Positions 1 to 64,000 are shown, counted from the stretch's first letter. The stretch is DNA of 64,000 bases from a virus (IMGVR_UViG_3300042520_001767:32001-96000), one strand, 5' to 3'. Made by a program: numbers and translations. The notes: generated by a model from the sequence alone, not told the origin.

Positions 1-815
1 GAAATTACTTTTGAAGCTGGATTTTCATTTACTTCTTTCTTTAAACCTTCGTTTAATTTACTAATAGCTAAAGATAATTCTGAAAGTTTTAATACTTTAT
101 TCCCATTCGTAAACGTCTCGTTATATTTATTAAATTGTTCACCACCTATTCTAGTGAAAGGTATAGCTTTCAAATAACCTAGTAACATATCTGACATCAA
201 AGCATATGTATAACCAATGAAGTTAGCTGTTAATTCAAAATTACCAGTCTTAGAATTAAACTTAGAATTGAACTTTAACATATGTAAACAATATTTTACT
301 GGCATACCATAATAACCCTTTATTTCTAATTCAAACATAGGGTATGGTAACTGGAAAAATGTTGTATATTTATTTCCTTTGTTGTTTATTATATTTTCTT
401 CATTTTGGAAAATAGCACTACCTCTAACATCAACAAAATTTATAGTAATCATTGGTGCCATTGAAGCATTGAACTCAATATCGATATTTGTTATACCTAG
501 AGTTTCATCATTGGTAATATCACTTTCGAATCTAGTTGTTAAATCAGTATAACTTGTTGTTAAAACTTTTTTACCACCTAATTCAGAACCTTCTAAGAAA
601 TTAACACTTATTTGTGAAACATTATCTTTATTTCCACCTTCTACTTCACCAGTTAATAACGTTCTACCTTTTCTAAATGCGGTTAATTTTACAGATATAT
701 TTAAGTCTTCTAATTGAACTGGAACGTTGTCAGATGATTTAAAACCATCAAAATCGTTTGGGTCAACTATTTTTGCTCTACCAGCACTGCAACCTATTGT
801 ATTTTTATTCTCCAT
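1..815 (-). CDS. Large virion/baseplate hub-like protein, N-terminal part (runs off window start)
   Basis: Not in the ORF track. ATG at 815 overlaps the upstream stop; the frame is open to the edge (MENKNTIGCSAGRAKIVDPNDF...FFQLPYPMFELEIKGYYG...). It follows the LysM-like wedge gene, where hub genes usually lie. Confidence 0.55.
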   Translation of the reverse strand, partial: MENKNTIGCSAGRAKIVDPNDFDGFKSSDNVPVQLEDLNISVKLTAFRKGRTLLTGEVEGGNKDNVSQISVNFLEGSELGGKKVLTTSYTDLTTRFESDITNDETLGITNIDIEFNASMAPMITINFVDVRGSAIFQNEENIINNKGNKYTTFFQLPYPMFELEIKGYYGMPVKYCLHMLKFNSKFNSKTGNFELTANFIGYTYALMSDMLLGYLKAIPFTRIGGEQFNKYNETFTNGNKVLKLSELSLAISKLNEGLKKEVNENPASKVI

Positions 816-1125
816 ATAATGCTTTATGATTTCTTATTTGTATCATATATCGTTCAACCGCATTTTCAAATGGATACGGAATTCTGATTAATGTCATATC
901 TGGTATGTTAAATTCTAAACCACCAAATTGTGGATTTGCGGCCATAATTAACCACCCACTCCATGCGTTATTATAATACATGTTACTTATTTTGTCAAGT
1001 CTACCAACACCTTGTTTGTAAACATAACTCAAATCTGATGAAGATTCTGGTATTGTTATTCCTGGTAATGGTTTCATTTCAGCATTAATTCTAAATTGTG
1101 AGTATCTATCTACATATCCCGCCAT
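805..1125 (-). CDS. Baseplate wedge protein, LysM-like (T4 gp53 / P2 gpX-like)
   Basis: YVYKQGVGRLDKISNMYYNNAWSGWLIMAANPQ...LIRIP resembles the LysM-like wedge family; it follows the tube-initiator-like gene. Confidence 0.65.
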   Translation of the reverse strand: MAGYVDRYSQFRINAEMKPLPGITIPESSSDLSYVYKQGVGRLDKISNMYYNNAWSGWLIMAANPQFGGLEFNIPDMTLIRIPYPFENAVERYMIQIRNHKALYGE

Positions 1126-1137
1126 ATTCTTTTATTT

Positions 1138-4100
1138 TTAATAGTTTTTTTCATAATTACCATCAGCACTAATAATAACTGGTACTGATTGTATCTTTTC
1201 ATTATTATAGAAAACACTTAAAGTATAATTACCGTATTCAGGTAATTCAATAACAAATGTTCCCATCTCTGGTATTTCACCTAAAGCATATGCATAAGTA
1301 AATAAACGCCATGGGTCTTTTCTTTCAATACCATCTAATTTTACAATCTCTTCATATCTAGAACTATTTGATGGTGTTGGTGAACGTTCTATAGATAATT
1401 TTACCCCTTTTGTTAATAGTTTTTTTAATTCTTCATCAGTAATTAATTTAACATCATCTTTGTTAATTATATTTTCACTTTTAAGAGTTATATTAACAAT
1501 TTTTTTTGTTTTTGATTCAGAAATACTAAGAATATCTACATTTTTAAACCCAATTATTTTAGGTTCAGATGAAGAACTAATTGGAGTTTCTTGTACACTA
1601 GCTGGTTGTTCATTAGCTTTTACTTGGTCTATTTCACGCTCATTATTTTTAGCTTGGTCTGTTTCAAATGTTTCGATTATAGGGTCTTCTTTTGTTGATA
1701 TAACACCGTTATTTAAATACATACCAGTACTTGAGTCTGGAGTATTAGAAGTTGGTTTTTTATCTGAAATAAAATCAGCTCTAGCTTCATAAACACCTGT
1801 ATTAGCGTAATAATTAAATGATAACGCATTTTGTAATTTATTAATAGGTCCATATAATGATTCACCACCAATAAACTTGAAAGATAAGCTTACATTTGCA
1901 ATCATAGGTTGTACCCCGATACCTTCTGGGTTTAAATCCCAAACCAACGGTTCATAATCTATATTTAAACTATCAATAATAATTTTAGTATTAAAAAAAT
2001 CACCAACTCTTAATATACAAATTGGTGCCCTACCAAACGCTAAATTATTTGTTGTTTGTGTATCTGTAGGTCCTTGTCTAGTACATTGTTGTAAAAATGT
2101 TAATCTAGAATTTAAACCTTCTGGCGTTGTTGAATGGAAACTTGGATGGAAATATTTTATTTTATCTCTAAATCTATCAAAAATGAATTTATCTGTTTTT
2201 TTAAGTTTATCAAAAAACATAGTTTCATTATAAAATTTTTGAGTTATTTTTGTTGTTATATCCTTTTTATCCATTTCATATGTTGGTGGTGGTTCAGAAA
2301 ATTCTTCCAAAGCAGCACTTGCATCATATCTGAAGTGAATCTTAACTTTTCTATCTAATTTACAACCTAAAGTATCAGTTGGACAAAGAGTATTTCTATC
2401 TTTTTCTTTTACGTTTTTAGGACAAACTTTACATTTAGAATCCTTTTCTTTAACTGGTTCACTTTTCATTTTTTTGATTCTACTTTTTGCTTGCTCTGGT
2501 GTCCAACCAATAAAATTAGCCCATTCTGTTCTTAAATTTTCTACTACTCTATCAGCTCTTTCATTGGCTAATTGTATATTACATTCTTCTCTACCTTGTG
2601 GACTAGCATAACCTGTAACCTCAATAACACAATGTGGACATTTCTGGTTAATATATTCACTAATTAATATAATAGCTTGAGGTGAATAAAAACCTTTAAA
2701 GAATGAATCACCTACTGTTGTTATAGGTGCAGCACCAGTACCACCACTATAACTAAAATTTAAACCATAATTATGATTATCTGGCCACTCTCTATGTATA
2801 CCATTATTATTAACACATTCCGTTTTATATGTAAAGTTACTTGGGTATGACTTCAAACCATAACTATCACCACTATAACTTGGTGAATTATATACTTCAT
2901 AATCAATATATTCATCAAAATTAGGGTTTCCAGATGTCGAACCGCTAACACCGCATTCATATAATGCTGGTGTTTCAGCTTGGTCATTAGGGAAAAAAAC
3001 AAACATATCACCAGGAGGTATTTCCTCTGGAGGTGCCACTTTTTCTTGTGGTTTTTCAGTAATTGTTGTTATAGTTTTTGTTATTTGTGATGTTGTGAAT
3101 TTATCAGTCCAAATACTATCTGGTTCAATACATCCAGCCATAAATGAAGCAACATAATGGTCGTCTGGTCCAGTTTCACCTCTAAATGTATTTGTGTAAG
3201 TTGAATGGTCTACAATAATTTTAAACGATAATTGACCAGCTCTTTCAGTATTATTATAAGTATACATATTTTCACCTCTACCAATGAATTTATGTGATTC
3301 CCAATCAACACTAGTTGATTCACTGAATTGAATATCATATGGAGGAAACCACATAATTCTACCTTGTTTACCAGTTATTGGGTCGCCTGGACCTAATTCA
3401 CCTTTAGGTAGCATTTCTTTTCTATCAAACCAAGCTAAGTTTTCAATAGAAAGCATGTAATTTTTAACATTTCTTGGTACATCTTTATTTAAGAAATCAT
3501 TTGTATATGGTGCTATATGTACAAAACCAGTATCTTCTAATACTGAATTTTCAGTATTGAATCTAAATGGTAATTTTCCACTATCTTTTGTGTATAAACT
3601 ATCATTTCTAACTAATTTAGAGATAGAATCGTATCTACCGATTGTTGTCCAACTTCTACAATATGTTTCGTCAGCTGTTTTTGCTATTTTATTCCATTCC
3701 CCAGGTGAACTTTTTTCACCAGTTTGTGGGTTTGTATAACCAAACATATCTGCGGACATAACAGCATTACCTTTAGAAAACCCTTTACCATTTGCTTGTG
3801 TAATTTGTGATGAATTTTTATTCATATCACCTTTTGCTGTTACAATATTTAACATACCGACACTATTAAAAAGTTTTTGTGTTTTTACTAATAAACTCTT
3901 TCTATTACCAGTTATATCAGAATAGTCATTATTAGAATTAACTTTACCACCACTACCACCATCATAACTACCCCAAGAAAATGCAACATCACTTATTAAT
4001 CTATCATCATAACCCTTATTACTAAAATGACCAACAAATTCTAATTGTGTTGGGTCTTTAAAACCATAACCATCTCTTCCAGTTACTTGTTCTTCTCTTA

Positions 4101-5436
4101 AATAACTTAAATCAGAAATTACACCATCACTTTTACTAAATAGGTTAATTATTGAATCACCAGTAGTTGAAAAAGCATATAATTTAGTATTACTAATTAT
4201 ATCATTACCTTTATTATTTTTAAATGCTGGTGCATAACCACTTCTAAAGTGATTTAAGCTATTATTAGGGTTATCAGTACCACTTGGGTCAGTTCCATTG
4301 ATATTTGCGTTTATATTAGCTAATAACGCTTGTATTTGACCATTACCTGTTGTTTTTAATAAAGCATTAGCTCTTTCTATGTTACCTACTTCACCACTTT
4401 CAGATTGGAATATTGAACCAGCTTGAGTCATATAGCTTCTAGGTACAGTAAAACCTAAAACCTTACTAGTATAATCAGCTATCCGACCAAGACCGCTTTC
4501 TGGAATTGTAATATTATAATTAGGTCTCGGAAACCCAGCAAATCCTTGACCCTTAACAAGACTTAATATATTATCTTGAATATTTAATGAACCTAATATA
4601 TCTTGTTGTAGATTAAATGCTGCATTATTAGCTAATGCTAACGCTAATTGTTGTCCACCAATTTGACCTAATTTAGTATCTTTTAATAAACCAGTAGCAC
4701 CTAATACTCTACCAGCTAACGAGGCTTTTAAATCAAAGTTAGGTACAACACCACCTTTAGATAAACCTAAACCTTGACCATTAGTTATACTACCAATTAT
4801 ATTAGCGGTTTGAGAAATATTATTATCACCTAAATTTAAACTACCATAAGTATCTAAATAACCTTTAATTTGTTGAGTAGAATCAACTGGTTGTAAATTA
4901 ATAAAATCAGCTATATCTATTTGTTTATCAACGTCTAAATATAAATTTTTAGCTGTATTATTATTTTTAAATTTAGCATTAACTGTTTTACCAAAAATAC
5001 CATATTTTTTAACTTCATCGTTAGCACCAGTAGGGTATCTTTGAATACCATTAGGCCATTCAGCATTACCAAATGAAAATAATCCATTTTGTGATACATA
5101 AGGGATATTTTGTATATAATTGATAGAAACTAAATCATTAGCTGTTGTTTCAACGTTTTTAAAGGTATTAGGTAGTATATTTTGTTCTTTCCATAAAACA
5201 CCTTCAGTTTCTAAAGGTAATCCAATAGGGAGTAAATTAGACCCATTACCAACCATAGTATCTAATACTGGTTGACCAATTTTAGGACTAGGTAACATAC
5301 CTAACTTTTGAGGGTATTGAGGTGATAAATTTTTCAATAATAAAAAGTCACGTATATTTGGTAACGTAGACATAATACTGTTGATAGAATTCTTAGAATT
5401 TTTATTTGGTGACCCTTGATTATAGTATAATGACAT
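1138..5436 (-). CDS. 1432-aa baseplate/tail-tube initiator-like virion protein with internal OmpA-like domain
   Basis: WESHKFIGRGENMYTYNNTERAGQLSFKI and PICILRVGDFFNTKIIIDSLNIDY resemble tube-initiator (gp48/gp54-like) segments. FVFFPND...IEVTGYAS...NIQLANERADRV is OmpA_C-like. Confidence 0.6.
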   Translation of the reverse strand: MSLYYNQGSPNKNSKNSINSIMSTLPNIRDFLLLKNLSPQYPQKLGMLPSPKIGQPVLDTMVGNGSNLLPIGLPLETEGVLWKEQNILPNTFKNVETTANDLVSINYIQNIPYVSQNGLFSFGNAEWPNGIQRYPTGANDEVKKYGIFGKTVNAKFKNNNTAKNLYLDVDKQIDIADFINLQPVDSTQQIKGYLDTYGSLNLGDNNISQTANIIGSITNGQGLGLSKGGVVPNFDLKASLAGRVLGATGLLKDTKLGQIGGQQLALALANNAAFNLQQDILGSLNIQDNILSLVKGQGFAGFPRPNYNITIPESGLGRIADYTSKVLGFTVPRSYMTQAGSIFQSESGEVGNIERANALLKTTGNGQIQALLANINANINGTDPSGTDNPNNSLNHFRSGYAPAFKNNKGNDIISNTKLYAFSTTGDSIINLFSKSDGVISDLSYLREEQVTGRDGYGFKDPTQLEFVGHFSNKGYDDRLISDVAFSWGSYDGGSGGKVNSNNDYSDITGNRKSLLVKTQKLFNSVGMLNIVTAKGDMNKNSSQITQANGKGFSKGNAVMSADMFGYTNPQTGEKSSPGEWNKIAKTADETYCRSWTTIGRYDSISKLVRNDSLYTKDSGKLPFRFNTENSVLEDTGFVHIAPYTNDFLNKDVPRNVKNYMLSIENLAWFDRKEMLPKGELGPGDPITGKQGRIMWFPPYDIQFSESTSVDWESHKFIGRGENMYTYNNTERAGQLSFKIIVDHSTYTNTFRGETGPDDHYVASFMAGCIEPDSIWTDKFTTSQITKTITTITEKPQEKVAPPEEIPPGDMFVFFPNDQAETPALYECGVSGSTSGNPNFDEYIDYEVYNSPSYSGDSYGLKSYPSNFTYKTECVNNNGIHREWPDNHNYGLNFSYSGGTGAAPITTVGDSFFKGFYSPQAIILISEYINQKCPHCVIEVTGYASPQGREECNIQLANERADRVVENLRTEWANFIGWTPEQAKSRIKKMKSEPVKEKDSKCKVCPKNVKEKDRNTLCPTDTLGCKLDRKVKIHFRYDASAALEEFSEPPPTYEMDKKDITTKITQKFYNETMFFDKLKKTDKFIFDRFRDKIKYFHPSFHSTTPEGLNSRLTFLQQCTRQGPTDTQTTNNLAFGRAPICILRVGDFFNTKIIIDSLNIDYEPLVWDLNPEGIGVQPMIANVSLSFKFIGGESLYGPINKLQNALSFNYYANTGVYEARADFISDKKPTSNTPDSSTGMYLNNGVISTKEDPIIETFETDQAKNNEREIDQVKANEQPASVQETPISSSSEPKIIGFKNVDILSISESKTKKIVNITLKSENIINKDDVKLITDEELKKLLTKGVKLSIERSPTPSNSSRYEEIVKLDGIERKDPWRLFTYAYALGEIPEMGTFVIELPEYGNYTLSVFYNNEKIQSVPVIISADGNYEKNY

Positions 5437-5592
5437 AATTATAATAATTTATATATAAATACTATAGTAGTAAACTTTTTATCAAAATAAATGATTTGTT
5501 TGAACTATATAAATAAAAAAAAGGTCCCTATATATGGAACCTAAATTTATTTTTTGTATATTTACATTTATTAAAAATAATAAATTATTATT

Positions 5593-5664
5593 ATTATATT
5601 ATTATATTATTATATTATTATATTATTATATTATTATATTATTATATTATTATATTATTATATT
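5593..5664. repeat. (ATTATATT)x9 perfect tandem repeat
   Basis: Nine exact 8-bp copies counted in the 320-bp intergenic gap downstream of the tape measure gene. Confidence 0.95.
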
Positions 5665-5756
5665 ATATACAATATTACGGATTTAAAAATTAAAAAACAA
5701 CATTTTATATAATTATTTTTAATTTATTTTATAAACCATTAAATATCAAATACTTA

Positions 5757-8351
5757 CTAACCTTTAGGTTTACCAGCATTAAATTGTTTTACCGTTTCTT
5801 CTTGTACCATTCTGGTTATTTGTCGTCTAAAACTTTGATTATTTGCAATATCAACGTTTATTGAACCACCTGGACTATCTAAGATTATTGTTCCAGATAT
5901 ATTAAGTGTTCCAAATTCATGTTTTATTGAACTATTATTACCTTTTTTCATTCCACCACCAACATGCGGACCAACTTCTAACCCATCTTTTGCGTGTGTT
6001 TTAGCCATTTGACCAAATTTATCTGTAATTGTAAAAGGTCCACGTCCAGGTTCTGCAATACCATCTTGCACTTCTTGTCGTTCACCAAATATTTTATCAC
6101 CTAACCAATCACCAGCCATACTTCCACCAACACCACCAGCTATACCTAAAGGAACTGAAGCAGCACCTAATCCACCAATAGCACCTAATCCACCACCGAT
6201 AGCTCCACCAATACCAGATAAAGCACCTCTACCTAAAGTTTCCATTGAAAATCCATTTTCAGCAACATCAAAACCCATACTAGCTAAAGCACCTATCAAA
6301 GGTATTCTTTTAAGTAAAGTTTTACTTAAAGCTTTTCCACCACCTTTAAAGGCTGAACCAGCCATTTGTGTAGCACCTCTTCCTTGCCTAATTAAAGATG
6401 TACCACCAGCTTTCATAGCACCTTTTATACCACCTTGTTTATAACCACCTTTTAATGATTTCATTGTTCTACCTAAATCAAAATTACCTCCAGGTGAAGA
6501 TGCACCACCTCCAGGTGAAGCAGCTGAATTAAAACCATTAGCTAAAGAAACACCATTTTTATACCATTTAATTGTATCCCACACACCACCTAATAATTTC
6601 ATACCACCTATTAAAATAGGCATTGCTTTAACAAAACCTAAAATACTAGCTGTCATTTTTGGGTGTTCAATAATAAAACTACCAATAGCACCTATTAAAT
6701 CACCAACCATTTTAGCTGATGTTTGTATTATTTCACCCCAACCACCTTTAGCGTTAAATTTCTCAACTAAACCATCCAATTTAGGCATCATCTTATTAAT
6801 TCCTTCAAGCATTGGTAATAGTGAGACCTTTAAGTTATCAATAAAGAAAGTTAGTTGTTCATCAAAAGTCCTGGATTGTTTAGCTCTTTCATCCATTGTC
6901 TCTTGTTGTGCTATTTGAGAATTAATTAAAGTTTTATCAGCTTGAGTTAATGATTTAACTAATCTCTCTTTCCCATCAAGCATAATTTTAGCTTCACCTT
7001 TTTTATTTAAAAAAGATTTATTAGTAATAAATTCTTTTATGGCTTCACCTTCTTTTCCACCACCAATAGTAAAAGTCATTTGAGATTTTATATCTTCAAA
7101 TTTTTTAGCATTTTTACCCATAGTAACCAAGTCTTCATAAGCAATACCAGTTTGTTCTGCAATTATTTTTAATTTATGCATACCCTCAGCTGCCATGTCG
7201 TACTCACCAGTTGATTTATTAAATGTAACACTTTGTTTTGCTGCGTTTGATATTTCCTCAGTTAACCCTTTCATATCATTACGAGCCATATACATTAAAT
7301 GAAAAGGGTCAGACATTTGAGCCCATGCACCACCCATAACATTTAACTGAGCAGACATCTCAACAGCTCCTTCAATATTCCATAATTTATCAGCAAACCC
7401 AGCCGCTGTTTCCATATCAACACCCAACTTAGTTACTAATTGAGCCATTTTAGCCAAACCCTTAGTACCTTCTTTGAAATTATATTTATTCATCAATTTC
7501 ATACCACCAGATACATTTTTCATTACCTTTGATGCATTAAGACCCATCTTGTGTGCATTTTTTAATGTACCATTAACAAAATCACCAGTACGTTCAGCCG
7601 AAACACCCATGATATCCATATCCGCTGCCATTTGTGCTGTTCCTTCGGCTCCTAAACCAGTAACCACTGACATTTCAGCCATTGCTGTTAAACCCTTTTC
7701 ATTTAATAGGACATTTCTACCTAAATTCGCACTATAATCCTCTTGTAATTTAGCTAATTTAGCAATACCAACACCAATCATTGTTGTTTGTTCAGCAACA
7801 TTTTTTATGGTAGTTCTCATTCCACCACTTTCTTTAGATAAAACACCCATGGATAAAGCCGCTTGTTTCATAGCTTTATCCATTTCAAATATACCTAAAC
7901 CTTTAATTTCACTACCAATACTTCTAAATAACCCAGGTAATTTTAAAGACATATCTTTTAAACTAACTAAAGATTTACCTAACGCCATCGAACTAACATT
8001 AACTTCTTTAGCTACATTTTTATATAAACCAACCTGTTTATCGATTAATTTATTTTGTTTTTCTAAATATTTTAATTTAGCTTTTTCAGCTTCTAATTCT
8101 TCTTTAGACATTGAAAGGACATTATTCTCAACATCTTTTAATCTTTTCCTTATATCTTCCTCTAATTTCTTAGTTTTATTATAAGTCTCTTGAAGTTGTT
8201 GTGCTTCTTTAGCAGCTTTGATATATTCATCATAACTACTATTCATTCGTTCCCTTAATTTAGCTTCCTCTTCAAGTAATCTCATAGACTCTCTTGCCGC
8301 TCTATTTAAATCTTGTTCCGATTCAATTTGTGATTTATTCTTTTTTGCCAT
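5757..8351 (-). CDS. Tape measure protein
   Basis: 864 aa with a coiled-coil N-terminus, Ala/Met-rich helical core and Gly-rich hydrophobic C-terminal segments; lies between the chaperone genes and baseplate genes. Confidence 0.7.
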   Translation of the reverse strand: MAKKNKSQIESEQDLNRAARESMRLLEEEAKLRERMNSSYDEYIKAAKEAQQLQETYNKTKKLEEDIRKRLKDVENNVLSMSKEELEAEKAKLKYLEKQNKLIDKQVGLYKNVAKEVNVSSMALGKSLVSLKDMSLKLPGLFRSIGSEIKGLGIFEMDKAMKQAALSMGVLSKESGGMRTTIKNVAEQTTMIGVGIAKLAKLQEDYSANLGRNVLLNEKGLTAMAEMSVVTGLGAEGTAQMAADMDIMGVSAERTGDFVNGTLKNAHKMGLNASKVMKNVSGGMKLMNKYNFKEGTKGLAKMAQLVTKLGVDMETAAGFADKLWNIEGAVEMSAQLNVMGGAWAQMSDPFHLMYMARNDMKGLTEEISNAAKQSVTFNKSTGEYDMAAEGMHKLKIIAEQTGIAYEDLVTMGKNAKKFEDIKSQMTFTIGGGKEGEAIKEFITNKSFLNKKGEAKIMLDGKERLVKSLTQADKTLINSQIAQQETMDERAKQSRTFDEQLTFFIDNLKVSLLPMLEGINKMMPKLDGLVEKFNAKGGWGEIIQTSAKMVGDLIGAIGSFIIEHPKMTASILGFVKAMPILIGGMKLLGGVWDTIKWYKNGVSLANGFNSAASPGGGASSPGGNFDLGRTMKSLKGGYKQGGIKGAMKAGGTSLIRQGRGATQMAGSAFKGGGKALSKTLLKRIPLIGALASMGFDVAENGFSMETLGRGALSGIGGAIGGGLGAIGGLGAASVPLGIAGGVGGSMAGDWLGDKIFGERQEVQDGIAEPGRGPFTITDKFGQMAKTHAKDGLEVGPHVGGGMKKGNNSSIKHEFGTLNISGTIILDSPGGSINVDIANNQSFRRQITRMVQEETVKQFNAGKPKG

Positions 8352-8354
8352 GTT

Positions 8355-9788
8355 TTATTGATTTTTATTAGCGTATAGATTAGCATCTGAAGTATATCCA
8401 GTTGAGTTTTTAAGTTTGATTTCTATATCCTTAGCTGGTGGTGTCCTCTTTATAACAGTTTTATTATCACCTTTTTCATCTTTAATTGTTTCTGTGTATA
8501 ATTTAACTATATCACAAATATATGTGTCTGGTTTTTCTGTTTTTTCTTTTAAAATAATCTCTATATTATTATTTATTAATTTAATATTAGATTCGTATTT
8601 AGATTCTTTAGTATCATCAATACCCATATACTTAACAGAATCTTTTCCATCATATAAAATACCAGGTGATAAAATAAAATTAACAATACCTTTTTCTGTG
8701 TTATATGGAATTCTTACTTTTTCTAAAACATAATATTCAATTTTACCAGATTTTTTAAATTTATCACCAAATCTAGTAAGTCTTTTTCTTTCATAATTAT
8801 CCATTGTTCTATTTAATATCTCTTTAGCTTTTATAACACCAGACGATTTAGGTCCTTTATTATCAGAGGATTTTGAATCTTTACTAAATTCATTAAAAAT
8901 TGATGCGAATATACTAGGTGATACTTTACCTTTAAAATTTAACATAGCTTTCTTAAATTCAGTATCTTTCTCAATATATTGTTTCATCTTTTCAATATCT
9001 AAAGAAGGTTCTTCTTCATTTTCCTTTCTTTCTGTATCTATAGGTGTATATTCTTTAATATTTTTAATCTTATCATTCCTTTTAATAATTTCACCATTTT
9101 TTGATTCGTAAGTTATCACTGAAATAGTAATAAGATTATTATTATCTATTTCAATTGTATTTATATCAGTTAAAATATCTATAGAATTAATGTTTACATT
9201 ACCTAATATACTCTCTGTGTTTTCTGATAATTCAAAACGTACTAAATCACTAGATTTATTAATAAAATCTAAAATAATAACTTCAGAATTATCATTCAAT
9301 TCTAATTTAAGTGACTCACCTTCTTCTAAAGTTGTTAATAAGTCCAAAAAATCAAGTTTACGTCTATCAACATTTTCAGAATTAGAATCGTAATTAGTAC
9401 CATCTATTATCTTACCATTTCTAGATATTGATATATCATCAATATTTCTTAGTGTCATTTTTTGCCATGTATCACCTTTAGGTGGTTCTTCATTTTTTTG
9501 TTTATCATCTTTCGCTACTTGAATAATTAATTTATCACCTTCGAATGATAATCGATTTAAAAACACTCTTTTATTATAATACTGACTGGTTTTATCTATA
9601 TTATCCATATATATTTGACCATTAAAGTTTTTAACTATTATAAAATTAAGCTTTTTACCACCTGTAGTAATTGTAATTATATCACTATCTTTTATGGTTT
9701 TATCTACCATATCAAAAAATGTTGACTCTAATAAAAATAATTTTAAATTTTTATACTGTTCTTCAGTAATTATTAATTTTTTATTCAT
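8355..9788 (-). CDS. Hypothetical protein (477 aa), possible virion/internal head protein
   Basis: Long ORF with ATATTTAT 17 nt upstream and an N-terminal MNKKLIITEEQY...LLES motif. Confidence 0.6.
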   Translation of the reverse strand: MNKKLIITEEQYKNLKLFLLESTFFDMVDKTIKDSDIITITTGGKKLNFIIVKNFNGQIYMDNIDKTSQYYNKRVFLNRLSFEGDKLIIQVAKDDKQKNEEPPKGDTWQKMTLRNIDDISISRNGKIIDGTNYDSNSENVDRRKLDFLDLLTTLEEGESLKLELNDNSEVIILDFINKSSDLVRFELSENTESILGNVNINSIDILTDINTIEIDNNNLITISVITYESKNGEIIKRNDKIKNIKEYTPIDTERKENEEEPSLDIEKMKQYIEKDTEFKKAMLNFKGKVSPSIFASIFNEFSKDSKSSDNKGPKSSGVIKAKEILNRTMDNYERKRLTRFGDKFKKSGKIEYYVLEKVRIPYNTEKGIVNFILSPGILYDGKDSVKYMGIDDTKESKYESNIKLINNNIEIILKEKTEKPDTYICDIVKLYTETIKDEKGDNKTVIKRTPPAKDIEIKLKNSTGYTSDANLYANKNQ

Positions 9789-9822
9789 ATAAGTTTTGTT
9801 TGTAATAAATATCTAATAAAAC

Positions 9823-9854
9823 AAAAATACCTAGACGAATATCTAGGTATTTTA
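9823..9854. terminator. Intrinsic terminator hairpin
   Basis: AAAAATACCTAGA-cgaata-TCTAGGTATTTTT perfect stem at the end of the 9855 ORF. Confidence 0.8.
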
Positions 9855-10139
9855 TTATGTTGTTGGTATTTCACCAGATTTCATTTTATTTTTCAACGCC
9901 TCACCAGATACTCTAGTTGACCGTTGACCTTTAGAACCTTTAGGGTTATTCTTAGCTTCTTCTCTAATTTTATCTAATTCTTCTTGTTTCTCACTTGCTT
10001 CTTTTGTTAACATACCTAAAAAGTATCTTCTTTCATATGTAGGCATACTTAATATATCGTTATAAGACATACCTTTTAACTTCTGAGTACAAATGTAAAT
10101 TTCTTCTAATAATGGTAACTTATACTCTGAAGTTAGGCC
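9855..10139 (-). CDS. Tail assembly chaperone second segment (T4-like gp51 / lambda T-like), probably made by frameshift from the upstream gene; alternative own start at 10070
   Basis: GLTSEYKLPLLEEIYICTQKLKGMSYNDILSMPTYERRYFLGML overlaps the 3' end of 10120..11481 in the +1 frame across a T7 run. Confidence 0.6.
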   Translation of the reverse strand, partial: GLTSEYKLPLLEEIYICTQKLKGMSYNDILSMPTYERRYFLGMLTKEASEKQEELDKIREEAKNNPKGSKGQRSTRVSGEALKNKMKSGEIPTT

Positions 10140-11481
10140 AAAAAAAGCTGACGTTAAGCGGAAGAAAGGTGGCAATAGACCCACCTCCAGGAGTCGTAAC
10201 CTCAATATTTAAATCAATACCGCTTTCTATTTTTTCAATATAATCATTCAAAGCCTTTGCATCACCAATTCTCATTGAGTTTGCGAATTCTCTAATATAT
10301 GTTTTATCTCTCCTCCCGTTAACCTCAACAAGTTGTTTTTCCATTTTATATGTTGCTGTATTATTAACTGGGACACCATTAGTTTTATCCTTATTTATCA
10401 TTTCTTCTAAAATCTCGATATCATTTATAGTTAACACTCTAAATTTAATATCTAATTTAGTTATAGGTAATTTATAATCAAAATAACCATCTTCATCTGG
10501 TTCAGCACCTAAGTCAATGTTTTTTAATTCATTTAAATTAATTTCAGTGTCAAATGGTTGATTAGCTTCATCTAATAAAGTAACAGGATACATTTCACCA
10601 TAGGCGGTAGCCCTTAACCAAATCATAATAGCATTTCTATCTCCAACTGTTAAATCTCTATATCTTAAATCTGGTTCTAGTATTTTTCTATTAATAATGA
10701 TTTCTAAAAATTCACCACTTTCTAATAAATTAGGACTAGTAAGAATATTCTCATCAGCAGTTGTCATATAAGCTAATTTAATATTAGCTTTTTTGTTTTT
10801 ATATAATTTTCCTTTAGAAGGTAACGGAATAACATCAAATGGTGCGTTATAATTAGGTTGACTTAATTCCAATATATAAGGATTTATATTTGAAGGGTTT
10901 TGACCATAATCAGTTGTATTAATTACTGGTGCTTGTAACGGTGGTGTTGGTGGTATATAATTATTATCATTATTAATTGACATACCTTGCGAGTTTTCAT
11001 TCATATTATATATTGGATTTGGTGTATATAACCCATTTTTAGTTTCTGGGTTTTGATTATTTCTACTTGAAGCTTGATTCGCTTGCTGTTGATATCTTTG
11101 AATATTCTCGTTATTAATTCTAATTTGTTCATCACGAAGTTTCATTTGTTCTTCATTTGTTTTTTGTGTCGAATTTTGAGTAACTACTCTAGATGTTTGT
11201 TTTTCAGCTAATCTGATATCTTGAACAACACCAACTTGTTCTATTTGATTTAATTGTTGTTGTGTTCTATTACGCATCATTTCAACAGCACTTGCATGAC
11301 CATTAACACTATAATTATCTGGCGCTTCATTTTGAGATGGTGGTGGGGTTTTAGATTGTTCGTAAATATAATTAGTAACTTGTTTTTTCTCAGCTTCAAA
11401 TTGTTCTTTTCTTTGCTCTTCAGTTAAACTAACTGGTGAAGTTGTTTCCTTTTTAGGGAAAACTTGTGGCTTTTTATCCAT
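10120..11481 (-). CDS. Baseplate hub assembly / tail assembly chaperone (T4 gp26-like)
   Basis: C-terminal domain APFDVIPLPSKGKLY...IKLAYMTTADENILTSPNLL...GDRNAIMIWLRATAYG...FFWP after a long Q/N-rich N-terminus; downstream of the tube gene, upstream of the tape measure. Confidence 0.65.
   Translation of the reverse strand: MDKKPQVFPKKETTSPVSLTEEQRKEQFEAEKKQVTNYIYEQSKTPPPSQNEAPDNYSVNGHASAVEMMRNRTQQQLNQIEQVGVVQDIRLAEKQTSRVVTQNSTQKTNEEQMKLRDEQIRINNENIQRYQQQANQASSRNNQNPETKNGLYTPNPIYNMNENSQGMSINNDNNYIPPTPPLQAPVINTTDYGQNPSNINPYILELSQPNYNAPFDVIPLPSKGKLYKNKKANIKLAYMTTADENILTSPNLLESGEFLEIIINRKILEPDLRYRDLTVGDRNAIMIWLRATAYGEMYPVTLLDEANQPFDTEINLNELKNIDLGAEPDEDGYFDYKLPITKLDIKFRVLTINDIEILEEMINKDKTNGVPVNNTATYKMEKQLVEVNGRRDKTYIREFANSMRIGDAKALNDYIEKIESGIDLNIEVTTPGGGSIATFLPLNVSFFWPNFRV
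10140..10146 (-). other. Candidate slippery site (AGC TTT TTT TGG)
   Basis: Seven T on the coding strand. Frame 0 reads SFFWPNFRV*; the +1 frame reads FFGLTSEYK... and stays open to 9855. Confidence 0.55.
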
Positions 11482-11564
11482 ATTAAAACTTATTTTTATT
11501 TGTTATAACTTTAAAAATAAATATAGATAAATATTTTTTTTTGTAAATGATATTATTATAAAAT

Positions 11565-11594
11565 AAAAAACCATCTATTTCTAGATGGTTTTTT
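11565..11594. terminator. Intrinsic terminator hairpin
   Basis: AAAAAACCATCTA-tttc-TAGATGGTTTTTT just past the stop at 11598. Confidence 0.8.
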
Positions 11595-11597
11595 ATT

Positions 11598-11993
11598 TTA
11601 ATATGGTCCGTAACCATAAGCGGTATCAATATCAGAACCTTCTTGTAATCCTCCTTGACTTTTAACGTGGTTAATCATATTAGAAACATTATTCATACCT
11701 TGATTATTTCTAATATTATTAGCTTTTTCAAATTGAAAATCGTTTGCATAAAATCTTCGTGAACCAAATTCTACAACATATTCCCCACTAGTTTCTCTAC
11801 CAATGTATTCACCTTTAGCACCTGTCATAACTCTTAAAAGTCTATCGATTTCTTTTGGTGGTGCAATCCATACAATTTCATCACCTCTATTAAATTCAAC
11901 ATCTTCTTTAATAATACCTTTAGTTTGTAAGTATCTCTGTTCAGTTAATATATTGGCTTTTTGTAGATTTAATTTTTTATCTATTTTTCTCAT
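11598..11993 (-). CDS. Hypothetical protein (131 aa), possible internal head protein
   Basis: Has its own ATATTTAT motif (12010-12017) and terminator; LTE/IKE/LQE motifs. Confidence 0.6.
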   Translation of the reverse strand: MRKIDKKLNLQKANILTEQRYLQTKGIIKEDVEFNRGDEIVWIAPPKEIDRLLRVMTGAKGEYIGRETSGEYVVEFGSRRFYANDFQFEKANNIRNNQGMNNVSNMINHVKSQGGLQEGSDIDTAYGYGPY

Positions 11994-12037
11994 TTTTTTT
12001 ATGTTTATTATAAATATCTATAAAACAAAAAAACCAC

Positions 12038-13609
12038 CTATAACGATGATTTTTTATCATTTTTTGTATAAACCCATTTTTTATTACCACAGTCGTATAT
12101 CCTATTAACACCTCTTTCTTCCATTATTTTCGATTCAGATTTGTTTTTATCATACCCTTCTTTAACTAAAACATCTTTACGATACTTAAATCTATGTTCT
12201 CTTTTATGTTTTACAATATATGAATAATTTGGTTTTGTTTCATATAAAAAAACAAAACCAATATTTTTATAAATATCACCATTAAAATAACGATTATCTG
12301 AATATGTTATTATTTCTTTAAATTTTATTGTTTTAATAAAATGGTTGAATAATTTTGAAAATCCTCCAATAACACTTGTATTTATTTTATTAGAAAATCG
12401 AATTAATTCGTAAAAACCTTCATCTTTAACGCCACTTAAAACTTTTCTTAAATTACCAAATGTTATAATACTAACCAACTCATCATCATAATATAAACCT
12501 AATCTAATATTTGAATTAGTATATCCTTGAAGATGATTTTCATCAAGAAATTTACGACTATCTTTAACTGATACTTCTTTTATTATACATTTTCTACCAT
12601 ACACTACATTATCTGATAACCCTAATTTTGATTTAATAACACTTTTAACAACATCTTTTTTATAAATCCATTCATCTTCAAAAACATGTAATAAATCAAT
12701 TTTTAAATCTCTACATTTATTAGTTTTATTTAAATGATACTTATTATCTAAAAATTTATTCGAATGCCAATATAACCCATCAAATTCAATCGCTAATCTC
12801 TTATTTTCAATGTATATATCTAATTCAAGTGGAGATATTATTTTTTTAGTTTCTTGTACAATATTTTCATTTGGTAATAAATTAATTATGAAATCAGCTA
12901 ATTCTTTTTGATGAAAACTATCGCTTGAGTTTATTGGATTACAAATAGTACATGGTTTTATATTAATATCTGTTCTGTAATTAAATAAAGTATTATATAT
13001 TTCATAATCATTACCACATGAAGAGCAATTTAAAGTTATATTTGAATCTTCTATATCATATTTAATTAATTTATCAGATGTTTTTAAATCTAACCTTTTT
13101 AATAGATTATCTCTAGTTGTTACTTTATTTTTATTTGAATTATTATAATTTTTAAAACCATAAATTTCTTCTTTTGTTTTTAATGTTTTATTTATATTAT
13201 TATAATTTTCATCACCATATCTTTGTAGTTTAGTTTCTTTTACTTTTAAAATATGTGATTCATGTTGCGGATAATAATCAACACCAAACTTTTCTTTAAC
13301 TTTTTCTACAGCACGTTTTTGTGTGATTTCACTTTCATTAGCACACTTCATAGAACAAAAACTTCTATAACCCTTTGTTATTGAATCTTTGAATTTAACA
13401 TCATTATCACAATTTAAACATTTTTTAATCTCTTTATCATTATATATGAAATGCCAAACTTGTTGTTTAAACGGTAATAAGTTTAAATTATTACTATCAA
13501 TGAATTTTTTTAAATCATTATAAATTCTAGGCTCTTTATTTTTAAGAACGTCTTCTCTAGTTTTCCAACCAGATTTGTTATTTGTAGTAAAAAATTCTAT
13601 ATAGTTCAT
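12038..13609 (-). CDS. Free-standing Hef-like homing endonuclease (Zn-finger, PD-(D/E)xK/Vsr-like core, C-terminal GNAT-like domain)
   Basis: CxxC/FCSxxC pairs; ELDIYI...LAIEFDGLYWHS; YGRKCIIKEV...NHLQG...YELIRF...IYDCG. Confidence 0.7.
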   Translation of the reverse strand: MNYIEFFTTNNKSGWKTREDVLKNKEPRIYNDLKKFIDSNNLNLLPFKQQVWHFIYNDKEIKKCLNCDNDVKFKDSITKGYRSFCSMKCANESEITQKRAVEKVKEKFGVDYYPQHESHILKVKETKLQRYGDENYNNINKTLKTKEEIYGFKNYNNSNKNKVTTRDNLLKRLDLKTSDKLIKYDIEDSNITLNCSSCGNDYEIYNTLFNYRTDINIKPCTICNPINSSDSFHQKELADFIINLLPNENIVQETKKIISPLELDIYIENKRLAIEFDGLYWHSNKFLDNKYHLNKTNKCRDLKIDLLHVFEDEWIYKKDVVKSVIKSKLGLSDNVVYGRKCIIKEVSVKDSRKFLDENHLQGYTNSNIRLGLYYDDELVSIITFGNLRKVLSGVKDEGFYELIRFSNKINTSVIGGFSKLFNHFIKTIKFKEIITYSDNRYFNGDIYKNIGFVFLYETKPNYSYIVKHKREHRFKYRKDVLVKEGYDKNKSESKIMEERGVNRIYDCGNKKWVYTKNDKKSSL

Positions 13610-13683
13610 ATCTTTTTAATTTATTTATGTAAAATTATTAATAAATATTTAGGTAGACAAGGATATGTGTGATTATTTTAAAT

Positions 13684-13722
13684 AAAAAAATCATTATATA
13701 AAATTTATATAATGATTTTTTT
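13684..13722. terminator. Terminator hairpin after the tail tube gene
   Basis: AAAAAAATCATTATATA-aaatt-TATATAATGATTTTTTT. Confidence 0.75.
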
Positions 13723-13748
13723 ATAATTAGTTGATAATCAGATAAATA

Positions 13749-14237
13749 TTAAAAAAGTAATATCGCTCTATCAAACCTCAAAGTAGCTGTAATCTCAGCA
13801 ATTCCATCATCATCCATTGATAAGTCACCAAATCCAACATTTGTTAACATTGTTCCATCCAACAACCATTTCTCAATAACAACACCAGTTGGGTCTAGTA
13901 ACTCTAACTCTACAGGTCTTTTATATCCAGCCGCATAACCTTGACGACCTGTAATAGATTCTGAGTGTAAACGTACCCATTCCATAATTGCTTGTGCAGC
14001 AGATGGACCAATTGGGTCACGAAATGTTACATCAATTGATTCCCAAGTAAATCTACCAATTACCCATGTAGATGTATTTAAAAATGGTATTTCAACTTCA
14101 TTCTGTGTGATTGAAGGTCTTGATGCAGATGATAACCACCATTGTTGGATTCCTAAATCTGCTGGGAAGGTAATTAACCAACGATTCTTCTTTTTCGGCT
14201 CATAAGGGAGCGGCATTTTCATTAAAAGGTCTGCCAT
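13749..14237 (-). CDS. Tail tube protein (T4 gp19-like)
   Basis: YEPKKKNRW...RPSITQNEVEIPFLN...GRFTWESIDVTFRDPI...YKRPVELELLDPTGVVIEKWLLDG...FGDLSMDD...TLRFDRA; 162 aa; downstream of the sheath gene. Confidence 0.85.
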   Translation of the reverse strand: MADLLMKMPLPYEPKKKNRWLITFPADLGIQQWWLSSASRPSITQNEVEIPFLNTSTWVIGRFTWESIDVTFRDPIGPSAAQAIMEWVRLHSESITGRQGYAAGYKRPVELELLDPTGVVIEKWLLDGTMLTNVGFGDLSMDDDGIAEITATLRFDRAILLF

Positions 14238-14312
14238 GTGAATTTTTTATTAATTTTTCTTGTTATTTATTTGTTTTTAAAGATAATTATATATACCTTT
14301 GATTATAAATAT

Positions 14313-15860
14313 ATGGAAATGGAAAATAATTTAAAATATAAAGATTTTTTTTTAAATAATAATAAATCTGGTTGGAAAACGTCTGAAAATAAATTAATAA
14401 AAAATGAAATTGATTTATATAATAAAATAATTATTCATTGTGAAAAAAATAATTTAACTGATATCACATTCAAAGAAAAAATTTGGTTTTTCATTAATTC
14501 AGTAAACACTAAACCAAAATGTTTAGAGTGTGAAAAGTTGTTAAAATTTGGTAAGTCTTTAAATATTGGTTATGGTAAATATTGTTCTTTAACTTGTACT
14601 AATAAAAATTCAGAACATAAAGAAAAAATAAAAATAACTAATAACATTGTATATGGTGGTAACACACCATTTTCGTCTAAAGATGTTATTTCTAAAACAA
14701 AAAAAACAAATATTGAAAGATATGGTGTTGATAATGTGATGAAGTTAGATAGGGTTAAAGAAATTTTTAAACAAGGTTCTTTAAATAAATACGGAACTGA
14801 ATTTCCAGCACAATCTAAAAATACTAAAATTAGAATTGAAAATAAATTAAAGTATGAAAAAATAGAAATAATTAATAGTTGCAATGGTTTATATTCTATT
14901 AAATGTCAAAAATGTAATGAAATTACTATATTTAATAATAATGAAATAAATTATAGATTTAGAATAGATATACCTATTTGTAAAAATTGTTTTAATTTAA
15001 AAAATAACATTAGTTATCCAGAAACTGAAATTTCAGATTATATTAAATCATTTAATATTAATGTAATCGAAAACGATAGAAAAAAATTAAATGGATTAGA
15101 ACTTGATTTGTTAATACCAGAATATAATCTTGCTATTGAATTTAATGGGTTATATTGGCATTCTGAAATATATAAAGATAAAAATTATCATTTAAATAAA
15201 ACACAACAATGCGAAGCAAAAAAAATTAAACTAATCCATATATTTGAAGATGAGTGGTTATTTAAAAAAGATATAGTAAAATCTAGATTAATTAATATAC
15301 TTGGTTTAACCCCAAATAAAATATATGCTAGAAAAACTATAATTAAAGAAATTTCACCTAAAGAATCTAAAGAATTTCTTGATTTTAATCATATACAAGG
15401 TAATGTTAATGCTAAAATAAAATTAGGGTTATATTATGATAATGAGTTGGTTAGTATAATGACTTTCGGTAAAGGTAGAATTATAATGGGTGGTAATTCA
15501 AACCAATATGAACTTCTTAGATTTTGTAATAAATTAAATACAACAGTTATTGGTGGAGCTGATAAATTACTTAAATATTTTATCAAAACATATCAACCAA
15601 AAGAAATAATAAGTTATGCTGATAGAAGGTGGTCACAAGGTGATTTATATGAAAAGTTAGGTTTTAATTTTATTCATAATTCAAAACCTAACTATTTTTA
15701 TATTAATCAGAATATTAGAGAATATAGATTTAAATATAGAAAAAATATTTTAGTTAAAGAAGGGTATGATATAAATAAAACTGAAAGAGACATTATGTTA
15801 GAAAGAAAAATATATAGAATTTATGATTGTGGTGCTAAATTATATAAATTAAATTTATAA
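14313..15860 (+). CDS. Free-standing Hef-like homing endonuclease, paralogue of 12038..13609
   Basis: Same domain order (NNKSGWK...ELDLLI...LAIEFNGLYWHS...YARKTIIKEI...IYDCG). Start moved from 14238 to ATG 14313 (or 14319) to match the paralogue. Confidence 0.7.
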   Translation: MEMENNLKYKDFFLNNNKSGWKTSENKLIKNEIDLYNKIIIHCEKNNLTDITFKEKIWFFINSVNTKPKCLECEKLLKFGKSLNIGYGKYCSLTCTNKNSEHKEKIKITNNIVYGGNTPFSSKDVISKTKKTNIERYGVDNVMKLDRVKEIFKQGSLNKYGTEFPAQSKNTKIRIENKLKYEKIEIINSCNGLYSIKCQKCNEITIFNNNEINYRFRIDIPICKNCFNLKNNISYPETEISDYIKSFNINVIENDRKKLNGLELDLLIPEYNLAIEFNGLYWHSEIYKDKNYHLNKTQQCEAKKIKLIHIFEDEWLFKKDIVKSRLINILGLTPNKIYARKTIIKEISPKESKEFLDFNHIQGNVNAKIKLGLYYDNELVSIMTFGKGRIIMGGNSNQYELLRFCNKLNTTVIGGADKLLKYFIKTYQPKEIISYADRRWSQGDLYEKLGFNFIHNSKPNYFYINQNIREYRFKYRKNILVKEGYDINKTERDIMLERKIYRIYDCGAKLYKLNL

Positions 15861-15881
15861 AATAAATTAATAAAAAAAAAT

Positions 15882-16172
15882 ATGAAAATTACTGAACAAC
15901 AATTATTATCGCAATACAAACTAACAATAGATAAAATTCTAGATGAATGTGAATGGAAAACACATTTCATAAGTCAAGAAATCTGTAGTATTGTTTGTAA
16001 TATCTTAACCAATAACGGGGAAACATTATTAATAACTCCACAATTACTTCATATAATTTACGATAAAAAAGTTAAAGAATTAAATGTAAGTGATGAGATA
16101 TGGCGTAATAATTACGGTGTTCCAGAAATTATTGGAATAATTTATTCTATTTTAGAAAATATTCCTGAATAA
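15882..16172 (+). CDS. Hypothetical protein (96 aa), cassette cargo
   Basis: ATG after an A-rich leader; converges on the 16174 ORF with 1-nt spacing. Confidence 0.6.
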   Translation: MKITEQQLLSQYKLTIDKILDECEWKTHFISQEICSIVCNILTNNGETLLITPQLLHIIYDKKVKELNVSDEIWRNNYGVPEIIGIIYSILENIPE

Positions 16173-16173
16173 A

Positions 16174-16581
16174 TTAATTATCTTTTAAAATATTATTCAT
16201 TAAACTAAAATTATCCATAGTATAACTTAAATTATTTTCTTTTGAATATTTATTGAAGTTACTTGCAATAGAATCAGCTTTATATAACATATCAGGTTTA
16301 ACTAATCCTTTAGCGACTAAATCATCAATTAATTCTTGTCTTTTATTTGTATCTTCTAATGAATTTTTTATTAATTTCATTATATCATCTTTTTTAACAG
16401 CAGCGTCAGCAATAGTTGAATTAAATCCTTTTACATTTAAACCCATTAATTTAGCAACACCTAACAACACCTCGTTAGAATAATTTAAACTTTTTTCTTT
16501 AGATTCCGTTAATATTCTAGATTTTTGCTCATGCAAAATAATTCTATTATATTGTTCGTTTGTTATTTTTAATCGTTTCAT
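16174..16581 (-). CDS. Hypothetical protein, cassette cargo, possible internal head protein
   Basis: Probable start ATG 16581 (MKRLKITNEQY...ILTES), like the N-terminus of 8355..9788; ATATTTAT at 16586-16593. Confidence 0.6.
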   Translation of the reverse strand: MKRLKITNEQYNRIILHEQKSRILTESKEKSLNYSNEVLLGVAKLMGLNVKGFNSTIADAAVKKDDIMKLIKNSLEDTNKRQELIDDLVAKGLVKPDMLYKADSIASNFNKYSKENNLSYTMDNFSLMNNILKDN

Positions 16582-16611
16582 ATCTATAAATATATACAAA
16601 AACAAAAAAAA

Positions 16612-16881
16612 CCAAAAGAGATAATAAGTTATGCTGATAGAAGATGGTCACAAGGTAATTTATATGAAAAATTAAATTTTATAAATACACATAATTCACA
16701 ACCAAATTATCATTATATTATAAATAATAAAAGAAAATATAGATTTGGTTTTAGAAAAAATATATTAATTAAACAAGGTTATAACTCAGATAAAACAGAA
16801 CATCAAATAATGTTAGATAGAAAAATATACAGGATATATGATTGTGGGACTATGGTATATAAAAAAACCCTAAACTATTAA
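16612..16881 (+). pseudogene. Orphan C-terminal 89 codons of a Hef-like endonuclease
   Basis: PKEIISYADRRWSQGNLYEKLNF...KYRFGFRKNILIKQGY...KIYRIYDCGTMVYKKTLNY*; frame intact, no start codon; aligns with the end of 14313..15860. Confidence 0.85.
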
Positions 16882-16894
16882 TTTAGGGTTTTTT
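16861..16894. terminator. Bidirectional terminator
   Basis: AAAAAAACCCTAAA-ctatta-atTTAGGGTTTTTT between the orphan Hef tail and the sheath stop. Confidence 0.75.
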
Positions 16895-16913
16895 ATTTAT
16901 TTAAAATTAGATT

Positions 16914-19754
16914 TTAAATGTTATCAAATGAAGCACCAGTGTTCATTATCACAAATTCCAGTTGAATAAACTCTAAAGCTCGTGTTGGTTTCAAGAAAAT
17001 TTGTCCAGTCAATTGATTTTTATCTATATCTTCTGGGTCATTCGAAAGAACAACACGGAAATCTGTCAAACCTCTCTGAGCTCTAATATTATCTAAGATT
17101 GGGTTAACCAGTGCTAAGAATTGATTTCTAACCACGTTATCATTTTGTTCAAATAACAATCTGATAGAAACAGCAGAAATAAGTTTTCTAGCTTGAATTA
17201 ACAATCTTCTAACATTTATTCTATTAAGAGCTGATTCTTTAACTTGAAGAGTTTTATTACCCCAAATTTTTATACCATCAGTTGTAAATGAAGCAATTGG
17301 GTTAATTCTGTTTTCATATAAAACATCTCTTTCAGAAAGAGTAAGTTTTTTACGAGCCTGTATCGCATCAATATCACCTCTTTGAATACCAGCAACTGCA
17401 AACCAAGGGAAAGCAATATTATCTGTCAATGCTATATTTCTTACAACATCACGAGTAGGTGGTATGTAAATATAAACATTATTTTCAGTATCATTTATTT
17501 GAACCCATGGCCAATATGTACAAGAATAATTACTATCATACATTCCATCTAAACGGTCAACAACATCCTCAGCAGTTAAAGGCGCACCTGATAAATCAGT
17601 ATCTGGTGTTGTCATAATATATAACGAATCAGCTCTATCTTGCTCAACCATATCGATTGTGGCTTCAATTAAGTTTGTGTTATTTTCATTATCAATTCCA
17701 GGAGTTGCGAACACATTAACATTAACTGCTTCTGGGTTTTTAAACGTCCAAATAGCCTCTAAATAAGCGTAATAATCAGAATTTATACCTCTATCTCCGT
17801 TAGAAAGAGTTCTGTCAGTAAAAGCCCCACTAGTTAAACCTTTAGAACCTAAATTCCCATTTATTAAATAGTTATCTAAATTACTTCTTCTAGTTCTATA
17901 AATATCCCACCCATCAAAACCACCATAAGGTGCAAATGTAAATTTACGAGAATATACTTTTTCGTAATCAGTATTCATAACACCATTTTCAGTTCTAAAT
18001 TCAGCATTACCAGTATTAAATAAATATACTGGAGAATAAGTACCACCACTAACATTTGTAGGTACCGTAGCGTTATCAATAGTAGCACCAGTAGCGTCAA
18101 TATCCATATGGAAACCTTCAGTTAATCCAGTCCACATATTTGGTGTTGTTGTTTGTGGCACACCTTTATAATCGAAAAAGTCAGAATCAATACCCATAGT
18201 CTCAGATAAACCTAAATAGAATTTACGTTTATTTTCAAATGCGTTATAATCTGTTTTAAATGTTAATTTAGGTGTTTTAACACTACTATTACCACTACCT
18301 TTTTGATAATCTCTAACAGGGAAACCAATAAACCCAGCTGGGAATGCTTCAGAAGTATCAGAAGTATCATCCATCTCAATCAAAACATATTTAGATTTAG
18401 AAGGATAAACACCATCTAGCGTACCAATTCTTCTAGCTATATAATTATTAGAATTTGGGTCCATAGAACATCTAGAATATGATTCTAAAACATTTGGTTG
18501 AGCATCAGTATCGTAATAAGACCTGATTACCACATCAAATTCTTTAGTATCTAATTTAATATTTCTAATAGACATTTTAAATTGCTCATTAGCAGCATTA
18601 CCATCTGAAATAGTCCAGAATCTAAATAATCTTAATACTTTAGTACCACGTAATTCTGATACAACATAAGGTGTAACAGCTGGTTGGTATTCATTAAGAT
18701 AATCAGAAAATTCATTTGCATAATTAACAACTGTCTGTTTTATACCTCTAACTTTACCAGTAGAAATAAAATCTTCAAACATGTTATTAAAAAATTCTTC
18801 AGCGAATAATACTGTATTACCATCAGCAACTGTTCTACCTAAAACTCTTGGTAAATAATTTTTCTTAGTTTTATCTAAAGACATTTGATAATTAAAATTA
18901 CCTTGTGTTGCAGACGCACCTGTTAACCCGAAAACACCTAATGCATCTACTTCAGAACCTATAAGACTTGAATCAAAACCAACACCATTAGTACTAGAAA
19001 CTTCAAAAGCTGGAAATTGTGTCTCTAAGTCAATACCACCTCTAGAACGTAACAAAGCAACAAGTGTATTCTCAACATCAGAGAAACCATTACCTGAATA
19101 ATTTGTAGTTACACCGCTAGTTGTACCAGTAATATAAGCACCGCTAGTACCTTTTGAGGTAACATATAATGTAGTAGATACACCATTAAATACTGTACCA
19201 TTTTTAACATATGTAACAGGTATTTCTACAGTTCCACTCACAGCAATATTTGAAATTGTTGATAAATTACCATCTAACGAACCATTATCAATAAGTTCTT
19301 GAATAAGTGGGTCAGCACTTACTAATGTAACAACAGTGTTTGCTGATGTAGCTGTATAACTAACCAAAACTGGATAACTAGTTCCAGATGTAGTTACAAC
19401 TGTTGTTTCATCTAAAGCCGAATCTAAAGTTATACCCCATGCTTTACCAGCATCATAACCAGATAAACCTAAAACTCTTGTAACGAATAATTGATTAGAT
19501 TGTGATAAATATGATTTTGCGATATAAGGTAGTTCATATTTTGGTGCTCCAGTGTCTTTAATTTTAGTAGCATTTTGACCACCAAAAAAAGATTGGAATT
19601 CTCCATAGTTACTAACAAATATAGGTTGAAATGCTGGACCAATTGTTGTTTCCCCAACTAAACCTAATGTTGTCACACCTACTTGACGAGTTATAAATGA
19701 TAAGTCTTTTTCGGATGTATACACACCAGGACTTACGAATACTTTTGTTGCCAT
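16914..19754 (-). CDS. Tail sheath protein (T4 gp18-like)
   Basis: SPGVYTSEKDLS, GLVGETTIGP, YWPWVQ, PWFAVAG, RINPI, WGNKT, RINVRRL, LFEQND, KPTRALEFIQLEF: canonical sheath motifs. Confidence 0.93.
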   Translation of the reverse strand: MATKVFVSPGVYTSEKDLSFITRQVGVTTLGLVGETTIGPAFQPIFVSNYGEFQSFFGGQNATKIKDTGAPKYELPYIAKSYLSQSNQLFVTRVLGLSGYDAGKAWGITLDSALDETTVVTTSGTSYPVLVSYTATSANTVVTLVSADPLIQELIDNGSLDGNLSTISNIAVSGTVEIPVTYVKNGTVFNGVSTTLYVTSKGTSGAYITGTTSGVTTNYSGNGFSDVENTLVALLRSRGGIDLETQFPAFEVSSTNGVGFDSSLIGSEVDALGVFGLTGASATQGNFNYQMSLDKTKKNYLPRVLGRTVADGNTVLFAEEFFNNMFEDFISTGKVRGIKQTVVNYANEFSDYLNEYQPAVTPYVVSELRGTKVLRLFRFWTISDGNAANEQFKMSIRNIKLDTKEFDVVIRSYYDTDAQPNVLESYSRCSMDPNSNNYIARRIGTLDGVYPSKSKYVLIEMDDTSDTSEAFPAGFIGFPVRDYQKGSGNSSVKTPKLTFKTDYNAFENKRKFYLGLSETMGIDSDFFDYKGVPQTTTPNMWTGLTEGFHMDIDATGATIDNATVPTNVSGGTYSPVYLFNTGNAEFRTENGVMNTDYEKVYSRKFTFAPYGGFDGWDIYRTRRSNLDNYLINGNLGSKGLTSGAFTDRTLSNGDRGINSDYYAYLEAIWTFKNPEAVNVNVFATPGIDNENNTNLIEATIDMVEQDRADSLYIMTTPDTDLSGAPLTAEDVVDRLDGMYDSNYSCTYWPWVQINDTENNVYIYIPPTRDVVRNIALTDNIAFPWFAVAGIQRGDIDAIQARKKLTLSERDVLYENRINPIASFTTDGIKIWGNKTLQVKESALNRINVRRLLIQARKLISAVSIRLLFEQNDNVVRNQFLALVNPILDNIRAQRGLTDFRVVLSNDPEDIDKNQLTGQIFLKPTRALEFIQLEFVIMNTGASFDNI

Positions 19755-19918
19755 GTTTTGTTTGTTTTTTATTTTTGTTATTTACTTTATAGTTTTCTTT
19801 ATTATAAATATTAAGTTTTTCTCAAAAGTAATGGTAAAAAAAAAGTTAAATTTCTTTTAGTATGAATTTTATCATACTTTTTTCATACTTATTAACTATT
19901 TATTAAAATAAGTACGAA

Positions 19919-20080
19919 ATGACTATGGTAAAAAGGGATAAAAATTTAAAGATTACATCAACAACACATGAAATGTTGAAAAAATATTGTGAGGATAATG
20001 GTTTGAAAATGTTTCAATACGTTGAGAAGTTAATAAAAGAAAAATGCACACCTAAGAAAGATTTGTACGGTGATGAATAA
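19919..20080 (+). CDS. Small ribbon-helix-helix-like DNA-binding protein (53 aa)
   Basis: Below the ORF-track cut-off. MTMVKRDKNLKITSTTHEMLKKYCEDNGLKMFQYVEKLIKEKCTPKKDLYGDE* has a beta-strand + two-helix pattern; divergent from the sheath gene. Confidence 0.65.
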   Translation: MTMVKRDKNLKITSTTHEMLKKYCEDNGLKMFQYVEKLIKEKCTPKKDLYGDE

Positions 20081-20086
20081 TAAAGA

Positions 20087-20578
20087 TTAAAATTTAATTT
20101 GTACTATAATCTGACCACTATATCTCCATTTTGGTTCACCTCCCCAATATTTAAAATCCGTTCTTCGGTCTAGATTACTTCTAAAACCTATCGCAACATT
20201 ATTAAATTGTTTAACAGTTTCAATTTCAAAACCATAATAAGGATATAAATATTTACTTCTTTTAATATAACCTAAATTTAAACCACCAGAAAAAGTTGTA
20301 GTCGTAAATATATTATCAGGTTCAATTATAAAAGCAAAAGTACCGTTTAAACGAGTCCAACCACCATTTAGAACTGGAAAGTTATGTAAACCAGCTTTAA
20401 TTAATTTTCCATAACTAACTAGACCTATTTCAAAACCGCTATATAACCCTTTTTCTTTATAAGATGAATACGGGTCATTAACAATGTTTATAATAAAATA
20501 TTCTTCATCAACCAAATGTATTTGACCAATGATATTATTTGAAAATAAAAAGATTAATATTAGTATTAACTTTTTCAT
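20087..20578 (-). CDS. Secreted outer-membrane beta-barrel-like protein
   Basis: Signal peptide MKKLILILIFLFSNNIIG followed by Q; Gly/aromatic amphipathic strands; C-terminal YSGQIIVQIKF beta-signal ending in Phe. Confidence 0.6.
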   Translation of the reverse strand: MKKLILILIFLFSNNIIGQIHLVDEEYFIINIVNDPYSSYKEKGLYSGFEIGLVSYGKLIKAGLHNFPVLNGGWTRLNGTFAFIIEPDNIFTTTTFSGGLNLGYIKRSKYLYPYYGFEIETVKQFNNVAIGFRSNLDRRTDFKYWGGEPKWRYSGQIIVQIKF

Positions 20579-20880
20579 TTATCATTAGAACTATTTTTAC
20601 CAATATAATATCCAAGTAAAATACTAAAAACAAAACATATTAAACTAACTAAACGGCTCATTATCGCATTATCAACATTGCTATCGTTAAATATTAATAA
20701 ATTACATACAACCCCAGAAATTATTAATATAAAACATAAAGATAGTAATTTACCTAAAAGTTCATTTTCGGTATTATTTTTTCTCAAAACATAACTATCC
20801 AAAAAGTAAAGTACCGAAGTTATGAATGAAAAACCAACTATTAACTCAATTATTTTTTCCATATTTACTAAATTTTCCAT
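20575..20880 (-). CDS. Small 3-TM membrane protein (holin-like topology)
   Basis: Three hydrophobic stretches; start may be ATG 20862. Confidence 0.5.
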   Translation of the reverse strand: MENLVNMEKIIELIVGFSFITSVLYFLDSYVLRKNNTENELLGKLLSLCFILIISGVVCNLLIFNDSNVDNAIMSRLVSLICFVFSILLGYYIGKNSSNDK

Positions 20881-21511
20881 TTATTAAGTCAAACGCATTC
20901 TTAGCGTCTTTAGGTATTAAATATAATGAAATAGCCACAACTTCAAGTATACTACTCATTTTATCGTAATTTGTATTATAATCATCATTAGTACTAATAC
21001 TCTCTAATCTTTCAAGAAAAGCATCTACAATATCTTTTCTGAAATCTTCATAAGCGTCAATAGCAAATTTTGCATCAGATTCACTTATACCCCATGATAC
21101 AAAATCTTTAAAAGCTTGGTCGTTATATTCTTTTACTATGTTAGTCAAACAAGTAATAACCTTAAATTTAAGACTTTGACCACTACAACTATCAATATTT
21201 GAATCATTTAATAATTCATTAAATTTTTTATTAACAGTGTCTATTTTTAAATCAATTAAATGATGTAACACTTTTGTTTTCATTACATCAGGTTTACCTT
21301 TTGTTGTGAATTCAATCCTCTTAATAATAGTTCTTACATTTTCAGTTGTAAGAAATACATCGTGAGAGGTTAAATCAATTATTTTTTTAACTCGTCTCCA
21401 ATCTTTAATTTTATCATTTATTGTGTCTTTAAATATATACAATATTATCACAGCAAATGTTAAAAAAGGTGTTAATTTTTGTGTTAATGTTGTTATATCT
21501 ATTACTTCCAT
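20846..21511 (-). CDS. Membrane-anchored protein (single N-terminal TM)
   Basis: LTPFLTFAVIILYIF followed by a helical soluble domain; ATATTTAT at 21546-21553. Confidence 0.55.
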   Translation of the reverse strand: MEVIDITTLTQKLTPFLTFAVIILYIFKDTINDKIKDWRRVKKIIDLTSHDVFLTTENVRTIIKRIEFTTKGKPDVMKTKVLHHLIDLKIDTVNKKFNELLNDSNIDSCSGQSLKFKVITCLTNIVKEYNDQAFKDFVSWGISESDAKFAIDAYEDFRKDIVDAFLERLESISTNDDYNTNYDKMSSILEVVAISLYLIPKDAKNAFDLINGKFSKYGKNN

Positions 21512-21586
21512 TTATATTAAATTATTTCTTTTATTATTTACTTATATAAATATCTTATTATATTAATAAGTTATATAAAAAAACAA

Positions 21587-21620
21587 AAAAAAAACCATAA
21601 TAAGTTATTATGGTTTTTTT
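21587..21620. terminator. Terminator hairpin
   Basis: A-run CCATAAT-aagtt-ATTATGG T-run. Confidence 0.8.
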
Positions 21621-21637
21621 TCTTGTTAATATTTAAT

Positions 21638-24505
21638 TTAAAATAATAGAGTTCTCCACATCTCTTGGCCAGAATGTCTCATTATATACAGATAATCTAA
21701 ACCATCAGCTGTAGTAACTATTTCCATTCTATTACCAATTAAAGGTGTACCATGAGCATACGGTGGCATCCCAACTACATCAACTTGAAATGAATTTATA
21801 TTCAAAGCAAGTGTTCTCATGGTAGCAACCGCATCTCCACGATGAATAATAATATTATCACCACCATCATAAACATACATAGAACCTGTTGTAAATATTT
21901 CAGTGTGTGGTTGAGTATTTATTGCCAAATCCCATATATTTGTTGTGATATTATATCTATCAAATAAGTTAGAACCACCACCGCGAGGTGAAAACATATA
22001 TCTACCTTTATTTACTATATCAGTACCGTCATAAACCCACAAAAGACTAGTACCTAAACCTCTAGGTGGAATTTCATAAATAACATATGTTGATGTTGTA
22101 TCTGGTGCTACTGTGAAAACACCAACCATAGTTAACGCATTAACAGTATTACTTAATACAGATAATTCTTGACCAACACCAGCACCTGATGTTATTCTAA
22201 CACGTTTACCAGCAAATTTATTAATATCCCAAGTTTTTGTTGAATCAGTTAAAACAGCATTTGTTGTATTAGTCACTGTAGTTAATAAACCATAAGTACC
22301 CATGATTTTATAATTTGTTGATGTATCTGGCGTAAATGTCTGTGTTAAGTAGGTAAGCGTATTATTTGTATTACTAACAATTGCAACTTCTTGACCAACT
22401 CCTGTCCCAGAATTTATCCTAAACCTACCACCAGCAAACTGGTTATTTCTCCAGTTTTTAGTTGTATCAACTAGAGTAGTTAACGAACCACTAGTTGCAT
22501 ACCCATTTGTTTTTTGATTATTAATTAAATTTAATTGAGCTGAACCAAAGGCTTCTGGTTGTGTTATTGAATATCTAGATGTACCATTTACTGCGGCAGT
22601 ACCTAAAGTAGCTACAGTAAGTGTGTTTAGTGTATTTGAAATAATTCTTCTAGATTGAGTTGTAGGGGCCGTACCAGCAGTATTTAATACAACAATTTTA
22701 CCAACATGCTCATTAACATTCCAAGCTTGAGTTGTATCAACAATAAGTGTAGTTGATTGTGCAAATGCACCTACAGCACTAGCTGTTGCTGTTAACACAA
22801 CATCAAAAGTTGTTAATGAATCAATAGCTAAAATAGGGTACGAAGTATTCCATGCCGCTTCTGTACAACCACTTATGGTTATCACATCACCAACAACTAA
22901 ATTAGTATTTTGTACTGTTGTAATTCTTCCTACAGTACCTACAGATAAAATATTAACAGTCAAACCATTATTACCACCACCAGAAATAATAGTAGTTGCT
23001 TTACCAGCACCAGTTGTATAAGTTAACCCAGCCGCATATAATGAAACAGATGTCACAACACCAGAACCACTAACAGCGGTTACCCTTCCTTTACCAATAG
23101 AACCACCAGTTGTAATATTAAATAAGTCACCCACAGCATAACCTGTCCCACCAGCTGTTGGTGTTGCTGCCAATGATGTTATCCCACCAGTATTTCTTAC
23201 ACCTGTAACCAATGCATATGCGTCTTGACCAAAATAACTAACACTAACGTTAATTGTTTGCCCAAAGTCAACGTTAGGTCCTTGGTACCAGTAATCATAA
23301 GGAACAGAATATCTATACATTGCAGCCGATGCATTTCCTACTAAATAAATTTCAGCGGTATTTGGCCAAATTTCGAATCTCGATGTTGAATCTGGTTGAA
23401 TATCAAAATTTCTAGCTATTTCTAGTGTATTAGTTGTATTACCAACAATACGATATCTACCACCAGCACCTGGACCAGATGTAATTCTTACCATTTCATT
23501 CTCTAAATCACCTACAGGGTAAGTAGCACCAGAAAAATAAATTGTTCTAGTTGATGCCGAAGTTACTGTTTGAGCTGAATAATAAATCCCACCATGTTGA
23601 CCAGTTCTCTCAATAGTAAAATCTGTACCAAAAGCACTTGGAACTAAACCACCTAATGCTGTTTTTGTATTCCATGTATCTGAAAGAATATCATAAAATT
23701 GCATTGACGACCATGGTGCTGTAGCTAGTGATGAAAATAAGAAAATTCCTCCAGATTCAATTGTAAATGAAGAAGAATCATTTGGAATAATTGCAAGTGT
23801 TCTATCTAAAGAAACAATTGTTGATTCAATATAATACGTTGTTTGTGAACCAGCCACTACACTTGGTGCGGCATATGGTGCTACAATTGAGAATGGTGTA
23901 TTATTCCAAACTTCTAATTGATTATAATTAATATCGTAAAAATACAATGTATTAGCGTCATTATAAAGTACTTTTCTAATTTGAGATTGACCAGTGTTAT
24001 AAACCAAACGAACACTATAACCAATCCATTGATTAATTTCCCATTTTTTAAGTGAATCTGTAATTAAGTTAACTGTTGCTGTTGTAGCAACACCATTATC
24101 ACCTATGCTATTAGCTGTTGACCCAGTAATATATGCTTCTTGACCAGCCCCTAAACCTGATGTGATTCTAATCTTATAACCATTAAAAATATTACCTTGT
24201 AAACTAGGTATTTCTAAGGTTGTATTTGTCCCTCCCAAAATATTACCAGAATACCCATTGAAATTAGCAAATCTCATTGAGGATGTTACTGATGGAGTGA
24301 CATTAGGTGTTTGTAGTTGTTGCCATGAATCCATTTTTGTATCATATCTCCAAAAAGTTGTTGATAAATAATACATATATCTAGAATTTTCTGATTCTTC
24401 ACTAACACATAAAGTACTTAATGCTTGTGTTGCTACTGGGGCGAACCTTAACCATTCCCATACTGGAAGGTCTACTTGTGGGACTAAGTTATTTGTAACT
24501 GCCAT
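21638..24505 (-). CDS. 955-aa virion/tail-associated protein with beta-propeller-like blades and ~6 repeated modules
   Basis: FWRYDTKMDSWQQL, QFYDILSDTWNT and FDRYNITTNIWD blades; repeated D(T/S)TKxWxxNxFxGxxVRIxSGxGxGQxxxIxSNTxNxL-like units. Confidence 0.55.
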   Translation of the reverse strand: MAVTNNLVPQVDLPVWEWLRFAPVATQALSTLCVSEESENSRYMYYLSTTFWRYDTKMDSWQQLQTPNVTPSVTSSMRFANFNGYSGNILGGTNTTLEIPSLQGNIFNGYKIRITSGLGAGQEAYITGSTANSIGDNGVATTATVNLITDSLKKWEINQWIGYSVRLVYNTGQSQIRKVLYNDANTLYFYDINYNQLEVWNNTPFSIVAPYAAPSVVAGSQTTYYIESTIVSLDRTLAIIPNDSSSFTIESGGIFLFSSLATAPWSSMQFYDILSDTWNTKTALGGLVPSAFGTDFTIERTGQHGGIYYSAQTVTSASTRTIYFSGATYPVGDLENEMVRITSGPGAGGRYRIVGNTTNTLEIARNFDIQPDSTSRFEIWPNTAEIYLVGNASAAMYRYSVPYDYWYQGPNVDFGQTINVSVSYFGQDAYALVTGVRNTGGITSLAATPTAGGTGYAVGDLFNITTGGSIGKGRVTAVSGSGVVTSVSLYAAGLTYTTGAGKATTIISGGGNNGLTVNILSVGTVGRITTVQNTNLVVGDVITISGCTEAAWNTSYPILAIDSLTTFDVVLTATASAVGAFAQSTTLIVDTTQAWNVNEHVGKIVVLNTAGTAPTTQSRRIISNTLNTLTVATLGTAAVNGTSRYSITQPEAFGSAQLNLINNQKTNGYATSGSLTTLVDTTKNWRNNQFAGGRFRINSGTGVGQEVAIVSNTNNTLTYLTQTFTPDTSTNYKIMGTYGLLTTVTNTTNAVLTDSTKTWDINKFAGKRVRITSGAGVGQELSVLSNTVNALTMVGVFTVAPDTTSTYVIYEIPPRGLGTSLLWVYDGTDIVNKGRYMFSPRGGGSNLFDRYNITTNIWDLAINTQPHTEIFTTGSMYVYDGGDNIIIHRGDAVATMRTLALNINSFQVDVVGMPPYAHGTPLIGNRMEIVTTADGLDYLYIMRHSGQEMWRTLLF

Positions 24506-24534
24506 ATTTTTTATTTTTTATTTTTTATTTTTTA

Positions 24535-24909
24535 TTATGTGAATTTTAAATTTGCTCTAATACCATTTGCATACGCTAGTCTAGCGGCATCTATAAATTG
24601 ATATCTTGGGTCAACACCACCATAACCAGCGATATTGGTTACTGTATTAACATTCGCATTTAATAATGTAGCTGTTGGTTGTACTGCCGTAACGTTTAAC
24701 GCAGTTGCTGTTGGTTGCGAAACAGCAATAGTAACGGGTACCGCATCAATCGTTACTCTTTGTCTATTCTGGGAATCTACAGTTGCAATAGAATCAAGTA
24801 ATTTTACCATTCTTCTAAGCAATAGTATAGATTCATCTGTTGCTGGGTTTACTGTTACTCCACTAGTATTTAAAATATTTAGTGAATCCGATGGTGGTAT
24901 ATACGACAT
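24535..24909 (-). CDS. Small tail-associated hypothetical protein
   Basis: Probable start ATG 24909 (MSYIPP), 17 nt downstream of ATATTTAT; contains VxQPTATxLN duplicates. Confidence 0.55.
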   Translation of the reverse strand: MSYIPPSDSLNILNTSGVTVNPATDESILLLRRMVKLLDSIATVDSQNRQRVTIDAVPVTIAVSQPTATALNVTAVQPTATLLNANVNTVTNIAGYGGVDPRYQFIDAARLAYANGIRANLKFT

Positions 24910-24956
24910 AATTTTTTGTTTAATTATAAATATAAGGTAACTATGAAATTTGTAAA

Positions 24957-26432
24957 CTAAATCACGTACCAATTGTTATTATATGATTGTAAATCTAACG
25001 ATACATTTTTCCTAGCAACTATAACTGATGTATCTCCATCAATTAATTGACCAGAGAAAGGTGATAGTGTTTCAACACCAATATTTATATTTTTTATTGT
25101 TATAAATCTTCCATTGCTAATAATTTGAGGAAGTGTAATTGTAATAGGTGAATTTGAATCAACAATTACAATTTGGTCTATATTAGATAATGTTGTGCTA
25201 CTAATAACTGTAGAAATTGGTCTAGGACTATTTGAACCACTTGAACCAGTCACAACATTACCTAATGAATCAACACCTAAATTAGCAATAGAAGTACCAC
25301 CACCTAATGCAATTATATTAAGTGTATTAGCTGTAACACCAGAAGTAAAATTAGTTCCTCCAGATACTGTACCTCCAGTAAACGAAGTAATACCAGTAAG
25401 ATTACTACCATTACCAAAAAATGTTGTTGCAGATAAAACACCATTAACATTATAATTACCATTTAATGTTTTACTATTCTCCCAAAGTGTTGTCCCACTA
25501 TTATATATTAAAATATCACCATTGGTTCTTCCAGTTACATTAACATCGTGTATCTCATGTAATTCATACCCATTTTGAATTTGATACTCTATATATCCAT
25601 TAGTTGGAGAAGTTCTAACTACCTTACCAATATAAACTAAATGATTTGGTGCGTATGGTTTAATATTTGTAATATAACCAGCATTAGTTGGGGATAAATA
25701 AATTGTTTGTCCATCAGATAAAGTATCTATTGTGAATGGATGTGTTGCAGAAGTCCTTGTATCTAAATTAGTTACTGAACCAATTGTTACTACATCACCA
25801 TGTGCGTTGTTAGCAATATCATTTTTTAATACACCAAATGTTCTAGCTGATGTCATCTCAGAGTTCGCTTGTGCTAATAGTATTGTAGGTTTATTTCCCG
25901 TTGACCCATTCATATATACTACTTGACCTCTATACATATCTGAACCACTTTGGTTACGACAATTAACCACGAATTCAGTCGCTACTGCCGATATACCAGT
26001 TAGATTAGAACCATCACCATAATAAGTTGTAGCACTTATTGTATTAGCGGTTAATCCATTTGTAAATGTTGTTGGGCCAGTCACCGTTCCACCAGTAAAA
26101 ATACCACCACCACCTATAGTTCCAGTTACAACATTACCTAATGAATCAATACCTAAATTAGCGATAGAAGTACCGACACCTAATGTACTTATATTAAGTG
26201 TACTAGCTGTTAAATTACCATTTATTGTTAAATTACCATTAATAGTGTCACCAGTTCTAGCTACTCTATCCCACCCTATAGGAAGTATAGAACCAGCTGT
26301 TGTTCCAGATGCATAAAGTATAACATCACTAGTATTTATTGCTAATTCACCTAATTGTAAATCACCAGCTGATGGTGTCTTACCAGCAATATTTGAACGT
26401 TTAAGTAAAAACGTATTCTTTCTATTTGCCAT
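24957..26432 (-). CDS. Tail fibre-like protein
   Basis: N-terminal LLKRSNIAGKTPSAGDLQLGELAINT anchor (Mtd_N-like); duplicated SATTxxGxGSNLTGI and TSIANLGxDSLGNVVTG units. Confidence 0.65.
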   Translation of the reverse strand: MANRKNTFLLKRSNIAGKTPSAGDLQLGELAINTSDVILYASGTTAGSILPIGWDRVARTGDTINGNLTINGNLTASTLNISTLGVGTSIANLGIDSLGNVVTGTIGGGGIFTGGTVTGPTTFTNGLTANTISATTYYGDGSNLTGISAVATEFVVNCRNQSGSDMYRGQVVYMNGSTGNKPTILLAQANSEMTSARTFGVLKNDIANNAHGDVVTIGSVTNLDTRTSATHPFTIDTLSDGQTIYLSPTNAGYITNIKPYAPNHLVYIGKVVRTSPTNGYIEYQIQNGYELHEIHDVNVTGRTNGDILIYNSGTTLWENSKTLNGNYNVNGVLSATTFFGNGSNLTGITSFTGGTVSGGTNFTSGVTANTLNIIALGGGTSIANLGVDSLGNVVTGSSGSNSPRPISTVISSTTLSNIDQIVIVDSNSPITITLPQIISNGRFITIKNINIGVETLSPFSGQLIDGDTSVIVARKNVSLDLQSYNNNWYVI

Positions 26433-26553
26433 GTATATAATGGGATATGTTAAAATCTCTATAAAGAGTTATAATTTTGGGTTATGTAACCTCTATAAAA
26501 TAAATATGCACAATCCGTAAATTGTGCATATTATAATTATTAAATTTTTAATG

Positions 26554-26697
26554 TTAACCTCTTAGTAAGTGTTCATTATTATGTTCTCCACGACCAAGAC
26601 GATAAAAGTGTTCTCACTCCCTTTCAATTAATCGTTCTGATTGACCAATATAAACTTTTTTATTTATTAGATTTGTAATTTTGTAAATACCTTTCAT
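26554..26697 (-). pseudogene. Truncated GIY-YIG homing endonuclease
   Basis: MKGIYKITNLINKKVYIGQSERLIERE*EHFYRLGRGEHNNEHLLRG*: GIY-x-YIG signature, in-frame TGA at 26614-26616, early TAA. Confidence 0.85.
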
Positions 26698-26753
26698 TTT
26701 TTTTTAATTTTAAAAATTAGTAAATACTTCGGTTAAATTAAATCATCGGTCTA

Positions 26754-28094
26754 TCAGTATTGACCCCCATCTAACGTATCAAATTCCGTAAGCACTCTAA
26801 CACCATTTGGTCTATTAATATCAGTACTTCTAAGTATTATATCATTTAATTGAGTCACCAAACCTCTATTAGAATACCCAGTAGATGCGGTATATTCTAA
26901 AATATTTGGAATTTGAGTAGAAGTTAAACCAGTAAATGTATTCAACGCTCTAATATCCAAATTAACATTACCACCATTCAACCCATTACCATCTTGAAAT
27001 GTAAAACCAGCACCTATAGATGTAGCTGTTGTGTTCCCAGTCGGATTATAGTTAACGGTAATATTTGGGTCTTCTACATACAATTGAGATGTGAATGCAG
27101 AAATTGCGTTTCCTAATACAACTAAATCACCTTGTATTATAGCATCCCCAGAAACATTTAAACCACCCGTACCAACACTAACAGAACCATCAGAAGGAAC
27201 TGAAAAAGTATTTGTTGTTGTGTTATATGTAAACCCAGCTTCATCAGTTAAAAATCCACCAACACCAACATAAGGAATTCTACCAGCAGTTAAATTAGAG
27301 AAGGTTAAACCAGATACAGAATTAAACGATTGATTTAATGTGTCACCACTATTATTTCTAAGTGTAAATGTGTTATTTGCTGGGTTATAGGTAAATCCAG
27401 TTGTAAATACATCAGTAAAAGGTAAATTATAAGTACCATTTGGTATTACTGAATTATACATCAATCCAATAATACCATTTATATTATTATTTGAAGGAGG
27501 TGTTGTAATTGTACCACCAGTAACATAAGAATCACTTACACTAATTCCACTTAAATCAATAATGTAGTCACCACTAGGACCACTATTCTTTTTAAATGTT
27601 ATTTGTTTTGTTGTATTATTGTAAGTACCACCAGTAGTAAAAGTATCTAGAGTTGTTATAAAAAACGGACCATTAGGTGGTGTTATGTTATATAATAACT
27701 GAGCATTTTGTGTATTCGTGTTATTATTAGATGATGTTATTGTATTACCAGTAACATAAGTATCAACACCAGTAATACTAGAAATATTAGCTAACACAAA
27801 ACCGTTTGTTGTACCAGATAGGAATTTACCAGCTAAGTTAGAAACACCACTATATGATGTAATTTGGTTTCTAATTTTTAAGTTATAAAGGTTAGAACCA
27901 ACCTCAAAGAAATTTGCGTTTCCGTTTGGTCCAGCTGGTACCCAATCGTTTGTTCCACTAGTAACCCCAGAGAACATCATTATCCCAGATGCCGTATTAA
28001 CTATCGGTTCACCAACCAACAAAGTAGCACCCGAAAAAGGTGCGGCTGAATTTTGATTATTTTTTAAAATAAACCTAGTACTTCTATTTGCCAT
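26754..28094 (-). CDS. Tail fibre-like protein
   Basis: N-terminal anchor similar to 24957..26432 (MANRxxxFxLK...GEPIVNT); Thr/Gly/Asn-rich; ends LDGGQY with TGA TAG. Confidence 0.6.
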   Translation of the reverse strand: MANRSTRFILKNNQNSAAPFSGATLLVGEPIVNTASGIMMFSGVTSGTNDWVPAGPNGNANFFEVGSNLYNLKIRNQITSYSGVSNLAGKFLSGTTNGFVLANISSITGVDTYVTGNTITSSNNNTNTQNAQLLYNITPPNGPFFITTLDTFTTGGTYNNTTKQITFKKNSGPSGDYIIDLSGISVSDSYVTGGTITTPPSNNNINGIIGLMYNSVIPNGTYNLPFTDVFTTGFTYNPANNTFTLRNNSGDTLNQSFNSVSGLTFSNLTAGRIPYVGVGGFLTDEAGFTYNTTTNTFSVPSDGSVSVGTGGLNVSGDAIIQGDLVVLGNAISAFTSQLYVEDPNITVNYNPTGNTTATSIGAGFTFQDGNGLNGGNVNLDIRALNTFTGLTSTQIPNILEYTASTGYSNRGLVTQLNDIILRSTDINRPNGVRVLTEFDTLDGGQY

Positions 28095-28121
28095 TTTTTT
28101 TTATTTTTTTTGTATTATTTT

Positions 28122-28523
28122 TTAAAAACTACCCCCATGTAATATATCGTTAGTAACAATAGAATTGTTTGCTGTTATTTCCCTATATTCTCCTAGTGAA
28201 TCTAAACCTAAATTTAAATTAGGTGTATTTATTTTTATCGAAGATGTCCAAATAGTTGAAGAACCGCTAACAGTATTTATATCTCTAAATCTCTTTAAAT
28301 TAGTACCAATATCTATTTCTTCATCGTTTTCTGGTGTAATACTAGTATTAAAAATAGTTTCACCATTAGATAAATGAATCTGTGAATCACCACTACAACT
28401 AATTAGGTTATTACTAATTACAGCAGTACACGCACTTATAACTTCGTTACTAATTAATAACGGCTCAATTATAAATGTTTCGTTTATATCCGAATGATAT
28501 AGTGGTTTAAAATTATTATCCAT
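28122..28523 (-). CDS. Small tail fibre-related protein
   Basis: ITPENDEEIDIGTNLKRFRDIN fibre-type motif; ends LHGGSF. Confidence 0.5.
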   Translation of the reverse strand: MDNNFKPLYHSDINETFIIEPLLISNEVISACTAVISNNLISCSGDSQIHLSNGETIFNTSITPENDEEIDIGTNLKRFRDINTVSGSSTIWTSSIKINTPNLNLGLDSLGEYREITANNSIVTNDILHGGSF

Positions 28524-28528
28524 ATTAT

Positions 28529-29587
28529 TTAAGTTGTGCTACCCATAATTTTAAATCCACCTAATGTTAGTGAATTTTTATATACTCTTATTGAAACGTT
28601 ATCATTAGAATTTACTATTATTGGTGAACCCATCACCAAACCATCAAATTGACCAACACCATTAACTAATATTACAATTCTGGTAATATTATCTATATCA
28701 GATATTTGAGTGAAATTAACACTATACGGACAAATAAAAGAAAAATTAGTATTAGATTGTGGTTTAAATATAAAACTATATGTAACTGTATTCCCTACTT
28801 TTAACGGTTCTACCATAATATTCTTATAATTTCTATTTTCTTGTACTTCAATTGTTGTTATACCTCTATTTGTTGTTGGTATTACCTCAAAATCATCTTC
28901 ATCCAAAATATAACCCAATAATTTCATTTCAAATAATTGAACATAAAATCTTCTATTTTCAAAATCATCAATATTACTCTCATCACCAATAGATTCTAAA
29001 TGAAGTGGCATTGGATGACCATTTACACTGATATAACATTGTCTAGATTGAAAAGCTCTTTGTATTAATCTATTAAATTTATTCAAATCTTTCATCCTAT
29101 TTGTAAACATTCTAACCTCATACGACATATCAACTGAAGTTGGTTGTGGTATTTTATATAAATCAATTCCACGTCTAACACCATCCCAAGTCGGTACTTT
29201 CATATAAGTATAAGTTCTATTTACTGGTATATTCCATAACCCAGCTTGGTTCTGACCTTGTTGAATATCTGGTTTTCTAACAACAGTAATAAAAGGTAAT
29301 TCTATATTCTTAAATTTATCTGAAAATTGCCAAGTCTTACTAAATTCTGTCCATCTTTGTATTGTTAAAAATATAATAGGGACTTTCTCCCCATCAACAG
29401 ATAAAGACATTCTTTCGTCAGATTTTAAAAATTCTAAAAAATTTTGGTCCATATCCTCCTCCAATACACCTTTTGGTAAAAATGTACCTCTATCAGAAAT
29501 GTCATCTAATATTTCTTGTCTTCTCTCAAAACCAACTTTCTGTTGATTTATATTAATATTGGTTATATACCCTTTAGGTATTGCCAT
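28529..29587 (-). CDS. Tail terminator / sheath stabiliser (T4 gp15-like)
   Basis: LPFITVVR and PQPTSVDMSYEVRMFT resemble the gp15 family; adjacent to the gp14-like gene. Confidence 0.55.
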   Translation of the reverse strand: MAIPKGYITNININQQKVGFERRQEILDDISDRGTFLPKGVLEEDMDQNFLEFLKSDERMSLSVDGEKVPIIFLTIQRWTEFSKTWQFSDKFKNIELPFITVVRKPDIQQGQNQAGLWNIPVNRTYTYMKVPTWDGVRRGIDLYKIPQPTSVDMSYEVRMFTNRMKDLNKFNRLIQRAFQSRQCYISVNGHPMPLHLESIGDESNIDDFENRRFYVQLFEMKLLGYILDEDDFEVIPTTNRGITTIEVQENRNYKNIMVEPLKVGNTVTYSFIFKPQSNTNFSFICPYSVNFTQISDIDNITRIVILVNGVGQFDGLVMGSPIIVNSNDNVSIRVYKNSLTLGGFKIMGSTT

Positions 29588-29607
29588 AATTTATAATTTT
29601 TTAATTT

Positions 29608-30132
29608 TTATACACCCCTAAATTCATTAGCATCAATAGCTGCACATTTTATTGTTCTAAATGCACCTTTATACCCCATTATTGTGTGTTTATTATCATA
29701 ATTCTTAACTCCATCATTAACAACACTAAAATACCTAATTTCCGTTTCAGTAACTGGATAACCTACGTAGTCACCATAACTAATTTGAACATCTAACTCA
29801 CTTAATTGTGAATCATAAATACCAAATGTAAAATTACCATCCTGTAAATATCTTAAAGAACCATTTCCATTATATGTTTTGTTTTCAGCCTCTTCTAAAA
29901 TAGGTACTACTTTTAATTCAACTGGTGAAAAATAACGTATACCATCTTTTGGTGCCTCACCATACAAATTATCCGATGAAGAATTTTCCCTATCAACACG
30001 GTATAAAATAACCGTAAAATTTTGACCCTCAATAGCTTCACGGCCCATACTTATTTCTAGATTAAAATCTTCTTCAGAGAAAAAGCGATTTATACGTGTT
30101 ATAGGATTAATCTTATTATTTTTACTATCCAT
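29608..30132 (-). CDS. Neck / head-closure protein (T4 gp14-like)
   Basis: VILYRVDR...DNLYGEA...ISYGDYVGY...YFSV pattern; 174 aa. Confidence 0.55.
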   Translation of the reverse strand: MDSKNNKINPITRINRFFSEEDFNLEISMGREAIEGQNFTVILYRVDRENSSSDNLYGEAPKDGIRYFSPVELKVVPILEEAENKTYNGNGSLRYLQDGNFTFGIYDSQLSELDVQISYGDYVGYPVTETEIRYFSVVNDGVKNYDNKHTIMGYKGAFRTIKCAAIDANEFRGV

Positions 30133-30134
30133 AT

Positions 30135-30281
30135 TTATTTATTTATTTTATTTTTTATTGTTTTATTAATATATTGATAACTACAACCATAAATATCAGC
30201 AATATCAACTTGTGATAAACCATTTTTTAAATATTCTTTAATATCTTCTAAATTAATATTATATTTATTTGATGGTTCTTT
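30135..30281 (-). pseudogene. Orphan helix-turn-helix C-terminal remnant (probably endonuclease-derived)
   Basis: KEPSNKYNINLEDIKEYLKNGLSQVDIADIYGCSYQYINKTIKNKINK*; 48 codons preceded by TAA, no start codon. Confidence 0.65.
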
Positions 30282-30323
30282 TTAATATAAATATTTACAT
30301 TTTTATTATTAACACAATAACTA

Positions 30324-30354
30324 TTGATTTTTATTAATTTTTTTAATATATTTG
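30324..30354 (+). promoter_or_regulatory. Bacteroidota-type housekeeping promoter for the helicase
   Basis: TTG-N20-TATATTTG, 37 nt before the TTG start. Confidence 0.7.
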
Positions 30355-30390
30355 ATAAAATAATTAAGTTATAAAAAATAAATAAATAAA

Positions 30391-33345
30391 TTGATTTCAC
30401 TTGATGACATACGAGGCCGCTCAGCTTTATCCTTTCTAGAAAAATATGAAGGTATAAACCCATATCTTAGAAAATTAAAGGGTGAATATTTAAAAAATAA
30501 AAAATTAGCTCTTACTGAAAACCAATCAAAATATATTATAGATAATCACGAAAGAGAACCACAATATATAAATAGAGTAATTAGTATAACACCTTATTTA
30601 GGTGAAGAACTAAAAAAAATTGATAATCTACCATTCACACCAGAAAAAATACTAATTGAATTTATTTTGGCTGAAACAGATAAGAGTTACCACGTTTATG
30701 GCAAACTTAAACAAAATCAAAAAGAATCCAAAATGTATTGGATTCCTAAAACACAAGTTAATGACGACCCTTATTTTGAAAAAATAGATGTAGATGTCGA
30801 TTTTACAAAATATAATGAAATACTTAGTAAATACGGTAAAACACTCTACAAACACCAAGAAGATGGTATCAAGTTTTTATTATCTAGAAATGGGTGTATC
30901 TTAGCTGACGACATGGGACTTGGGAAATCCTTGATTATCAGCACTTTAGCTATAACACCTACTGGAACTAAGAGATTTGGTGATTTAAAAGTTGGTGATA
31001 GAATAATTGGTTCTAATGGTAAACCGTGTAATATTATAGGTGTTTATCCGCAAGGTGAAAAAGACTTATATAAAGTAACATTTAATGATGGGTATAGTAT
31101 TTTATGTTGTAAGGAACATTTATGGACAGTATCTTCATGTAATTCTGGTGAAAATTCTAAAAATAGAGAAAATAGATATATAACACTTAGTACTGAACAA
31201 ATGTTAGATGAAAACCTAATATTAGAACAAATTGGTACTGGTTGGAATGAAAAACGACCATATAAGTTTAAAACATATTATAAACAAAAAAATGGTGATT
31301 CTAAATGGCAAATTCCAATTGTTAAACCAATTGAATTTGAAAATAACGATGTTTTACCGATTGAACCTTACTTATTAGGTGTTGCGTTGGGTGATGGTCA
31401 TTTTGATAGTAAAAACAATATTAAAATAGGTATACATAAAGAAGATTTTAATGAGATATTTGAAACCTATGATTTTATTGAACGAAAGCCTACTGGAAAT
31501 ATCAGGATAGCTTATTTCAAAATACTAAACCATATAAATAATTTAGGTTTATCTGATACACATTCAGATACTAAATTCATTCCAGAAATTTATAAATATT
31601 CTAGTATCGAAAATAGACTTGCGATATTACAAGGTCTTATGGATACTGATGGTCATTGTATGAAATCAAAAAACGGTGAATTCAATGGTACTGAGTATTG
31701 TACCGTATCTGAAAGATTAGCTGATGATGTTGCGGATATTGTACATTCTTTGGGTGGTATTGTCAGAAAGAAAAGTAAAATTGGTTCATATAAAAAAGAA
31801 GATGGAACAAAAGTTATATGTAAACGTGCCTATAGATTAAATATTAAAATGCCAGAACAATTCAATCCATTCAGATTAAAAAGAAAGGCTAACGATTATA
31901 ATCCTCCTACAAAATATAAAATTGGTAGATATATTAAAAATATCGAACCTTGTGGTAAAGGTGAATCGGTTTGTATTGCTGTAGATGCACCAGATAAATT
32001 ATATGTTGTTGAGAATGCGATTGTAACGCATAATACAACTCAATCAATTATTGGTGCTATTGAGAGTGGTGCTGAAAGAATTCTTATTGTTACAACTTCA
32101 TCAACAAAGATTAACTGGGAACGTGAAATAAAAGTTTTTTGTGATGAAACAACAATTATCGATGGAAAGAAATGGGATGTAAGTAAATTTACTATTATAA
32201 ATTTTGATATTTTAAAGAATTTTCATACACTACCACCTACTAGAAAATTAAAAGAAGGTGAAGAAGAACCAAATCAAATTAGAGATTTAGTCAACGCTAA
32301 ATTTGATTTATGTATTGTGGATGAGGCACATAATTTAAAAAACAATGAGAGTATTAGAGGTAAAATAATGGTTGATGTTTGTGTTAAACACAATATACCA
32401 AAAGTGTGGTTACTTACTGGTACACCAGTAGCAAATAGACCTATGGATTTCTTTAATCTTTTAAAGTTAATTAAGTCACCTATAGCTAATAATTGGAAAC
32501 ACTACGCTGTTAGATACTGTGATGGTAAACAGTTCTTTAGAACGCTTAAAAATGGTCAAAGAAAGCAAGTATGGATAACTGATGGTGCGTCAAATTTAGA
32601 AGAATTATCAAATAAAACAAAAAATTTATTATTAAGGCGTTTAAAAACGGAAGCTATCGACATGCCAGATAAAATAGTAACCCCTATGTACCATCAATTA
32701 GATTCTAAGGGGTGGAAGATGTACCATCAATTATGGGATGAATATGTTGAAATGAAAAAGAAATTAGGTAAAAGGACTAATGAGTCACAAAAAGATTTGG
32801 TTGAATTAATTTTATTGAGACAATTTATTGCAATTCAAGCAATCCCATACACTATTGAAATGGTTGAAAATGCTTTAGAAATGGGTAGAAAGGTAATTAT
32901 TTTTACTTCATTTTCAGAAGAACAAGATATAATTGCGAATCATTTTGGTAAATTGGCTGTAAGACATAATGGTTCGTTATCAAATGCTAAAAAACAACAT
33001 TCAGTTGACCAGTTCCAGAATAACGATAAAATAAAAGTATTTATTGGTAATATAAAGAGTGCTGGTGTTGGAATTACACTTACACAAGCTACTGTTGTAA
33101 TATTTAATTCATTTGATTGGGTAACTGGTAATAATGAACAAGCTGAAGATAGGTCGTTCAGAATTGGGCAAAAGAACGATGTAAACGTTTATTATCAATT
33201 ATTTGAAGACACGATTTCAGTTAGGATGTGGGAAACTTTAAAACAAAAAAAACAAGTAATTAACACAATATTAGGTGTTGATAATACATCAAAAGAAGAT
33301 GAAACTGATTTATTAATTCAAAAAATGTTAGATGGTGAATTATAA
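30391..33345 (+). CDS. SNF2/SWI2-family helicase with intein
   Basis: ILADDMGLGK|T Walker A, IVDEAH, LLTGTP, FIGNIKSAGVGITL, QAEDRSFRIGQ; TTG start. Confidence 0.92.
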   Translation: MISLDDIRGRSALSFLEKYEGINPYLRKLKGEYLKNKKLALTENQSKYIIDNHEREPQYINRVISITPYLGEELKKIDNLPFTPEKILIEFILAETDKSYHVYGKLKQNQKESKMYWIPKTQVNDDPYFEKIDVDVDFTKYNEILSKYGKTLYKHQEDGIKFLLSRNGCILADDMGLGKSLIISTLAITPTGTKRFGDLKVGDRIIGSNGKPCNIIGVYPQGEKDLYKVTFNDGYSILCCKEHLWTVSSCNSGENSKNRENRYITLSTEQMLDENLILEQIGTGWNEKRPYKFKTYYKQKNGDSKWQIPIVKPIEFENNDVLPIEPYLLGVALGDGHFDSKNNIKIGIHKEDFNEIFETYDFIERKPTGNIRIAYFKILNHINNLGLSDTHSDTKFIPEIYKYSSIENRLAILQGLMDTDGHCMKSKNGEFNGTEYCTVSERLADDVADIVHSLGGIVRKKSKIGSYKKEDGTKVICKRAYRLNIKMPEQFNPFRLKRKANDYNPPTKYKIGRYIKNIEPCGKGESVCIAVDAPDKLYVVENAIVTHNTTQSIIGAIESGAERILIVTTSSTKINWEREIKVFCDETTIIDGKKWDVSKFTIINFDILKNFHTLPPTRKLKEGEEEPNQIRDLVNAKFDLCIVDEAHNLKNNESIRGKIMVDVCVKHNIPKVWLLTGTPVANRPMDFFNLLKLIKSPIANNWKHYAVRYCDGKQFFRTLKNGQRKQVWITDGASNLEELSNKTKNLLLRRLKTEAIDMPDKIVTPMYHQLDSKGWKMYHQLWDEYVEMKKKLGKRTNESQKDLVELILLRQFIAIQAIPYTIEMVENALEMGRKVIIFTSFSEEQDIIANHFGKLAVRHNGSLSNAKKQHSVDQFQNNDKIKVFIGNIKSAGVGITLTQATVVIFNSFDWVTGNNEQAEDRSFRIGQKNDVNVYYQLFEDTISVRMWETLKQKKQVINTILGVDNTSKEDETDLLIQKMLDGEL
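30928..32034 (+). mobile_element. 369-aa intein with LAGLIDADG endonuclease in the helicase Walker A
   Basis: GK|SLIIST...IVTHN|TTQ: Ser1, His-Asn end, Thr+1; YLLGVALGDG and LQGLMDTDG motifs. Confidence 0.92.
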
Positions 33346-33849
33346 CTTTTTACGTTTAATTTTATTTCTATTTAGATTACCTTCATAATAAACATCATTA
33401 ATCACCCTAGTAGTACTCCACATAGGTCTTAAATTTTCCAATGCGTTGACAACACTAGGGTGCTCAGTTGTGTCAAAACTACTTACTGGTTTAATGTGGT
33501 CAACATGCCACTCACCATGATTATCCCATGACATACCTTCTGTGAATAACAGCTCAATATGTTTTTTAAATTCTAAGGCAGAGTACCCAAGAAGGTCTAT
33601 TGTGTAACCTTCTTTTTTAGTGTTTAATCGCCATAGTGACATTTTAAGAACGCTTCTCCACAAACCAACATGTTTATTTTTTAATCTATATTCTCGTCTT
33701 TTATCTTGGTTTTTTTGATTGTATTCTTTTTTATAATTATTTTTACATTCTTTACATTGACAATAATAACCATCTTTACCTAATTTATTAACGTGAAATT
33801 CAGTAATTGATTTCTCAATATTACATTTAGTACATATTTTACTTTGCAT
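33340..33849 (-). CDS. HNH homing endonuclease with N-terminal Zn-finger
   Basis: CTKC...CKEC; MSWDNHGEWHVDHIKP...NLRPMW...N. Likely start ATG 33849, overlapping the RHH gene stop. Confidence 0.8.
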   Translation of the reverse strand: MQSKICTKCNIEKSITEFHVNKLGKDGYYCQCKECKNNYKKEYNQKNQDKRREYRLKNKHVGLWRSVLKMSLWRLNTKKEGYTIDLLGYSALEFKKHIELLFTEGMSWDNHGEWHVDHIKPVSSFDTTEHPSVVNALENLRPMWSTTRVINDVYYEGNLNRNKIKRKKL

Positions 33850-34246
33850 TTGGAATAACTTTAAAATCAATGTTATATGGTGTTGAATCTTCTAAGTAAA
33901 ATTGAACATAACCATAAGTCATATTATTTTCTTTATTAAATAATATATCTGACACAATGGTTTCAAAACCTAAATTCTCTTTTAATGCATCTTCTAAAAC
34001 TTTTTTAAGTGTGTCAGTAAATTCGAATAATCCATTGGTTAAAATTTTATTTAAAACCATTTTAGTTAATAATATTCTAATTGATTTTTCTTGTGCTAAA
34101 TAAACACCATCTTCGATACAATTAATATCATCATTTATAAAATTAACTATTTTATCACTCATTGATAAAGACTCAATTTTGCATTTATTTTTAAACTTAT
34201 GTTTAAGTTCAGAATTTATTCTAATTTTTATTTCCGTTTCTTTCAT
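33839..34246 (-). CDS. Protein with N-terminal ribbon-helix-helix-like domain
   Basis: MKETEIKIRINSELKHKFKNKCKIESLSMSDKIVNFI is Arc/MetJ-like; imperfect palindrome TGTGGTAACATTGTACCCACA at 34274-34294 lies upstream. Confidence 0.55.
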   Translation of the reverse strand: MKETEIKIRINSELKHKFKNKCKIESLSMSDKIVNFINDDINCIEDGVYLAQEKSIRILLTKMVLNKILTNGLFEFTDTLKKVLEDALKENLGFETIVSDILFNKENNMTYGYVQFYLEDSTPYNIDFKVIPNAK

Positions 34247-34362
34247 TTTAATTAATTTAATTAAATTATTATTTGTGGTAACATTGTACCCACATTAATA
34301 AATATATTAATATTTTTAAAAATTAATATATTTACTTTCTTTTTAAAAATATTTATCATTGT

Positions 34363-34569
34363 AATAACGAACAATCAGAAGATAGGTCGTTCAGAATTGG
34401 GCAAAAGAACGATGTAAACGTATATTATCAATTATTTGAAGATACAATATCAACAAGAATGTGGGAAATGCTTAGAAATAAAAAAGATATTATCTCAACC
34501 ATTATGGGTGAGAAAAAATTAACAGATGATGAAATAACTGATTTACTATCAGAACAATTAATAGAATAA
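34363..34569 (+). pseudogene. Orphan helicase C-terminus (68 codons)
   Basis: NNEQSEDRSFRIGQKNDVNVYYQLFEDTISTRMWEMLRNKKDIISTIMGEKK...LIE*; frame intact, no start; ends 3 nt before glutaredoxin. Confidence 0.9.
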
Positions 34570-34572
34570 AAT

Positions 34573-34848
34573 ATGGTAACAATTTATGGATTTAAAGACT
34601 GTCCTTACTGTACTGAATTAAAGGACATATTAACAGCCGAAGGTATCGAGTTCAAAGACGTTGACGTTAACCTTCCAGAGAACGAAGAAGAGTTCAACAA
34701 GATTATGGAAATATCAAAAGCGGAAGAAGTTCCAATTGTAAAAGTGGGTAAACAATTACTAGTCCCAAATGTTTCATTTAAATCGATTCAAGAAGCTTAC
34801 TACTTAACTATCAAATTATTAAGCGACTCAAACACATCTTCAAAATAA
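34573..34848 (+). CDS. Glutaredoxin (NrdH/Grx-like)
   Basis: CPYC active site and VPIVKVG; the last 49 nt overlap the antisense endonuclease gene. Confidence 0.88.
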   Translation: MVTIYGFKDCPYCTELKDILTAEGIEFKDVDVNLPENEEEFNKIMEISKAEEVPIVKVGKQLLVPNVSFKSIQEAYYLTIKLLSDSNTSSK

Positions 34849-35882
34849 GGTATTCGTTTAAGATTTATTTTATTAACTAAACAAAATTTGTTTTTAATTG
34901 AGTCATTTTGTTTAGTTAATAAAAACGATTTTTCACCACCAAATCTATTTACTGGTTTATAATGCTGTATACCATCAAATTCAATACATGTGTTATAGTC
35001 TGGCAAATAAAAATCAAATTGTAAAACTTGTATATTCTTACAATTTGGAAATGTGTGTTGTTGCTTGAATTTAACACCATTTTTAATTAAATATTCTCTA
35101 ATTTTCTTCTCCCCTTTTGATTCTTTACAAATAGGGCAACCATTACCTCTTAGATGCATATTAGGTGTTTGTGTAAAAACACCATGTTTCTCACAAACGA
35201 TTTCTATTTTACTTTTTGAATCTTTATAAACTGTTTTCGAATAATCGTATTTATCACCATGTTCCATTTTAGCGTCTTTAACAAAAGTATCTGTTGTTTT
35301 ATTTAAACCAATACATTTTGGACAACCTTGCCCATATAAATGAGCATAAGATAGTTGTTCAAAAACACCATGTTCTGGACATATTATTTTAATTTTAGTT
35401 TTAGCGTTAACGTATTCAACTAATGAATAATCGTATTTTTTTTCATGAATAAATTCAGCTTTATTTATTAAATCATTATTTGTTTTATGTAAACCATGAC
35501 ACTTACCACATTCTTGACCTTGTAAATGGTTATCTGGTATTTGTTCAAAAACACCATGTTCTGGACATATTATTTTAATTTTAGTTTTAGCGTTAACGTA
35601 TTCAACTAATGAATAATCGTATTTTTTTTCATGAATAAATTCAGCTTTTTCAATAAATTGTTCATTACTTTTTCTAGTTTTAATAGAAACGGTAAGATAT
35701 CTGCACTTAGGACAACCTTGTTTTCTAGTAACATGATGATGCGGTGTTTGCTCAAATTCACCATGAATTGGGCACATTATTTTAACTTTATTTTTAATTC
35801 CATTATAAGCGATTTTAGAATAATCATATTTATCGTTGTGTATAATTCTTGCTTTGCTTATAAATTTAATTTCTTTTTCCAT
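34800..35882 (-). CDS. Free-standing endonuclease with repeated YDYS...CxxHG modules (DUF723-like) and PD-(D/E)xK domain
   Basis: Four KYDYS...KIxIxCxxHGxFxQ modules; LQFDFYLP...CIEFDGIQHY. Confidence 0.75.
   Translation of the reverse strand: MEKEIKFISKARIIHNDKYDYSKIAYNGIKNKVKIMCPIHGEFEQTPHHHVTRKQGCPKCRYLTVSIKTRKSNEQFIEKAEFIHEKKYDYSLVEYVNAKTKIKIICPEHGVFEQIPDNHLQGQECGKCHGLHKTNNDLINKAEFIHEKKYDYSLVEYVNAKTKIKIICPEHGVFEQLSYAHLYGQGCPKCIGLNKTTDTFVKDAKMEHGDKYDYSKTVYKDSKSKIEIVCEKHGVFTQTPNMHLRGNGCPICKESKGEKKIREYLIKNGVKFKQQHTFPNCKNIQVLQFDFYLPDYNTCIEFDGIQHYKPVNRFGGEKSFLLTKQNDSIKNKFCLVNKINLKRIPYFEDVFESLNNLIVK
35355..35648. repeat. 108-bp perfect direct repeat inside the endonuclease gene
   Basis: 35355-35462 equals 35541-35648; offset 186 nt (62 codons). 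Confidence 0.9.
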
Positions 35883-35995
35883 GTTAATAAATATCTACAA
35901 TATTGTTAAAAGATATATTTAGTACTTATTCATAAATAACAAAGAAATTTTTGGGTTAATTCTATTTTTTCTTATATTTATAAGAAAAGAAAAAT

Positions 35996-37141
35996 ATGGG
36001 AATTAGTTTAGACGAAAAAGAAAAGTTGTTCCGTCAATTAAGACATTCATTAGGTGCACCTATACGCCAAATTGAATTAACAGAAGACCAATTATGTACA
36101 CTACTAGAAATATGTATAGAAGATTACGCACAATATGTTCAAGAATGGTTAATTGAACATCAATGGCAATCTTTGTTAGGTCAAAGTATTGACACTACTG
36201 ATATGGCTTTCGCCTTGAGTGTAAGAAGTTTTGATTTCATGACTCAATATACCTATGCATATTCAAAACAAGTTGGTTTACAAACCAATGGTCCATGGGA
36301 ACTTAAAAAAGACTATGTTGAATTAGAAGCTGGTAGACAAGTTTATCAAATCCCAGCTGGACGTGAAGTTAATGAAGTACTTTGGATTACACCACCAGCT
36401 ACTAGTCAAGCTTTATTAGCTAACTATGGTGGTATTGATTATGGTTTTGGTGGTGGTTTCTCACAAATTGGTGGCGGTGTTGGTACTGGTGGTCAAGGTG
36501 GTGCTGCTCGTTCTGGTTATTATATAGCACCAGCTTTTGATATTTTATTAACTGCTGCTGATATGAATTTAAAGAATCGTATTGTTAGAAGTGAACTTGT
36601 TTATAAAATAACTGCTGGTCCTAATGGAACAAAACTATTACATTTATTGAGTACACCTGGTTCTAAACTATCATTTGGACAAGGTATTGGTGGAGTTGGT
36701 AGTTCAATTAATATGACTGGTTGTCAAGTATGGTATTTTTATTATGATACAACAAATGGTGATGCTGATGCGTGTAAAAAAGACAACCCAGATATTATCA
36801 AAATGCCTAATCAAGTTCCTTTATCTAAATTAGATTATGCTGATTTTAATGAACCTACAAAAACACTTATTCGTCAATTATTTATTGCTGAAGGTAAGCG
36901 AACACTAGGTAGGGTTAGAGGTAAATTTGGTGGAATTGTTGGTGTGGCTGAAGCAGAAAGAACTATGGATTACGATACATTACTTTCTGAAGGTAACGAA
37001 GAAAAAAGAGCTGTATTAGAAAGACTAGACGCTAGGTTAGAAAGATTATCAAGTACAAATCAACTTCAACGTGGTGCAGATGAGGCAACTAATCTAAACA
37101 CCGCATTACGCTTTAGACCAATGGGGTTCTGGGTATATTAA
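35996..37141 (+). CDS. Neck / head-tail adaptor protein (T4 gp13-like)
   Basis: LRHSLGAPIRQIELTEDQL...CIEDY...LGRVRGKFGG...MDYDTLLSEG...PMGF; ATATTTAT 15 nt upstream. Confidence 0.65.
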   Translation: MGISLDEKEKLFRQLRHSLGAPIRQIELTEDQLCTLLEICIEDYAQYVQEWLIEHQWQSLLGQSIDTTDMAFALSVRSFDFMTQYTYAYSKQVGLQTNGPWELKKDYVELEAGRQVYQIPAGREVNEVLWITPPATSQALLANYGGIDYGFGGGFSQIGGGVGTGGQGGAARSGYYIAPAFDILLTAADMNLKNRIVRSELVYKITAGPNGTKLLHLLSTPGSKLSFGQGIGGVGSSINMTGCQVWYFYYDTTNGDADACKKDNPDIIKMPNQVPLSKLDYADFNEPTKTLIRQLFIAEGKRTLGRVRGKFGGIVGVAEAERTMDYDTLLSEGNEEKRAVLERLDARLERLSSTNQLQRGADEATNLNTALRFRPMGFWVY

Positions 37142-37143
37142 AT

Positions 37144-37172
37144 AAAAAAAGAGGCTTAATTGCCTCTTTTTT
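37144..37172. terminator. Bidirectional terminator between converging neck and polymerase genes
   Basis: AAAAAAAGAGGC-ttaatt-GCCTCTTTTTT. Confidence 0.85.
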
Positions 37173-37178
37173 TATTTA

Positions 37179-40100
37179 TTAAAATCCCCATTCATCTTCT
37201 GGTTCTTCTTTTTTTGTTTCTACTATTGGTTGTACTTCAGCCTTCCAATAACCAGAAGTTTCTTCTGGCGACATAGGTTCATAATCATCTGGTATTTCAC
37301 CGAAAGTGTCATCATATTCATCATCCAATCGTAATTCTTCGTCATTCCTAACAACATTACCATTTTCATCTTCTTCTAATTCATCCTCATCTTCATCACC
37401 CTCAGAATAAACTCGTTTCTTTTTAACAACAACTTTTTCTTCTATAACTATTTTTTCAGCTTTTTTTACAACTTTTTCAATAACACCATCGATTGGTTGA
37501 TAAACAACTTCTGTTTCATATTCAGACAACCCTCCTTCATCAACGCTCACAAACATATCATACGTTTGACCAGTCATTATATTACATTCAACAACGTAAT
37601 CTAACCATTGTTCATATCTATCATCAGAGTTATTATTACCAATCATTTGATAATATTTATCTCTATCTATTGCATTTTTTTCATATTTAAAAATATCTAA
37701 AATATGACATAAAGGTTCACCCCACTTTCTAGAAATAAGGGTACCATCACCATTTTCACTAACATCACAAATAATGAAAATATCTTTTTGTAAATCACCA
37801 GTTGTTTTAATTAGATTTAACTCTTTAATTTCTAAGTGTTTAAAAATATCATCAAGGGTATCTTTTTCATGTTTAATACCTTCTAATTTAGCTATATGAA
37901 TACGCTCGTGATAATCAGCTCTAATTTCTTCCCACTCTACTAATTCCATATTGTTTGGAATCTTATTAACCTTATCCCAAAATTTAATCTCTTTATCTTC
38001 CATTCTCATAAGGTCTTCATATGAATCTTGGTCTGTTTCTTTAAAAGGTATTCCAGATATTAATTCACATTCACCTTTTGTGAATATAGTTCTTTCTTTT
38101 AATTTTTCAGTTGTTTTCTTTGTAATTTTATCCTTTACCTTTACAATATCTAAAACTACTTTAGACCTAACATCTTCATTAAAGCAAACAAGAAGTGGTC
38201 TTACCTTTTTGTTAAACGCTTCTAAATAACGAGCAACATTATATTCGTCAGTATATAAACTATTATTTATATCAATAATACGTTCAGTAATTGATATATA
38301 ACCTTCAGTATCTTTTTCACCATTTTCTTCCATAACTATAAGTGCTTTTTTAAGTACTTCTAATTCTTTTATATTTTCAAAGTCTTTCTCAATAGTTTCT
38401 GGATTAATCAATTTACAATTCAATTGAACTTCTCTAGTTACATTAGGTGGTACCCTATCTAATCCATTGTTAATATACCATTTTTCAAGTTGTTTGTTAG
38501 TCATTTTGTTATGGTAAATTGTTTTCAAATCACCATGAGATTTAGAAGTTCCAGTATTGATATAAAATAAAGTATCACCCAAGGTAACATCTAAACCTTC
38601 TCTCATTGCTAACTCCATATGAGCTTGTTTAGGCATTGGATTACCAGCTTTATTCTTCATTAGAGCCTTCTTTTTATACTCGGTTATAGTTGTCTTAATT
38701 TTAGCTTTTGAAGCCATCTTAACAAGCGGAATTTGATAATTATAAATCTTATCAACATAATCATAATAATGATTAACAAACGAATAACCATCACCATCTA
38801 ATAACATCCTAATACCTTTACCTAAAAATTCCTCAATATAAACTGACATTTTTTTAGATTTAACAGAGTTACCAACCAACTTGATTTTACCACCAATATC
38901 ATTTGCATAGTTTTTACGAGCAAAGTTAATTGTTGAGTTACAAATATCATCGATATCTAAACCCATACGACCCTCCATAAATGTTTCGTTGAATTCAGCC
39001 AATACCGCATCTAAACCAGTTAATTCTCTCCCACCATCTTCACTAGTTTTCCAATGTGAACCTTTAGCTAAATATTTTATTTCATCTATATTATCTGGTG
39101 ATGCGAAGTTTGCCCCGTCAGTATCCATAACTAATGCTCTAAACCCATATTTTTCCGTAAAGTGCTTAATCATAAGTCGCAAATATTGACGACCACGACA
39201 TGTTGTTTCCTCCGCAGAGTCAGTATCACCCCAGTTAAAAATATATGGTGCACCATATGAACCAAACCATGAGTTAGCTAGAATTTTAAGAGGTAATTGT
39301 TTCTTATCGTACAAGTTAGCTAAAGCTTTGTGTTCAATAATTTCTTTTTTGGTTGAATCAATTTCTTCTGTTGTTAAAACTTCACCATCTTTTAATTTAG
39401 CTTCTAATTTTTTAGCTTTTTTCTTTTCAGTTCCAGTCAAGAATTTAAACTTATCACGTGTATCAACAACGTATGTCAACATTCCTTCCATTACACCAGA
39501 AATATCCAAGTCTGGGAAAATCAAGTGAGTTAACTGAATCTTTGGGTAAAGTGCGGCAAAGTCTAACTTAACAACACCTCTTGCATAACCAACCTCTAAT
39601 AAACGTGATAAACCACCAGTAAAATCTCTTTTAGGTAATCCAGCTGGTATTGCTAAACCATTTTCATAAGACCATGCAGCCATAATAAGTTTCCATTGAC
39701 CAGCAGTACCCATTGTAGAACTACGCATAAAGGTAGTAGGTAACATTTTAGCAATAAGGAAAGATGCTTGGTTAAATATATTATCAATTTGTTCAGTTTC
39801 CCATAAGTCATCACAAAGATATCTCTGAACAATATAATCACCTTTAACTATTTTATAACCATCTTTTAATGGTTTTTTATCGGTAATAATATACCAATCA
39901 CCATCAGTATTATTAAATGCGTATTGATTTTTTTTATCAGACCATGTTGTGTTTATTTTATCGCCAGGAACATACACACGATTTGGTTTTGCAATCTCTG
40001 AATATTGAGTTATATATTTCAAACCCCAAGATTTAATTTCAGAGTTGATTGCCATTGCTCTACGAACAGCATGTGAAATATCCATAATATTATAACCAAA

Positions 40101-41015
40101 CATATGTGTTTGTTTATATTGTTCAGTTTCACCACCTAATTTAAGTGATGCGTCTTTTCTTTTAATTTTAGATATTCTATTAAGTGTAATTGCTAATTCA
40201 GTAATTGGTATTGAAAGTCTTTCAGCACGTTCAAATAAGAAAGGCCAGTCAAAGTTCTCAGAATTATAACCAGTTATAATATCTGGTTGCACCGCATCGA
40301 TGATTTTAAAGAACTTTTCTATATTTTCCCTCTCACTATTACGTTTATCTATAGATGTATCACCTATAGTCTCTAAAACACCCTCCAATCCTTTATTATC
40401 ACGAACACCAATCTGAAATATTGCGTTTTTACTAGCAAATAACCCCTCAGTCTCTAAGTCAAATTGAAATCTATGAACATCATCGTAATCATCCATTCCA
40501 TTAAACAATCTTTTACCACTTTGGATAAGGTATTGTTCAGTAGGGCTAAACATAACAAATAAACTTCTATACATAGGTGATTTATCGTCATTTGGGTTTA
40601 TATGTTTATCACTAAACACATCAACACCACCATCTTTAAAAAATTTTAATAAATTATTATAAGAATGTTTACATGTAGCCATGTATTTATACCCATTTTC
40701 CATACGGTCTGGTGTATATCCTTCTTCATTACTAGTGATAAGTTTTGTGATTTTAATACCATACTCTTTACATGCTTCCATGATTTTAAGTCGTTTACCA
40801 CCATAAATCATTGAAGTAACGTCTTCTTTAAACCAAAGGAATGGTTTATAAATATCATCATATAAGTATTTACCCTTTTCTGGGTCGTTAATAACTAATG
40901 TAACTTTTGGTTCGTTATAATTTGATTCAATTGCTACAATGTATTTCTCTGGATTAGAACCCTGTAAAAAGGATTCAATAACTTCATTACTTACTTTTGT
41001 TTTTGATTTACTCAT
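37179..41015 (-). CDS. polB: Family B DNA polymerase
   Basis: Exonuclease motifs FDLET, GYNSENFD, YLCDD; polymerase motifs LDFAALYP, KILANSWFG, MDTDG; acidic C-terminal tail. Confidence 0.93.
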   Translation of the reverse strand: MSKSKTKVSNEVIESFLQGSNPEKYIVAIESNYNEPKVTLVINDPEKGKYLYDDIYKPFLWFKEDVTSMIYGGKRLKIMEACKEYGIKITKLITSNEEGYTPDRMENGYKYMATCKHSYNNLLKFFKDGGVDVFSDKHINPNDDKSPMYRSLFVMFSPTEQYLIQSGKRLFNGMDDYDDVHRFQFDLETEGLFASKNAIFQIGVRDNKGLEGVLETIGDTSIDKRNSERENIEKFFKIIDAVQPDIITGYNSENFDWPFLFERAERLSIPITELAITLNRISKIKRKDASLKLGGETEQYKQTHMFGYNIMDISHAVRRAMAINSEIKSWGLKYITQYSEIAKPNRVYVPGDKINTTWSDKKNQYAFNNTDGDWYIITDKKPLKDGYKIVKGDYIVQRYLCDDLWETEQIDNIFNQASFLIAKMLPTTFMRSSTMGTAGQWKLIMAAWSYENGLAIPAGLPKRDFTGGLSRLLEVGYARGVVKLDFAALYPKIQLTHLIFPDLDISGVMEGMLTYVVDTRDKFKFLTGTEKKKAKKLEAKLKDGEVLTTEEIDSTKKEIIEHKALANLYDKKQLPLKILANSWFGSYGAPYIFNWGDTDSAEETTCRGRQYLRLMIKHFTEKYGFRALVMDTDGANFASPDNIDEIKYLAKGSHWKTSEDGGRELTGLDAVLAEFNETFMEGRMGLDIDDICNSTINFARKNYANDIGGKIKLVGNSVKSKKMSVYIEEFLGKGIRMLLDGDGYSFVNHYYDYVDKIYNYQIPLVKMASKAKIKTTITEYKKKALMKNKAGNPMPKQAHMELAMREGLDVTLGDTLFYINTGTSKSHGDLKTIYHNKMTNKQLEKWYINNGLDRVPPNVTREVQLNCKLINPETIEKDFENIKELEVLKKALIVMEENGEKDTEGYISITERIIDINNSLYTDEYNVARYLEAFNKKVRPLLVCFNEDVRSKVVLDIVKVKDKITKKTTEKLKERTIFTKGECELISGIPFKETDQDSYEDLMRMEDKEIKFWDKVNKIPNNMELVEWEEIRADYHERIHIAKLEGIKHEKDTLDDIFKHLEIKELNLIKTTGDLQKDIFIICDVSENGDGTLISRKWGEPLCHILDIFKYEKNAIDRDKYYQMIGNNNSDDRYEQWLDYVVECNIMTGQTYDMFVSVDEGGLSEYETEVVYQPIDGVIEKVVKKAEKIVIEEKVVVKKKRVYSEGDEDEDELEEDENGNVVRNDEELRLDDEYDDTFGEIPDDYEPMSPEETSGYWKAEVQPIVETKKEEPEDEWGF

Positions 41016-41035
41016 TTTAATTTATTTATTTAATA

Positions 41036-41065
41036 CAAATGTACGAAATAAATAAATTAAAACAA
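41036..41065 (-). promoter_or_regulatory. Bacteroidota-type promoter for the polymerase (proximal)
   Basis: On the minus strand TTG-N19-TACATTTG, 21 nt before the ATG. Confidence 0.75.
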
Positions 41066-41101
41066 GCAAAATAACTAAATAAAATTTAACTTTGTATATT
41101 A

Positions 41102-41133
41102 CAAAGTTACTTTATTTTTTTTTAATGTGTCAA
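41102..41133 (-). promoter_or_regulatory. Bacteroidota-type promoter for the polymerase (distal)
   Basis: On the minus strand TTG-N21-TAACTTTG. Confidence 0.6.
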
Positions 41134-41141
41134 TATAAATA

Positions 41142-41516
41142 TTATTTTTTTATTGACCCATCTAATACATTCACATATAATTCCTCTCTAATAGGTACTA
41201 TAAGAGTACCAGAACCATCTAAAAAATCTATTTCAAATTTAGCAACGTATCTACCAGCAACTGATGTTTCTTTTTGTGTGAATTGATATACTAAATAATA
41301 TTCTTCACAAAGACAATTATCTTTAGGTAAGACTTCTTCAATGCCAGCTGCTTTACATGCAATTTTTTTAACACCTGTATCTATGTCAGTCATAGTAAAT
41401 GTTATAACAGCATTTTGAATTTTATCGTGAAATTTATGAAAATCATTCCTTCCATCTTGGATTAATTCAAGTTTTAATTTATTTAATGTTGCGTTTTTAT
41501 TTATAAAAAATTCCAT
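41142..41516 (-). CDS. BppU N-terminal-like baseplate protein
   Basis: AVITFTM...YLVYQFTQKETSVAGRYVAKFEIDF...LIVP...LYVNVLD Ig-like pattern. Confidence 0.55.
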   Translation of the reverse strand: MEFFINKNATLNKLKLELIQDGRNDFHKFHDKIQNAVITFTMTDIDTGVKKIACKAAGIEEVLPKDNCLCEEYYLVYQFTQKETSVAGRYVAKFEIDFLDGSGTLIVPIREELYVNVLDGSIKK

Positions 41517-41528
41517 ATTTCTGATATT

Positions 41529-42965
41529 TTAATTTATTACTAAAAATTTTATTGTTGTTGTTTCTGTTGGTGCAACATAGTTAATTGTAAACGAACCAGT
41601 TTCCTCAACAACTGAATTAATTCTACAAGTCGCATCATTAGTCCCTAACTGACAAATAACTATACTATTTTCTGTTACCGAGTTATTTGTTACTACAAGT
41701 GATGTCGAACCAGCTAACACATTTACTTTACCACTAGTTTCATAATTAACCGCAGTTAATTGCGTAGCTATTTCAGATTTTAAAAAACCAAATGTAAAAT
41801 TCTTCCATAAAGAATTAGCTACATCTTTAACCATTAACTTATCACCATCTTTTATCATATTGTAATTAACATCTAAATAATCGTGAATTTGAGCCATTTG
41901 ATACCCGTTCTGAACTTTAACGAATATTTCACCAACAGTGGAACTAACCCTTGTAACTACACCAATATAAACAGAATGTAATGGAGATAAAGGTTCAGCA
42001 CCATAAACTAAATTTCCATTAACACCAAGCCATACTGACCCACCTACTACACCACTAGAAGTGTTTAACCCACTAAACAATCCGTTTGTCACCACATCAA
42101 CCTTATCGTTAACACTACCTGTTTTTTCAATTAACCCAAGCGTTTTACTTGAAGTAGTTTCACTTGTATTTGATGCTTTACCAGCCAATATATTTGTACC
42201 ATTCGCACCAGTAACATAAACAGCTTGACCCTTGTTAATATTTTCAGATAATTTAACAGTTAATCTGTTAGTTAAATTTATATTAATATCGTTTATTTTT
42301 GCTATCTCTTCTTTTTCACTAGGTGATAATAAACCAGAATTCGTTGTTGTAGCTAGTGGTATGGTTGTACCACTTCCACTACTACTTTCTAATAAACCAT
42401 CTGTCGGACTTGCAGTGTAAGTTAAATCTGTTGAACCTGTTAAACCTGTTGAACTTAATGTTGATAGGTCAATTTCTGATATATCACCATTTGATTCTCT
42501 TGATAATACCTTCGTTAGTGAATTATTTATTAGAGGTGTTGTGTTAATATTTAAATTTGAAACATAAGTGGTGTGTTGTTTTAAACCTGTTATATTTGAA
42601 CCCAATACTATTGTAGTATTACCACTTGCGACACTATTCAACCCATGAACAAATGAATAATCACCATTAGCTATGGTTAATTTACCGCTAGATAAAGATG
42701 ATTTACCATTAGCTAGTGTTGAATCACCTATAGCAAACGCATAATCAGCGGTTGCGTCAGTTGTCGTTGAATTATTAATCCTTATAGATTCATTACCACC
42801 ATTTCCAATAATAAAAAGATTTACTTGTTTCGGTGTTGAATCACCAAAATAACAAAATAAATCATCACTATTCTCGCTAATAAAAAAACCATTATTAACA
42901 CCATCATCTGGTAATTCTGTTATTTTACCTACATAAACAATATTACCTACTTGTTTTATTCCCAT
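41529..42965 (-). CDS. Tail fibre/adhesin with YadA-like head repeats
   Basis: ADYAFAIGDSTLANGKSSLSSG...ANGDYSFVHG repeats; GQAVY...QNGY domain shared with 24957..26432. Confidence 0.65.
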   Translation of the reverse strand: MGIKQVGNIVYVGKITELPDDGVNNGFFISENSDDLFCYFGDSTPKQVNLFIIGNGGNESIRINNSTTTDATADYAFAIGDSTLANGKSSLSSGKLTIANGDYSFVHGLNSVASGNTTIVLGSNITGLKQHTTYVSNLNINTTPLINNSLTKVLSRESNGDISEIDLSTLSSTGLTGSTDLTYTASPTDGLLESSSGSGTTIPLATTTNSGLLSPSEKEEIAKINDININLTNRLTVKLSENINKGQAVYVTGANGTNILAGKASNTSETTSSKTLGLIEKTGSVNDKVDVVTNGLFSGLNTSSGVVGGSVWLGVNGNLVYGAEPLSPLHSVYIGVVTRVSSTVGEIFVKVQNGYQMAQIHDYLDVNYNMIKDGDKLMVKDVANSLWKNFTFGFLKSEIATQLTAVNYETSGKVNVLAGSTSLVVTNNSVTENSIVICQLGTNDATCRINSVVEETGSFTINYVAPTETTTIKFLVIN

Positions 42966-42967
42966 AA

Positions 42968-45868
42968 TTATGTTACTGTTGTTATAGTTGTTACACTTGT
43001 TATATTATTTACATCTATGTTTTGATAAATTAAATGTTTACGTTGATTAAAATTATTTACGTATGTATCAGATATAGCAACATCGAAATCATAAATATAA
43101 CCCCAAAAACCCTTATTAGGTATTTGATTTACGAATGTTTTTAAATTTATTTCAGAACCATACATTGTATTTGCGTTTTTAAATAAAGTAAGAAATGTAT
43201 TACCACCAATTACAGAACTACCAGCTATTTTATTTATAAGTATATTTTGAGATGACATAAAATTAGTTAGATTTATACCATCATTTCTAAGTCCACCCAC
43301 AATAGTATCAAGTAATGATGAATTACTATCTATATTTAACTGAAGAAATTCATTTGTACCACTAATAAAACCTTGACCGAACGAAGAATTTATAATAACA
43401 CCGTAATTAGCTATATCTGTATAACCTAAATTATTAGAGTTAAATATTTTACCATTGTTAATTAAAGATATGTTATCTATTGATATAAAATTATTCATAC
43501 TACCTTTATTAATTATATTAGCACTAGACATAACTGAGGTGTTATAAATATAACCATCATTAGAATCAATGAAAATAACCCCAGCAACACCATATCTTTG
43601 TGAATAATCTAAAAACACACTATTATTTAAATTATTAACCTTAAAAGTAGATACTAATTCTTTTGGTTCCCCAGAAATAATAGGTATAATATGAAAATCT
43701 TTAGCTAAAGTAGTACCTGTTAACCCACTCAAAGGTAATGATACATTTACTGAAAAATTACTTATATGGTCTATCAACGGTAATCTATTCCCAACAGTAA
43801 CAGTTGGTGCTGAAGTAGTACCACTAATAAATGGATTTGATACTGATTTAGCGAAATCGGTATAAAAATTATTAATTATTGGTTCAGACATAATATATCT
43901 ATGGTTAAGACTTATTGTTGGGTTATTGTTCGTACAATAATTAACATTTAATATCTTATAAATAGTACTACCGCTAGTCCCACTAAGTTCACTAAATTCC
44001 TTTTTATGTAAAAAACCATTCCAGTTAAAATCATCCATTTGGAATCTTCTATATCTTTGTACTCTCCAATCTTTATCAACAGAGATATTACCATAAACAT
44101 TTTCCCTTTTTAATATAAAACCATTTCTATTAGCTTTAAAATTACCATTATCGTCATTGATTATTGTATCATTAAAATCATATTCTAATTTATCACCAAT
44201 AAATGTTAAACTTTCAGCGTTTATTGAGAAATTCGAACTATCAATAGCTGTTAATGATATTTGTTCAATAAATGGAGCTGGGTTTTCAATACCAGACATT
44301 GACATGTAAGGTAACCCATCATGTACTTCAGTATTTAAAACACCAGTTGGTTTAAATACTGGTTTACCGTTAACATCATTAATAATTATATTATTTGGTA
44401 TATTAGAATATCTTTGTTTTTCGAATCTAAGTTGGACACCTATATTTTGAGCACCAGTAAGTAGTGGTGAAAATTGTATATAACCAACATTAAAATAATT
44501 AACAATTGTAAATGTTTGTCCAGTTGTAACCGTAGAACCACTAGGTGCAAATACAACAGTAACAACATCACCATTAGCCGCAATAGTATTAGGTACGTTA
44601 TTAAATTGAGTAAAATTAGAAGCTGAACCAATAACAGTATGAATTTGTTGTCTAGTACTACTATCAGAACCATTTACAATATATTTCGTTTGATAATCAG
44701 TCAAGATATATTTATTACCAGTTATTAATTTTTTTTCATTTTTTAAAACATTTAAAGTAGCATGGGTTCCACTATATATGGTATTTAAAGACGATAATTC
44801 AATTTCTGACACACTACCGTTTGATTCCCTAGACAATACTTTTGTTAGTGAATTATTTATTTCTGGTGTAGTGTTAATATTTAAATTAGCAACATATGCG
44901 GTATCATCCATTGTTGCAAATATATTACTACCACCTAATATTATACTTCTAGATACAGAACTATTAAATACATTATTGTTTCCTCCAACAATAGCGGAAT
45001 TTGTATTTTCATTTAAATAATTTCCTTGACCACCAATAATTACTGAGTTATTTGAATCGCTTATTGAATTCCCCTCACCAATAAAAATACCAGATTCTTC
45101 AGAATTATCTACACTATTAATAATACCACCAATAATCGCTGAATTTTTAGAAGCGTCAATAACACTAGTATTACCGCCTAATATAGATGAATTATCACTA
45201 CCAATATGTATTTTATGTTTACCACCACCTAAAATAGTTGATGATGTACCACTAGCACCATATACACCATCATTAGGTATAAAGTTAGTATCGCCACTAA
45301 AATGAACAAATGATAATTTTCCATAAGCAGTAACACCAACACCACCAGCACTTGAAATGTATCCACTGGCAACCGTACTATGACCTTTTGAATTTGAAAG
45401 CCCACCACTAGCAATTGTATTTCTTCCACTAGCTCTATCACCGTAAGAACTAGCCACAGTATTTGAACCGAAAGCACTTGAAAAATCACCACTAGCAACA
45501 GTATCCCTACCACTAGAAAATGATGCTCTACCTTCAGCTATAGCTCCTTCACCAATAGCTATTGAATAATCACCAGTCGCATCAACATTGGTATCATTTA
45601 TAGTTTTCAATGAATGATTACCAGTAGAACCAGAATTCCAATAACCACCTTCTATTATTGTACCACCACTATAAGTCGGTAATGTAATTGAAATATCACC
45701 ACCATTATATTTTTTTAATGTTAATACGTTATTATTAGTTATTGCTGTATATATAGAATCACCCTTTAAGATAATAAAATTACTATCAAGTTCACCCTGA
45801 CTCAACACACTACCTTTATTTATATCACCATATGGTGAATTAGTTATCCTAAGTATTAAATTTTCCAT
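42968..45868 (-). CDS. 966-aa tail fibre/adhesin
   Basis: YadA-like ASG repeats, SxIxGGxxNxI beta-helix repeats, LITGNKYILTDYQT motif. Confidence 0.65.
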   Translation of the reverse strand: MENLILRITNSPYGDINKGSVLSQGELDSNFIILKGDSIYTAITNNNVLTLKKYNGGDISITLPTYSGGTIIEGGYWNSGSTGNHSLKTINDTNVDATGDYSIAIGEGAIAEGRASFSSGRDTVASGDFSSAFGSNTVASSYGDRASGRNTIASGGLSNSKGHSTVASGYISSAGGVGVTAYGKLSFVHFSGDTNFIPNDGVYGASGTSSTILGGGKHKIHIGSDNSSILGGNTSVIDASKNSAIIGGIINSVDNSEESGIFIGEGNSISDSNNSVIIGGQGNYLNENTNSAIVGGNNNVFNSSVSRSIILGGSNIFATMDDTAYVANLNINTTPEINNSLTKVLSRESNGSVSEIELSSLNTIYSGTHATLNVLKNEKKLITGNKYILTDYQTKYIVNGSDSSTRQQIHTVIGSASNFTQFNNVPNTIAANGDVVTVVFAPSGSTVTTGQTFTIVNYFNVGYIQFSPLLTGAQNIGVQLRFEKQRYSNIPNNIIINDVNGKPVFKPTGVLNTEVHDGLPYMSMSGIENPAPFIEQISLTAIDSSNFSINAESLTFIGDKLEYDFNDTIINDDNGNFKANRNGFILKRENVYGNISVDKDWRVQRYRRFQMDDFNWNGFLHKKEFSELSGTSGSTIYKILNVNYCTNNNPTISLNHRYIMSEPIINNFYTDFAKSVSNPFISGTTSAPTVTVGNRLPLIDHISNFSVNVSLPLSGLTGTTLAKDFHIIPIISGEPKELVSTFKVNNLNNSVFLDYSQRYGVAGVIFIDSNDGYIYNTSVMSSANIINKGSMNNFISIDNISLINNGKIFNSNNLGYTDIANYGVIINSSFGQGFISGTNEFLQLNIDSNSSLLDTIVGGLRNDGINLTNFMSSQNILINKIAGSSVIGGNTFLTLFKNANTMYGSEINLKTFVNQIPNKGFWGYIYDFDVAISDTYVNNFNQRKHLIYQNIDVNNITSVTTITTVT

Positions 45869-45948
45869 ATTTTATCGATGCTTTTTATTTATAAATATCT
45901 AATACATTTTAATAAAGTTAGAAAACGTTATGTGTTAACAATATTTAT

Positions 45949-46356
45949 TTATCTTTTTTTAATTATATTTTTATAAGGTACCCAAATTATTCCAATAAAA
46001 AATAAGGATATAAATCTACCAGTTCTATATCCTTTACCTAATCGTGCCATACCTTTTAAATACTCCATATCAGCTTCCCATTTTGAAATAAAATTTAGTG
46101 ATGCGTTTTCAACTAAATATCTATAATCATGCAGCATCGCATTCAAATCTAAATTAGGTATATCATCTAAATCTTTAACAATTGTAGCACCATCAAAGTC
46201 TTTTGTGTTTTTACAAAAATATCGGTATGCTTTAACGTAATTGTTAATTTCTTTTTCTGGTACTTCTTTTATTTTAAGTAAAGTCACAACTTTAGTTAAT
46301 TTATTAAGCAACACAACTTGTGGTTGTTTAAAGAAACCATTTCGACTAAAAAACAT
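45949..46356 (-). CDS. DUF1353-like protein
   Basis: FDGAT...AMLHDYRY...AD motif. Confidence 0.5.
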   Translation of the reverse strand: MFFSRNGFFKQPQVVLLNKLTKVVTLLKIKEVPEKEINNYVKAYRYFCKNTKDFDGATIVKDLDDIPNLDLNAMLHDYRYLVENASLNFISKWEADMEYLKGMARLGKGYRTGRFISLFFIGIIWVPYKNIIKKR

Positions 46357-46871
46357 TACTCTGTAATTGTAAATTGAACACCAACAGGTTCTTCATTCAT
46401 TATTAATTTATTTAACAAAAAACCTATTGCCAACGGCTCACTTATTGTTATTTCAGGGTTATCTAGTGTACCTCCATTAAAATACCCCATTACTTTTTCA
46501 TATGTCGGGTAACCATAATCAACTATTGTAAAATCACTTGGCATAACACCATTATTAGATTCTAGATAACCAAACATCGGTACTGTAATTCTTTCCTCTG
46601 AACCTTCTAATTGTGAATCATAATCAGGATTTGGTATTGACATTAGAGTAGTTTGATTTGACGACACAATATCATCTTCCATTCCCATAAACATCATTTC
46701 TTTAATAGATATGATAACTTTTTTATTGTTTTTAATACAACTCATTTCAAATCTTATTGAAAGAAATTTATCTAACCTCCTATGAGTTATTGCGACATCT
46801 TGTATAATTACATTATCAAAAGAACCTTGATTTTCTAAAGGTGATTCGTATTTTTGTGCTGTTAATTTCAT
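46356..46871 (-). CDS. Hypothetical protein in the tail fibre cluster
   Basis: 171-aa ORF; the downstream gene's ATG overlaps its stop. Confidence 0.6.
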   Translation of the reverse strand: MKLTAQKYESPLENQGSFDNVIIQDVAITHRRLDKFLSIRFEMSCIKNNKKVIISIKEMMFMGMEDDIVSSNQTTLMSIPNPDYDSQLEGSEERITVPMFGYLESNNGVMPSDFTIVDYGYPTYEKVMGYFNGGTLDNPEITISEPLAIGFLLNKLIMNEEPVGVQFTITE

Positions 46872-46901
46872 ATTTAATTTTTATTTATTTATTATTTTAT
46901 A

Positions 46902-49331
46902 TTAAGTTATAGTTATTGTTCTAGTTATACCACTAAGTCTTATTTTTAAACCAGTAAGTGTATTTGATTCTAACCAAACATCACCATCATTTGGTGCCGT
47001 TGGAGCTGAACCAACTCTTAATCTCATTAATGCTGATAATGTTGTTGACGGTGCTATATCTAAATTAGCCGTAGGTGTAGATACCCCAACACCAATCTTT
47101 CCACTTGTAGTTGCACCAGTTAACGGGTTACCCGTAACCGTACCATAAGTACCTGTACCAAACAAAACACCACCTAGATTTAATGAATTTACAGTATTAT
47201 TAGGTAAACTAATATTTGTACCAATTATAATGTTATTTGGGTTAGTATTAGCATTGGTCATCCCATAACCAACCCTAAATCCAATAAAATTAGAATATGT
47301 GTTACCAGATGATTGAAAACCAGTATTAAAACCAATAAAATTACTTGCTCTATTATTAATTGAATAACCACCTGATGTATTACCTATAAAATTACTATTA
47401 AGTGCGTCATTTGCTTGAATACCAGCGTTATTACCGATAAAATTTGAACCCGTTACACCTGTCACACTATTACCAGCGTAATTACCAATAAAATTTGAAG
47501 TTGAAGCATTCCTTGAATTCTGACCAGCATTATTACCAATGAAGTTTGAGTTACTAGAACTTGTTGCACCAGAACCAGATTGTTGACCTAAAAAATTTGA
47601 GTTACTAGCACCTATCGCACCAAAACCAGCTTGATTACCTAAAAAATTTGAGTTATTAGCGGTTGTTGCACCGCTACCAGCTTGATAACCCATAAAATTT
47701 GAGTTATTAGCTGTTGTCGCACCCCTACCAGCTTGATAACCCATAAAGTTTGAGTTATTAGCGTTTGTCGCTTGCCAACCAGTATCATAACCCATAAAGT
47801 TTGAATTACTTGCAGTTGTTGCATTTTGACCAGCATTCTGACCAATAAAATTTGATGTACTAGCACTAGTTGCACCATTACCAGCATATTCACCAAAGAA
47901 ATTTGAATTATTAGCATTTCTTGCGTTTGCACCAGCACGTTGACCAAAAAAGTTTGAATTACTAGCACCTGTCGCACTCACACCAGCAAAATAACCCAAG
48001 AAATTTGAATAACTTGCAGTTGTTGCATTTTGACCAGCATTCTGACCAATAAGATTTGAGTTACTAGCACTTGTTGCATTTCTACCAGCATAATTACCTA
48101 AGAAATTTGAGTTACTAGCATTTGTTGCTTGATAACCAGCAAAATTACCCAAGAAATTTGATAATGAAGCGTTTGTTGCTCCACCACCAGCATAATAACC
48201 AATGAAGTTTGAAGTATTAGCAAGAGTAGCATTTTCACCAGAATTATACCCCATGAAATTCGAGTCATAAGCACCTGTTGCACCATAACCAGCACCCCAT
48301 CCCATGAAATTCGAGTTATAAGCACCTGTCGCATTATAACCAACATTAAACCCGAAGAAATTCGACCTACTAGCATTTGTTGCGCCATAACCAGCATTCC
48401 AACCAAAAAAGTTTGAATTACTAGCACCTATTGCTTGATAACCAGCACTCTCACCAAAGAAATTTGAATTGTTAGCACTAGCTGAACCCCTACCAGCTTG
48501 ATGACCCATAAAATTTGAGTTATCAGCGTTTGTAGCATCTTTACCAGCTAATCTACCAATGAAATTTGAGTCACTAGCATATGCCGCATATTCACCAGCA
48601 CTTGGACCAAAGAAATTAGAAAAAGTAGCACCTATTGCTTGATAACCAGCTCTCTCACCAAAGAAATTTGAGTTACTAGCATTTGTTGCACCATAACCAG
48701 CATAATAACCCATGAAATTTGATAATGAAGCGTTTGTTGCACCATAACCAGCTTGACTACCTAAAAAATTTGAGTTACCAGCGTTTGTCGCCACAAAACC
48801 AGCTTGACTACCTAAAAAATTTGAATTACCAGCGTTTGTTGCGTTCCTACCAGCCTGATAACCTAAAAAATTTGAATTAGAAGCGTTCCCTACACCATAA
48901 CCAGTTTGATAACCAAAAAAGTTTGAATTAGAAGCACCGAACCCCCCATAAGCAACTTGATAACCCATGAAATTTGAATTATTATTAGAACCAGCATAAG
49001 CACCAGCACTAGTACCATAAACAAACATATTACCACTATCAGCCACCGCACCATCACCCAATGCAATAGAACCACTACCATTAGCTGATGGTGGATTTAA
49101 TGGTGGTGTTGCATTTTCAGAATAGTATTTTGGTTTTGAATCAATATCTATAGCAACATAACTAACATAACTATCACCAGTTAATAAAAGCGTATTTGTT
49201 GACGCTGAAAAATATCCACCAGTAACAAACGGTGGTAAAAACCTCTTAGGTACAATACCAGCATCCTCACCACTTTGGCCTAAAGGAGTATAACCACCAA
49301 TCTTACCTTTATTTAACTTACTTTCAAGCAT
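46902..49331 (-). CDS. Adhesin/tail fibre with 34 tandem 17-aa repeats
   Basis: Consensus A(S/N)NSNF(F/L/M/I)GxxAGxxAT(N/S/T/G); 34 SNF/SNL cores counted. Confidence 0.75.
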   Translation of the reverse strand: MLESKLNKGKIGGYTPLGQSGEDAGIVPKRFLPPFVTGGYFSASTNTLLLTGDSYVSYVAIDIDSKPKYYSENATPPLNPPSANGSGSIALGDGAVADSGNMFVYGTSAGAYAGSNNNSNFMGYQVAYGGFGASNSNFFGYQTGYGVGNASNSNFLGYQAGRNATNAGNSNFLGSQAGFVATNAGNSNFLGSQAGYGATNASLSNFMGYYAGYGATNASNSNFFGERAGYQAIGATFSNFFGPSAGEYAAYASDSNFIGRLAGKDATNADNSNFMGHQAGRGSASANNSNFFGESAGYQAIGASNSNFFGWNAGYGATNASRSNFFGFNVGYNATGAYNSNFMGWGAGYGATGAYDSNFMGYNSGENATLANTSNFIGYYAGGGATNASLSNFLGNFAGYQATNASNSNFLGNYAGRNATSASNSNLIGQNAGQNATTASYSNFLGYFAGVSATGASNSNFFGQRAGANARNANNSNFFGEYAGNGATSASTSNFIGQNAGQNATTASNSNFMGYDTGWQATNANNSNFMGYQAGRGATTANNSNFMGYQAGSGATTANNSNFLGNQAGFGAIGASNSNFLGQQSGSGATSSSNSNFIGNNAGQNSRNASTSNFIGNYAGNSVTGVTGSNFIGNNAGIQANDALNSNFIGNTSGGYSINNRASNFIGFNTGFQSSGNTYSNFIGFRVGYGMTNANTNPNNIIIGTNISLPNNTVNSLNLGGVLFGTGTYGTVTGNPLTGATTSGKIGVGVSTPTANLDIAPSTTLSALMRLRVGSAPTAPNDGDVWLESNTLTGLKIRLSGITRTITIT
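47262..48990 (-). repeat. Degenerate 51-bp coding tandem repeat array (~34 units)
   Basis: AAATTTGA(A/G)TTA-type cores recur at 51-nt period on the + strand. Confidence 0.85.
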
Positions 49332-49344
49332 AATTTAATTTTTT

Positions 49345-50247
49345 TTATAATCTTACAGCTTCAATTGTGTAAGTTGTTTCATTATAGTATAGATAGGTAT
49401 TACCAACAACAGCCCCTAAAGCTTCTGTAATTGCAACAATAGCTGTAGCTCTATCTAGATAAGTAGGTAATGAAGAATTTGAGAATACAGTCATTCCATC
49501 CAAACTTCCACCAACATTAACTTGAGCACCAAAAGCATTAACATTACTAGCTGTTGAATTAGCACAAGCACTCTCACCAAAAGCGTTAACATTATTACCA
49601 GTTACACCCTTACCAGCATTCTCACCAAAGAAATTTGAATAAGTAGAATTAATTGCACCATAACCAGCACTTGAACCAAAGAAATTTGAGTTATAAGCGT
49701 TTTTTGCACCATAACCAGCACTCTGACCTATAAAATTTGAATTTCTAGCATCTGTTGCTTCATAACCAGCCTGATTACCAAAGAAATTTGAGTTATCAGC
49801 GTTTGTAGCACCAGCACCAGCTTGAGGGCCCATGAAATTTGAGTTATAAGCACTTGTTGCGTACCTACCAGCACTTGGACCAAAGAAATTTGAATCACTA
49901 GCATCATCTGCACCCTCACCAGCACTATCACCAAAGAAAATTGAATTACTAGGTGAGAACGTATTATTAGTTCCAAGACCAGTTGATAATAACGAAGTTC
50001 CATTAACAACAGTTATAGGTGAACTTACTATACCGTTTACAGTATATGTAGTGTTATTATTATATGTAAATATTATAGAATCACCACTATATGTAGCACC
50101 AGTGGTGTATATACTATAATAATAGTTTCCATCATCATCTTTAACTTTTATTGTTTTATTTTCAGTATCTAAAAATAAATTAAAATTACCAACGTTAGAT
50201 GTTGGTACTGATGAAGCATTTTGTGCTTGTAATTGAATGTATTGCAT
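49345..50247 (-). CDS. Adhesin/tail fibre with ~7 copies of the same 17-aa repeat
   Basis: SNFFGPSAG, SNFMGPQAG, SNFFGNQAG, etc. Confidence 0.7.
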   Translation of the reverse strand: MQYIQLQAQNASSVPTSNVGNFNLFLDTENKTIKVKDDDGNYYYSIYTTGATYSGDSIIFTYNNNTTYTVNGIVSSPITVVNGTSLLSTGLGTNNTFSPSNSIFFGDSAGEGADDASDSNFFGPSAGRYATSAYNSNFMGPQAGAGATNADNSNFFGNQAGYEATDARNSNFIGQSAGYGAKNAYNSNFFGSSAGYGAINSTYSNFFGENAGKGVTGNNVNAFGESACANSTASNVNAFGAQVNVGGSLDGMTVFSNSSLPTYLDRATAIVAITEALGAVVGNTYLYYNETTYTIEAVRL

Positions 50248-50253
50248 AGTTTT

Positions 50254-50670
50254 TTATTTTAAAATTCCTGTTCCTATTATTGTTGAGTTTCCACTAAATA
50301 TTATCGCACCAGCAATATCGATTAAACCATTATTAATAATATTGCTATTTAATAATAATAAATTACCACCGATATAAATTTTAGCGTATTTATCAAATGT
50401 TATACTACCTATTGTTATTTCTGTATCTTTTTGTAATTCTAAATTGGTATCGACTAAAACATAATCACCAGCTATTGTAATGGTTTCATCACTTGTTATT
50501 ATTTTTGTGTTGTTTTCTTCCCAATGCTTTATGTTAATATATGGAGCAATAAAATCGGTTAAACCACTTAAACTAATTTTTTTAGTAATTCCATTATTAA
50601 CTATAGGTAAAACATCATCAATACTAGGATTAATGTTAAAGTCAAACTGAATTATTTTTTTATTTGGCAT
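50254..50670 (-). CDS. Small tail fibre-associated protein
   Basis: MPNKKIIQF...DDVLPIVNNGITKKISL fibre-anchor-like N-terminus. Confidence 0.5.
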   Translation of the reverse strand: MPNKKIIQFDFNINPSIDDVLPIVNNGITKKISLSGLTDFIAPYINIKHWEENNTKIITSDETITIAGDYVLVDTNLELQKDTEITIGSITFDKYAKIYIGGNLLLLNSNIINNGLIDIAGAIIFSGNSTIIGTGILK

Positions 50671-50730
50671 GATTTATTTAGTTTATTATAAATATGTAAT
50701 TTTAATTTAAAATATTAATATTTTCATTAT

Positions 50731-52596
50731 TTACCAATTAATTCCATACCCATCTTCTTGTAGTATAAAACCATTATCTTCTGTAATAATTAAATTGTCA
50801 TCTTTTAAGCCATAATTAGGTGCTTCAGTAACATAATTATTACGTATTTGACATAATGACATATCGCAAATATTAAATTTAAACTGAGAAATCCCACCAA
50901 TAAAGGTACCACCAAAATTTTGTTCAATCGGTAACCCTCTATCCGATAAATCTAACCCACCAAAAGTTTGACTATCTATTAAACCCTGACTACCACCACC
51001 TAAACTGAAATTAAATGGTACACCAACTTGTTTTGATTTGTATTCATCTAATCGTCTAGCTATAAATTCATCAAAATCTTTTACAGTAAATTTAAGATAA
51101 CCATTTATATAAAATTTAAGATTACCCTTTCTACCTTTAATATTTTTTAATTCACAATCAGTCTTGTAATCGGTTTCAAATTTTATTACAACATATTGCC
51201 AATCTTCTTGATTTATCAATCCAGCTTCAGAATACTCCTCAGTTATAGTTACACCACTAACATATTTACTTTCAACACCAGTTGTTATACATGAACCAGT
51301 AACTGTTAATAATCTATAACCAATACTACCATCTGGTTTTATTCTAAAACCTAATGCATTATCAATAATATCTAAATTATAATCAATACTAGTTTCATCA
51401 CTAGTAATACCACTAAAACAAGGAACCATTGCACTACCCAAACCATCATTAGGTCCCTCACAACATGTATCACCAGAACTTATAATTCCAGAACCCCTAC
51501 CATAGATTAAAAATGGGTTTTGAGTGTTTGTAACTGTTTGTCTAACACTAGAAACAGCTATACCTTCACCATCATAACAACACGCTGTTTGAGAGCCTAA
51601 ACCATTATACCTATCTATACCAATACCAGAATTGTTATTTATTGTTGTTGCTGAATTGTAAATTGTTACACCAGTTAATGGTTCTGGTCTACCATCATAT
51701 GTTCTACCATATATTAGAAAACCATTTGTTATCAAATCAATTTCAGTTCTTGGTGGAGCTAAAGAAATTCCCAAACCATAATCACCGACAATAGTTATTT
51801 CTGTTTCTTTAGGTATCGTACACCATTCACTAACATCTTCAGTACAACCAGTAACACAATCACGAGTACAACCAGTATCACTACCACTCCATTGATTCCA
51901 AAACTTATTTTCAGCTCTAGTACCCATATAAAAGAAAAATCCTTCATTATTTGGATAAACGTCATTAAGTGTTTGTCCACTAGTTATTGAAAACCTTTTA
52001 TTTTTCAACCAAAATTCAGCAACCCAAGCTTGGTTAACTCTAGTTGGTAATACCTCATAAGTCGAACCATCTATTTTATAATAACCTTGATAAAAACCAC
52101 CGTAAAGATTTACGAAATTACCAACTGTTGGTATGTTTGGGTCAATCATTATCTCATATGGGTAAACATAATTACCAGTTGTACCACTAACTGCATGCAT
52201 ATTCAATCTAGTATCACCAGAATTAATAACTAGTGTTGTACCAGTTAACGCAGATAATAAAGCTTGATTAGACGTGTCACCACTTTGTTTGTCAAATAAA
52301 ATTAAACCATTATCTATACCTGTTAAACCAATAGTATTAAAGGTATAACCAGTATTTACTGCACCACTCCATGAAACAAGACTATAAATATTATCACCAT
52401 TAATTGAAGTAGGTGTACTATTGTTGTATATATTTTGGTTATTAAAATCATACCAAACAACAAAACACTCACCTTCAGTTAACTGACCGCAATACGGTGT
52501 AGGTCCTTCATCATTTGCTAAATAAAAATCCCAATAATCACTATTTGATAGTTTAAGGTCTAGTTTATTAAAGTTAAAGTTTTTTATATTTCCCAT
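50731..52596 (-). CDS. Virion protein with concanavalin A/LamG-like lectin fold
   Basis: AWVAEFWLK, EGFFFYMGTRAENK, WQYVVIKF, LKFYINGYLK, FIGGISQFKFN. Confidence 0.55.
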   Translation of the reverse strand: MGNIKNFNFNKLDLKLSNSDYWDFYLANDEGPTPYCGQLTEGECFVVWYDFNNQNIYNNSTPTSINGDNIYSLVSWSGAVNTGYTFNTIGLTGIDNGLILFDKQSGDTSNQALLSALTGTTLVINSGDTRLNMHAVSGTTGNYVYPYEIMIDPNIPTVGNFVNLYGGFYQGYYKIDGSTYEVLPTRVNQAWVAEFWLKNKRFSITSGQTLNDVYPNNEGFFFYMGTRAENKFWNQWSGSDTGCTRDCVTGCTEDVSEWCTIPKETEITIVGDYGLGISLAPPRTEIDLITNGFLIYGRTYDGRPEPLTGVTIYNSATTINNNSGIGIDRYNGLGSQTACCYDGEGIAVSSVRQTVTNTQNPFLIYGRGSGIISSGDTCCEGPNDGLGSAMVPCFSGITSDETSIDYNLDIIDNALGFRIKPDGSIGYRLLTVTGSCITTGVESKYVSGVTITEEYSEAGLINQEDWQYVVIKFETDYKTDCELKNIKGRKGNLKFYINGYLKFTVKDFDEFIARRLDEYKSKQVGVPFNFSLGGGSQGLIDSQTFGGLDLSDRGLPIEQNFGGTFIGGISQFKFNICDMSLCQIRNNYVTEAPNYGLKDDNLIITEDNGFILQEDGYGINW

Positions 52597-55271
52597 TAAA
52601 AAATTTCTAAATTAGTTCTTCTCCAACCTGTACTAGTTTTAATGTACATGAAGTTATCATCTCTCGTTATATTCCCTTCACTACCAGTACTATCACTTGA
52701 CGAGGTTGGTGTGTATAAAGGAATCGTTAATGCGTTAGGTTTAAAATCATTATTTGTTATGAAATTACCATCAGAATCAGTTATTAAATCAGCTGATTTG
52801 TTTATACCTTTTGCGTGTAATATACTTAACCCACCACCTATCGCTGTTTGTTGTGTACCATTAAAGTTTAATTCAACGTTATTATCTTCAGCTAAAATTG
52901 TTTGTGTTTCTAAATGCGTATTATTTGATGTGGTCATACCAGAAGCTAATTCTTTAACCGCTTCAACTAATATTGGTACTATTTCGTTATAATTTAAAGA
53001 TAGCATTCCATCACCTTTTGCTCTAGTTCTAACTATATCTGGTACATAATTTTGAACTTCTTGAGCGATAAAACCATATTTAATACCACCACCCATCTCA
53101 GATTCTGGTGTATATTCAAATGAAACACCTCTAAGATTCTTAATTATATCTAGTGAGTTATCTAAATCATTTATATTTTGTTTAAGTCTAGCATCTGAAG
53201 CACCAGCAACTATTTTACCAATTGCATTTGTTGCTATTGGGTCAGTTGATGTTAACCCATCAATTATTAAGTCTGGAACATATACAGCATTACCAGTATT
53301 AGCTGTAATATTTTGACCACCAATTATTACAGTGTTACCAACATTTATTATTTTATTATTTTGACCACCAATTATTGCTGACTCATCAGCATTATCAATA
53401 ATATTTAATTTACCACCAGCAATTATATTATTACCGTCAAAAGTAGGGCTAGTTAATATATGATTACTACCACCAAGTATTATTGAATCAAAATTATTAG
53501 TTATTTTATGATTAATTCCACCAATAATACTTGACCAAGTTGAATTATCAACACTACCTGAATATGTATTCAAGACTAACGAATTAATTGACGAATTACT
53601 AATATTGGATAATTGACTACCAATTGACGATGATTGTACAGAATTTTCAATTATTGAGTTATTTTCACCACCAATAATTAAACCATTATCTGAATCATAT
53701 ATTGAATTATAGCTACCATTAATTACTGTAGAATAATCACTATTACCTGTTGAACCAGTAATATTTTGATATTCACCACCAATAATAATACTTGAGGTGA
53801 TTAGAGCACCACCTTTAATTTTAGAAGCATAAGTATTCAATAACATACATTGATAACCACTATCAATTGTTGATTGCTCACCACCAATAATTGTTGATGC
53901 GTTAATGTTATTTGTTGTACAATTATCACTACCAATCATGGTTGATAAAGATGTCAAACCGAACATATTAGATTGATAATTGGTAATCATAGTATTAAAC
54001 GTATTTGCGCCAATCATATTCATTTCTGAACCACCAATCATTATTGAATTATTAAAACCAACAACCGATGTGTTATAATATGTTGAACCACCACCACCTA
54101 ACATTATAGTATTAGCTTCACCAGTATAATAATCAGATGTCATTACATGGTTAACACCACCTATTATTGATGAATAATCCATATTTTTAGATATGGTTGA
54201 ATTTAATGAGGTGATTATAGATGAATTAGAATCATAAATATTATTACCACCACCACCAATTATAGAAAAATAATTCGTTTTACCAGTCACAACATTATTT
54301 TCACCACCAATTATAGAACCCCACCCATAATTATTATCACAATTTATCGTATTATTTTGACCACCTAAAATACTAGAAAAAAATGTAGTACTTATGTTAT
54401 TAAGTTCACCACCTAAAATAGTTGAATAAGAAGAAAAGAAATCAATAGTAGAATCATGTGAATAAACAAATGAATTTAAAGCATTCGCTATTGTATATGT
54501 ACCACCAGCTAGTGAATAATCACCGTTTGATTCGGTATACGAACCTTGAGATATAGCTCCTACACCACCAGCAAGACTATTATTCTGATTTTCATTTAAA
54601 ATTGCCGAATAAAGACCTTGACCATCTGACCATAAGGAATAAGTACTACCACTACCTGAACTCACTAACCACTCACCTTTACCTTCAGAATCAATACATG
54701 TCCACACATAACCAACTTGTGCCTTATCCTTAATTATAAGTCTATCCGTTCTAGTTATCCCAGAAACATCAACCCAAATAGTTCTACCAGTAAAATCTAA
54801 ACCAGTAGCGTCTAAATAATCAACAGATACTGTAAATAATTCACCACTATAATTTCCACCACCTAAGTCAATCATATCAACAACATCAACATTATAACTT
54901 ACACCAGTATAATGTGTATATCCAGTGTTTCCATCTACATTAAAATAAGAACTAACGTCTGGAACATAAAAACTACCAGAAGATTGAGTATCGGCAGAAT
55001 TTGAGGGTGTTATAGCTGAAAATACTGAATCAGCTATACTCATATTACTATCACCCCATGTAAATATAGTAGTTGTGTTGTTTCCAGAAAAAGTACTATC
55101 AACATTAAATATCGTTTGTGTAATAGAACTTAATACTGGGTTAGGACCAGTTGGTAAATCGCTATATGGTAGACCAAAAGTAGTCGCACCAGATAGATTA
55201 GTAGTTGTATTAATTCGTTGTTTTGCTTGTCTATTATCAGAAAAGTCTAATTTTGTTCTAAATATACCCAT
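52596..55271 (-). CDS. Tail spike/fibre with beta-helix repeats and peptidase S74 intramolecular chaperone
   Basis: SxIxGGxxN repeats; GASDARLKQNI...LRGVSF...YGFIAQEV...SLNYNEIVPILVEAVKEL. Confidence 0.8.
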   Translation of the reverse strand: MGIFRTKLDFSDNRQAKQRINTTTNLSGATTFGLPYSDLPTGPNPVLSSITQTIFNVDSTFSGNNTTTIFTWGDSNMSIADSVFSAITPSNSADTQSSGSFYVPDVSSYFNVDGNTGYTHYTGVSYNVDVVDMIDLGGGNYSGELFTVSVDYLDATGLDFTGRTIWVDVSGITRTDRLIIKDKAQVGYVWTCIDSEGKGEWLVSSGSGSTYSLWSDGQGLYSAILNENQNNSLAGGVGAISQGSYTESNGDYSLAGGTYTIANALNSFVYSHDSTIDFFSSYSTILGGELNNISTTFFSSILGGQNNTINCDNNYGWGSIIGGENNVVTGKTNYFSIIGGGGNNIYDSNSSIITSLNSTISKNMDYSSIIGGVNHVMTSDYYTGEANTIMLGGGGSTYYNTSVVGFNNSIMIGGSEMNMIGANTFNTMITNYQSNMFGLTSLSTMIGSDNCTTNNINASTIIGGEQSTIDSGYQCMLLNTYASKIKGGALITSSIIIGGEYQNITGSTGNSDYSTVINGSYNSIYDSDNGLIIGGENNSIIENSVQSSSIGSQLSNISNSSINSLVLNTYSGSVDNSTWSSIIGGINHKITNNFDSIILGGSNHILTSPTFDGNNIIAGGKLNIIDNADESAIIGGQNNKIINVGNTVIIGGQNITANTGNAVYVPDLIIDGLTSTDPIATNAIGKIVAGASDARLKQNINDLDNSLDIIKNLRGVSFEYTPESEMGGGIKYGFIAQEVQNYVPDIVRTRAKGDGMLSLNYNEIVPILVEAVKELASGMTTSNNTHLETQTILAEDNNVELNFNGTQQTAIGGGLSILHAKGINKSADLITDSDGNFITNNDFKPNALTIPLYTPTSSSDSTGSEGNITRDDNFMYIKTSTGWRRTNLEIF

Positions 55272-55286
55272 TTTATAGCTTTTATT

Positions 55287-55316
55287 ATAAATATTCCGTA
55301 TTTCTAATATATTTAT
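55287..55316. promoter_or_regulatory. Back-to-back candidate late promoters (ATATTTAT on each strand)
   Basis: ATAAATAT 55287-55294 faces the minus-strand gene and ATATTTAT 55309-55316 faces the plus-strand gene, each ~16 nt from its ATG. Confidence 0.6.
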
Positions 55317-55331
55317 AATAAAACTTAATTT

Positions 55332-55826
55332 ATGGCAACATTTAAAAAGAAAGATTTACAAGAATTGGTTGGTGGTGATTTTACATCTGCTGGAGGTGAT
55401 AGAAATGTAACAAATAATAGTGAGATAGAAACTGGTCCAGTTCAAAAAGATTTTAAAGATGATTCATCTTTTGAAAAAGGTGTTTCAACCACAACAGATA
55501 AAGTATTTGGTCGTTATAGACAAAATATTCCATGGTTTGCTGTGTATAGTTTTGGTGGTTCTAGAACTGGTGGTTTACCAGTTAACTACGGTATTAATGA
55601 AGAAAATAAAAACACTATTATCACTAAAAAAAGTGTTGAAGAAAAAATTGAAGATTTAGTTAAAAAAAGTAAATCATCTGATATTAATTCAAAAGACTAT
55701 AATCCTAAAGTTGAAAAAGTTTTAGATGAAATTTCCGATTTGGATTTATCTGAAAAACAAATTGAAGAATTACTAAAAGCACTTGAATATAAAAAGAATA
55801 ACCCTTCTAAAACTAGAAATATATAA
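55332..55826 (+). CDS. Hypothetical protein (164 aa)
   Basis: First gene of a plus-strand operon with overlapping or closely spaced stops and starts. Confidence 0.65.
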   Translation: MATFKKKDLQELVGGDFTSAGGDRNVTNNSEIETGPVQKDFKDDSSFEKGVSTTTDKVFGRYRQNIPWFAVYSFGGSRTGGLPVNYGINEENKNTIITKKSVEEKIEDLVKKSKSSDINSKDYNPKVEKVLDEISDLDLSEKQIEELLKALEYKKNNPSKTRNI

Positions 55827-56227
55827 TGAAAACCAATTTAGATAACACAAATTTCAATCACGACAATAAACAATTGGATGGTGAAGCACTAAAAATGCGT
55901 GAAACTAGGTTAAATAAAGAATTGAAAGACGGAACTATAACACCAGATGGTGAAAAAGAGTTAGAAGAAATTAAAAAGAAATTATTTCACGCTAGAGACA
56001 TAATTAATAAAGGTAAAGAAATCACCAAAGATACAGATTATAGAAATACTTTTAGAGACGAAGAAAATGTTATGAAAGTTGGTACTGCTAATTTATCCAA
56101 AAAAAGTGATAAATCGGGTCCAACTAGTAATATATTATCAAATAAACAAGCAATGAATGAAGAAATTTCTTCAATTAGATATTTAATAGAATATATGAAT
56201 AACAATAACAAAAAACAAAAAATATAA
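55826..56227 (+). CDS. Hypothetical protein (133 aa)
   Basis: TAATG coupling to the upstream gene; ends MNEEISSIRYLIEYM. Confidence 0.6.
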   Translation: MKTNLDNTNFNHDNKQLDGEALKMRETRLNKELKDGTITPDGEKELEEIKKKLFHARDIINKGKEITKDTDYRNTFRDEENVMKVGTANLSKKSDKSGPTSNILSNKQAMNEEISSIRYLIEYMNNNNKKQKI

Positions 56228-56230
56228 ATT

Positions 56231-56689
56231 ATGCCAACTCCTTACAATGGTGGTCAATCACCACTAGAAAATTATGCAATAAATGGAAACCCATTATATC
56301 CTGGTACTGGTAGATTAGCTATTATCGGTCAAACAAAAATTGGTACAACTAAATATGCTTTTAATGGACCTTATAAAAACCCAGAAATTACAGGTAGTCC
56401 AAGTTCACAATATGGTTTAACTCACACAAACGCAATTGCTGATAGTGTAAGTAAATACAATGGTAGAGGTACTGGTGATGGTGTATCACAAGGTGTTTAT
56501 GGTGCCATAACTAATTATAATGGTGGTAATGTTGAAGATATAAACGGTGTTTTATCACAACCAGGCTCTGGTCGTAATTCACAAGTAACATTAAATGCTG
56601 GTACTTGGGGTTATGGACCAAAACCAATTGCTGGTAGTAATTATGTTGCACCTAATATGGCTGGTAACACTGGACAAGTAATTATTTAA
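56231..56689 (+). CDS. Gly/Asn/Pro-rich hypothetical protein, probably virion
   Basis: 152-aa ORF within the operon. Confidence 0.6.
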   Translation: MPTPYNGGQSPLENYAINGNPLYPGTGRLAIIGQTKIGTTKYAFNGPYKNPEITGSPSSQYGLTHTNAIADSVSKYNGRGTGDGVSQGVYGAITNYNGGNVEDINGVLSQPGSGRNSQVTLNAGTWGYGPKPIAGSNYVAPNMAGNTGQVII

Positions 56690-56695
56690 TTTTAC

Positions 56696-57385
56696 ATGAA
56701 ACTTTACAATTTATATCAAAACATTATATTAGAAGATATTATTAGGTTAACACAACTAAATGAAGATGTATCACCTAATGATGTTGATGGAGTTTTAAAT
56801 GGTGATAACGGAAAATTTTACCATGTTTCATTTCTTTATAAAGATGAAAAAGGTAACCTATCTAATAGGTGGGTTCAATTATACCAAAGAAATATATCAA
56901 CAGCTAATAATGGTTTAATTGATGCGTTTCAAGTTTCTAGAGATGGAAAAACAAGTGGTTTAAATAGTAGAACTGGTAAAGAAGAAAACTTTACTGGTTG
57001 GAGAAAATTTAGACTAGATAGAATAAGTGACTTTAAAGTTTCTAAAGTCCCATTCTATCAACCACAAGGTGGTTTTAATAAAACAGGTAATAATTCACCA
57101 ACAGTTCAAAGTACACAAAAAATAGCATCAGTTGGTTCTTATCAATATGCTGATTCTACTTTGAAAAACAATAAATATGTAGGTAAAAAAGTTCAAAAAT
57201 TAAATAAACCAGAACCAGATGTTAAAAAACCAATGGTTAATAAATTAAATAAAAAAGAACCTGTATCACAACAACCAATGGTTAATAAAGTAAATAAAAA
57301 TGAACCAATTGTTCCATTACAACAAAATAATCAACAACCAGAAATGGATGATGATTTAGAAAATAAAGATGAAATAAACAAATAA
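56696..57385 (+). CDS. WYL-domain-like protein
   Basis: VSFLY...NRWV...WRKFRLDRI (56999-57025) matches the WYL RxFRxDRI signature; low-complexity C-terminal tail. Confidence 0.6.
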   Translation: MKLYNLYQNIILEDIIRLTQLNEDVSPNDVDGVLNGDNGKFYHVSFLYKDEKGNLSNRWVQLYQRNISTANNGLIDAFQVSRDGKTSGLNSRTGKEENFTGWRKFRLDRISDFKVSKVPFYQPQGGFNKTGNNSPTVQSTQKIASVGSYQYADSTLKNNKYVGKKVQKLNKPEPDVKKPMVNKLNKKEPVSQQPMVNKVNKNEPIVPLQQNNQQPEMDDDLENKDEINK

Positions 57386-57388
57386 AAT

Positions 57389-57973
57389 ATGGATTCACCA
57401 GCACCAGTAAATTTAGCGGCATTAAAAGGTATTTTAGCCAACGCTAAAAAAGTTATGAATAAAGTAGAGGAAACAAATCCTAAAGGTAGTAAACAACCAG
57501 TAAGAGAAAGTTATGACGATGGTTATTCTAATCAACCGATGTATAACGAAATAGACGAGAGAGAACCAGTATATGAAAATTTTACACCTACCACTCCATC
57601 CCGAATGCAACCTCAAATGTATACATCTGAACAAGTTATGGCATCAAATTTACCGTTAGCGGTAAAAGAAGCAATGATTAAAAGTCCAATACCACAATTA
57701 CAAGGACCACCATCTAAATTTAGTTTAGAAGATTTAGGTGATTTAATAGAAAAACCTAAAAATAAGTATAATTCACCTGGTGTTCCAATACATGAATCTA
57801 GTGGTAATTACAAACAACAAATATCTATTGACCCTAATATGTTAAAAGATATGATTAAAGAAGCAGTTGCTGAGTATTTTAAAGAATCTCACGATAAACA
57901 GATTACCGAACAAGCAATTAAAAAAACAATAAATGTTTTAATAAAAGAAGGTAAAATACAAACAAAAAAATAA
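57389..57973 (+). CDS. Hypothetical protein (194 aa), possible internal head protein
   Basis: VRES, IHES, ITEQ and LIKEG motifs; last gene before a terminator. Confidence 0.6.
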   Translation: MDSPAPVNLAALKGILANAKKVMNKVEETNPKGSKQPVRESYDDGYSNQPMYNEIDEREPVYENFTPTTPSRMQPQMYTSEQVMASNLPLAVKEAMIKSPIPQLQGPPSKFSLEDLGDLIEKPKNKYNSPGVPIHESSGNYKQQISIDPNMLKDMIKEAVAEYFKESHDKQITEQAIKKTINVLIKEGKIQTKK

Positions 57974-57981
57974 AAACAATC

Positions 57982-58007
57982 AAAAAGGGCTTTTTAGTCC
58001 TTTTTTT
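57982..58007 (+). terminator. Terminator hairpin
   Basis: AAAAAGGGCT-tttt-AGTCCTTTTTTT. Confidence 0.65.
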
Positions 58008-58070
58008 ATTTACTAATATTTTAAATTAATTATATTTGAATATTAATAAAAAGTTTTTAAATAAAAATTT

Positions 58071-60443
58071 ATGAAAAAATTAAAAGTACTAGTAGTACCT
58101 AGTGACAGAACTGGTGTTGGAGCATTTCGCTCTATAAACCCACATTTAGCTTTAGAAAAAAATTACTCAGATGAATTTATGGTACACATAGATTATGAAC
58201 CTCAAATAGATAATGATGAATGGTTAAAACAATACGACATTATTCATTACCATAGAACACTAGGTCATTACAATCAAATGCCTCAATTATTAGAAAGAAC
58301 CAAAAAATTAGGTATTGTGACTATTATGGATTTGGATGATTATTGGTCACCTGGTCCACATCACCCAGCTTATTATCTAATAAAAGAAGCTGGAATTGAT
58401 AAGATGATTTTAGATAATATTAAAATTGCTGAAAATGTAACAACAACAACAACCTTATTCGCAGAAGAGATTAAAAAATACAATAAAAATGTTCATGTGT
58501 TAGCTAATGCTATTGACCCAAGTGAAAAACAATTTACACCTAATTTAGAACCATCAAATGGTCGTATTAGAATTGGATGGTTAGGTGGTTCTTGTATGAG
58601 CCCAGACACTGAGATTTTAACTAATCAAGGTTGGAAACGATTTGATGCGTTAGACCAAAGTGAAACTGTTGCGACATTAAATCCTAGCACAAATAAATTA
58701 GAATATCATAAACCAACTGGGTATATATGTGAACCATTTGAGGGTGAATTAAACTGTGCTAAAAATGGTTTAGTTGAATATGAAGTCACACCAAACCATA
58801 ATATGTATGCTTCAGTTGCTAAATCATTAACACATAAAAAATTAAATTTAGAATTAATTCAATCTGAAAAAATACATGGTAAAAATTTCCATGTTAAAAA
58901 AGATGCATTATGGATTGGTAAAGAAGAAGAATATTTTGTTTTACCTATGTTAAATGAATACACTGAACTAGAAGAAAACGAAAGTTACATTGATAGATTA
59001 ATTTCTAAAAAACGTTATAATGGATTATCTGAAAAATATGGTTCTGATAAGCGTATTGACATGGATAATTGGTTAGCGTTTTTTGGGTTTTGGATGGCTG
59101 AGGGTTGGACAACTAAAACAAATGGTTTACACCAAGTAGGTATAGCACAAACAAAAGATAATGGATACCTATCACATATGTATGAATTATTAGTTAACAT
59201 GGGTTTCAACCCAACATACACAAAAGATAAACAACAAGTTAGAGTTTTTGATAAACAATTATGGGATTATTTATCAAATTTTGGTGGTGCTCATGATAAA
59301 TTTATACCTCAAGAAGTTTTAGAATTATCTCCAAGACAATTAACAATATTTTTAGAATGGTTCATTAAAGGTGATGGTCATATTGAAAATAATAAATATA
59401 CTAGAACTAGAGCATTTACTTGTTCACCTTCATTAGCAAATAACTTACAAGAAATTGCGTTAAAAATTGGTATTTCAGCTACAATAACAAATAGAGGAAA
59501 AAGAACTAGTGAAATTAAAGGTAGAGTAATTAAATCACAATATGACTCTTTAGTAATTAATTTTACTAAACACCATAGTGTTAGTAAACATAATAAAAAC
59601 ACACCATTAATCAAAACTGAAGACCAATATAATAAATACTATAAAGGTAATGTTTATTGTGTTGAAGTTCAAAATCATATTATTTATGTTAGAAGAAACG
59701 GTAAAGCTATGTGGATTGGTAATTCCCATTTAAAAGATTTACAGATACTTAATGGTGTTGTTGGTAAACTTAGAGGTGATGGTTTATTAGACAAAGTACA
59801 GTTTGTGTTATGTGGTTTTGATACTAGAGGTACACATACCGAAATTGACCAAAAAACTGGACAACAAAAAACTAGACAAATCAAACCTATTGAAAGTGTT
59901 TGGTATCAATATGAAAAAATATTTACTGATGATTATAAAACGATTAGTTCAGAATATAAAGATTTTCTAATGAAATTTACACCAAATTCTGAATATGAAA
60001 ATGTTTCTAACGAACCTTATAGACGTGTTTGGACAAAATCAATCTCCACTTACGCATCAAATTATAATTTATTTGATATATCATTAGCACCAATTGAAGA
60101 CAACATCTTCAACAAAGTTAAAAGTCAATTAAAAGTTATTGAAGCTGGTTTCCACAATAAAGCTATTATTGCTCAAGATTTCGGTCCATATCAGATTGAC
60201 GTTAAAAATGCTGTTAAGTTTGGTGGTGGGTTTGATTTAGAGGCTAATGGAATTCTGGTTGACCCTAAAAAAAACAATAAGGACTGGTATACAGCTATTA
60301 AAAAATTAATTCAAAATCCAGACGTAGTTACAACCCTACAAGAAAATTTACATAATACAGTAAAAGATACTTATTCAATCAATAAAGTAACTGAACAAAG
60401 AAGAGAATTGTATTTGGATTTATATAAAAAATTAAAAAAATAA
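58071..60443 (+). CDS. GT-B (family 4-like) glycosyltransferase with intein
   Basis: IMDLDDYW, VLANAID, RIGWLGGS|SHLKDL, DISLAPI...FNKVKSQLKVIEAG. Confidence 0.8.
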   Translation: MKKLKVLVVPSDRTGVGAFRSINPHLALEKNYSDEFMVHIDYEPQIDNDEWLKQYDIIHYHRTLGHYNQMPQLLERTKKLGIVTIMDLDDYWSPGPHHPAYYLIKEAGIDKMILDNIKIAENVTTTTTLFAEEIKKYNKNVHVLANAIDPSEKQFTPNLEPSNGRIRIGWLGGSCMSPDTEILTNQGWKRFDALDQSETVATLNPSTNKLEYHKPTGYICEPFEGELNCAKNGLVEYEVTPNHNMYASVAKSLTHKKLNLELIQSEKIHGKNFHVKKDALWIGKEEEYFVLPMLNEYTELEENESYIDRLISKKRYNGLSEKYGSDKRIDMDNWLAFFGFWMAEGWTTKTNGLHQVGIAQTKDNGYLSHMYELLVNMGFNPTYTKDKQQVRVFDKQLWDYLSNFGGAHDKFIPQEVLELSPRQLTIFLEWFIKGDGHIENNKYTRTRAFTCSPSLANNLQEIALKIGISATITNRGKRTSEIKGRVIKSQYDSLVINFTKHHSVSKHNKNTPLIKTEDQYNKYYKGNVYCVEVQNHIIYVRRNGKAMWIGNSHLKDLQILNGVVGKLRGDGLLDKVQFVLCGFDTRGTHTEIDQKTGQQKTRQIKPIESVWYQYEKIFTDDYKTISSEYKDFLMKFTPNSEYENVSNEPYRRVWTKSISTYASNYNLFDISLAPIEDNIFNKVKSQLKVIEAGFHNKAIIAQDFGPYQIDVKNAVKFGGGFDLEANGILVDPKKNNKDWYTAIKKLIQNPDVVTTLQENLHNTVKDTYSINKVTEQRRELYLDLYKKLKK
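58593..59723 (+). mobile_element. 377-aa intein with LAGLIDADG endonuclease
   Basis: GGS|CMSPDTEILTNQGW...VYCVEV...IYVRRNGKAMWIGN|SH: Cys1, Gly-Asn end, Ser+1; FFGFWMAEG and WFIKGDG motifs. Confidence 0.9.
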
Positions 60444-60446
60444 AGG

Positions 60447-60477
60447 TTGATTTATTGGTTTTTTGTTAGTATATTTG
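60447..60477 (+). promoter_or_regulatory. Bacteroidota-type promoter
   Basis: TTG-N20-TATATTTG, 32 nt before the HD-like gene. Confidence 0.7.
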
Positions 60478-60508
60478 TATTAATAATAATAAACAAAAAA
60501 CCAATATA

Positions 60509-61072
60509 ATGCCTTTAGAACAAGAAAAAATTGTTGCAAATACTAAGAAGTATTTCGACACAACTACAAAACTTGGGTTTATGACTGAAGACCTAATCAA
60601 ATTTTTAGGTGAATCTTTTATCAAAGCTCCAGCTTCAACTATGACAGACCTATACAACGCTTTTGAGGGTGGTCTTATCGACCATCTATTAAGAGTTACT
60701 TCTTATGCTGTTAAATTTAATAACGCCTTACCAGAAGAAGAAAAGGTAGACCAAAACTCATTAATAAAAGTTTGTCTTTTACACCAAATCGGTAAAGCTA
60801 ATCTTTACAAACCATGTGAATCAGAATGGCATAGAAAAAACCAAGGTAAAATGTATGAATTTAATTCCGATGTCTCATCTATGAGAGTAGGTGAGAGAAG
60901 TGTATATTACGCTATGTCTCATGGTGTTAAATTTACCGAAGAAGAATATAGTGCTATTTTAAATTTTGATAAAAATGATGATAAAATGTCGGAGTATCAT
61001 AACTCAACTGTTGGTGATTTATTAAAAACGGCTGCGTTGTTTGCTATTAAAAATGAAAAAAATAAAAAATAA
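60509..61072 (+). CDS. HD-superfamily-like protein with HQ in place of HD
   Basis: APAS...AFEGGLIDHLLRV...LLHQIGK. Confidence 0.6.
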   Translation: MPLEQEKIVANTKKYFDTTTKLGFMTEDLIKFLGESFIKAPASTMTDLYNAFEGGLIDHLLRVTSYAVKFNNALPEEEKVDQNSLIKVCLLHQIGKANLYKPCESEWHRKNQGKMYEFNSDVSSMRVGERSVYYAMSHGVKFTEEEYSAILNFDKNDDKMSEYHNSTVGDLLKTAALFAIKNEKNKK

Positions 61073-61073
61073 T

Positions 61074-61643
61074 ATGGATTTATTAGATAAAATGAGAGAA
61101 AAAGTCTTATTATTAGCAGACTTAGAAAGTGGTTACACACAAGAAGACTTCGATAAAGAATTCAACACAATTAATGTTGACGATTATTCACATAAAATTA
61201 AATTAGCTTTTAAAAATGAATCAAATAATCCAGACCCAGAATACGCAACCGCTGGGTCATCTGGGTTTGATTTGAGAGCTAATCTAGAATCACCTATTGT
61301 ACTAGAAAGTGGTGAATATAAATTAATTAAAACTGGTCTTTATTTTGAAATTCCAAACAATATGGAGATAACAATCAGGTCACGTAGTGGTTTAGCATAT
61401 AAACATGGTATTGCCGTTCTTAATGGGATTGGTACTATTGACAGTGATTACACAGGTGAAATAGGTGTTTTATTAATAAACCACGGCAAAGAAAATTTTA
61501 TAATTGAACACGGTGATAGAATTGCTCAAGGTGTTTTATCTAGCGTTATTGGTAAAAATTTAATTAATCTAAAAAAAATAGATAATATTAATGAAAACAC
61601 TGAACGTGGTTCTGGTGGGTTTGGTAGTTCGGGGGTTAAATAA
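61074..61643 (+). CDS. dut: Trimeric dUTPase
   Basis: All five motifs present: AGSSGFDL, RSRSGLA, GTIDSDYTGEI, GDRIAQ, RGSGGFGSSG. Start moved from 61041 to ATG 61074. Confidence 0.95.
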   Translation: MDLLDKMREKVLLLADLESGYTQEDFDKEFNTINVDDYSHKIKLAFKNESNNPDPEYATAGSSGFDLRANLESPIVLESGEYKLIKTGLYFEIPNNMEITIRSRSGLAYKHGIAVLNGIGTIDSDYTGEIGVLLINHGKENFIIEHGDRIAQGVLSSVIGKNLINLKKIDNINENTERGSGGFGSSGVK

Positions 61644-61703
61644 ATTAAACCTTTTAGTTTTTATGTTGTATTTATTACTATAACATAAGATAAAACAATA
61701 ATT

Positions 61704-62390
61704 ATGAGTTACGGTCAATGGGTAGTAAACGAAGAAATGACATTTAATGAATTTGGTTATAATTCTAATGAATTAAGTGATGGTAGTAATAAACCAGTAA
61801 AGTGTGTGTGTTCTGAATGTGGTGTAATTGGGAATAAAATATATAGACGTTCAACAGCTAAACATAGGTGTAAAACGATAATAGATGGTAAAAAGAAATG
61901 TTTTAAGTGTAAAAACTTTAAAAATGTTGAAGAGTTTTCTAAAAATAAATCAACATTTGATGGTTATCAAAAATGTTGTAAAGATTGTTTTAGTAATTAT
62001 AGTTCAGTTAAAAACGGGTATATAAAAAAAACTATAAAATATAAAACTAATTTATATACTTACTTTCAAACAAAAACATCTCAACTTAAATCAAAATCTA
62101 TTTTTAAAAATATGGACTTTGATTTAACAAGTGGTTTTTTATTAGAATTATACGAAAAACAAAATAAAAAATGTTTTTTTACTAATATAGAAATTAAACA
62201 TAATACTGGGTGTCATCAATATGATAGTATAAGCGTAGAACGTTTAGACCCTAATAAAGGTTATACTAAAGATAATGTTGTATTAGCGGCTTTTAACATA
62301 AATTCATTTAAAGGTATGATGAATGAAGTTGAATTTAAGGAATATTTAGATATTATCATCCCAAAATTGATAGAATATAAAAATAATTAA
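61704..62390 (+). CDS. HNH/His-Me-finger-like free-standing endonuclease
   Basis: CxxC pairs; LYEKQNKKCFFT...SISVERLDPNKGYTKDNV...N. Confidence 0.65.
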   Translation: MSYGQWVVNEEMTFNEFGYNSNELSDGSNKPVKCVCSECGVIGNKIYRRSTAKHRCKTIIDGKKKCFKCKNFKNVEEFSKNKSTFDGYQKCCKDCFSNYSSVKNGYIKKTIKYKTNLYTYFQTKTSQLKSKSIFKNMDFDLTSGFLLELYEKQNKKCFFTNIEIKHNTGCHQYDSISVERLDPNKGYTKDNVVLAAFNINSFKGMMNEVEFKEYLDIIIPKLIEYKNN

Positions 62391-62404
62391 AATTAAAATA
62401 AAAT

Positions 62405-62638
62405 ATGATTACAGTAATATATTGTACAAGACAATCAAACCCAGAACATAGAGAACATCTCATAAAGTCATCTGGTCTTCATAAACACATTTTTGATGGA
62501 ATGCGACATTATAAAAGTGTCAAACATTTCGGTGGTGATAAAATATTTGTTGAGCAGCAATTAAAAGATAAAATTAAATCAGATTATTGTATTAAAAATA
62601 ATATTAAACTGATTAAAATAAAAGAAAAAATAAAATAA
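62405..62638 (+). pseudogene. Chimeric ORF: glycosyltransferase N-terminus fused to an endonuclease C-terminus
   Basis: Residues 1-26 match the 62666 gene at 18/26. The rest (FDGMRHYKSVKHFGG...KDKIKSDYCIKNNIKLIKI) matches the tail of 34800..35882. Confidence 0.75.
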
Positions 62639-62665
62639 CGAAATATTAAAAAAAGAATTAAACTT

Positions 62666-64000
62666 ATGATAACAGTTATTTTTAGCACTAGGGAACCTAA
62701 CCCAAAACATGTTGAACACATTAAAAAAAGTTCTGGTTTACACAATAAAATTGAAGTCTTGGAATTCATCAATAATAACGACCCTAATTCAAAATATTAT
62801 AATGGTGGTGAATCATTAACGAAATTATATAATCGTGGTTTGAAACAAGCCAAAAACGATATCGTAGTTTTTTGTCATGATGATATAAAAATTAAAAGTA
62901 AGAATTGGGGTGTTAGATTGATAAACCATTTCAATGATACTGATTATGGTATTTTAGGTGTTGCTGGTACGACTCATTTAAGTAATAGTGGTAGATGGTG
63001 GGATAACCCACAATTTATGGTTGGTAATGTTGAACACAGACACGAAGGTAAAACATGGTTATCTAAATATTCTAAAAATGTTGGTGAGAATGTAATAAAA
63101 ACTGTTATAGTTGATGGTTTATTTTTTGCTGTTAATAAAAATAAGTTAAAACATAATTTTGATGAAACAGTTTCTGGTTTTCACTTTTATGATGTTGATT
63201 TTTCTTTTAGGAACCATATAGAAGGTGTTAAAGTTGGTGTAGTTTCTAACATAAGAATATTGCATAAATCAATAGGTGTAACAAATGAAGAATGGGAAAA
63301 AAATAGAATTTCATTTAGTGCTAAATGGTCTGATAAATTACCCACAGCTATACAAGGCGACATTTTTTATGAAGATATTAAAATACAAATTAAAAACCAA
63401 CCAAAATTAGGTATAATAATATTAAATAAATCTAATAATTATTTGTTATTTAAATGCCTTTCTTCAATAATTGATAAAACTAAGTATGAAAATTATAAAA
63501 TATACATTGGGGATACTGGTTCAACTGAAGACGAACTAAAAGAAATTAATAAATTTATCGGTGATAATAATAAAATTTCATTGTATAACATAGGTATTTA
63601 TAATTTTGGTCGTAATAATAATAAAATAGTAAAAAATATAATAGATAAAGATACTGAATTAATTTTGTTTTCAAATAACGACATTGAATTAATTAATGAT
63701 TCAATATCTATTATGGTTCAAAAATATATATTAACTAAAAATATAGTAGGAACTATAGGTTGTAGGTTATACTACCCAAATAAATTAATTCAACATGCTG
63801 GTATCAGTATGATGGTTAATAAGAGGAATCAATTTTTTCTTTCACATGTTGGTATAAATACATATTATCGTTATGGTGAAGATGAAGAAGTGGTTGGTTC
63901 TACTGGTGCTTTTTTAATGATATCTAAAAATTTATTTAATAATATTGGTGGGTTTAATGAAAACTATTTAGAATGTTTTGAGGATGTAGAATTAAATATC
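62666..64000 (+). CDS. Two-domain family 2 glycosyltransferase (runs off window end)
   Basis: Not in the ORF track. MITVIFSTRE...YNRGLKQAKNDIVVFCHDD...GVAGT...VDGLF...FHFYDVDF, then a second GT-A domain: IGDTGS...LFSNNDI...IQHAG...GAFLMI...GGFNE...FEDVE. Confidence 0.85.
   Translation, partial: MITVIFSTREPNPKHVEHIKKSSGLHNKIEVLEFINNNDPNSKYYNGGESLTKLYNRGLKQAKNDIVVFCHDDIKIKSKNWGVRLINHFNDTDYGILGVAGTTHLSNSGRWWDNPQFMVGNVEHRHEGKTWLSKYSKNVGENVIKTVIVDGLFFAVNKNKLKHNFDETVSGFHFYDVDFSFRNHIEGVKVGVVSNIRILHKSIGVTNEEWEKNRISFSAKWSDKLPTAIQGDIFYEDIKIQIKNQPKLGIIILNKSNNYLLFKCLSSIIDKTKYENYKIYIGDTGSTEDELKEINKFIGDNNKISLYNIGIYNFGRNNNKIVKNIIDKDTELILFSNNDIELINDSISIMVQKYILTKNIVGTIGCRLYYPNKLIQHAGISMMVNKRNQFFLSHVGINTYYRYGEDEEVVGSTGAFLMISKNLFNNIGGFNENYLECFEDVELNI

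Follow-up and report, generated by a model that had tools for sequence, protein, structure and literature searches.

An HNH nuclease cassette that probably replaces the end of a helicase gene in uncultured phages

Organization of the helicase locus

The viral DNA analysed here (the window; the whole 64,000-nucleotide stretch IMGVR_UViG_3300042520_001767:32001-96000) contains a SNF2-family helicase gene (30391–33345, plus strand) with matches to Pfam SNF2-rel_dom (7.5e-28), Helicase_C (9.7e-13) and LAGLIDADG_3, and to PHROG 62, DNA helicase (5.8e-101). An intein lies within this ORF in helicase motif I (30928–32034), and the C-terminus reads ...NNEQAEDRSFRIGQ...MLDGEL*. We regard the gene as a hybrid between a resident core and a distal tail (33210–33345, plus strand; here called A-type) that a cassette probably carries as a replacement C-terminus. 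The motif VI coding stretch that precedes this tail (GNNEQAEDRSFRIGQKNDVNVYYQLFED; 33128–33209, plus strand), which we call the head, is repeated at 34361–34442, where it opens a second, displaced C-terminus of the native B type (34361–34569, plus strand). This remnant is intact over 68 codons but start-less: the nearest in-frame stop upstream is a TAA at 34324, and ATG, GTG and TTG are all absent ahead of the copy. It begins at 34361/34363, and its stop codon (34567–34569) lies 3 nt before the ATG (34573) of the glutaredoxin gene grx (34573–34848, plus strand; Pfam Glutaredoxin 6.7e-11). The helicase therefore has two complete C-termini offset by exactly 1233 bp, as originally predicted.

Between the two tails are two minus-strand genes, which encode an HNH-type endonuclease (33340–33870; likely start ATG 33849, giving 169 aa) and a ribbon-helix-helix (RHH)-like protein of 135 aa (33839–34246). 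The RHH gene is first in minus-strand order and overlaps the HNH gene. The convergent helicase and HNH genes overlap by 6 nt at TTATAA (33340–33345), which reads Leu-stop on both strands. An AT-rich spacer beyond the RHH gene contains an imperfect palindrome, TGTGGTAAC-ATT-GTACCCACA (34274–34294), that is a candidate RHH operator, together with two divergent copies of a promoter-like motif, ATATTTAT. One copy is on the minus strand 52 nt upstream of the RHH ATG (34298–34305), and the other faces outward on the plus strand (34349–34356), upstream of the remnant by 5 nt and of the grx ATG by 217 nt. The gene order, the shared stop sequence and the palindrome upstream of the RHH-like gene are all as the original prediction had described them. 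Its description of the cassette as inserted in motif VI is loose wording, because the duplication starts at the 5′ edge of the motif (33128) and cassette-specific DNA begins only after motif VI, from about 33190–33210.

The two copies of the head are identical at 64 of 65 nt (33145–33209 against 34378–34442) and at 78 of 82 nt over the entire head (33128–33209); past 33210 identity between the tails drops to about 58%. An independent repeat search paired 33128–33332 with 34361–34565 at 74% identity and a spacing of 1233. The near-perfect match, already noted in the original prediction, is real in the window but specific to it. In four other loci with both tails (L001, L018, L043 and L035), the attached and remnant heads differ at many synonymous sites, and dS between the two heads is 2.1 in L001 versus 0.37 in the window. 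The identity points to recent recombination or gene conversion, not to a built-in feature of the element, and both window heads are best explained as derivatives of one resident motif VI sequence. Intragenomic gene conversion could have produced such a common head, as could recombination with empty alleles present locally.

Allelic states among related phages

Among 60 related IMG/VR loci, 31 are empty, with the helicase core and a B-type tail followed directly by grx, which is the arrangement that had been predicted for cassette-free alleles. Ten loci are occupied as in the window. The site is thus polymorphic for presence and absence at one fixed position (31 empty versus 10 occupied) with a common right-hand junction: in the five distinct occupied arrangements compared (the window, L001, L018, L043 and L035), and also in L019, the remnant starts within 1–3 nt of one point, and we therefore count these arrangements as a single origin. 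Wherever the cassette sits, the helicase frame continues into the cassette tail, and the resident tail stays behind, untranslated, as a remnant in front of grx. Remnants are intact in all six distinct cases examined (nine loci with duplicates), with omega of 0.04–0.12. That of the window has 95% and 91% amino acid identity to the tails of L005 and L006, respectively, and an omega of 0.08–0.10 against attached B tails.

The remaining states of interest are rarer. Two loci (L018 and L038) have a TnpB inside the cassette and an HNH protein without the invariant C-terminal GNLN. L039 retains the RHH gene and the A tail without any HNH gene, and L019 has both tails without either HNH or RHH. The persistence of these HNH-less variants indicates that an A tail can be retained without the nuclease. 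In three loci (L004, L005 and L017) motif VI is instead occupied by an intein, 24 nt into the duplicated head (EDR/C...HN/C). The one lead on allele-specific cleavage is a Thr codon (ACT) 4–6 nt before the boundary in 13 of 13 A alleles, at a position where Pro (CCN) is found in 28 near empties, 11 distant empties and the 3 intein alleles, with exceptions; this association is not significant once phylogeny is accounted for (p 0.125).

Horizontal movement of the cassette

In a tree of the tails, all A tails form one clade (SH-aLRT 94; 98 for the inner seven rows), and the remnants are spread among the B tails of their own lineages. By contrast, A carriers are scattered on the helicase-core tree, where they need at least five changes and a single clade is rejected (delta lnL 570, AU p 1.2e-4). 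Identity between the window and L001 is 75–88% in the flanks and 95–100% from 33193 to about 34330. There are only 4 mismatches in 33190–33345, with dense mismatches upstream, and 32 in the 901 nt of HNH and RHH. Correspondingly, dS between these two loci is 0.04 for tail A, 0.19 for HNH and 0.10 for RHH, compared with values of 1.0 in the core and 1.47 in the remnant. An A-tail clade on scattered helicases, combined with low cassette dS, indicates that HNH, RHH and the spacer are transferred between phages together with the distal tail. On these comparisons the cassette evidently moves horizontally among related uncultured phages, and the attached tail, of foreign descent, accompanies HNH and RHH onto unrelated helicase backgrounds, in agreement with the earlier proposal that the module repairs the gene with its own C-terminus.

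The window is itself a mosaic. Over the stretches up to 32985 and from 34450 onward, its backbone resembles that of L005 (about 98%). Compared with L005, 21 mismatches in 32023–32985 give way to 23 in 32986–33144, many of which also differ from L001. The patch that covers the helicase 3′ core and the motif VI head (32986–33189, plus strand) is neither L005-like backbone nor L001-like cassette, and its sequence assigns it to a third lineage. Purifying selection acts on HNH, RHH and tail A (omega 0.08–0.53, a range that tail A alone spans; 0.09–0.15 for HNH). The cassette-specific borders are the limits of homology to empty alleles and so do not locate a cut site.

The HNH and RHH-like proteins

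The HNH ORF matches PHROG 1035 (4.3e-27) and PHROG 2255, 'HNH endonuclease' (2.9e-11), gave no match in a Pfam search, and has 442 homologues. In 33 aligned homologues D117-H118, N139, G157-N158-L159-N160 and C6/C9 are invariant, and C32/C35 and N135 nearly so. The protein has the sequence signature of the HNH (ββα-Me) family, with the D117-H118 dipeptide, N139 and the distal N158/N160, and carries a four-Cys zinc ribbon at its N-terminus. Its AF2 model has a pLDDT of 90. Fold searches gave weak ββα-Me matches: Hpy99I, which aligned with the N-terminal zinc region (Z 4.9, rmsd 2.1 over 40 residues), and, for residues 58–165, CAD (Z 3.6) and PacI (Z 3.2). The phage group has further HNH homologues away from this site (L004, L005, L010 and L041). 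An Rfam search of 32800–34900 with E up to 1 returned no intron family and no other match, the window has no intein at the cassette site, and the cassette genes are on the opposite strand to the helicase, all of which agrees with the original description of the module as splicing-free.

The RHH-like protein consists of an N-terminal ribbon-helix-helix of ~40 aa and a C-terminal alpha/beta domain. Family matches are concordant but sub-threshold (PHROG Arc-like repressor, 3e-4 and 1.8e-3; Pfam RelB, 0.021 in 4 of 14 members), and JGI names two homologues RelB/DinJ antitoxin. The monomer model has helices at 12–24 and 29–39. A homodimer model, in which residues 4–10 pair antiparallel around residue 7, scores 0.44 (best control 0.00) and passes a mark that 20 of 30 solved homodimers attain, compared with 1 of 23 monomers, although this pass may reflect likeness to solved RHH dimers; contact agreement between runs is at least 92% and pLDDT at least 75. 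L035 and L039 have a different domain in place of the C-terminal one, and L041 encodes the RHH as a fusion with a terminase-like protein.

The palindrome, which lies just downstream of the minus-strand promoter-like motif, is kept in L001, L018 (one substitution) and L043 while the adjoining spacer varies, and L035 has a variant with arm-matched changes in both arms. The same sequence (34274–34294) could instead form an RNA hairpin. ATATTTAT occurs 47 times in the window versus 27 expected; non-coding DNA, which makes up 9% of the window, contains 27 of the 47, most of these 5–70 nt upstream of a same-strand start. The outward-facing copy is kept in L001, L018 and L043.

A model for cassette homing and its alternatives

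We interpret the region from about 33190–33210 to about 34330–34360 as a mobile cassette that replaces the helicase tail and centres on a free-standing HNH homing endonuclease, and put the probability of this reading at about 0.78. Its parts are the substitute distal C-terminus, the convergent HNH gene, the RHH-type regulator gene and the AT-rich spacer. In our model the HNH protein would cut or nick cassette-free helicase alleles near the duplication boundary, and the break would be repaired from an occupied genome, with the helicase core and head as the left arm and the remnant and grx as the right arm. An RHH dimer may bind the palindrome and so limit transcription of the RHH-HNH operon, and the outward motif could restore transcription of grx. 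A point against the model is that the remnant keeps the full B-type sequence, so a target inside the duplicated part would lead to self-cutting in occupied genomes unless the site spans the boundary. We also considered that the displaced tail is kept intact as a return path, which would make the element a reversible switch between two helicase C-termini; recombination across the common motif VI head would then excise the cassette and restore the native gene. We think this unlikely. If it were true, the cassette would be a rival of the motif VI intein of the window's closest relative and could overwrite it.

General phage recombination without any endonuclease would yield an identical mosaic pattern, and the cassette could accordingly be passive cargo that spreads by ordinary homologous recombination, the HNH protein having another role, or being selfish in a different manner, and not targeting the helicase. 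Borders set by homology to empty alleles are what plain recombination predicts, and the A-tail alleles without HNH and the HNH homologues elsewhere in the phage group fit as well. However, a neutral insertion into an essential gene that needs a substitute tail would hardly be fixed in at least five helicase lineages without drive, the HNH gene is under purifying selection, the same motif is the target of an endonuclease-bearing intein, and the layout mirrors documented endonuclease-driven gene hybrids (PMC3630166). We consider passive spread quite improbable.

The same two minus-strand genes might also be read as a toxin–antitoxin-like or defence module, with an RHH antitoxin that represses the operon and neutralises the nuclease and with the tail duplication as a by-product. 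An RHH gene that comes first and overlaps the nuclease gene, the RelB/DinJ names and weak RelB matches, and the extra C-terminal domain on the RHH protein would suit such a module. In type II systems the antitoxin C-terminal domain is expected to co-vary with the toxin, but here it is swapped, absent or replaced by a terminase-like fusion while HNH conservation is maintained, a pattern that speaks against a specific neutralising contact. L039 moreover has the RHH without any HNH, and the module is always tied to an A-type helicase tail, making this reading very unlikely. Least credible to us is an order of events in which the helicase 3′ end first underwent an ordinary tandem duplication, with L019 preserving that ancestral form, and HNH and RHH entered between the copies later. 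L019, where just 4 nt separate the tail A stop codon from the remnant and nuclease genes are absent, does present the ordinary-looking tandem arrangement that the original prediction had named as a counter-indication. Its tails are nevertheless as diverged as elsewhere (61% amino acid identity), so the duplication is not young; on the core tree L019 is nested in a group with the occupied loci L018 and L020, and it has almost the same tails as L018. The L019 junction falls at an 8-nt direct repeat (ATTTATAA) that in L018 is present at both ends of the missing segment, which fits a deletion, and between the window and L001 distal tail A is as highly identical as HNH and RHH. L019 is best read as a deletion derivative of an occupied allele, not as an ordinary duplication.

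Discussion

Homing endonucleases favour the most conserved sites, where harmless insertion is thought to need an intron or an intein. The closest parallels to the cassette proposed here are the mobile endonuclease ORFs (mORFs) that make gene hybrids in fungal mitochondria, in atp6 of Allomyces macrogynus and in atp6, atp9, cox2 and nad3 of Glomus (PMC3630166 and its ref. 48). In both cases a foreign C-terminal segment is in frame with the core, an endonuclease gene adjoins it and the original C-terminus has been pushed downstream; the original groups with relatives and the inserted copy elsewhere. The systems differ in host (phage rather than mitochondrion), in nuclease family (HNH rather than LAGLIDADG or GIY-YIG) and in orientation, because mORFs are on the same strand and often in phase, whereas the HNH gene is on the opposite strand and out of phase. 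With its opposite-strand HNH gene in a phage genome, the cassette appears to work like an mORF but stands outside that group. It also adds an RHH regulator gene, an operator candidate and an outward promoter-like motif, and its empty, occupied, nuclease-damaged and nuclease-deleted alleles are all present in one population sample.

T4-like phages have free-standing Seg and Mob endonucleases, such as MobE, SegB and SegF, that carry out intronless homing, and the HNH members MobA and MobE nick their targets (PMC2988022, PMC2790892, PMC2330249). As there, the nuclease gene lies without intron or intein beside a conserved gene and is co-inherited with its flanks by recombination. T4 elements, however, are intergenic and rely on target-site polymorphism, whereas the cassette enters coding sequence and carries a replacement tail; duplicated target-gene ends go unmentioned in the T4 review. 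In I-TevI autorepression the endonuclease binds an operator overlapping its own promoter (PMC2988022). By analogy, an operator-binding protein may hold down endonuclease expression in the cassette, with the difference that T4 uses self-repression and the cassette a separate RHH candidate repressor. The LAGLIDADG helicase inteins of L004, L005 and L017 sit in the same motif VI (that of the window is in motif I), but rely on protein splicing where the cassette replaces the gene end.

The locus suggests a third way into phage genes besides the intron and the intein, namely gene-end replacement. One population sample contains every stage of the proposed homing cycle, along with an intein that competes for motif VI and a separate regulator gene with an operator candidate. 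It offers a system for asking how free-standing endonucleases enter coding sequence, how they avoid self-cutting and to what extent they account for gene mosaicism in phages, and it is a warning for annotation that the end of a gene may have a history other than that of the remainder of the gene.

Duplicated helicase gene end

The window encodes a 984-aa SNF2-family helicase (30391-33345, plus strand; Pfam SNF2-rel_dom 7.5e-28 and Helicase_C 9.7e-13; PHROG 62 5.8e-101) whose C terminus includes NNEQAEDRSFRIGQ, the motif VI stretch, and closes with ...MLDGEL*. A second, 68-codon copy of the tail starts on the same strand at 34361/34363, at a spacing of exactly 1233 bp, and stops 3 nt before the glutaredoxin (grx) ATG at 34573. 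The frame of this remnant opens at a TAA at 34324 and has no ATG, GTG or TTG ahead of the copy. The two copies are identical at 64 of 65 nt from 33145 to 33209 and at 78 of 82 nt across the shared motif VI coding stretch, or head (33128-33209), and identity falls to ~58% past 33210. An independent repeat search recovers the same pair (205 nt, 74%, spacing 1233). Two minus-strand genes lie between the tails, one HNH-type and one RHH-like, and TTATAA at 33340-33345 supplies a Leu-stop read on either strand. The original prediction had described these two tails, their 1233-bp spacing and 64/65-nt identity, the genes between them and the TTATAA, and every detail was confirmed in the sequence. The helicase gene also carries an intein in motif I (window 30928-32034; 369 aa, with a LAGLIDADG endonuclease domain and junctions GLGK|S...THN|T), and thus hosts two different mobile elements.

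States of the site among relatives

A scan with the C-terminal half of the helicase identified 60 related IMG/VR loci (numbered L001 onwards; 44-98% identity), which we sorted by tblastn using the separate parts. The window has no close counterpart among cultured or GenBank phages, its helicase being less than 30% identical to that of any isolate. It had been predicted that empty alleles, with the downstream-type tail beside grx, should exist, and these were found in 31 of the 60 loci, where the helicase core runs into a B-type tail and then directly into grx. Ten loci are occupied (L001-3, L018, L038, L020, L021, L035, L041 and L043), with an attached tail of the cassette-borne A type and, after it, the HNH gene on the minus strand. 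L001-3, L018, L038, L035 and L043 also show the RHH gene and, ahead of grx, a B-type remnant; the L020 and L021 contigs stop too early for the remnant, that of L021 also before the RHH gene, and in L041 an RHH forms the C-terminal part of a terminase-like ORF and a remnant is not detectable.

Variants of these arrangements also occur. L019 has tail A, 4 nt and then the remnant, with the nuclease genes absent, and L039 has an A-like tail and the RHH gene without HNH or remnant. In L018 and L038 a 388-aa TnpB (L018:6937-8103; Cas12f1-like TNB domain, 5.5e-20) lies between tail A and an HNH gene that lacks the invariant C-terminal GNLN, and one mobile element has thus damaged another. L004, L005 and L017 have a B-type tail and a 362-aa Hint/LAGLIDADG intein within motif VI (EDR|C...HN|C; L005:7132-8217), located 24 nt inside the duplicated head of the window. 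In the helicase core the closest relative of the window is L005 (98% aa); the cassette may thus have replaced an allele that had the intein, or the intein may be a later gain of L005. L032 and L036 were considered as 'excised' hybrid alleles, an assignment rejected as too weak because its basis is one or two diagnostic residues only. In a distant relative (L048:575-1654) the frame of the helicase core is interrupted at conserved positions by one TAG and one TGA, which could reflect recoding, a pseudogene or sequencing errors.

The remnant start falls within 1-3 nt of one point in five distinct occupied arrangements (window, L001, L018, L043 and L035) and in L019, evidence that the arrangement arose once.

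Movement of the cassette between genomes

In the tail tree, the A tails group as a single clade (SH-aLRT 94; 98 for the inner seven rows) and the six remnants are dispersed among attached B tails, that of the window beside L005, L006 and L017 and that of L001 beside L010. In the helicase-core tree, by contrast, the A carriers are dispersed: well-supported branches force at least 5 changes, and constraining the carriers to a single group lowers the log-likelihood by 570 units (AU p 1.2e-4).

The window itself is a sharply bounded nucleotide mosaic. Its backbone is L005-like, with 21 mismatches in 32023-32985 and 3 in 34450-34571, whereas 32986-34449 is not, indicating that a tract of ~1.46 kb was replaced in an L005-like genome. 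Identity to L001 is 75-88% across the core and past the start of the remnant but 95-100% from 33193 to ~34330; 33190-33345 contains 4 mismatches, and the HNH and RHH genes together contain 32 over 901 nt. Synonymous divergence follows the same pattern (dS 0.04 in distal tail A, 0.19 in HNH and 0.10 in RHH, against 1.0 in the core and 1.47 in the remnant). On these comparisons, the inner 1.1-1.15 kb of the replaced tract is a cassette common to the window and L001, a phage whose helicase is only 87% identical, and horizontal spread of the cassette is established.

Proteins encoded by the cassette

The HNH-type ORF (33340-33870, minus strand; 169-176 aa) matches PHROG 1035 (4.3e-27) and PHROG 2255, 'HNH endonuclease' (2.9e-11). 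It has 442 homologues, in none of which a Pfam domain is found. An alignment of 33 homologues reveals a 4-Cys zinc ribbon at the N terminus, then a spacer whose length varies, and an invariant block (D117-H118, N139, G157-N158-L159-N160) that corresponds to the HNH nuclease pattern. The AF2 model is confident (pLDDT 90); fold searches give weak ββα-Me matches only, with no convincing score, and sequence comparison with solved structures returns nothing. The gene has an omega of 0.09-0.15. More copies of the same HNH family, 42-68% identical, occur elsewhere in L004, in L005 (~3 kb upstream of the helicase tail), in L010/L011 and in L041:1276-1638.

The RHH-like ORF (33839-34246, minus strand; 135 aa) has weak Arc-like repressor matches in PHROG (3e-4 and 1.8e-3) and only 11 homologues, every one in this cassette family. 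Two of these are named RelB/DinJ antitoxin by JGI, and some members weakly match Pfam RelB and RepB. Sequence comparison with solved structures gives chance-level matches only, and fold searches with the model give no convincing score. In the monomer model a short N-terminal segment precedes two helices, as expected. Residues 1-48 modelled as a homodimer score 0.44 against a best control of 0.00, reaching a mark that 20 of 30 solved homodimers and a single one of 23 monomers attain. Contacts agree between runs to at least 92%, pLDDT is at least 75, and residues 4-10 form an antiparallel pairing around residue 7, the RHH hallmark. This pass may reflect likeness to solved RHH dimers. The C-terminal domain weakly resembles T4 gp25 (E 6e-3, TM 0.37). 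L035 and L039 carry a different domain in its place, and the L041 RHH is fused to the terminase-like protein; these swaps and the fusion speak against a specific antitoxin-like contact of RHH with HNH.

Promoter-like motifs and a candidate operator

The window contains 47 copies of the motif ATATTTAT, where 27 are expected. Of these copies, 27 lie in the non-coding 9% of the window, most of them 5-70 nt upstream of a same-strand start, and the motif is likely to be a phage promoter element. One minus-strand copy (34298-34305) lies 52 nt before the RHH ATG and is directly followed by a palindrome (34274-34294) that is a candidate RHH operator. The palindrome is conserved in L001, L018 and L043, with one substitution, in L018, and the L035 variant is altered in both arms. 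A further copy faces outward on the plus strand (34349-34356), 5 nt ahead of the remnant, and would yield a grx transcript with the remnant as leader. We infer these functions of the spacer motifs and palindrome; the palindrome could instead form an RNA hairpin. The cassette region matched neither an intron nor any other RNA family in Rfam, a sigma-70 promoter scan was not above shuffles and a terminator scan found no terminator. Further ATATTTAT sites lie at 35887-35894 and 35974-35981.

Another homing-endonuclease-like gene (34800-35882) lies convergent to grx, sharing the final 49 nt of the latter. It encodes DUF723/CapR zinc-finger repeats and a nuclease domain (PHROG 559, 1.8e-90) and is present in L001-3, partial in L014, L018, L019 and L022-24, and absent from L005 and L006. 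The window contains a second gene-end duplication (15572-15868 / 16587-16883; 297 nt, 76%, spacing 1015) behind a nuclease/Mom-like fusion gene (14238-15860), with two small genes of unknown family between the copies and, as in the helicase cassette, a ATATTTAT motif at its right end.

Tract borders and proposed overwriting of the heads

The 64/65-nt identity of the window can be ruled out as a built-in recombination site because it is absent from other occupied genomes: the attached and remnant heads of L001, L018, L043 and L035 carry many synonymous differences within one genome, and the two heads of L001 have a dS of 2.1, compared with 0.37 for those of the window. The head version of the window is unlike that of any relative (best 71/81), yet it is present twice. 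In the window and L001, cassette-specific sequence begins 60-80 nt into the attached tail and stops at the remnant start, and these borders are the exact limits of homology to empty alleles. Reading a cut site from them was rejected, since recombination alone would place borders at homology limits. The homologous parts would keep being overwritten, either by recombination with resident or co-infecting empty alleles or by gene conversion between the copies, and in the window one source would recently have overwritten both heads. All remnants are intact, with an omega of 0.04-0.12 compared with 0.08-0.25 in functional tails, and repeated overwriting would explain both their integrity and an omega equal to that of functional tails.

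A model of intronless homing

In the best-supported model, the cassette brings a replacement gene end with it and spreads by intronless homing. The main claim of the original prediction, a splicing-free homing cassette that restores the helicase with its own C terminus, is supported by the empty alleles, the conflict between tail and core trees and the mosaic structure of the window. The HNH protein is the presumed driver of the cassette. The remnant retains the complete B sequence, so occupied genomes would need a means of escaping their own HNH. In all 13 A-tail alleles the codon lying 4-6 nt ahead of the duplication boundary is Thr (ACT); 28 near empties, 11 distant empties and 3 intein alleles have Pro (CCN) there. 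L032-34 and L036 (empty, ACT) and two truncated contigs are exceptions. If the target spans the boundary, this codon would protect the attached copy, and loss of the left half would protect the remnant. With phylogeny allowed for, 4 pairs go the same way, 0 the opposite way and 1 shows no difference (p 0.125), and we put the codon forward as a hypothetical immunity determinant rather than as a result.

Among described systems, the mobile-ORF gene hybrids of fungal mitochondria come closest. In these, known from Allomyces atp6 and Glomus atp6, atp9, cox2 and nad3, an endonuclease ORF brings a foreign C terminus that displaces the native one (PMC3630166). T4-like phages are well known for free-standing endonucleases and intronless homing, and I-TevI represses its own promoter (PMC2988022); that review makes no mention of a duplicated target-gene end. 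The literature searched gave no phage description of this arrangement, though one may exist. To the known systems the helicase cassette adds a separate putative RHH regulator with a candidate operator and an outward promoter-like motif, and its locus adds a full series of homing-cycle stages and an intein competing for the same motif.
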